From positions 31,678-66,359 of the forward strand of contig JAYOYH010000003.1 of NCBI GenBank assembly GCA_038153405.1: 34,682 bases of DNA, given 5' to 3'. This document shows positions 1 to 34,682 of this stretch, one piece after another. The translations under genes were made by a program, and so were the position numbers. This DNA is from Gemmatimonadota bacterium (GTDB lineage Bacteria > Latescibacterota > UBA2968 > UBA8231). The notes beneath the pieces are model-generated. The model was given only the letters and a program-made list of their open reading frames with translations. It was not told the origin of the DNA and ran no database searches. Every line of letters begins with the position of its first letter. Within the stretch, counting starts at the first letter, position 1.

Positions 1-62
1 ACGGAATATAGTGCGGCCAAGTCGTGCGATAGAGGCGTTTCTATTTTAAACAGTGAAGTCAT
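1..62 (-). CDS. possible 5' end of a gene running off the left edge (MTSLFKIETPLSHDLAALYS...)
   Basis: ATG at 62-60 is preceded by GGTGAG and the frame is open to the window edge; only 20 codons are visible. Confidence 0.3.
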   Translation of the reverse strand, partial: MTSLFKIETPLSHDLAALYS

Positions 63-123
63 GCGCTCACCATGGAATGGGGTTGTATGCGGCAGCTGTA
101 ATGGGGTTGGGCAAATCGCTCTC

Positions 124-1548
124 TTACTTACCAATGAGCTGGTGTTTGCGCAACAGGTGGCGAAAGCGATCGTAGCTCAAACTGAGAGCGAGCGCGGCCG
201 ATTTTTGGTTGCCTTCCGCCCCCTCTAGCGCGCGCGTGAGCAACCCGCGCTCTTGGGCGGCCATGTGCGCGTCAAAATCGCCCGCCGTTTTTTCTCCAGC
301 GCGCCCACCCTCCAGCAGTTCGGGCGGAAGGTCACCGGCCACGACTCGTTCGCCCTTAGCCACGCAGAGTGCTCTTTCTACGGCAAACTTGAGCTCGCGC
401 ACGTTACCCGGCCAAGCGTAGGCTTCCATGGCCCCTAGCGCTTCCTCCGAAAATTCTCGGCGAACCATGGAGGGCACTTCGTCGAAGAGTTGGCCGGCAA
501 CGTATGCGCAGAGCGGGCGGATATCCTCTATGCGCTCGCGCAGCGGCGGCAACTCGATGACGGCAAAGCGCAATCGGTCGTACAAATCGGCGCGAAAGCG
601 CCCCTCTGCTATTTCCGTTTCCAGGTTGGCATTGGTTGCGGCAACCACCCGCACATCGACCCGCACCGTCCGATTGCCTCCCGTCCGTTCAAATTCCTGA
701 TACTCAATGACGCGCAGTACGTTTTTTTGAAAGTCGACCGAAGTATTGCCTATTTCGTCCAGAAAGAGCGTGCCGCCATCGGCCGACTCAAAACGCCCCC
801 TACGAGTGTCGGATGCTCCGGTAAAGGCGCCTTTTTCATGACCAAAAAGCTCCGATTCCAGCAGCGAGTCGGAAAGCGCGGCGCAGTTCATCTTGACAAA
901 GGGGCGATCGCGGCGGTCGCTGCCGCTGTGCAGGGCCGCCGCGATTAACTCCTTGCCCGTGCCTCGCTCGCCGCGTATGAGTACCGGCCGGGGAATTGAA
1001 GCGATCTGCTCCACATGTTCAAGAACCGCCTGTATCTTAGCACTCGCGCTCACTACGCGGTAGCGCTGTCCCAACTCACTGCGATAGAAGTTCAGGTCCC
1101 GGCCAAGCGCTTCGTTTTCCGCTCTCAGGCGCGCGTTTTCTCGCAGGACCACTAGCATTCGCTCGATTTTCTCTACCCCTATCTCCAGCTTGTCTTCGAC
1201 GTAGAGGTCTTTCTCTATAAAGTCGGCCGCCCCGTTTTGCACCGCCTCAACCGCCGCCTCGACGCTTCCCTTGCCGGTGAGGATAATAACCGGCAGTTGG
1301 GGTCGGACGTTCTTGATCCGGCGCAGTACTTCAATACCATCGGGCTGGCCGGCGCCAAAGTCGAGGTCGAGGACGACGAGTTCGACTTGGTCATCGCCGT
1401 CGGACAAATAGGTCAGCACCGCATCGCCGCTGGCAAAGGTCCGCACTGCTTTGCCTAACGTGCGCAGCGTTTGCCCAAGCATATCCCGCACTTCCACCTG
1501 ATCATCGGCAATGAGCACCAACCCCTTTTCAACCTCCATTGCAGTCAT
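124..1548 (-). CDS. sigma-54-dependent response regulator (REC + AAA+ + Fis-type HTH), PspF-like AAA+/HTH
   Basis: REC domain (ADD, LVVLDLD, LTG, IEK); Walker A GERGTGKE; ESELFGHEKGAFTGA; Walker B LFLDE; WPGNVREL; C-terminal NQKSAALALSLSYDRFRHLLRKHQL resembles the PspF HTH. Confidence 0.95.
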   Translation of the reverse strand: MTAMEVEKGLVLIADDQVEVRDMLGQTLRTLGKAVRTFASGDAVLTYLSDGDDQVELVVLDLDFGAGQPDGIEVLRRIKNVRPQLPVIILTGKGSVEAAVEAVQNGAADFIEKDLYVEDKLEIGVEKIERMLVVLRENARLRAENEALGRDLNFYRSELGQRYRVVSASAKIQAVLEHVEQIASIPRPVLIRGERGTGKELIAAALHSGSDRRDRPFVKMNCAALSDSLLESELFGHEKGAFTGASDTRRGRFESADGGTLFLDEIGNTSVDFQKNVLRVIEYQEFERTGGNRTVRVDVRVVAATNANLETEIAEGRFRADLYDRLRFAVIELPPLRERIEDIRPLCAYVAGQLFDEVPSMVRREFSEEALGAMEAYAWPGNVRELKFAVERALCVAKGERVVAGDLPPELLEGGRAGEKTAGDFDAHMAAQERGLLTRALEGAEGNQKSAALALSLSYDRFRHLLRKHQLIGK

Positions 1549-1560
1549 CTTTCATCCAAG

Positions 1561-2916
1561 TCAGCCCCCGCTAACGGGTAGGGGTATATCCATGCGAAAC
1601 ACCGTGCCCTCTCCCCGTCGACTCACCACGCGCAGCGCGCCCCCATGCGCTTGAACGGTGCGCCGAGCGATGTTCAGGCCGTAGCCATTGCCGCCGTCTC
1701 GCATCGAAAAACCAGGTTCGAAAATCAGATCCCAATAGGCTTCTTCGATGCCGGGTCCGTCGTCTTCGACTTCGAAAAAAACCCGTTCGGCCTCGGCGTC
1801 AAACCCCACGCTCACTTCGACGATGCCCCCGCCCAACGGTTCTAACATTTCGAGGGCATTTAGGCACAGATTAAGCAGGGCTTCGCGCAGCATGCGCTCG
1901 TCGCCTTCTAAGGGGGGCAAGTCTTCCTGTGCGCGCACGCGCAGCGCGGAGTTCCACGGCTGGCTTTGCAGCATTTCGACGACGCGTTCGACCATCTTTG
2001 CCGCATCGATATCGGCCGGGCGCAGCCCCTCCTTTTTCATCGCACTGAGAAAGGCTACCCACTCTTCGAAGAGGCGCTGATATTCGGCTTCGACTTGCTT
2101 TAGTTCACCTTGCGCGCCGCCGCTAGTGCGCACCGTGCGGCGCAGTCGGCTTCCCACCAGCCCCATGCGATTCTTTAGCTGGTGCCCCTTGGTGTAGAAC
2201 CCCTCATAGACTTGCTCTTTGCCCGCTTCGACCATTTCCCTTGCCAAGTTGGCTAAAACCTGGGGGGCTTCTTCGGCAAACTCATCGATAATATGGGCGT
2301 ATTCGAGTGCCCATTCGCCTTCATGGCCAAGGCGCATGAGTAGCCGAGCCAGATTGGTATAGGGCTCGCGCAGCGACGGCTCCAACTGAATGGCTATCTT
2401 GTATTGGCCGACCGCGCCAATAAACTGCCCAGCTCGCTGGAGAACCTGTCCTAAGCTGTTGTGTCCTGCCGCCGACAACGGATCGAGCGCAAGGCCGCGG
2501 CGCAGCAGGCGAGCCGCTCGATCACCCTCGTCATCCGCTTCCGCACAGAGCGTACCCAGGGCAAAGAATAGTCGTTCCGCCCCCTCGATTTCTCCCCCCC
2601 CCTCTAAATAATCCAACGCGGCTTGCAGGTGTTTTTTGGCGCGCTGCCGCTGAGTGGAACGGGGCTGGCGCGACAGCAATAGACCGAGCTGTAAGTGGCT
2701 CTGCACATGACCCAACTGCGCGGCCCTCTCCCATGTTTCGATGGCGTCCTGCACCGACCCCAGACGCGCGTGGCACACCCCCTTTAAATGGATCAGTTCC
2801 ACCGCGCCCTCTTCGCGCCCGTCCATACCCTCCATCTCCCTAAGCGCCGCCTGCCAGTGGCCCAGCGCGAGCAGAGAGTGGATGAGCTCAGCGCTCTGCG
2901 ATCCGCTAACGGGCAC
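1561..2916 (-). CDS. soluble TPR-repeat sensor histidine kinase
   Basis: N-terminal TPR-like helices (e.g. AAGHNSLGQVLQRAGQFIGAVGQYKIAIQLEP); H-box GHQLKN, N-box LLNLCLNA, G1 EDDGPGI, F-box IFEPGFS, G2 GNGYGL; no TM segment seen. Start placed at GTG 2916, overlapping the upstream stop; the ORF track extends to 3012. Confidence 0.88.
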   Translation of the reverse strand: MPVSGSQSAELIHSLLALGHWQAALREMEGMDGREEGAVELIHLKGVCHARLGSVQDAIETWERAAQLGHVQSHLQLGLLLSRQPRSTQRQRAKKHLQAALDYLEGGGEIEGAERLFFALGTLCAEADDEGDRAARLLRRGLALDPLSAAGHNSLGQVLQRAGQFIGAVGQYKIAIQLEPSLREPYTNLARLLMRLGHEGEWALEYAHIIDEFAEEAPQVLANLAREMVEAGKEQVYEGFYTKGHQLKNRMGLVGSRLRRTVRTSGGAQGELKQVEAEYQRLFEEWVAFLSAMKKEGLRPADIDAAKMVERVVEMLQSQPWNSALRVRAQEDLPPLEGDERMLREALLNLCLNALEMLEPLGGGIVEVSVGFDAEAERVFFEVEDDGPGIEEAYWDLIFEPGFSMRDGGNGYGLNIARRTVQAHGGALRVVSRRGEGTVFRMDIPLPVSGG

Positions 2917-3385
2917 TTTCAACCCCGCGGCTCCAGTGTTTCTCGTGGGCAAAGAGCGCTTCGGGAAAACGGTAGACGACGACACCGGAGTCGCTAACTT
3001 CAACTTCTGCATACCCCCGATTGACCATACCCGTTACGATGTCGTCGACTTCTTCTACGGCCAGCCCCGTCTCGACGGCGATTTCCGTCATCATAAGACG
3101 CCCACCGCGCTGCTGTGCCAGTCGAATGATTTTATTTTGCTGGCGTCGATGCCGTATTAAATGAGCCGCCGCATCGAGTCGCTTGCCGAACATCCACAGC
3201 AGACTACCGACAATCGCCAAGGTCACGCCAACGGCAAACGGGGCGATGGACCGGTGTCCTCCCACATCGGTTGCGTCGAGAATCTCCCACAACCCATAGA
3301 GCATAAACCCAACGCCTAGGGGAACGGTTAGGCCACCCCACCCTTTGCAACACAGTGCACAGAACCGCTTAAAACTGCCCTCCAT
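2906..3385 (-). CDS. hypothetical membrane protein: two TM helices plus C-terminal winged-helix-like domain
   Basis: Hydrophobic segments WGGLTVPLGVGFMLYGLW and IAPFAVGVTLAIVGSLLWMFG, then IIRLAQQRGGRLMMTEIAVETGLAVEEVDDIVTGMVNRGYAEVEVSDSGVVVYRF; lies between pspA and the kinase; start chosen at ATG 3385 (uncertain). Confidence 0.75.
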   Translation of the reverse strand: MEGSFKRFCALCCKGWGGLTVPLGVGFMLYGLWEILDATDVGGHRSIAPFAVGVTLAIVGSLLWMFGKRLDAAAHLIRHRRQQNKIIRLAQQRGGRLMMTEIAVETGLAVEEVDDIVTGMVNRGYAEVEVSDSGVVVYRFPEALFAHEKHWSRGVESAR

Positions 3386-3476
3386 ATGACTACCCGCTCT
3401 CATTTTCAGCCCGTTTACTGCATCTTCTAGCTGGCGCATTATATGCCGTTTTATTCTCCGTAAGTTCGCGACCGAC

Positions 3477-4154
3477 CTATGGAACGTCCCGCTTTGCCTT
3501 GGCCTTGAGCGCATTCAGTTCGTCTTCGACAGCGCGTTCGACGTCAAGCTGGTGTACCTGGCGCTCAATGCCATCCATTTCACCGGCCAGCTCGGAGTGC
3601 GCAGCAGCTTCTGCCTCATTGGAGACGACCCGTTCCTCAAATCGTTCAAAGCTGGAAAACGCATCGCTACCCAATCCCGACAAACTTTGCGCTATGCGCT
3701 TGCGCGCTTCTGCGGCCTGGTGGCGCGCAATGAGCGTACCCTGTCGCGTGCGCCCCTCTTCGAGCTTTGTTTTTAGCGCCCGCAGTTGTTCGCGCAGCTG
3801 GTCGGCCGTCTGCTTGCTTTCTAAAATGGCTGGCTCCAGGTCGGCCACTGCACGAGCTTGGATCGCTTTTTGTTCTAACGCGCGCCGGGCCAGATCGTCG
3901 TCACCTGCTTCCACCGCTCGTTCCGCTTTGCCCTGCCATTGGCCAACCTGTTTCCGCCGGTCTTCACATTGGCGTTCCAAGCGTTTTTGGTTGGCGACGG
4001 CCGTGCCGACCGAAGCCGTCGCCTTGTTGACCGCTTCTTCCATATCCCGCACCATTTGCCGAATCATTTTTTCCGGATCTTCGGCCCGATCCAACAGCTC
4101 GCTCATATTGGACTTGAGAATATCGCGAATCCGTGCGAAAGTGCCCTTGGCCAT
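3477..4154 (-). CDS. pspA: PspA/IM30 family phage shock protein A
   Basis: FARIRDILKSNMSELLDRAEDPEKMIRQMVRDME N-terminus, coiled coil, GDDDLARRAL and FSSFERFEERV motifs; AGGAG RBS before ATG 4154. Confidence 0.95.
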   Translation of the reverse strand: MAKGTFARIRDILKSNMSELLDRAEDPEKMIRQMVRDMEEAVNKATASVGTAVANQKRLERQCEDRRKQVGQWQGKAERAVEAGDDDLARRALEQKAIQARAVADLEPAILESKQTADQLREQLRALKTKLEEGRTRQGTLIARHQAAEARKRIAQSLSGLGSDAFSSFERFEERVVSNEAEAAAHSELAGEMDGIERQVHQLDVERAVEDELNALKAKAKRDVP

Positions 4155-4208
4155 CGTCTTTAACTCCTGTGAGTGCATGGGTGATAACCGCGCTTGTGGA
4201 CGGACTAC

Positions 4209-4223
4209 GCAAGAGTCGTACCA
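4209..4223 (-). promoter_or_regulatory. sigma-54 (-24/-12) promoter of the pspA operon
   Basis: - strand reads TGGTACGACTCTTGC, an exact GG-N10-GC with one mismatch to TGGCACG-N4-TTGC, 55 bp upstream of pspA. Confidence 0.85.
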
Positions 4224-4310
4224 GCATATAAAAAAGACCTGCGCAAAAGACAATCGCCTTCTCTACCAATACATTACCAACCAATCAACGCGATGTCACG
4301 CCATTCCCAT

Positions 4311-4349
4311 TTGGCGGAATTGACCAACTGTGGTAGCGAATTCCGCCAA
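4311..4349. promoter_or_regulatory. paired upstream activator sites (UAS) for the sigma-54 activator
   Basis: Perfect 11-bp inverted repeat TTGGCGGAATT(4311-4321)/AATTCCGCCAA(4339-4349), equivalent to two imperfect 17-bp palindromes 22 bp apart, about 90-125 bp upstream of the -24 element. Confidence 0.65.
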
Positions 4350-4420
4350 CGGGCCCTATGAGCCTTTTGCTTTTCCCCTATCTTGGCTATTTTTCCTACT
4401 CATCTGATCGGAGCGTATTC

Positions 4421-5878
4421 ATGACGCATGTGCTCTTGGGACTGGGACTGTATTTGCTGTGTATGCTGGGCATTGGACTCTATGCCAGCCGACGCGTGGC
4501 TAGTTCGCAGGACTTTATCGTCGCCGGCAAGCGCCTGTCTCTGCCGCTGTGCACCGCAACGCTGGCCGCCACCTGGTTTGGTGGCGGCATCTGCATAGGG
4601 GCATCGAGTGCGGCCTATAAGGGAGGCTTTCTCTCCGTAATCGCCGACCCGTTTGGCGCCGCTCTCTGCCTTTTTTTAGCGGGTCTTTTCTACGTTCGCC
4701 TGTTGCGCCGCATGGGGCTTATGACCATCGCCTCGCTATTTAGCAGGCGATTTGACGAACGAGCTGGCCTATTGGCCAGCCTCTGCACCATACCCGCCTA
4801 TATCGGCTGGGTCGCTTCGCTGATGGTCGCCTTTGGGCGCATCTTGCAAAGCCTAACGGGCCTCGAACCCAATACCGGCATCGCAGTGGCCGCCGCCATC
4901 GTCCTAATATACACCTTCGCCGGGGGCATGTGGGCCGTTACCCTTACCGACCTCGTTCAGATCGTCATTTTGGTGCTCGGTCTGCTGATCCTAGCGCCTA
5001 TCCTACTCAGCGATATGGGCGGCTGGCAGGTGCTGGCAGCACAAATTCCGGCAGAGCGCTTTTACCTCTACCCGCGCGAGGCTGGCGCAACCGAATGGTT
5101 TGCCTATGCCCGCGACTGGTTGGTCATCGGTCTGGGTAACTTAGCCGGCCAAGACCTCATTCAGCGCAGCCTGTCCAGCCGCGATGAAAAGATCGCCTAT
5201 CGCAGCGCCTATCTGGCCGGTCTACTCTATATCAGCGTGGGCCTCATACCCGTATTTCTCGGACTGGCCGGTCGGGTGATCTTACCCGACCTGGCCGACC
5301 CCGATCTGATCATGATGGAACTGGCCCTGCGCTACCTGCCCGAAGCGGCGCTGGTGCTGTTTGTCGGCGCTCTGGTTTCCGCTCTTCTCTCCAGCGCCGA
5401 TAGCGCCCTGCTCGCTCCGGCCAGCGTGCTAGGATGGGATATGCTGCGCTTTTTCAAACCCAATATCGACGAGCGCACGGCGCTGAGAGCCTCGCGCGCC
5501 TCCGTCGTAGTTTTTGGCCTTTTTGCGATGTGGCTGGCCATGGATAAGACCTCTGTCTACGATCTGATGGTCGACTCTTGGTCCGTTCTCTTAGCCACGC
5601 TCTTCGTGCCCCTTACGGCTGGGCTGTGGTGGCCCAAGGGGAACGGCCCCGGCTGTCTGTCGTCTATTGTTGTTGGCTTTGTGTCTTGGCAGATCTTTCT
5701 CGCCCTAACGCCCGATCTGCCCGCCGACCTTATGGCCGTGCCCTTTGCAGCCCTGGCCTTTGTCGCCGTGAGCTTGCTCACCCAGCGCAGTGCGCCGCCC
5801 CGCCCGCTGAGCGATGAAGAGGGCCGCTCGCTGGATTATAGCAATCGATTGGGTATGCTTTTCTTTGACCGAAAATAG
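4421..5878 (+). CDS. sodium:solute symporter (SSS/SLC5 family), reminiscent of choline-transporter-like members
   Basis: About 13 TM helices; DFIVAGKRL, ATWFGGG, YTFAGGMWAVTLTDLVQ and ALLSSADS motifs; GGAG RBS before ATG 4421. Confidence 0.93.
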   Translation: MTHVLLGLGLYLLCMLGIGLYASRRVASSQDFIVAGKRLSLPLCTATLAATWFGGGICIGASSAAYKGGFLSVIADPFGAALCLFLAGLFYVRLLRRMGLMTIASLFSRRFDERAGLLASLCTIPAYIGWVASLMVAFGRILQSLTGLEPNTGIAVAAAIVLIYTFAGGMWAVTLTDLVQIVILVLGLLILAPILLSDMGGWQVLAAQIPAERFYLYPREAGATEWFAYARDWLVIGLGNLAGQDLIQRSLSSRDEKIAYRSAYLAGLLYISVGLIPVFLGLAGRVILPDLADPDLIMMELALRYLPEAALVLFVGALVSALLSSADSALLAPASVLGWDMLRFFKPNIDERTALRASRASVVVFGLFAMWLAMDKTSVYDLMVDSWSVLLATLFVPLTAGLWWPKGNGPGCLSSIVVGFVSWQIFLALTPDLPADLMAVPFAALAFVAVSLLTQRSAPPRPLSDEEGRSLDYSNRLGMLFFDRK

Positions 5879-5930
5879 TCAAACGCTGTACAGCACAATA
5901 TCTCGACCAAAACCACCAGGAGCTCGTGTC

Positions 5931-6827
5931 TTGAAGCAATTTTTTTCTTTTCCGCGAACCGCCGTCCTTCTCGCAATAGCGCTCGCCAGTTACCACTGCA
6001 GTCGCGAACCAGCCCCTTCCATCACGGCCGATGATGGCTCTGAAATGCTGCTGATTCCGGCCGGTTCCTTCACCATGGGAGGCCGCGAAGAAGATCTCGA
6101 AGGCTTTGAAAATCGCGCCTATAAAAACTACATCGCAGAACGGCCGCTGCACACCGTATCCATCAGCGCATTTTACATGGACAAGTACGAGATCACCCAC
6201 GCCCAATACGCTCGCTTTCTCGAAGCCATCAAGGATGCTGACGATCGCAGCATGGACCACCCCGACCAACCCGATAATACAGACCATCGACAGCACTATG
6301 TAGACGACACCCTCAACGACCCGCAGCAGCCCGCCGTAGGCATTAACTGGTATGACGCTTATGCCTACTGTAACTGGGCCGGCAAGCGCTTGCCAACGGA
6401 GGCCGAATGGGAGTACGCTGCACGCGGAGCCGGCGACGTATACCGCAAATATCCCTGGGGCAACGAAGAACCCGATGCCGGCGGCATCTGGCGCGCCAAC
6501 TTTCGCTCGCTGCAGGGCAGCGATGTGGATGGATATCACCGCTCCGCCCCCGTCGGCAGCTTTCCCGACGGAGTCAGCCCCTTTGGCATTATGGATATGG
6601 CCGGCAATGCCGAGGAATTCGTGAGCGATTGGCTCAGTTGGAATTACTACGGCCAGACGGAGGGCGCCCAGGATCCACAGGGCCCATTAGGCGGAAGGAA
6701 TAAGGTGATTAAAGGAGGGTCCTACGGCTCGGATAAATACCACATACGCATCGCCGTCCGACTCTATGGATCACCCGAGACGAAGACCGAACTCATCGGC
6801 ATTCGCTGCGCACAAGACCTGCCCTGA
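5931..6827 (+). CDS. formylglycine-generating-enzyme (SUMF1/FGE-sulfatase) domain protein, possibly an exported lipoprotein
   Basis: IPAGSFTMG, FYMDKYEIT, AYCNWAGKRLPTEAEWEYAARG, YPWG, DMAGN, KGGS, GIRC; hydrophobic N-terminus ending in Cys; TTG start after AGGAG. Confidence 0.9.
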   Translation: MKQFFSFPRTAVLLAIALASYHCSREPAPSITADDGSEMLLIPAGSFTMGGREEDLEGFENRAYKNYIAERPLHTVSISAFYMDKYEITHAQYARFLEAIKDADDRSMDHPDQPDNTDHRQHYVDDTLNDPQQPAVGINWYDAYAYCNWAGKRLPTEAEWEYAARGAGDVYRKYPWGNEEPDAGGIWRANFRSLQGSDVDGYHRSAPVGSFPDGVSPFGIMDMAGNAEEFVSDWLSWNYYGQTEGAQDPQGPLGGRNKVIKGGSYGSDKYHIRIAVRLYGSPETKTELIGIRCAQDLP

Positions 6828-6833
6828 GCGCGC

Positions 6834-6861
6834 TTGACAGCGTATTTGACCGCAGTACGTT
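6834..6861 (+). promoter_or_regulatory. sigma-70-type promoter of the ALDH gene
   Basis: TTGACA-16 bp-TACGTT in the intergenic gap, about 45 bp before ATG 6905. Confidence 0.55.
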
Positions 6862-6904
6862 GTAAAAAACTAGGCAACGCAACACCTAACCTAAGGAACC
6901 AGCC

Positions 6905-8314
6905 ATGAGAATGTATATTGGAGGACAGTGGGTCGATCGAGACGATCGCATAGACGTCATCAACCCATTTGATGGCTCGACCATCGACACCGTGCCCAAC
7001 GGCACGCCTGCCGATGTCGACGCGGCCATTGCCTCTGCCGAACGCGGCGCCAAGGTGATGGCCGCACTTTCGGCTTACGAGCGCTACAAAATACTCCACC
7101 GCGCCAGCGAGATCATGACCGAGCGCGTGGCTGACCTGGGGCGCACCATCACCCTAGAAGAAGGCAAGGTCATTGCCGAGGGCATGGGCGAAGCGGCGCG
7201 TGCGCAGGAGACCATTGAGCTTTCTTCGGAAGAGGCCAAGCGCCTTACCGGCGAAACGCTCGACCTGAGCGGCGCCTCAAACGGAGCGGGTAAATTTGGC
7301 TTTACCCTGCGCGTCCCCTGCGGGATAGTCGCCGCCATTACCCCCTTTAACTTCCCGCTCAACTTGGTCTGTCACAAAGTCGGCCCCGCACTGGCGGCGG
7401 GCAATGCCATCGTAGTAAAACCCGCCACCGACACACCCCTTTCGGCTCTCAAATTGGTGGAGATCTTGCTCGAGGCAGGCCTGCCTGCCGAGGCTATTCA
7501 GTGCGTCACCGGGCCCGGTGGTTCGATTGGCGATGCCATTAGCGCCGATCCGCGCGTGCGCAAGATCAGCTTTACTGGTAGCCGCGATATCGGCGAGCAC
7601 ATCTGCAAAACAGCCGGTCTGAAAAAGGTCACAATGGAATTGGGGTCTAACTCACCGCTCATCGTCATGGCCGATGCCGACCTCGAAAAAGTTGCTGCCG
7701 CCACCGCTTCCAGCGGTTTTGCCAATGCCGGACAGGTGTGTATTTCCGCCCAGCGCGTGCTGGTAAACGACGCCATTTACGGCGATTTCCTCGACGTGCT
7801 TAAACCGGCCATCGAGAAGCTAAAAACGGGCAACCCGCTCGACGAAAGCACCAAGATGGGGCCGATGATTCGCGAGCGCGATGCCGAGCGCGTCCACGCC
7901 TGGATCCAGGACGCAGTGGCTGGCGGCGCGCGCCTTATCACCGGCGGCACCCGCGAAGGCACTCTGCACGCCCCCACCGTCGTGGCCGACGTCGATCCGG
8001 GAATGCGCATTTCCTGCGATGAGATCTTCGGTCCGGCCATAGCCGTCAGCCGCTTTGACGATATCGATAGCGCCATTGCCGTGGCCAACGATACCAATTA
8101 CGGCCTGAGCGCGGCGATTTTTACCGAGAATATCAACTGGGCCCTCCAATATGCCCAGCAGGTCAATTCGGGCAATATTCATATCAACTGGGGCACGCAG
8201 TGGCGCGCCGACCTAATGCCCTACGGCGGTTTTAAGGAAAGCGGTATGGGCAAGGAAGGCCCGCGCTATGCCGTCGAAGAAATGACCGAAACCAAGATGG
8301 TCGTCATCCACTAA
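6905..8314 (+). CDS. NAD(P)-dependent aldehyde dehydrogenase
   Basis: ITPFNFP, KPA, SFTGS, catalytic MELG, AGQVC, EIFGP, YGL, PYGGFKESGMGKEG. Confidence 0.97.
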   Translation: MRMYIGGQWVDRDDRIDVINPFDGSTIDTVPNGTPADVDAAIASAERGAKVMAALSAYERYKILHRASEIMTERVADLGRTITLEEGKVIAEGMGEAARAQETIELSSEEAKRLTGETLDLSGASNGAGKFGFTLRVPCGIVAAITPFNFPLNLVCHKVGPALAAGNAIVVKPATDTPLSALKLVEILLEAGLPAEAIQCVTGPGGSIGDAISADPRVRKISFTGSRDIGEHICKTAGLKKVTMELGSNSPLIVMADADLEKVAAATASSGFANAGQVCISAQRVLVNDAIYGDFLDVLKPAIEKLKTGNPLDESTKMGPMIRERDAERVHAWIQDAVAGGARLITGGTREGTLHAPTVVADVDPGMRISCDEIFGPAIAVSRFDDIDSAIAVANDTNYGLSAAIFTENINWALQYAQQVNSGNIHINWGTQWRADLMPYGGFKESGMGKEGPRYAVEEMTETKMVVIH

Positions 8315-8316
8315 GC

Positions 8317-8360
8317 AAAAAAGCGGGAAGCGCCCAGTAGGAGAGCGCTTCCCGCTTTTT
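8317..8360. terminator. bidirectional rho-independent terminator
   Basis: AAAAAA-GCGGGAAGCGC-loop-GCGCTTCCCGC-TTTTT between convergent genes. Confidence 0.9.
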
Positions 8361-8378
8361 CCCGCTATTGCCTATCCC

Positions 8379-9230
8379 TTAGTGCGATCCGACCGATTCG
8401 AGAAACGCCGCGCGCAACTGGCGCGTGACCGGCCCCGGACGACCATCGCCAACCGCCTCCCCGTCTACGTCGACAATACCGATGGCCTCCGTCGTCGTAC
8501 CGGCGAGAAACGCTTCGTCGGCGCCCTTAAACTGCGCCAGCGTAGAAAATTCCTCGCGGATGGGAATGGCCAATGAGCGCGCCAGTTCAAGCAGGATCTT
8601 ACGCGTAATACTCGGCAGGATGTGCGCACCCAAAGGAGCCGTGTACAGCGCTCCAGCGCGCACGCAAAAAGCGCTGGTAGAAGCGCCCTCGGTAACCAAG
8701 CCTTCCCTGTTGACTAGCAACGCCTCAAAAGCACCGCGCTCGTGCGCCTCTTGCTTGGCAAGGATATTGGCCAACAGCGAGATGCTCTTTACATCGCAGC
8801 GCTGCCAGCGCAGGTCCGCTGTGCTAATAACCGGAACTCCGTTTTCGTATAGAGCCTGCGGCAGCCGCTTGAGCGCCTTAAAGGTCAACACCACGGTCGG
8901 CGCGGGAGCCGGCGCGGGAAATTCGTGATGGCGCGGTGCCACACCGCGCGTAATTTGCACGTAGACCAACACCTCGGAAAGACCGCACTGCTGCACTCCG
9001 GACTCTATTGTTTTGCGCAGCCCATTGCTCGCGATATCGCAGGGTATGCGCAGCGCCGCCAGGCTAAATTGCAGGCGCTGTAAATGCTCTTCGATAGCGT
9101 AGAGTCGCCCGCCATAGGTGCCGATTACCTCGTAGACCCCATCGGCAAACTGAAAACCGCGGTCTTCAATGGAAATGACTGCTTGTTCGAGCGGCATAAA
9201 ATGGCCGTTTACACAGGCCAGTTCAGGCAT
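8379..9230 (-). CDS. dat: class IV PLP aminotransferase, D-amino acid transaminase-like
   Basis: IEDRGFQFADGVYE, YVQITRG, PLP lysine in DVKSISLL, EGASTS, ILPSITR, DEAFLAGTT, GRPGPVT; ATG 9230 overlaps the upstream stop. Confidence 0.88.
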   Translation of the reverse strand: MPELACVNGHFMPLEQAVISIEDRGFQFADGVYEVIGTYGGRLYAIEEHLQRLQFSLAALRIPCDIASNGLRKTIESGVQQCGLSEVLVYVQITRGVAPRHHEFPAPAPAPTVVLTFKALKRLPQALYENGVPVISTADLRWQRCDVKSISLLANILAKQEAHERGAFEALLVNREGLVTEGASTSAFCVRAGALYTAPLGAHILPSITRKILLELARSLAIPIREEFSTLAQFKGADEAFLAGTTTEAIGIVDVDGEAVGDGRPGPVTRQLRAAFLESVGSH

Positions 9231-9999
9231 GCTGGCCCTCCCCTCCCAGCGCCAGCCAAAGGGCCTTGTAGTAACGCATGAGGCGCTGCGGATCCTCACT
9301 GGCAGGTATTTCGGCCAAGCAATATCCCTCGTAGCCACGCTCCCGCAACAATTGGAACAGGCGCGTCCAGGGATATTCGTTCCACAGTTCCGTTATGTGG
9401 ACCATGCCGATACGCGCACCCAAGAGGGCAAAGCTGCCATCGATTGATCCATCGACGATATCGGTCATATTCGAGTTCCAACACACGCGCGCGTTGGCAT
9501 GGGGTGCGCGTTCCATAATCGCCTGCATATGGGCCGGCTCACAGGTTACTCGACCGTGCACTTCCAAGCGAATCTCCACGCCCCAGTCCGCGGCAAATTC
9601 GGCGCATTCATTTAAGCTGCGACCAATTTGTTCAAAGGTGGCAGACCGCTCAATACCGGCATCGTCGTGCACTCGATTTGGCCGAACCTTTATGCCAGCA
9701 ATGCCTAGATCATGGGCTAAGCGCACGTATGCTTTCGTGCCCTCAATGTTATTTCGCAGTTGCTCTGGGTCGGGCGAATCGTATTCGTATACGCTCCCTA
9801 AGCCAACGATTTCGATGGGCGAGTCCTCCAGGCGCTGGCGCAGTTGTTCGCGCTCAGCTGGTGACAGGGAAAGCTCCACACCGTGAGCGTGTGTCGTGCG
9901 CAACTCAACTCCTTCAAAACCCGTTTGCACACAGCGGTCTTCGAGCGTTTGTAGATCCCACGCGCTTGCCAAATTATACGTAACCAATCCCAATTTCAA
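9223..9999 (-). CDS. sugar phosphate isomerase/epimerase (xylose-isomerase-like TIM barrel) family protein
   Basis: GFEGVEL, RLEVH, VHI, GYEGYCLAE motifs; TTG start overlaps the amidohydrolase stop. Confidence 0.85.
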   Translation of the reverse strand: MKLGLVTYNLASAWDLQTLEDRCVQTGFEGVELRTTHAHGVELSLSPAEREQLRQRLEDSPIEIVGLGSVYEYDSPDPEQLRNNIEGTKAYVRLAHDLGIAGIKVRPNRVHDDAGIERSATFEQIGRSLNECAEFAADWGVEIRLEVHGRVTCEPAHMQAIMERAPHANARVCWNSNMTDIVDGSIDGSFALLGARIGMVHITELWNEYPWTRLFQLLRERGYEGYCLAEIPASEDPQRLMRYYKALWLALGGEGQHA

Positions 10000-11333
10000 A
10001 TCGCACCGGCCTGTGGTTCATAGCGTTCACTGCGAAAAATGCCGCGCTGCAAAGTGAGATATTCCTCCTTAGTGAGGGCAGGCTTCTCTGCGGCTAGCAC
10101 CTGCTGCGCTCGCCCGTCGACCAGCAGATCGACTACCATCATTGCCAGGGTTTTAGCCGGTGCCAAATAGCCAGCGTCGAGGTCGGCTATGCGCCACTCC
10201 GAGCTGTGTATAGCGCCGAGGGCGCCCGTCATGACGGGGTGGAGAACCGGCATTATCTGGCTCAAGTCCCCCGCATCGGTCGAACCGCCTCCGTGCGGAT
10301 AGTCGCGGTACTGATCCGCGCCGAAAACCCGCCCGGCATTATCCTTGAACATATCGCGGAGTTGCGGACTGTTGCGCAACGGCAAGTAGCCGGGAACGGT
10401 CTCGATAGCCACGCTACACCCCATGGCCATCGCCGCCCCTTTAAGGGCGCGATCGACTTTGGCCTCGGCATCGAGCATGGCCTCCTGCGTGCGTGCGCGC
10501 ACATAGGTTTCCATGCGCACTTCGGAGGGGATGATATTGACCAAATCGCCCCCCTTTGTAATGATCGGGTGAACGCGCACGCAGTCTTGATCGCGAAACG
10601 TCTCGCGCTGGGCGTTGATCGCGCTGAGCGCTAGCTGTGCTGCGCTAAGGGCGTTAATTCCCTTTTCAGGGGCACCGCCTGCATGAGCCGCCCGCCCGCG
10701 AAAAGAAATGCTCTTGGCGAGAAAACCGTTGCTCGAGGCGGCTACTCCCATGGAGCCCTCGGCGTGGTCTGGACTGCTGCTGTGTATCATAATCGCCATG
10801 TCGACATCGTCAAAATACCCCAAGTGCACCAGTTCGGGCTTGCCGGCCAAAAAGGTCGTCTTGCCATCGCGCACGAGATCCATTCGATATTCGATTTCGA
10901 CGTATTCTTCGGCGGGCACGGCAAAGAACACGACATCGCCTCCCAGCGCCTCGGCCACGCCCGATTCGACCAGGCCGTAGGCGGCCCCCAGCAAGCCGGC
11001 TATTTGCGCGTTATGGCCGCAGGCGTGGGCCGCACCGGTCTGGCGATTGGCGCGCGGATGGTCCGGCACGATGAGCGCGTCCAATTCCCCCATGAGAGCT
11101 ACAGTCGGCCCCTCGCGCCCTCCACTCAGCCGCGCTTTGACCCCCGTCAGCGCCAGTTCTTTCTGATGGGGCAGCCCTAGGCGGCTAAACACCTCGCATA
11201 CCCGATCCGCGGTCTGCCATTCCTTAAAACCGAGTTCGGGATGGTCCATAATCCCCTCGCCGGCACCGACAATTTCTGCTCGGCGGCGCTCAATGGCCCG
11301 ACAAACAGCCTCTTTCATCGCGTTCTTATTCAT
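9996..11333 (-). CDS. M20 family amidohydrolase
   Basis: HPELGFKE, ELDAL, HACGH, PAEE, GRAAHAG, GGSTDAGD, IHS. Confidence 0.93.
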   Translation of the reverse strand: MNKNAMKEAVCRAIERRRAEIVGAGEGIMDHPELGFKEWQTADRVCEVFSRLGLPHQKELALTGVKARLSGGREGPTVALMGELDALIVPDHPRANRQTGAAHACGHNAQIAGLLGAAYGLVESGVAEALGGDVVFFAVPAEEYVEIEYRMDLVRDGKTTFLAGKPELVHLGYFDDVDMAIMIHSSSPDHAEGSMGVAASSNGFLAKSISFRGRAAHAGGAPEKGINALSAAQLALSAINAQRETFRDQDCVRVHPIITKGGDLVNIIPSEVRMETYVRARTQEAMLDAEAKVDRALKGAAMAMGCSVAIETVPGYLPLRNSPQLRDMFKDNAGRVFGADQYRDYPHGGGSTDAGDLSQIMPVLHPVMTGALGAIHSSEWRIADLDAGYLAPAKTLAMMVVDLLVDGRAQQVLAAEKPALTKEEYLTLQRGIFRSERYEPQAGAI

Positions 11334-11454
11334 GCTCTCTCCAATGCGTTGTGCAACCGGCCATCCGCCCCTTGCGACGGCTTCTTCTGCCCTTTACCTT
11401 GGTTTGGACGGTCACCCCAAGGCGGTATCTATTACCCGACGAGCTGCGTTCCCC

Positions 11455-11820
11455 TTGTTTACTATTCTCCTACTCGATTCCAACGCCTCTTTCAGCACCA
11501 CCTTTGCCAATTTGCTCCGCACTAGTGGCTATGCCGTAGAAACCGTACAGAACCTCGGCGACGCCATCAATAGCTATCGCGCCGGAGCATTTGACCTCGT
11601 GGTGCTCGGGTTCGACGAGGAGACGGGCATAGACGAGGCGCTGCGGCCCTTCGCCCAGGCCAAGGCGATTTTGCTCCTAGCCAATCGAACGCAGGGCAAC
11701 AGCCGGTCTTCCCTGCGCCTGAACGGCAGGGACACCCCGGCCTTTTACAAGCCGTTCCGCACCGAAGAAGTCCTAGCGGCCATCTACGCCACCCTCGTCT
11801 CGCCACCCACCCCCGACTGA
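11455..11820 (+). CDS. stand-alone atypical receiver-domain protein
   Basis: CheY-like pattern TILLLDSN...LLRTSGYAV...FDLVVLG...ILLLA...YKPF; TTG start at 11455 is inferred (ORF track starts at 11293). Confidence 0.65.
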   Translation: MFTILLLDSNASFSTTFANLLRTSGYAVETVQNLGDAINSYRAGAFDLVVLGFDEETGIDEALRPFAQAKAILLLANRTQGNSRSSLRLNGRDTPAFYKPFRTEEVLAAIYATLVSPPTPD

Positions 11821-11831
11821 CCAGCAAAAAA

Positions 11832-12809
11832 CTACCCGTGCGGCAGCACGCCCAGATCTTCACCCCGTTGGTAGCGCAGAGCATCGGATATCATTTGCAC
11901 CATATCGAAGCGTGGGTCAAAGCCGATTTCGCGCTGCGCCTTGCCCAAATCGAATTCATAATGGGTAGGCACCCCCTGTACGGATGCTTCCAGCACCGGT
12001 AAGTTTAGCAACTCGGCCAAGCGATAGACCGCTTCGTCCCAGGTAAAAGCGCGCGGACCAGCCAGCTGGTATACAGCTCCCAGTGCGCGCTCCTTGCCCA
12101 GCGCACAGAGGCAGCCATGCACGATATCGCGCACGTCGGCGATGTGTTTTTTAAACGGCCTTCCCCTGCTATCCTTAAGCACCACAAGCTGCTCTTCGCC
12201 TTGCCACAGAGCCGCCAATTCACCGTAGGTATCTTTGGTTTGACTGAGAAAGAATTGGGGAAAGGAGAGGATTTCGTCGGCCGCCCGCACCATGGCAAAA
12301 CGCAGCACCGTAACGGGCACGGCGTAGCTGCGGGCGTAGCCCAAGCACAGCTCCTCGCCAAGGGCCTTACTCAATGCATAGGCTCCGCGCGGCAGGCGGG
12401 GGCAGTCTTCGGTAATCGGCCGCTCCATACCGCCCGGAACGTATTTGTCATATAGGGCATCCGAGCTGGCAAATAGCAGCTGGCGCAGCCCACTTGCACT
12501 GCGCGCCGCCTCCAATACGTTGAAAGTGCCCCGCGCATTGATCTCGAAATACTCCTCGTCGGTGAAAGGTCCTCCACCCTGAAAAGCAGCGCCTAAGTGG
12601 TAAATAACTTCGACCCCCTCGACGGCACGTGCCAGATCCGCAGGCTTCGTAATACTGCCGTCTTCCAATTCGACGCCCATCTTCTTTAAATTTTCCACGC
12701 GGGGATCGCGCGACCACACCAAACCGCGAACCCGATGTCCGTCCCCGAGCAGCTTCGCGGCTAAATTGGCGCCAATGCGCCCGGTTATGCCCGTTACCAG
12801 TATGTGCAC
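11832..12809 (-). CDS. NAD-dependent epimerase/dehydratase (extended SDR)
   Basis: TGITGRIG Rossmann motif, INARGT, FASS, catalytic YALSK; AAGGA RBS with GTG start. Confidence 0.92.
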   Translation of the reverse strand: MHILVTGITGRIGANLAAKLLGDGHRVRGLVWSRDPRVENLKKMGVELEDGSITKPADLARAVEGVEVIYHLGAAFQGGGPFTDEEYFEINARGTFNVLEAARSASGLRQLLFASSDALYDKYVPGGMERPITEDCPRLPRGAYALSKALGEELCLGYARSYAVPVTVLRFAMVRAADEILSFPQFFLSQTKDTYGELAALWQGEEQLVVLKDSRGRPFKKHIADVRDIVHGCLCALGKERALGAVYQLAGPRAFTWDEAVYRLAELLNLPVLEASVQGVPTHYEFDLGKAQREIGFDPRFDMVQMISDALRYQRGEDLGVLPHG

Positions 12810-12891
12810 GCTATTCCTTTCTCTGTCCTATTGCCCCATCCAACAGGCTGCTCTATACTCTGCGTCGTAACGATACAACGGAGCCTAGGCC

Positions 12892-13734
12892 ATGGACAAG
12901 GGGTGTCTTGAATTTCAGCTAACCAACGACGAGCGTACACACTTTGATGAATGCGGTTTTCTCCTCGTCAAAAACGCTTTACAAGAGCCCCAATTGGCCC
13001 TACTCGAAGCGGCGACAGACCGCATTTGGACCGAGGAGCAAACCAACGGTCTCGGCGCGGATAAAAATTTATTTTCCCCCAATTTCATCGGCCGCGACCA
13101 AGCCTTTATCGACCTTATCGATCACCCCCGCACCTTTCCCAAAGTGTGGGGCCTGCTCAACAGCTGGAATATCTACCTCTACCATTCCCACCTTGGCGTA
13201 ACGCCACAGGAGGCAAACCCCGATACTCCTCTTCCGAGTTCGCTGGGTTTCCACCAGGACAGCGGCCGAGTCAATGTCGAACTCGAAGGCAACCCGCGTC
13301 CGCGGCTCTCGCTCAAAGTCGCGTTCTGGCTCAGCGACGTTTCTCAGACCGGGCGCGGCAATTTCTATATCGTACCGGGCTCGCATCTGGACAATGCCTT
13401 ACACTGTCCAGAGAACGCGCTGCCCGAAGGGGCCATTCCGGTCTGTGCCGAGCGCGGCGATGCGGTGTTTTTTGACCGCCGCCTTTGGCACGCGCGCAGC
13501 CCCAACCACTCGCCCATCGTGCGCAAGGCGCTCTTTTACGGCTACGGCTATCGCTGGCTGCGCACTAAGGACGATATGACAATTTCGCCCGAACTGCTCG
13601 CCCAATGTGATCCCGTGCGCAGGCAACTATTGGGCGCAGGCACCAACTGCAACGGATTTTTCTCCCCCAAGGACGACGACGTGCCTTTTAAGCTGTGGTT
13701 GGAACAACACGCTGAAAATGCCCTGGCCCTCTAG
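12892..13734 (+). CDS. phytanoyl-CoA dioxygenase (PhyH) family Fe(II)/2-oxoglutarate dioxygenase
   Basis: FHQD, VPGSH, GDAVFFD, WHA...N..R motifs; GGAG RBS. Confidence 0.92.
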   Translation: MDKGCLEFQLTNDERTHFDECGFLLVKNALQEPQLALLEAATDRIWTEEQTNGLGADKNLFSPNFIGRDQAFIDLIDHPRTFPKVWGLLNSWNIYLYHSHLGVTPQEANPDTPLPSSLGFHQDSGRVNVELEGNPRPRLSLKVAFWLSDVSQTGRGNFYIVPGSHLDNALHCPENALPEGAIPVCAERGDAVFFDRRLWHARSPNHSPIVRKALFYGYGYRWLRTKDDMTISPELLAQCDPVRRQLLGAGTNCNGFFSPKDDDVPFKLWLEQHAENALAL

Positions 13735-13737
13735 CGA

Positions 13738-15246
13738 TCAGGCGCCGGCGATCCGCGGCATCGGCAGCGGCTCCTTGCCCATCTCAGCAAAGAGCAAGCG
13801 CTGGATGAGTTCGGCCTTTAACCGTTGATGGGGGGGACTGCTCCACAAGTTATGCACCTCGCCGGGATCTTCCTGCAAATCGAATAACTCGCCGTATTCC
13901 CGCCGGTAGTACACAGTGAGCTTGTAGCGCTCCTCGACTAGGGTCTTTATGTGAATGGTCGTCGGCTCGTGGCGATTTTCAACTACGATGTGGTCGCGCA
14001 CCCGCTCGCACTCTCCGCGCCACACTGGCCCCTGGTCTACGCCCACCATCGTGCGCGGCACCTCAATGTCGACCCAGCGCAAAAATGTAGTCGGCAGGTC
14101 GACAAGGGACTGTAGCGCATCGCTGCGCTGCCCGGCGGGAATCGCTCCAGGACAGCGCGCGATAAAGGGCAACCGCACCAAGTCTTCGTAGTGGAATCCA
14201 CCCTTGGCAATCATGCCGTGCTGACCATAGAGGTGGCCATGGTCGGTAGTAAAGACCACCAGCGTATCCTCAGCCAGTCCCAGCGCATCCAATTTATCGA
14301 CGATCTGGCCGATGTATTTGTCCATCATGCTCACCATGCCGTAGTAAACGGCAATATGTTGAGCCATGGCGTCGCGGTCGTGGAGATGCGACTGATATCC
14401 GTGTATGCCAAAACCCGATTCGCGCCACGCCGAGAAGTCTGGATTCTCCTGCTGAGTACGCTGAAAGTGAGGCGGATTGGCGTCGTGTTCCCCCGGCACG
14501 ACTTGGGGCACGGTGATCGAGTTCGGATCGTAAAGCGCATCCCAAGGCTGGGGGACTAAATAGGGCGGGTGTGGATCAAAAAAGCTCGACCAGAGAAAGA
14601 AGTTTTCCCCATTTTCCGCATATCCATCCAACAGCGCGCAGCTCTCTTCGGCTATCCAGGTGTTGTAGTGAAATTCCTCCGGTATGAGCCAGCGATGTTT
14701 CTGTGTAGTATTCGTCCCGGTCGGCGGTCTGAAATAGTCGCGCCAGTTGCGCAAACCCCGTTCTTCCATCCACAGGGCATAGTGCTGTCCCACATGCGCT
14801 TCATCAGCGTGGTTGCGGGCCAGTCGCACCGTATCAAAGCCGTAGAAAGGACCGTTAAAATCGCGCCAAAATTCGAGGTCTTGCAGGATCGGGTACGATT
14901 CGAGCGAGGGGTATTCGTCCGTGCCTTTTAGGGGCTGAAAGTGGGCCTTGCCGACCAGGGAAGTGCGGTATCCTGCCCGCGTAAAATCCTCGCCAACGGT
15001 ATGCTTTTCTTCGGAGAGTTTCGTTCCCAGCGACCAGGCCCCGTGCTGGCTGGGATATTGCCCAGTAATTATCGAAGCCCGCGTTGGCGTGCAGGTTGGA
15101 TTGGGACAGTAGGCGCGCGTAAAGAGCATGCCTTCTGTAGCTAAGCGATCTAATTGGGGCGTGCTGATCTCTCCATTTAGGCAGCCGAGCGTATTCCAAT
15201 GCTGCTGATCGCTGGTAATGAGCAACACATTCTTGCCGTTGGCCAT
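13738..15246 (-). CDS. Cys-type (formylglycine) sulfatase
   Basis: LITSDQ, CTPTRASIITG (CxPxR), GKAH, DPHPP, TDHG, FDLQEDPGE; no signal peptide seen. Confidence 0.96.
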   Translation of the reverse strand: MANGKNVLLITSDQQHWNTLGCLNGEISTPQLDRLATEGMLFTRAYCPNPTCTPTRASIITGQYPSQHGAWSLGTKLSEEKHTVGEDFTRAGYRTSLVGKAHFQPLKGTDEYPSLESYPILQDLEFWRDFNGPFYGFDTVRLARNHADEAHVGQHYALWMEERGLRNWRDYFRPPTGTNTTQKHRWLIPEEFHYNTWIAEESCALLDGYAENGENFFLWSSFFDPHPPYLVPQPWDALYDPNSITVPQVVPGEHDANPPHFQRTQQENPDFSAWRESGFGIHGYQSHLHDRDAMAQHIAVYYGMVSMMDKYIGQIVDKLDALGLAEDTLVVFTTDHGHLYGQHGMIAKGGFHYEDLVRLPFIARCPGAIPAGQRSDALQSLVDLPTTFLRWVDIEVPRTMVGVDQGPVWRGECERVRDHIVVENRHEPTTIHIKTLVEERYKLTVYYRREYGELFDLQEDPGEVHNLWSSPPHQRLKAELIQRLLFAEMGKEPLPMPRIAGA

Positions 15247-15290
15247 GATGTATTCTCCAGAAATTCAACCTGAGAGCCCGAAGGACCCGA

Positions 15291-16025
15291 TTAGGGAGCA
15301 ATCAGCGCAATGCCCCCCATCGCGCATAGAAGGCCCAGTGCAATGGAGCGAAAAAGCGCCTGATCGACCCGCGACCGCCACTTCATGCCCAGGGCAAAGC
15401 CCAGTAGAACGCCCGGCATAACGGCACCGCCGCGGATAAAGACCTCTCCTCCGGCCAGGCCGAATCCCCCCAGCACAAAGAGCGCCAATAAATGCACGAT
15501 GGCAAAGTAGCCAATGAGCGTGGCGCGCAGCGCGCGGTGATCCCACTGCTGTTTGATGCCGAAGAGAATGACGGGCGGTCCGGACATACCCGACGCGCTG
15601 GCCAGCACACCACTCAGCAATCCCGCCGCCAGCGCTCCGGGCCATTCGCGGCGCCACGGTTGGGTTGGACGCAACCAGAGCAGAATGGCCCCCAACAGCG
15701 TTATGGCGCCAATGAGCGAGCGCATCGTGTCTTCAGGCATACGCGACAGCACGTAGCCTCCCACCAGCATACCCGGCAGAGCGCCCAGCGCCCAGCGGAC
15801 AATCTTCTTTCCCTGCATTTCGCTAAAAGCTTCAACCGTAAGCAGGGCGAGCAGAACGATTGAGCTAAAGAGGACCAAGGGCACAGCGATACGCGGGGGC
15901 ATGACCCATATTAGCAGCGGCGTGGCCAACAGAGCATAGCCAAATCCAGTCAGCGTGCCGATCAACGCCGCCGCTCCCATAACGCAATTGGCGAATGCAA
16001 TCGCCGCCCCGTCAAAACCGTCCAC
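15291..16025 (-). CDS. sulfite exporter TauE/SafE family membrane protein
   Basis: About 8 TM helices, LTGFGYAL and SGMSGPP motifs; co-oriented just upstream of the sulfatase. Confidence 0.88.
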   Translation of the reverse strand: MDGFDGAAIAFANCVMGAAALIGTLTGFGYALLATPLLIWVMPPRIAVPLVLFSSIVLLALLTVEAFSEMQGKKIVRWALGALPGMLVGGYVLSRMPEDTMRSLIGAITLLGAILLWLRPTQPWRREWPGALAAGLLSGVLASASGMSGPPVILFGIKQQWDHRALRATLIGYFAIVHLLALFVLGGFGLAGGEVFIRGGAVMPGVLLGFALGMKWRSRVDQALFRSIALGLLCAMGGIALIAP

Positions 16026-16176
16026 GTACCTTTACCCCGTTTTCTCCCTGCGCCGTACTGCGCGAAGTATAGCGTTAGACCGCTCTCTTTTCAAGCGCGG
16101 TCCCCTTCCGTTGCCCACCGACAACCTTCTGGCTATGTTTGCCAAGCATCCATCCCCCTATCCAGTGAGTTAATCC

Positions 16177-17172
16177 ATGTCGCGCACTAAACTAGCCCTT
16201 ATCGGCTGCGGCGGAATGGGCCAAAGCCACTTGCGCCGTTTTCATATTCTGGCCGAACGCCTGCACCTGCGGGCCGCCGTGGACATAGAGCGCGACACGG
16301 CCGCACAGGTCGCATCCCATTTCCCCGAATGCCTTTCCGGCACCGACTATCGGGATGTGCTCGACGAGGTCGACGCGGTTCTCATCGCCCTACCCCATCA
16401 CCTACACCACCCCGTGGCCCTCGAATGCCTGCGCGCCGGAAAGCACGTCCTCTTAGAAAAACCCATGGCCAACAGCGAGGCCGAATGCCTGCAGCTAATT
16501 GAGGAAGCTCAACGCAATGGCCTCGTGCTGATGATCGCCTACTGCATGCGCTTTCACCCTCTTGTAACGGGACTAAGAGAAGCGCTCGACAAAAAGCTGG
16601 CAGGCGACCTTTTCCAGCTTTCGATTTGGACTGAGCAGCTGACCCAGCGCCCCGCCGACTCGTGGATGTGCCGCGCTGAAACGCTGGGGGGCGGACAGCT
16701 ATTTAGCCACGGCTGTCACTACATCGACCTGCTCCTGTGGTTCCTTGGCCAGCCCCTGCGCGGTATCCATTTGGGAACCAACCGAGGCACGCCCTGGATG
16801 GAGCGCGAAGGGACCAGCAATGTGTGCATAGAATTTGAGGCTGGCCGCCTAGGGTACCACTTCGGCACGTGGGGCGCGCGCGGTTCACGCCTACGCTATG
16901 CCTTCCACGCCCACTGTGACGAGGGCCTATTAGAAGCCGATATAACCGGCAAACAGCTCCTACTGCACCAAGGAGACCAGACCTCGGTGCTCCTAGAACT
17001 GGCCGACTCGGGCAAGCACACAGAGAGCGAAATGGCCCATTTCCTCGACTGTATTGAAAACGGTCACCCTCCCCTGACCGACGGATCCAGTGCCCTGCGC
17101 AGCCTGCGCGCAATCTGGCATCTCTATGCCGCAGAAAACGGTTCGCAGTGGGCCGATCTGCGCGCCGTATAA
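16177..17172 (+). CDS. Gfo/Idh/MocA family oxidoreductase
   Basis: IGCGGMG, PHHLH, GKHVLLEKPMA, GGG..FSHGCHYID. Confidence 0.94.
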   Translation: MSRTKLALIGCGGMGQSHLRRFHILAERLHLRAAVDIERDTAAQVASHFPECLSGTDYRDVLDEVDAVLIALPHHLHHPVALECLRAGKHVLLEKPMANSEAECLQLIEEAQRNGLVLMIAYCMRFHPLVTGLREALDKKLAGDLFQLSIWTEQLTQRPADSWMCRAETLGGGQLFSHGCHYIDLLLWFLGQPLRGIHLGTNRGTPWMEREGTSNVCIEFEAGRLGYHFGTWGARGSRLRYAFHAHCDEGLLEADITGKQLLLHQGDQTSVLLELADSGKHTESEMAHFLDCIENGHPPLTDGSSALRSLRAIWHLYAAENGSQWADLRAV

Positions 17173-17323
17173 TCGGCTCTGATACCCAACCGGTGTATTG
17201 GGGAAAGCGACGCGCAGAAATAAACGGCGTGCGACTGGTCAAAAAAGAGGGCGGTACGTATCTTGAGACACATTCTTTACAACGCGCCCAAACTGAGCGC
17301 CTCGCACCAGCACGAATAGAGCC

Positions 17324-18601
17324 ATGTCTTCCTCCCAGCTGCGCATTCTCGTTCCCATTCAAACGCCCGCCACGGATGGCCCCCTCGTAGAGTTAGCCGC
17401 TGCGTTGGCCGCTGCGCCCTGGGGAGAGCTGCACCTGACGCACGTCGTCGACCCATCCGCGCCCGCTGATAACCAGGACCAACACAGGCTGCACCAAATG
17501 GCCTGCCAAACGCAGAAACTCGGGGTGGGGACGCTGGTTCATATTGAACACGGCGACGACGTGACCCAAGAGATGCGCAGCGCCATCGAGCGCTGGTCGT
17601 GCAATATGATGGTCATGGGCTGGAAAGCCGATATTGAGCGCACCGCCATTCTGTCGGCGGCCAACCGCGCCCTGACCAAAGACGTCGACATTGATACCCT
17701 AATTTTCAAAGACCGCGACTTCGTCCAGCCCAAGCGCATTCTCGTCCCCACCGGCGGTGGTCCCCATTCGCTGTTGGGCATTCAAATTGCCCATGATCTG
17801 GCCCAGCGCTGGGGTGCCCAGTTGGAGATCCTGCGCATAGCGCGCGACAACCGCTGCGATCCAAACGACCCGCTGCTGCATCGCTACTGTCTGCAGTTGA
17901 CTCAAGATACCCAGCTGCAGCTGCAGCTGCTCAATATCGACGTGCCGCTGTCCGTCGTTGCCGCCAAAGATGTGGTCAACGCCATTCTCGAGCGCACCGA
18001 AGATCAGGACCTCGTCGTCGTCGGCGCCTCGAACGACTGGCGCCAAGAAGAATACTTGAGCGGCTCCATCCCCGATAAGATTGCCAACCGCGTATCCTGC
18101 TCGGCGCTCATGGTGCGCTCGGCCGAGGGGAACGACCTGCGCCTGAGCCATATCTTTTGGGAGCAGATGATCCGTTTAGAAATGCACCCACGGGACAAAT
18201 GGGAAGCCATCGCCCAGATGATCGAAATCCTCATCGAAGAGGAGCAATTTCCTTCGACCGAGCGCCAACGCGTGCTGGAAGCAGCCCTCCACCGCGAGCG
18301 CCAAAGCTCTACGGCTCTCGGCCACAACACGGCCATACCGCACGCGCCCATGCCCGACCTACCGGGCGTAATTGGCTGCTTGGGCATCTGTCCAGAGGGT
18401 CTGGAATTCGATAGCAAAACGGGCGAGCGCGTGCACTTCATATTCTTGCTATTAACGCCCCAGCAAAACTACCGGAGCTACATACCCATTCTCGCGCAGA
18501 TTGCCTCGCTCGTGCGCGATGGGGCAATGCGTCAGGCCCTGCTCAGCTCGCAGACGCCCTCCGAAGTAACGGCACACCTTAAAAAACTAGAAACCCCCTG
18601 A
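17324..18601 (+). CDS. tandem universal-stress-protein domains fused to a PTS EIIA (Ntr/Fru type) domain
   Basis: RILVPI...MMVMGW (USP1); RILVPTGGGPHS...DLVVVGAS...GSIPDKIA (USP2); RERQSSTALGHNTAIPHA...VHFIFLLL (EIIA with His in IPH). Confidence 0.85.
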   Translation: MSSSQLRILVPIQTPATDGPLVELAAALAAAPWGELHLTHVVDPSAPADNQDQHRLHQMACQTQKLGVGTLVHIEHGDDVTQEMRSAIERWSCNMMVMGWKADIERTAILSAANRALTKDVDIDTLIFKDRDFVQPKRILVPTGGGPHSLLGIQIAHDLAQRWGAQLEILRIARDNRCDPNDPLLHRYCLQLTQDTQLQLQLLNIDVPLSVVAAKDVVNAILERTEDQDLVVVGASNDWRQEEYLSGSIPDKIANRVSCSALMVRSAEGNDLRLSHIFWEQMIRLEMHPRDKWEAIAQMIEILIEEEQFPSTERQRVLEAALHRERQSSTALGHNTAIPHAPMPDLPGVIGCLGICPEGLEFDSKTGERVHFIFLLLTPQQNYRSYIPILAQIASLVRDGAMRQALLSSQTPSEVTAHLKKLETP

Positions 18602-18602
18602 G

Positions 18603-19514
18603 TTGAGCAGTTCTCCCAAGGCGGCGATCGACCTGGGCACCAATACCGCGCTGATGATCATCGGCAGGCGCGCAGGTGATCGAGTCGATATACTCGCCGA
18701 CGAGCACGCCATCGTCCGCCTCGGGCAAGGCGTCGATGCCTTAGGCCAGCTCTCACAGGAAGCGATGGACAGAGCCTGCCGGCAGCTAGCCCTCTATGCC
18801 GAGTGCGCGCGCGCACTCGGCGCGTCGCACATTGCAGCTTGGGGCACTTCGGCCCTACGCGACGCGGCCAACCGCTCCGTTCTCATCGAGCGCATCGCCC
18901 GCGAGTGCCGCGTCGAACTGGAAGCCTTGTCTGGAGTGGAAGAAGCCAACCTGACGTTTCGAGGGGCGGCGTGGGGATTCGACATGGCTTCCCCCTACGC
19001 CGTAGTCGACATTGGCGGAGGGTCGACGGAGATCGCGCTGGGCCTCCCCGACCAGTTGAAGTATAGCACGTCGTTTGACATCGGCGCCGTCCGGCTTAGC
19101 GAGCGCTTTTTCCTTGTTTTACCACCGAGTGATGCCCAGGTCGAACGCGCACGAGCCGCTGTGGTCCAAACCCTGCAGCCCCTGCCCAACTTGCCCAAAG
19201 GCGTCCCGCTGCTCGGCGTGGCCGGAACCGCCATTGTGCTGGCCGCCCTCGATCTACAGTCGGGTCGCTTTGACGATCCGACCCTCAACGGACACTATCT
19301 ACCGGCCGAACGCATAGATGCCCTCAGCAGAGACCTGCTCGCTCTCGACTACGAAGCGCTCAGCAGCCTACAGGCCATCGGCCCCGCGCGCGCCGACATC
19401 ATTGGCGCCGGCACACTGATTTTGAGGGAATTCATAAAAAAATGCGGATGCCCCGGGCTGGTCGTATCCCGCCGGGGCATCCGCTACGCCCTGCTCGAAA
19501 AGATGCTCAGCTAA
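18603..19514 (+). CDS. ppx: Ppx/GppA phosphatase family (short form, no HD domain)
   Basis: IDLGTN, GTSALRDAAN, EEA, DIGGGSTE, GVAGT, RADII, GIRY. Confidence 0.9.
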   Translation: MSSSPKAAIDLGTNTALMIIGRRAGDRVDILADEHAIVRLGQGVDALGQLSQEAMDRACRQLALYAECARALGASHIAAWGTSALRDAANRSVLIERIARECRVELEALSGVEEANLTFRGAAWGFDMASPYAVVDIGGGSTEIALGLPDQLKYSTSFDIGAVRLSERFFLVLPPSDAQVERARAAVVQTLQPLPNLPKGVPLLGVAGTAIVLAALDLQSGRFDDPTLNGHYLPAERIDALSRDLLALDYEALSSLQAIGPARADIIGAGTLILREFIKKCGCPGLVVSRRGIRYALLEKMLS

Positions 19515-19962
19515 ACATGGCCAATACGGCTTCGACGTGGCCATCGACTTTCACGCTGCGAATAACTTCCCTTAGCAGGCCCTCGCCGTCCACCACAAAG
19601 GTGGAGCGTTCGACACCCATGTACTTCTTGCCGTACATGTTTTTTTCTTTCCAAACTCCATAGGGCTCAATCGCCTTGCGCTCGGGATCGGCCAGCAGGA
19701 GAAAGGGCAAATCGTATTTGTCGCGGAAGCGCCGGTGGCTCTTCTCGTCGTCTGGACTAATGCCAAGTATAACGGCATTAACGGCTGCGAAATCTTCTGT
19801 CGCGTCGCGAAACTCGCACGCTTCTTTCGTTCATCCAGGGGTGTCGTCTTTGGGGTAGAAATAGACCACTACATTCTTCCCCCTGAAATCGGATAGGTTT
19901 ACCGGATTGCCATCGGCATCTGCCAGGCAGAAATCCGGCGCTTGCTGACCAACCTCTAACAT
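19507..19962 (-). CDS. bcp: BCP/PrxQ peroxiredoxin, selenocysteine-containing (UGA at codon 44)
   Basis: Own translation: [53 protein letters not shown]...ERSTFVVD...VLAMFS (151 aa); strong AAGGAGGAG RBS; TGA at 19833-19831 sits at the peroxidatic Cys of PxxxTxxC. Confidence 0.93.
19802..19821 (-). promoter_or_regulatory. putative bacterial SECIS hairpin
   Basis: mRNA GCGU-GCGA-[GUU]-UCGC-G-ACGC; the loop starts 17 nt after the UGA and begins with GU. Confidence 0.7.
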
Positions 19963-20336
19963 GGACTCCTCCTTGTTATCGCCAGTCCTTTGACCAGCTC
20001 ATGGTGTGATACTGCGGTGCATTGCGCCAAGCACCTAGGGCATCGAGTAATATTTGCATTATCTGCGCGCATGTCGAGCCGTCAACGCACTGGCCTAGTT
20101 CTCTGCAATCGGTGCGCAGATCGGAGTTTGGCCCAAAGGTTGGCCGACAACCTGCACCATACCCAGTCGGCAGGGCCTGCCATGGCCATTTACGATATGG
20201 GGCCAACCCCTATGATTTCTCCCGTTGTTAAGCTAGTAAAAAAGCCTATTTTTTTCTATGCTGGATCGCTCCACGGCAACTTGATCGTTTGGGTTACTTC
20301 GCCAACTATACGCTCTGGGAAAGGACACACCCCCCT

Positions 20337-21395
20337 ATGAAATTGGGCATCGCCGGCTATCCACAGGTCGGCAAAAAAACGCTGTTTAAACTGCTAACTG
20401 GACATGAACTCAGCGACCAGCGCACCAACCGTCAGGGGTTGGCCCCGGTTAGGGATCCGCGCTTTGACCGCCTCGTCTCTTTGTATCAGCCCGAAAAAGA
20501 AACGCCCGCCGTCGTCGAATTTGAACTCCTCCCCGACCTGGACGAAGATGCCGGGCGCAATGCCCAGGCGCTGCGCGCCCTAGAGCACGTCGACGCTATC
20601 TGCCACGTCGTGCGCGCCTTCAGCGACGACTCGGTTTACCACGTAAGCGGCTCGGTCGACGCTGAGCGCGACGCACTGCGCTTCGCCGAGGAACTCCAGT
20701 TTAACGACCTGATCTTTATCGACAAGCGACTCGAGCGCATTGCCCGCGAACAGAAGAGCAAAAAAGACGAGCGCGCCCAGCAGGAACAGGCCCTTCTCGA
20801 ACGCATGAAAGAACACCTGGAAAACAGGACATCGCTATCCGACTTTACCTTTTCCAGCGACGATGAAAAGCTGCTCAGCAGCTATCCCCTACTCACGCGC
20901 AAGGCCGTTATCACCATCGTCAACGTAGATGAAAACGACCTGCGCGACGGCGCGCTGATGGCGTCTCTGCAGAAGCGTATGGACGACCCATCCCATGCGT
21001 GGATAGCCGTATCGGCGCAAATAGAAGAGGAATTAGCCCAGCTTGACATTGATGAACGCAGGGCCTTTCTCGAAGACCTCGGCCTCGAGCAAACGGCCCT
21101 CGAGCGCCTTACGCAGCTTTGCTACGCCACCCTCGGCCTCATTTCGTTCTTTACCGTGGGCTCGGACGAGGTGCGCGCTTGGACCATACGCGCCCATTCG
21201 CTAGCCCCTCAAGCCGGTCGAGCCATTCACTCCGATATCGAGCGCGGATTTATACGCGCCGAAATCATGGCCTACGACGACCTAGTGGGATTGGGCAGCG
21301 AGGATAAGGTCAAAGCTGCCGGCAAGTTCATGCAGAAAGGGCGCGATTACACCGTGGCCGACGGCGATATTATCCACTTTTTGTTCAAGGTATAG
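20337..21395 (+). CDS. ychF: YchF/Ola1-like protein (DUF933/TGS C-terminus) with degenerate NTPase motifs
   Basis: DAICHVVRAF, NVDE, FFTVGSDEVRAWTI, IHSDIERGFIRAE, DYTVADGDIIHFLF; P-loop reads GYPQVGKKT; start at ATG 20337 after AAGGA. Confidence 0.85.
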   Translation: MKLGIAGYPQVGKKTLFKLLTGHELSDQRTNRQGLAPVRDPRFDRLVSLYQPEKETPAVVEFELLPDLDEDAGRNAQALRALEHVDAICHVVRAFSDDSVYHVSGSVDAERDALRFAEELQFNDLIFIDKRLERIAREQKSKKDERAQQEQALLERMKEHLENRTSLSDFTFSSDDEKLLSSYPLLTRKAVITIVNVDENDLRDGALMASLQKRMDDPSHAWIAVSAQIEEELAQLDIDERRAFLEDLGLEQTALERLTQLCYATLGLISFFTVGSDEVRAWTIRAHSLAPQAGRAIHSDIERGFIRAEIMAYDDLVGLGSEDKVKAAGKFMQKGRDYTVADGDIIHFLFKV

Positions 21396-21407
21396 CAGCG
21401 CTGGGGG

Positions 21408-22064
21408 TCATTCCGCGCGGCCCGCCATTTCTCCGGCAAAAAATGGGCACTCGGCAATGAGATTACACTCGTCGCACTGCGGCTTGCGCGCCTTGCAGAT
21501 ATAGCGCCCGTGCAGGACAATCCGCTGGCCAAAAGCCGTCCACGCATCGGTCGGCAGCAGCTGGCCAAGCGCCATTTCCACCTTGACCGGATCCTTCTCG
21601 CCCGTCAACCCCAATCTGCGGCTCACGCGCCCAACGTGCGTATCGACGACGATGCCAGGGACTCCAAATACATTCCCAAGAAGCACGTTGGCGCTCTTGC
21701 GGCCAATGCCTGGCAGACGCGTCAAGGCCTCCATATCGCCGGGCACTTGGCCATCGTGCTCGTCGAGTAAGATCTGCATTGCCGCGCGAATATTCTTGGC
21801 TTTTTGCCGGTAAAATCCCGTTGGCCGAATATCTTCTTCCAACACCTCGGGGGCCACATCCACATAGTCCTGCGCCCGGCGGTACTTCGCAAAGAGATCG
21901 CGGGTAACTTCGTTGACTTTCACATCGGTGCACTGCGCCGCCAGCACGGTAGCCACCAGCAATTCGAGCGCATTTGTATAGTCCAATTCCACCCGCGGTT
22001 GCGGAAAGCGTTCTGCCAGTGCGCTGGCCACGCGCAGCGCTTTTGCCCGAGTTTGATCTGTCAT
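21408..22064 (-). CDS. nth: endonuclease III
   Basis: LAAQCTD, HhH LPGIGRKSANV, VDTHV, 4Fe-4S motif CKARKPQCDECNLIAEC. Confidence 0.97.
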   Translation of the reverse strand: MTDQTRAKALRVASALAERFPQPRVELDYTNALELLVATVLAAQCTDVKVNEVTRDLFAKYRRAQDYVDVAPEVLEEDIRPTGFYRQKAKNIRAAMQILLDEHDGQVPGDMEALTRLPGIGRKSANVLLGNVFGVPGIVVDTHVGRVSRRLGLTGEKDPVKVEMALGQLLPTDAWTAFGQRIVLHGRYICKARKPQCDECNLIAECPFFAGEMAGRAE

Positions 22065-22080
22065 GCCTGCTCTTATCTCC

Positions 22081-23247
22081 CTATGCTTCCATGGATGGCG
22101 CTTGCCCCCAGCGATGGCGCTTGCCCTTCCAAGAAAAGAGCCCTACAACGCCCAGCGCGCCAACGACGACCACATGCAGCGGCTGAATAAGGGCCCATAA
22201 GATCCAATAACGGGTTAACTCCACGCGCCGGCTCAAGCGGCAGGCTCGGCGAAATACGAGCCATTCGCCCCCCCACTTACTGGCGATGACCGCAAGCAAA
22301 ACCGGGAAGCGCATCCCCCCCAACGCAGTCACTAAAGGGGCGATTACGACGCACCAACTCAGGCTGTAGGTCACCGCCATATAGGCAAAAAAAAGCGGAT
22401 CCATGCGCGCCATGAGCGGCGCATTGGAAGCCCAGCGCGAACGCTGGCTCAGCAGGTGCCTCCACGACGCGGCGGGCGGGTGCTGGGCAAAGGCGATCTC
22501 CTCGCTGCAAAAAACAATTTTCCAGCGCGTTTTCGTCCGCACCATCTGCATGAGCAATACGTCGTCGCCCGAGGCCCGGTGCAGCACGCGCTGATAGCCG
22601 TTAACCTCGTCGTAGGCGCTGCGTCGGAATACCAGGTTCTGCCCCGACGCGGCCATGGGATGCCCGTGCCCGCTGCTTCCCCAGATGCAGCCCATCAGGT
22701 TGAGAAAATCAAGCGCTTCATAGCTGCCGCGCGCCCCGAGTCGATCGCCTTCTGCGCCAATCTGCGAAAAGCCAATCACCATGCCGACATCGTCTTCGCA
22801 CTGGGCCACCATGCCACGCAGCCACCCGCTGCCCACCAGACAGTCGGCATCCGTGGTGGCGATGATATCGCCTTTGGCCGCGGCAATACCCAGAGTTAGA
22901 GCGGCTTTCTTCGAACCGCCCTCCGTGCTTCTGAGCAAGCGCAAGCGCCCGTCGCCCTTGGCCAATGCTTCGACCAAGTCCGGCGTGCCGTCGCGCGAAC
23001 CGTCGTCGACAACCAGGATTTCATAGTGGGGGTATTCCTGCGTGGCCAATCGCTGCAGGCAGGCGCCAATGCGCTCGGCCTCGTCGCGTGCGGCAACGAC
23101 CACCGAGACAAAGGGCTGCTCAACCTGGCCGCCGACCAACCGCCGCATCCCCGATACAAACCAGCCAATACCGACCCAATAGAGCGCGGCGGCCACGAGC
23201 ACAAACCACTCGAGCGGGTGCTGCGGAACGAGTGCGTGCCAACTCAC
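22081..23247 (-). CDS. membrane-bound glycosyltransferase family 2
   Basis: N-terminal TM, AARDE, DDGSRD, TDADC, SGDD, QRSRW, C-terminal TMs. Confidence 0.93.
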   Translation of the reverse strand: MSWHALVPQHPLEWFVLVAAALYWVGIGWFVSGMRRLVGGQVEQPFVSVVVAARDEAERIGACLQRLATQEYPHYEILVVDDGSRDGTPDLVEALAKGDGRLRLLRSTEGGSKKAALTLGIAAAKGDIIATTDADCLVGSGWLRGMVAQCEDDVGMVIGFSQIGAEGDRLGARGSYEALDFLNLMGCIWGSSGHGHPMAASGQNLVFRRSAYDEVNGYQRVLHRASGDDVLLMQMVRTKTRWKIVFCSEEIAFAQHPPAASWRHLLSQRSRWASNAPLMARMDPLFFAYMAVTYSLSWCVVIAPLVTALGGMRFPVLLAVIASKWGGEWLVFRRACRLSRRVELTRYWILWALIQPLHVVVVGALGVVGLFSWKGKRHRWGQAPSMEA

Positions 23248-23249
23248 AA

Positions 23250-24317
23250 TTAGTCGCGCAACTCTTTTACCAGCGAGAACATGCCGCGATAGCCTTCAGA
23301 GCAGTTGCGGCACATATCCGTTGCATTGCGATCGCGCAGCAGCTGTGCGCGAAAATCCATGTAGGGGCGGCTGCGCCAAATAGCGCTAAAGGGGCGACCA
23401 TTAAAGGCCTGTCCCATAGAGAAGTCTACGTCCTTATCAAAACAGCAGGGAGCCACGGCACCGTCCCAGTTAATCATGGAGCTATACCAGAGCACTTTGC
23501 ATCCTCTTGCCGGCTGGCCCTTGACGATGAGCGCATCGCCCTCCCCCGCATAGCGGCTGTATTCGTCGTTTTCCGGCAGGAATTCTTCGGCATCTTGGGA
23601 CGAGTAAACTTGGGCGGTCTTTACGAGAAATTTATCCACCCCCAATTCGCGCGCCTTTTGCTCTGCCGCGCGCATATCCCCCTCGTTGTGGCGCATGACG
23701 ATAAACTGCAGGTTGATCAACGGAAGATCGACACCGCGCCGCTGCTTGGCCTCCACTAACCGATGCACCCCGGCAAATACGCGTTCGATATCACCGCCGA
23801 CGCGGTAGGTCGCATAGGTTTCCTGCTCGACGCCGTCGAGCGAGACGATGATCTCGTCGAGGCCTGAGTCGACAATGGCTTCCGCTTCCGCCTCGCTGCG
23901 GATATAGTGTCCATTGGTGCTAGTAAAGGTGAATAAACCCTTGTCGTGCGCGTAGTGCACCATATCGTTGAAACAGCTATTCAGATAGGGTTCGCCTTGG
24001 TTCCACATCATCATCATAACGGCCCGATCGGCCATTTGGTCGACCAGCCCCTTAAAGTCGTCTATCGACATATTGCCGCGCGGACGTTTCATCTGCCCAT
24101 TGCCAGACGGACAGAGCGGACACTTGAGGTTGCAGAAGTTGGTCGGTTCGACCATGATCATGAGCGGCTGTCCCCATACGATGGGCCGCCGCAGCAGCCA
24201 AGAGGCCGCCATTGAGGAGAACACGAGCACCGCATTGGCCAGACGCCTCCATGAAAAAATACGCCTATAGCGCCGTATATAGCGCGGAAGCCCCTTTGAT
24301 GCAACCAAATATGCCAT
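23250..24317 (-). CDS. radical SAM protein with SPASM/twitch domain
   Basis: CNLKCPLC, GEP, STNG, SLDG; C-terminal C...DGAVAPCC...CRNC. Confidence 0.93.
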   Translation of the reverse strand: MAYLVASKGLPRYIRRYRRIFSWRRLANAVLVFSSMAASWLLRRPIVWGQPLMIMVEPTNFCNLKCPLCPSGNGQMKRPRGNMSIDDFKGLVDQMADRAVMMMMWNQGEPYLNSCFNDMVHYAHDKGLFTFTSTNGHYIRSEAEAEAIVDSGLDEIIVSLDGVEQETYATYRVGGDIERVFAGVHRLVEAKQRRGVDLPLINLQFIVMRHNEGDMRAAEQKARELGVDKFLVKTAQVYSSQDAEEFLPENDEYSRYAGEGDALIVKGQPARGCKVLWYSSMINWDGAVAPCCFDKDVDFSMGQAFNGRPFSAIWRSRPYMDFRAQLLRDRNATDMCRNCSEGYRGMFSLVKELRD

Positions 24318-24366
24318 GCAGTCCTTCTACTCGTGGTGGGAAAGAATCAGAGAGCGCAGCCGGGCG

Positions 24367-25476
24367 TCACTTTTTCCAGCGGAATAGACCCAAGCGACCG
24401 GCCGGCGCCAGCAGTGCGACATAGGGAATATACAAAACTTCCAGAAGGGGAACATACCTCAGCCAACCCTTTCCCTTCCCGCCCATCATGCCGAGTAGGA
24501 GCAGGGCGTCTACTAGCCAGCGCATGCCCCAGATGCCCCAGAGGATTACCCCCCCGTACAGGCCGCTCAGCGCCGCGAGTAAGCCCACTCCCAAGGCGAG
24601 ATGAAAGGTGTAGACCAGACCGGCCAGTACTAGAGCCGGGCCCCTATAGTGCCCCCCCTTGGCCGCGTGGCGCATTTTCTGTTGGATAATGGCTCCCCAA
24701 GTGGAGGGAGCTGGCAGCGAGTCGACTACCGCATCGCGATCGAAGACGAGCTGCCAGTCGGTGTGCTCGGCGACCTGTCTCATAAAATACACATCGTCCC
24801 CGCCCAGTAGATGGCCAATTTCGGCAAAGCCGCCCACCTGATCGTATACCGCTCGGCGGTAGGCTAAATTGCGCCCCGTGCACGAGAGGGGTTTTCCCTG
24901 GGCGAAGCTACCGGCAGCCAAAGCGCCAATGGCGGTATTTTCCAGCGACAGCACGCGCTGTATCAGCGATGGCCCAGCCTGCGTATGGGCGTGACCGGCT
25001 ACCAGACCTACCCGTGGACCAAAGTGCGATGCCAGCGAACGGGCCCAGTGGCGCGGCGGTCGACAGTCGGCATCGGTAAAGAGCAGCAACTCGCCCTTCG
25101 CCGCGGCGATGCCCTGGGCTAGCGCGCTTTTTTTTGGACAGCGAAAGGGGGGGGGATCCTGGGCGTGGATCACCCGCAGGGCAGGCCAGCGCTGACCCCA
25201 TGCTTTGGCGATATCGCCCGTGCCATCGCGCGAGCGATCGTCGACCACTATGACCTCCCATTCCCCCTCGTAGTCCTGCTCGCTCAGCGCCTGCAAACAC
25301 CCCTCCAGCACCTGCTCTTCATTGCGCGCGGCCACGACGAGACTCAGCGCAGCCCGGCTTTTGCCAACAACGGGGTCAGCCGGTTTATGCACCCCGCGCA
25401 AGAGCCAGACAATGGCGCCGATATAGCTGCACCCGCCGACGAGTAGGAGCGCTTCGAGTGCGTGCGAAAATAGCAT
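24367..25476 (-). CDS. membrane-bound glycosyltransferase family 2
   Basis: AARNE, DDRSRD, TDADC, GGDD, QKMRH, C-terminal TMs; paralogous to 22081..23247. Confidence 0.92.
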   Translation of the reverse strand: MLFSHALEALLLVGGCSYIGAIVWLLRGVHKPADPVVGKSRAALSLVVAARNEEQVLEGCLQALSEQDYEGEWEVIVVDDRSRDGTGDIAKAWGQRWPALRVIHAQDPPPFRCPKKSALAQGIAAAKGELLLFTDADCRPPRHWARSLASHFGPRVGLVAGHAHTQAGPSLIQRVLSLENTAIGALAAGSFAQGKPLSCTGRNLAYRRAVYDQVGGFAEIGHLLGGDDVYFMRQVAEHTDWQLVFDRDAVVDSLPAPSTWGAIIQQKMRHAAKGGHYRGPALVLAGLVYTFHLALGVGLLAALSGLYGGVILWGIWGMRWLVDALLLLGMMGGKGKGWLRYVPLLEVLYIPYVALLAPAGRLGLFRWKK

Positions 25477-27239
25477 TAGAAATGCCGGTAACGCAGATCG
25501 AAATACAAGTGGTCTTGCACCCCATCACCCCATTCAGTACGACGCGCCAGCGGCACGGCGCTACCCCAGTTGGGCGGTAGCGGCACGCTCTCACCCCATT
25601 CTTTACCATAGCCCAATTCGACAGCTACCTGTCCGCCTATGCGCCAGCTTCCGCTCAATTGCACCAGCGTTCGTCGCTGCACGACCCCATCTAAAAAGGC
25701 CTTGTTGGTGCGCTCATCGCCCGGGCGCCATCCGTAGTGCAAATCACCGCCGACATTGCGGATGCTGCCGTCTGCCAGGACCTCGTTATCGCCGTGACGA
25801 CTGCGCTGGGCCAATAGGCGCAGCATCCGATTGGGGCCAAAGCGCTTTTCGATAGCCAGGGCGAGTCGATCGCTATTGGGCGCCAGTGCGTGACCCAGTG
25901 GAGCGTCAAAATGGCGAAAGGTATTGATGGGAAATTTATGCGTGTAAATCCACGGTTCGATGCGCACGTACTCCACAAATAGATCGCCGTCGCGCAGCAG
26001 CGGTGGGTCCACCCAAAACATTCCGGCCTGCAGCGAAAACTTATTGGCAAAGTCGTCGGAAAAAATAGCTGCCTTTTTAAGATCGTCGATTACATAGGAC
26101 AGATAGTAGCGCCGATTGCCCCCGGGGTGCACGTCGATATCAAAGCCCATCATCACATTGTCCTTATCGCCCAGATGGCTCTGCGCAGCCCAGTAGAACA
26201 TCAGCGGGTTTAAATACGTCGGCTCTACTCCGCGATCGCCGTAGACCACGACCTCGTGAAATCCCACATCTACCCACGAAGCCAGCGCCACTTCCAGCCG
26301 GTGCGCGGCCAAGTACTTCGGCCGCTCCAGCACGCGCGATTGCCCGTTGACGATATAGGAGTCAACCGGATCGGCCATGCCGCGGCACAGCGGCGAATCG
26401 GCCCGATCGGGGCAGGGCCGCAGCGCACCGGCTATGCTCACCAAGCGAAAAGCCCCCAGCGTTGAGCGCAGGCGCAGCATGGTGTACGAAGGCGCGTTGT
26501 GGCTCAGGCCGAGGTTGTCAAAGCGCCCCGGCCCCCACATCGCCTCGTCTTTGCCAAACTCCACATTGACGTGGGGCAAGCCAACAGTCACATAGGCTAT
26601 CGCTTCGTGGTAATCGGTCAACGTCCCCTTGAGCTGGGGGACTTCCAGCCGGCGCTGAAAGACTTGATCGCGCCAGGTATAGGTGCGCGTCCCCTGCTCG
26701 CGCGTCTGCGCGAAACTCATGCGAAAGCCGAGGTATTGGCCGACGTGGCCGCGCACAATGCCCCCTGCTGTATTGCGAAAAATCCGCTCTGACCCCCTCC
26801 GGCCGCGACCGCTAAACCGATCCGTCTGCTGACGGAAGAGCAAATCGGCCAGCAGTTCCCCCTCGTCCGCTCTGTAGGCAAAGGGAGGAAGGCCATAGCG
26901 CGCGCGCGCTGTGGCCCCCTGTGGCTGTGCCTTTCCCAGTTCAAAAGCCCATTCGTCCTCAAAGCGCTCTAGGAGGACGCGCTCCGTCTGGCTTATCGCC
27001 CAACCACCGTCCACTGCCGTGCGAATGGACCGCAGCATATCGGCCATGTGCTGGCGCGTGTAGGGGCGAATGCCGCCCACCTGATAGCCCAATACCCCGC
27101 GCGCTTCAAAGCGCTCGACAAAGGCGTAAAGGGGATGTTCGAGGGGCACGTTTACCGTCCGATCCGCCTGCGCTTGCGCGGCATACAGGAGGCATAGCAA
27201 GGCCCCCACACACCACCTTGACAGTTCAGACCGAGACAT
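25476..27239 (-). CDS. capsule assembly Wzi-like outer-membrane beta-barrel protein
   Basis: Signal peptide ending AQA-D; WGPG..NLGLSHNAP, AAHRLE and YLNP motifs; C-terminal Phe (LYFDLRYRHF); start moved to ATG 27239 to avoid overlapping eno. Confidence 0.75.
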   Translation of the reverse strand: MSRSELSRWCVGALLCLLYAAQAQADRTVNVPLEHPLYAFVERFEARGVLGYQVGGIRPYTRQHMADMLRSIRTAVDGGWAISQTERVLLERFEDEWAFELGKAQPQGATARARYGLPPFAYRADEGELLADLLFRQQTDRFSGRGRRGSERIFRNTAGGIVRGHVGQYLGFRMSFAQTREQGTRTYTWRDQVFQRRLEVPQLKGTLTDYHEAIAYVTVGLPHVNVEFGKDEAMWGPGRFDNLGLSHNAPSYTMLRLRSTLGAFRLVSIAGALRPCPDRADSPLCRGMADPVDSYIVNGQSRVLERPKYLAAHRLEVALASWVDVGFHEVVVYGDRGVEPTYLNPLMFYWAAQSHLGDKDNVMMGFDIDVHPGGNRRYYLSYVIDDLKKAAIFSDDFANKFSLQAGMFWVDPPLLRDGDLFVEYVRIEPWIYTHKFPINTFRHFDAPLGHALAPNSDRLALAIEKRFGPNRMLRLLAQRSRHGDNEVLADGSIRNVGGDLHYGWRPGDERTNKAFLDGVVQRRTLVQLSGSWRIGGQVAVELGYGKEWGESVPLPPNWGSAVPLARRTEWGDGVQDHLYFDLRYRHF

Positions 27240-27246
27240 ATACGTT
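27218..27246 (+). promoter_or_regulatory. sigma-70-type promoter of eno, overlapping the start of the divergent wzi-like gene
   Basis: TTGACA-17 bp-TACGTT about 50 bp upstream of the eno ATG. Confidence 0.55.
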
Positions 27247-27271
27247 TTTCGGTTGCATAAAAATCCAATAA

Positions 27272-29814
<2,543 letters not shown>

Positions 29815-29889
29815 CTACCAACATAGAAAAAGGCTGCCGATATCATGGTCCATGATGCCCGCAGCCTCTTTTTTCCAAACCTATCGTCC

Positions 29890-30336
29890 TCAGAATGGCA
29901 AATCGTCGTCGTCGCCACCCTGCGGATTGTAGGGAGGGGGCTGCGACGGACCAGGATCTGCGCTCCCCCCGCTCCCGCCCATATTTCCTCCTCCACCCCC
30001 TTCGCGCGAGTCGAGCATTTCCATTTCGTTGACCACGACTTCGGTCGTATAGCGCTTCTGCCCGCTCTGATCGTCCCAAGATCGCGTTTGCAGCTTGCCC
30101 TCCACGTAGATTTTGCTGCCTTTGCGCAGGTAGTTCTTGGCAATTTCAGCCAGTTGGCGCCACAGCACGAGACGGTGCCACTCGGTGCGCTCCTGGCGCT
30201 CGCCGTTGCGGTCCTTCCAACTCTCCGTCGTCGCCAAGCTAAAATTGGCAACCGCTACGCCGTCTGGGGTAAAACGCACTTCGGGATCGCCCCCTAAATT
30301 GCCGATAAGTATGACTTTATTGACCCCACGAGCCAT
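29890..30336 (-). CDS. ssb: single-stranded DNA-binding protein
   Basis: [30 protein letters not shown], Gly-rich linker, C-terminal DDDDLPF; AAAGGAGAGG RBS before ATG 30336. Confidence 0.98.
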
Positions 30337-30477
30337 AACCTCTCCTTTCGTTTCGCCTCCGCTGCGGTTAAAACCCGCCATGCTTTCGCGTCATATCTTA
30401 CGACCGACACCGTACTCAGTCAAGTTTCAGCACGGCCACCATCGACGCCGGGGCCGCACGGCCAACGAGGTTCCAAT

Positions 30478-30505
30478 TTGACAAAAAACGCTTTATTTAT
30501 AGATT
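30478..30505 (+). promoter_or_regulatory. sigma-70-type promoter of the 620-aa gene
   Basis: TTGACA-16 bp-TAGATT in an AT-rich patch directly before the ORF. Confidence 0.55.
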
Positions 30506-30527
30506 GTTAAGAGAGTAAGTTTGCGCG

Positions 30528-32390
30528 GTGCACGCTCGAAAAAGTCAGACCTCATTGGCAAAGAAAAGATCATCATCAGGCGGCCTGCTCAGCTCGCTCA
30601 AGACAATACTCGGCTCGCCCTCCCCCAAGCGCGCCAAACGTTCGGCAAAATCCAAAAAAAAATCCAAAAGCCGTCAACCGGGCGACCAACAGACCGCGTT
30701 CTACCCGCCCCGCATCGACCTCGATCCACTGCTCCACCCTGACCAAAAGCGCAGCGGGACCATCCCCCCCCGCCTGAATATCGGGACCGTACTCTACAGC
30801 CAGCGCCACGGCATAAAGTGCATCCTGCTCGAGCCATTCGACGTGGTTGATATCCTGACGCTCAAAGAGTTATGCCAACGCAAGTTCGGAGAGGAACAGG
30901 TCGTCTACCTGCCGATGGGCACCGCGGTGCTTAAAGAAGAAATCATGCACCAAGGCCGCGAGTACGTGGCGCGCTTAAACAAGGGCACCGTTCTGCTGAG
31001 CTCCGGTGGTCATCCCACCGGCTTCTTGCTCGAGGCTATATCGCTACCTCTGCGCAAAGAGCTCACGCGCAACAGCCAGTTCATGCCCCTGACGGAGGCT
31101 TCTGCCAAGCGCAACCTGCAAAAGCTCGTCAATATTCCCAGCAGCTTTTCTCTGCTCAAAGAGGACCTCTTACACGACGGCAATACGCCCGCGCAAACGG
31201 TCGAAAAAGGTTCGTTGGTCATCAGTCGCGGCGGTGGCCTAACCGGACTCATGCTGGAAGACGTGCAGTTACCCCTGCGCATCAGCGTGGTCGAACTGAC
31301 GGGGCTTTTCGCCCTCAAGACCACCTATAAGAGCTATCCCATTGAGATTTTGCTAATGGAAGCCAGCAATAGCAGCGAAGGAAAAGTGCCCATCGAGCGC
31401 GGCACGTTTCTCTTTAGCCCCTATGGCAAGGTGTATTTCGTCTGGCGCGAAGGGGTTGAAGTGACGGAGCAAACGCTGAAAAACTGGTCGGTGTCTGCAA
31501 CCGTCATTGACCGCAGCGTCCTTGAGATCTCCGTCACCAACAACAACACCATCGGCGGTCCGGGCGAAGTCATCACGCAGGACGATATGAACTATCTGCG
31601 CGACGTCTTCAAAACAGCCGGTTCCACCAATATATACCGCCAAACGCTCCTGCTCGAAAACAATGCCTTTTTCAAGTTCATTCAGGACATACCCTATGCG
31701 CACACCGGCAAGTTCCGCTCCTTTATAAACAAGGGACTCATGGTGCAGCTCAATACGTTCCGCAAGGGCACCTTTAGCGTCGAGTTAGGCGGTAGTCGCA
31801 TCGAGATTACCGACAAGGATCTCGAGCAGATTCGCAAGCATCTACAGATCGAAGGACGCCTACTCATTAAGATAGGCACTCTCCTGCGCGTGAGCGACGA
31901 GCGCTCGGGCGACTGGGTATACCGGGCCATTAACAATATTTTTTATCCCTACGATACGCTGACTCGGCCTCAGTTGGAAGAATACATACCCGATTCCATC
32001 ACTTTTGACCACCGTGCCGACAAGGAATCGACCCTGATCGGCCCGCAGGAGCATCCCCACGACGACGATATTGGTGCTGAAGGAGATCCTCTTGCCGACC
32101 TCATTGCGCTGGTCAATAACGAGCTCAGCAAGGAACGCACCGTATTCGTGCTCGACAGCACCCTATTTTTCTGGGGCAAACGCCTCTATAGGGTCAACGA
32201 AGAGTTGGTCTTTCGCCCCCAGCATCACAATAAGATCGACCTGCGCGATATGGAGGGCTTTGAGGCCGATTGGAAAATCCACCCCGTCGTCGAAGAGAAC
32301 CACACCGATGACGACGAACTCCCACCGCAGGATTTTGAAGACAACGACGACTTCGAAGACCTGCCTTTTGACACGGGCGTGCACAAGTAG
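30528..32390 (+). CDS. hypothetical protein, 620 aa, with degenerate internal repeats, basic N-terminus and acidic C-terminus
   Basis: Long ORF with GC-rich third codon positions and its own promoter; no family recognised; start codon uncertain. Confidence 0.85.
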   Translation: MHARKSQTSLAKKRSSSGGLLSSLKTILGSPSPKRAKRSAKSKKKSKSRQPGDQQTAFYPPRIDLDPLLHPDQKRSGTIPPRLNIGTVLYSQRHGIKCILLEPFDVVDILTLKELCQRKFGEEQVVYLPMGTAVLKEEIMHQGREYVARLNKGTVLLSSGGHPTGFLLEAISLPLRKELTRNSQFMPLTEASAKRNLQKLVNIPSSFSLLKEDLLHDGNTPAQTVEKGSLVISRGGGLTGLMLEDVQLPLRISVVELTGLFALKTTYKSYPIEILLMEASNSSEGKVPIERGTFLFSPYGKVYFVWREGVEVTEQTLKNWSVSATVIDRSVLEISVTNNNTIGGPGEVITQDDMNYLRDVFKTAGSTNIYRQTLLLENNAFFKFIQDIPYAHTGKFRSFINKGLMVQLNTFRKGTFSVELGGSRIEITDKDLEQIRKHLQIEGRLLIKIGTLLRVSDERSGDWVYRAINNIFYPYDTLTRPQLEEYIPDSITFDHRADKESTLIGPQEHPHDDDIGAEGDPLADLIALVNNELSKERTVFVLDSTLFFWGKRLYRVNEELVFRPQHHNKIDLRDMEGFEADWKIHPVVEENHTDDDELPPQDFEDNDDFEDLPFDTGVHK

Positions 32391-32511
32391 TTATGCGCCT
32401 TTTTCCCATCCTATACGCCCCTTTTTTCCAAGTTCCAGTCGCCTGACCTTCGCGTTCCGCATTCGCTTTCTTGCAATATCCCAGCTTTTTTTGACCAATC
32501 TTTAAATCCGC

Positions 32512-32540
32512 TTGACATACGGAGTTCTCATACCTATCCT
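32512..32540 (+). promoter_or_regulatory. sigma-70-type promoter upstream of ftsA
   Basis: TTGACA-17 bp-TATCCT, about 205 bp before the ftsA ATG. Confidence 0.6.
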
Positions 32541-32745
32541 AGGTATATCATAGACCGTAAGTCCTTATTTATTCGAGAAGATTCCCCTCTCCTCCTAGGA
32601 CCAAGTCTAGTTCCCCCCCACGCCCATACCAAACTCGGCACGTTCCACTTTTGCGAACGGCCTTTTTGGTTCTGATCTGATCGCTATTCTCCCTGCATGC
32701 TGCCCACCGTCAGCAAGCCACCGACTAACTTTAACTGGAAGCGAT

Positions 32746-33960
32746 ATGTCTGGATCTCCCATCGTCGTGCTAGATATCGGCAGTTCAAAAGTGTTGTGCC
32801 TCGTAGGCGAAACCCAAGGCGAGCAAGTCAAAATCCTCGGCATGGGTTCGGGCCCGTGTGCCGGCCTGCGCCGCAGTTCCGTCATTGATATGACCAAAGT
32901 GGTCGATTCCATTCGCCACGCTGTGCGCGAAGCCGAACGAGCGGCCGGCCTAAAAATAACCGGTGCCTACGTCGGCATGGCCGGCGAAGGCATCACCGCA
33001 GCGCAGCACCGCAGCACCGTCGCCATTCTCGGCAACTCCAATCCCATAGACGAAGACGACGTCCAACGCGCACTCACTGCGGCCGATCAAGAGCTGGCGG
33101 GCTCTCCGCAAACCGTCATGCATCGCATTGTTCAGGACTATGCCGTTGACGGTGAGTCGGTGCAGAACCCGCTCTGGCTGCACGGCAATCGCCTCTCCAT
33201 CGAAACGTTAACCATATCCGCGGCCGATTTTGCCTGCACCACCATCGAACGAGCGGCCAGCGAAGCGGGACTAAGCATTGCCGGCTTTCTACTCGAACCG
33301 CTAGCCGCCGCAGAAACGACGCTCTCGGTCGACGAGCGCGATATGGGCGTGGGGCTGTTGGATTTGGGCGCGGGCACCAGCGACCTGGCCCTGTTTTGCG
33401 GATCTCTTCGCCACGTCGTTGAAATTCCATTTGGCGGCGACGATCTCACGCGCGACCTTTCAATGGTCCTCAACATCTCGACGCGCGAAGCCGAACAGCT
33501 CAAGCGCCAGTGCGCCGTGCGCTATTTAGGAGAGGAAGGCGATGATATGCTTTCCTTCACCATGACTTCGGGGCGCACCAATTCGATGACCCGACACCAA
33601 CTCAGCGAAATCATTGAGGCACGCCAACGCGAAATTTTCGAATTTGTGGCTAAGGCGATAGAATCAACTCCGCACAGCCAGATGTTGGCTGCGGGATTGG
33701 TTATTACGGGCGGCGGCGCTCTTTTGGGCAACGTTGCCGAACTGGCCGAAGAGGTGCTAGGTCTTCCCGTCCGCTTAGGCGTGCCGCAAAATATCGTCGC
33801 TCCAAGCCTTATGCAGGATCCATCCTATGCTACTTCCATTGGCCTATTGCGCTTTGCCAGCAGCGATCACGACGAGATTGGCCGAGCAGAGTCTTCGGTG
33901 GCCGCATCATCTGGAGACGGCTTTTTCGGTAAGCTGAGCCGCATTCTCAGCCTCTTTTAG
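32746..33960 (+). CDS. ftsA: cell division protein FtsA
   Basis: LDIGSSKV, SHS2-like insert (DYAVDG..VQNP), DLGAGTS, PFGG..LT.DL, IIEAR..EIF, ITGGGA, PVRLG, C-terminal amphipathic helix GFFGKLSRILSLF. Confidence 0.95.
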   Translation: MSGSPIVVLDIGSSKVLCLVGETQGEQVKILGMGSGPCAGLRRSSVIDMTKVVDSIRHAVREAERAAGLKITGAYVGMAGEGITAAQHRSTVAILGNSNPIDEDDVQRALTAADQELAGSPQTVMHRIVQDYAVDGESVQNPLWLHGNRLSIETLTISAADFACTTIERAASEAGLSIAGFLLEPLAAAETTLSVDERDMGVGLLDLGAGTSDLALFCGSLRHVVEIPFGGDDLTRDLSMVLNISTREAEQLKRQCAVRYLGEEGDDMLSFTMTSGRTNSMTRHQLSEIIEARQREIFEFVAKAIESTPHSQMLAAGLVITGGGALLGNVAELAEEVLGLPVRLGVPQNIVAPSLMQDPSYATSIGLLRFASSDHDEIGRAESSVAASSGDGFFGKLSRILSLF

Positions 33961-33973
33961 AGGCAGTAGAATA

Positions 33974-34002
33974 TTGACAGCTACGTCGAGTAGGCCTATT
34001 TT
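33974..34002 (+). promoter_or_regulatory. tRNA promoter
   Basis: TTGACA-17 bp-TATTTT followed by a GC-rich discriminator (GCGGCCGG). Confidence 0.65.
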
Positions 34003-34021
34003 TAGCGGCCGGTTTTAACGA

Positions 34022-34097
34022 GCCACCCTAGCTCAGCTGGTAGAGCAACTCACTCGTAATGAGTAGGTCATCGGTTCGAGTCCGATGGGTGGCTCCA
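34022..34097 (+). tRNA. tRNA-Thr(CGT)
   Basis: 76-nt cloverleaf: acceptor GCCACCC/GGGTGGC, anticodon stem ACTCA/TGAGT with loop CT-CGT-AA, T-loop TTCGAGT, encoded CCA. Confidence 0.97.
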
Positions 34098-34102
34098 TAT
34101 TC

Positions 34103-34150
34103 AAAGAGGGGCCGTGGAATCAACAACCATTCCACGGCCCCTCTTTTTTT
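34103..34150 (+). terminator. rho-independent terminator after the tRNA
   Basis: 18-bp perfect stem AAAGAGGGGCCGTGGAAT/ATTCCACGGCCCCTCTTT followed by a T-run. Confidence 0.9.
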
Positions 34151-34269
34151 ATGCTGATCTTCCCTTTTCTTTTTGAATAGGGAAATAAGTAGTACCCCAT
34201 TTTTCGACTCAACTATTTTCTGGTAAAACCAAAAAAATAGCCCGTCGAATGGATTTTTAATTTAGCATC

Positions 34270-34682
34270 CTATTGCGAACCGTACGTGCGTCCCTTACCG
34301 CTTCGATTCCAAGCGCCGACCTGGCCATTGCCATAGTCATCGGCCTGTAGCGTTACAACCCCCTCACCGGTTTTATTAAAGACAAAAACGCCGCCGCCTT
34401 CTATTGTAGCTCCCAGCTCAACTAGTTTATTTCCCGTAGACCGGTGCGTAATTACGGTACCCGCATCGCTTACGGTGGCACCCAATTCAACCAGCTTTCT
34501 TCCCAACGAACTATAAGTTGCCACTGTTCCCTTGCCATCTGCTGTGGCGCTCAGTTCGACTAATTCCCCTCCCATAGCACGGTAGGTTTTAACCGCACCG
34601 TCACCCGCCGAATCGGCTTCCATCGCCACGGCAAGCTGGCCACGAGCATTCTGCACATATACCGCATTGGCCCTTACCGTAT
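34270..34682 (-). CDS. 3' part of a hypothetical protein with about 23-aa tandem repeats (5' end outside the window)
   Basis: The frame stays open from the window edge (TVRANAVYVQNARGQ...); repeats of GxVxT..xxGxxLVELxAT. Confidence 0.75.
   Translation of the reverse strand, partial: TVRANAVYVQNARGQLAVAMEADSAGDGAVKTYRAMGGELVELSATADGKGTVATYSSLGRKLVELGATVSDAGTVITHRSTGNKLVELGATIEGGGVFVFNKTGEGVVTLQADDYGNGQVGAWNRSGKGRTYGSQ

Follow-up and report, generated by a model that had tools for sequence, protein, structure and literature searches.

Layout and conservation of the locus

Four co-oriented genes on the minus strand of the window (the whole stretch of DNA analysed, 34,682 nucleotides) encode PspA, a transmembrane/winged-helix (TM/wH) protein, a kinase-like TPR protein and a receiver (REC)-AAA+-HTH activator. 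Their placement behind a sigma-54 promoter and paired upstream activating sites, as claimed in the initial annotation, was borne out by gene calls, motifs and an inverted repeat. From the promoter side, the features are:

4334..4348, minus strand: upstream activating site I, of the TGGCG-N5-CGCYA type, to which the PspF-clade activator is predicted to bind
4312..4326, minus strand: upstream activating site II, spaced 22 bp from site I (inverted-repeat and motif scoring)
4208..4223, minus strand: sigma-54 -24/-12 promoter element (GG-N10-GC; motif)
3477..4154, minus strand: pspA (PspA/IM30, ESCRT-III-like), 225 aa (PF04012, E 6e-46)
2906..3439, minus strand: TM/winged-helix gene, ~177 aa; probable start 3439, placed by comparison with relatives, stop 2906
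1561..2922, minus strand: soluble TPR-DHp-CA histidine-kinase-like protein; open frame extends to 3012
124..1548, minus strand: receiver-AAA+-Fis-HTH sigma-54 activator (REC-Sigma54_activat-HTH) of the wider PspF clade

The two 15-bp sites (4348-4334 and 4326-4312) are flanked by a perfect 11-bp inverted repeat (4311-4321/4339-4349) and resemble the paired sites of the E. coli pspF-pspA spacer; rpoN was found in the source genome. The TPR-HATPase kinase frame spans 3012-1561 with a probable start at ~2916-2922, and its first ~30 codons, which overlap the TM/wH gene, are probably non-coding.

The gene order envisaged when the locus was first read is conserved: of 65 orthologous loci from three families, probably Latescibacterota, 56 have all four genes (40/45 and 16/20), and contig or fetch ends truncate seven of the nine that fall short. 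A kinase ortholog occurs in 98 of 168 genomes of the phylum, in three families; six of the seven same-genus genomes searched gave no kinase match. The -24/-12 motif precedes pspA in 42/42 scored loci, the window counted in, and likewise in the f3/f4 family loci whose upstream DNA was examined. Paired sites with at most three mismatches of 20 are found in 36 of 41 loci as against 0 of 1,500 random genome windows, the former count being partly circular in that the consensus was derived from the loci scored. Given these frequencies, promoter and paired sites are not due to chance. Among the 257 sigma-54-like sites of the genome, those with the three highest upstream-site scores each lie ahead of a pspA start. 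Scans for sigma-70 promoters and terminators stayed at chance level, and no evidence of expression came from one RNA run, which gave three short contigs of ~140-180 bases and shorter partial matches.

Two membrane helices are predicted in the TM/wH protein, of which the second is clear and the first is the weaker; a winged helix lies at its C-terminus, and this build would suit a membrane anchor or adaptor. A Foldseek search with it returned no match under E 0.001. A kinship with ESCRT-II was considered: its Z-scores of 10.2-10.3 are tied with those of many unrelated winged helices (Z 9-11), and a generic winged-helix match is all that appears.

The reported lack of pspB and pspC holds for the source genome (93% complete), in which no Pfam PspB or PspC was found, but most relatives carry small PspB-like membrane genes (TM and coiled-coil) in one to five tandem copies after pspA; a profile of these genes gave no match in the source genome. 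Their assignment to PspB is uneven: Pfam PspB was not listed for 14 proteins, of the models for PspB and for the PspC C-terminus, TIGR02976 matched 4 of 24 at E 0.05 or weaker and TIGR02978 matched 3 of 24 (best E 0.001), the hhalign probability was 13%, and an Atlas cluster named 'Phage shock protein B family' was returned with a score of 0.89.

A receiver-bearing relative of PspF

In the textbook system, E. coli PspF has no N-terminal regulatory domain and is subject to a PspA-PspF feedback switch. The activator encoded here is 48% identical to E. coli PspF over 310 aa of AAA+/HTH, retains an intact GAFTGA motif and, as initially described, carries an intact receiver (PF00072, E 1e-19), whose Asp-Asp, acceptor D61, T91 and K113 are conserved in 171-172 of the 172 orthologs.

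The described likeness of its AAA+/HTH segments to PspF is upheld by phylogeny. In the AAA+/HTH tree, from which 12 of 54 ingroup rows were dropped as near-duplicates or partial, the activator and E. coli PspF fall into one 42-row group (100/100) against 17 outgroup rows, a group that excludes NtrC, AtoC, ZraR, GlrR, NorR and FhlA; canonical PspF forms a separate 100/99 group within the tree, the W56 clade, and the activator lies outside it. By profile, TIGR02974 (PspF) is the best NCBIfam model at 356 bits, which is under its cut-off of 443.55, with the NtrC model no more than 8 bits away, and AAA+ identity is about equal to ZraR (120/236) and PspF (121/236). These scores would suit a generic pair of NtrC type that simply follows pspA and controls genes other than it. 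Such a pair is extremely improbable in view of the 100/100 grouping with PspF, the PspF-type HTH (20/44 residues identical to PspF, as against 9-12/44 for six further activators of E. coli), the PspF-type sites upstream of pspA genes and the conserved synteny; an NtrC, ZraR or AtoC identity was ruled out, both the AAA+/HTH tree and the receiver tree keeping these proteins apart. A search for a canonical PspF, which the initial annotation had proposed, gave none above the TIGR02974 cut-off in 132 genomes of the class.

The notion of a 'rewired PspF' stands only in part. Kinship to PspF is clear, and the trees point to a wider family of receiver-bearing proteins; their receivers group together in a receiver tree that left out five divergent receivers and one partial one. 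AU tests, for which groups were named after the trees had been seen and in which some of the short receiver-less proteins from databases may be incomplete, rejected both the receiver-less rows (p 0.0003) and the receiver-bearing rows (p 0.001) as single clades, did not reject canonical PspF as sister to all others (p 0.35) and were borderline for a single clade of Latescibacterota and canonical PspF (p 0.048). As Planctomycetota also have receiver-bearing PspF relatives, mostly away from pspA, a gain of the receiver by canonical PspF is not established.

The equivalents of the Y51-L52-W56 docking patch read S-G-R in the window activator. Across the 172 orthologs, the L52 position is Gly in 163, and the six commonest residues at the W56 position, which cover 170, do not include Trp; Y51, by contrast, is kept in 159. 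In PspA, the equivalents of E37 and W71, which we take to bear on PspA control of the activator, are invariant (57/57). PMC3791423 describes Y51, L52 and W56 variants of PspF that escape PspA and names Y51 the primary PspA docking residue; W56A is reported to relieve PspA inhibition in E. coli, and PMC6003685 reports a second PspA site on PspF. The wide retention of Y51, the invariant PspA residues and this second site leave room for direct inhibition of the activator by PspA, with phosphorylation merely an added input. We consider such dual control quite unlikely, as L52 and W56 have been lost family-wide, Y51 is also lost in the window, and the activator stands outside the clade that bears W56.

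The TPR kinase and its predicted contact with PspA

The product of pspA matches PF04012 over its full length (157 bits, cut-off 33.9), scores below the E. coli-type equivalog cut-offs and is 35% identical to E. coli PspA. Complex prediction places it on the TPR domain of the kinase through residues 41-59 and 105-123, with an ipSAE of 0.72 (best of three controls, 0.01), agreement between runs in at least 94% of contacts and a partner pLDDT of at least 83; among reference pairs, 116 of 157 solved and 2 of 215 mismatched ones attained this mark, counts that carry over only roughly to our own alignments. At the 26 PspA interface positions, the co-regulated paralog has the family consensus at 15 (42/124 elsewhere) and E. 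coli PspA at 6 (55/124 elsewhere), a comparison that is not independent of the complex model, which used the same alignments. PspA is thus predicted to dock on the kinase TPR via residues conserved in the lineage and not in E. coli.

The kinase appears to be soluble: no 19-residue hydropathy window exceeds 1.12, and it has no hydrophobic segment. Its putative phospho-site, H277 (ORF numbering), lies in an atypical H-[R/Q]-x-K-N box. The residue after the histidine (H+1) is Arg in 32, Gln in 11 and a gap in 1 of 44 rows, never acidic, and is Arg or Gln in 20 further loci. According to PMC8292422, HisKA autokinase activity depends on an acidic H+1, which makes kinase activity uncertain here; the same source offers DrBphP as a HisKA phosphatase without an acidic H+1. 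The protein may therefore be mainly a phosphatase. On this alternative, a PspA-switched phosphatase or pseudokinase, when bound by PspA, would reset a receiver phosphorylated by another kinase or a small phosphodonor; the non-acidic H+1, the invariant Asn at H+4 and the DrBphP precedent would all fit. We nevertheless judge it unlikely, because the His, N, G1, F and G2 boxes show little or no variation and a candidate for the missing base exists: at least 90% of 35 rows have a Glu four positions ahead of the N-box Asn, a position at which 18 of 21 motif-matched kinases of the source genome have Gln. By analogy with HWE/HisKA2 kinases, in which a Glu supplies the base (PMC12148442), this Glu could take over that role. 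The likeness to these kinases and to DrBphP lies in a non-acidic residue after the phospho-histidine and a soluble enzyme; it ends at the N-box, whose first Asn (N381) is present in 44/44 rows here and replaced by Glu there, and at the fold, for which searches returned classical ZraS/HK853-type cores.

Other inputs to the kinase have to be weighed as well. It might control the operon while sensing the TM/wH protein, PspB-like coiled coils or unfolded proteins, or might be activated by PspA. In favor of this, the TM/wH gene, with its conserved C-terminal tail, runs into the start of the kinase gene, and planctomycete kinases lie without pspA or a TM/wH gene, the latter having been found in 0 of 5. 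In Planctomycetota, the same kinase type stands beside the activator in 8 of 20 loci, just one of these eight near pspA, and the TPR residues of the predicted interface lack conservation, which tells against the PspA-sensing circuit as well. In the ten planctomycete genomes, of which six have PspA, no sigma-54 site with good paired sites was found at pspA by a scan that also missed the promoters at four of five receiver-less pspF||pspA loci and is hence insensitive outside the Latescibacterota lineage. Against such inputs, which we hold to be very unlikely, the PspA-TPR prediction passed, with a surface that appears lineage-specific; moreover, the small coiled-coil genes are gone from the source genome and the TM/wH gene is missing from one locus (L122), whereas kinase and pspA stay.

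Proposed circuit and relation to known Psp systems

We thus favor, as the probable reading, a circuit in which PspA binds the TPR domain of the co-encoded kinase and the kinase sets the phosphorylation of the receiver-bearing PspF relative, which activates the pspA promoter under autoregulation. Without stress, free PspA would hold the kinase off or in phosphatase mode, a sign assigned by analogy with PspA-PspF feedback. Under membrane stress, PspA would be recruited to the membrane, along with the TM/wH protein and, in relatives, PspB-like proteins, and the kinase would be released; D61 would become phosphorylated, the activator would bind the paired sites and the sigma-54 promoter would open, until new PspA closed the loop again. 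The earlier proposal that the negative PspA switch is replaced or supplemented agrees with the absence of L52 and W56; given the predicted binding of PspA to the kinase TPR, however, the switch looks relocated rather than simply replaced, and the known feedback has likely moved from activator to kinase. If so, this would be a third way of controlling PspA, beside the PspA-PspF switch and membrane kinases such as LiaS, and a membrane-free kinase would read the free PspA pool through a testable interface between the PspA/ESCRT-III hairpin and a TPR domain. The locus also has a bearing on the origin of the sensor-less PspF. The host is an uncultured aquatic bacterium, and laboratory E. coli could express all parts.

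A more far-reaching version is possible but doubtful. On it, a bacterial ESCRT-III protein would itself be the ligand of a soluble TPR kinase whose catalytic base has been swapped, and receiver-bearing response regulators of the present type would be ancestral in the PspF family. Textbook PspF would then descend from such a regulator, having shed the receiver and itself taken over PspA binding, and the receiver would have been lost independently in other lineages.

We found no published description of this architecture; the OpARA data sets (PMC9239133) and the web app of PMC11237479 could list such loci. With E. coli pspF/pspABCDE, and likewise Yersinia and the Desulfobacterota-type pspF||pspABC, it shares a sigma-54 promoter, two TGGYG-N5-CRCYA-like sites at a spacing of 20-22 bp, an AAA+/HTH of the same clade, and PspA as effector and, by prediction, regulator. 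By contrast with E. coli, the activator here has an intact receiver, lacks L52 and W56 and is co-transcribed rather than divergent; there is a soluble TPR kinase, the predicted partner of PspA, Pfam PspB and PspC are absent, and a TM/winged-helix gene follows pspA. The relatives' tandem small TM and coiled-coil genes after pspA recall the multi-PspB operon of Erythrobacter litoralis, which, according to PMC11237479, has a divergent receiver-less PspF and a PspC, whereas the relatives' genes match PspB weakly and are absent from the window. B. subtilis LiaFSR-liaIH and the actinobacterial PspA-PspAA-HK-REC+wHTH operons, as outlined in that paper, likewise cluster a pspA-family gene with a two-component system thought to control it, but pair membrane-bound kinases with REC-wHTH regulators, where the present locus pairs a TPR-input kinase free of membrane helices with a sigma-54 AAA+ activator.

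A conserved variant of the Psp operon

The initial annotation read the start of the window as four co-oriented genes behind a sigma-54 promoter with paired upstream activator sites, and both the genes and the promoter elements proved real.

Features of the operon (window positions)
4348–4334 and 4326–4312, upstream of pspA: two 15-bp upstream sites
4223–4208, upstream of pspA: sigma-54 element, GG-N10-GC
4154–3477, minus strand: pspA
stop at 2906, minus strand: TM/wH gene, for a membrane protein whose C-terminus is a winged helix
1561 to about 2920, minus strand: TPR-HATPase protein (kinase) gene
1548–124, minus strand: receiver-AAA+-HTH protein (activator) gene

The proposed synteny is conserved: all four genes occur in this order in 40 of 45 loci (the 47 best orthologous loci minus two distant ones) and are present in 16 of a second set of 20 more distant regions. 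Of the other five loci in the first set, four end at contig boundaries and the fifth carries a fusion of pspA with the kinase end; the four exceptions in the second set are three truncated regions and one in which the TM/wH gene is missing. The fusion (L041, 5419–5949) joins the 5′ half of pspA in frame with the kinase C-terminus and is either a deletion or a misassembly. In locus L122 (3606–6443), which has no TM/wH gene, genes that by eye resemble those for an ECF sigma factor and a band-7/flotillin protein precede the kinase. A search of 168 genomes of the phylum located the kinase in 98, spread over three families of one class, but in only one of seven genomes of the same genus. Near-identical DNA spanning the operon is contained in estuarine, seawater and ballast-water assemblies. 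Although locus L001 is labelled Planctomycetota, no proteins are closer to those of the window than its own (77% identity for the activator), and they group within Latescibacterota; L001 therefore gives no grounds for adding a second phylum.

The genome (4.86 Mb, 93% complete) contains rpoN and three PspA-family genes; neither Pfam PspB nor Pfam PspC was found in it, and, as for all 132 genomes of the class, no activator exceeds the PspF cut-off. Across the 168 phylum genomes, Pfam PspB is absent and Pfam PspC occurs in 29; the kinase accompanies it in just one of these. The suggestion that pspB and pspC are missing thus holds for the Pfam families in this genome but needs qualifying for its relatives, in which one to five small genes encoding a TM segment and a coiled coil, with weak similarity to PspB/PspC, lie between the TM/wH and kinase genes (35 first-set loci and 19 of the 20 second-set regions). 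None of these was found in the window's genome, so the window operon is a reduced form. In L118, L124, L125 and L136, the small module is fused to varied N-termini (among them a repeat-rich protein and one that is TM2-like by eye), with up to five copies per operon. The TM/wH winged helix is generic, ESCRT-II being tied with many other winged helices.

The operon is real and conserved, a new version of an established stress system. As the initial annotation supposed, this architecture appears undescribed: no account of it was found in the literature searched, which included few subscription papers, nor in the available parts of PMC4641369, PMC2587700 and PMC12316311. In the portion of PMC11237479 consulted, pspA occurs together with membrane kinases and REC-wHTH regulators, and the PspF listed is receiver-less, whereas here a kinase without a membrane helix accompanies a REC-AAA+-HTH protein. 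PspF matches outside enterobacteria are hard to assign, according to a section of PMC9239133.

Divergent from the operon (4358–8314) are genes for a sodium:solute symporter, a protein with an FGE-sulfatase domain and an aldehyde dehydrogenase, neighbours kept in most loci of family f1. Further along, on the minus strand (21408–27419), an HhH-GPD glycosylase, two GT2 glycosyltransferases, a radical SAM/SPASM protein and a Wzi-like protein are encoded in a row.

Promoter and paired sites

A sigma-54 motif precedes pspA in all 42 loci scored. A TGGCG-N5/6-CGCCA-like pair with 21–22 bp spacing is found with at most three mismatches in 36 of 41 loci, against 0 of 1,500 random windows, although this count is partly circular, the consensus having been derived from the same loci. 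Two checks are less circular: the E. coli pspF–pspA spacer contains a matching pair at five mismatches, a score that 40 of 1,500 random windows also reach; and among 257 sigma-54-like sites in the genome, the top three all lie upstream of pspA starts, namely the main operon, a paralog on contig C33 and a truncated copy on contig C36. Families f3 and f4 have a T/A variant of the paired site at a similar position (score 4–7). In the window, the paired sites also immediately precede the divergent symporter ORF.

At the C33 locus (27825–29007, plus strand), the sigma-54 site has the best paired-site score of the genome and lies upstream of a diverged pspA paralog; the locus also encodes a 135-residue membrane protein, a doubled version of a 51–59-residue gene product from the relatives' main operon. 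This locus is likely a second regulon member. The C36 copy (46740–47036, minus strand) comprises the paired sites, the −24/−12 element and the first ~35 pspA codons (77% identical), followed by unrelated sequence, and is what remains of a duplication close to the end of the contig. The third pspA (C49, 3000–7932) belongs to a different cluster without paired sites, beside what we take by eye to be genes for a CesT-type chaperone, an oxidoreductase, a spermidine synthase-like protein and a DUF4178 protein.

The activator and the PspF clade

In a 59-row AAA+/HTH tree the activator groups with E. coli PspF (100/100), apart from NtrC, AtoC, ZraR, GlrR, NorR and FhlA, and a 208-row FastTree gives the same grouping. 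This rules out the NtrC/AtoC/ZraR kinship against which the PspF assignment had been set, and makes a generic NtrC pair exceedingly improbable, even though AAA+ identity alone does not discriminate (121/236 to PspF, 120/236 to ZraR). HTH identity is 20/44 to PspF as against 9–12/44 to other activators, and we infer PspF-like DNA targeting and sigma-54 activation. The activator is nevertheless not canonical PspF: W56-bearing canonical PspF forms its own clade (100/99) that excludes it, and, unlike receiver-less E. coli-type PspF, it bears the intact receiver initially noted, whose catalytic residues are invariant across 172 orthologs. The consulted part of PMC3791423 describes a Y51/L52/W56 patch on E. 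coli PspF that docks PspA, with Y51 the primary site. In the orthologs, Gly occupies the L52 position (163/172) and W56 is replaced; Y51 is retained in 159 of 172, but is absent from the window activator. With this patch altered, direct PspA inhibition of the activator has likely been lost on sequence grounds, and dual control is improbable, the retained Y51 notwithstanding.

PspF-clade receivers form one group (99/91) when compared with 25 other activator receivers. The activator has matches at E 1e-80 in 32 of 301 Planctomycetota genomes, some of them outside the PspF clade; sequence placement puts receiver-bearing clade members in this phylum too, and others occur in clusters bearing Kofleriaceae names. 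A single clade of receiver-less members was rejected (AU p 0.0003). Among 20 planctomycete loci are two receiver-less members without W56, divergent from pspA, and L048 is alike. Because the receiver-less rows are not one clade and such W56-less activators stand beside pspA, there has been at least one loss of the receiver, and probably more than one. Canonical PspF may itself have arisen by receiver loss; its placement as the sister group of every other member was not rejected (p 0.35). At L048 (4234–6951), L193 and L194, the receiver-less, W56-less activators diverge from one or two pspA genes. The distant clade proteins P0134, P0135, P0148, P0153 and P0166 have degenerate receivers without the usual acidic pocket.

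The kinase and its predicted contact with PspA

The kinase has no membrane helix, and its predicted fold runs from TPR repeats through a long helix to DHp and a classical CA domain, with His, N, G1, F and G2 boxes invariant or nearly so. The residue after the phospho-His is Arg or Gln, acidic in none of the rows, and the accessible part of PMC8292422 ties autokinase activity to an acidic residue there; a kinase-like protein acting only as a phosphatase is accordingly conceivable, if unlikely. The position four residues N-terminal to the N-box Asn holds a Glu in at least 90% of 35 rows but a Gln in most motif-matched kinases of the genome. By analogy with HWE/HisKA2 kinases, as treated in part of PMC12148442, this Glu may substitute for the missing catalytic base.

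PspA residues 41–59 are nearly invariant in the three families. The predicted complex of the TPR domain (ORF residues 39–269) with PspA(1–150) scored 0.72 against 0.01 for the best control, a level that 116 of 157 solved pairs and 2 of 215 mismatched ones attained (counts that apply only approximately to our own alignments), with contact agreement of at least 94% and partner pLDDT of at least 83. PspA 41–59 and 105–123 are placed against TPR helices at ORF 171–210 and 240–248. Conservation is higher at the interface than elsewhere (PspA, 0.90 vs 0.78; TPR, 0.78 vs 0.59), although not independently of the model. The modelling supports binding of PspA to the TPR domain through a predicted, testable interface.

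Negative feedback by PspA would thus most likely act on the kinase. In unstressed cells, free PspA would keep the kinase off; under stress, PspA would move to the membrane and release it, the receiver Asp D61 would be phosphorylated and induction of the whole operon, its kinase and activator genes included, would follow until newly made PspA restored the brake. That the TPR domain instead senses another ligand, or that the regulatory sign is opposite, seems quite improbable beside this modelled contact. A stronger sign of binding than interface conservation is that E. coli PspA matches the consensus at 6 of 26 interface positions as against 55 of 124 elsewhere, whereas the C33 paralog, at 15 of 26 as against 42 of 124, retains the predicted kinase-binding face. 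Planctomycete TPRs lack the interface residues; the same kinase type lies beside the activator in 8 of 20 planctomycete loci, only one of them near pspA, and the pair thus does not regulate Psp in every case.
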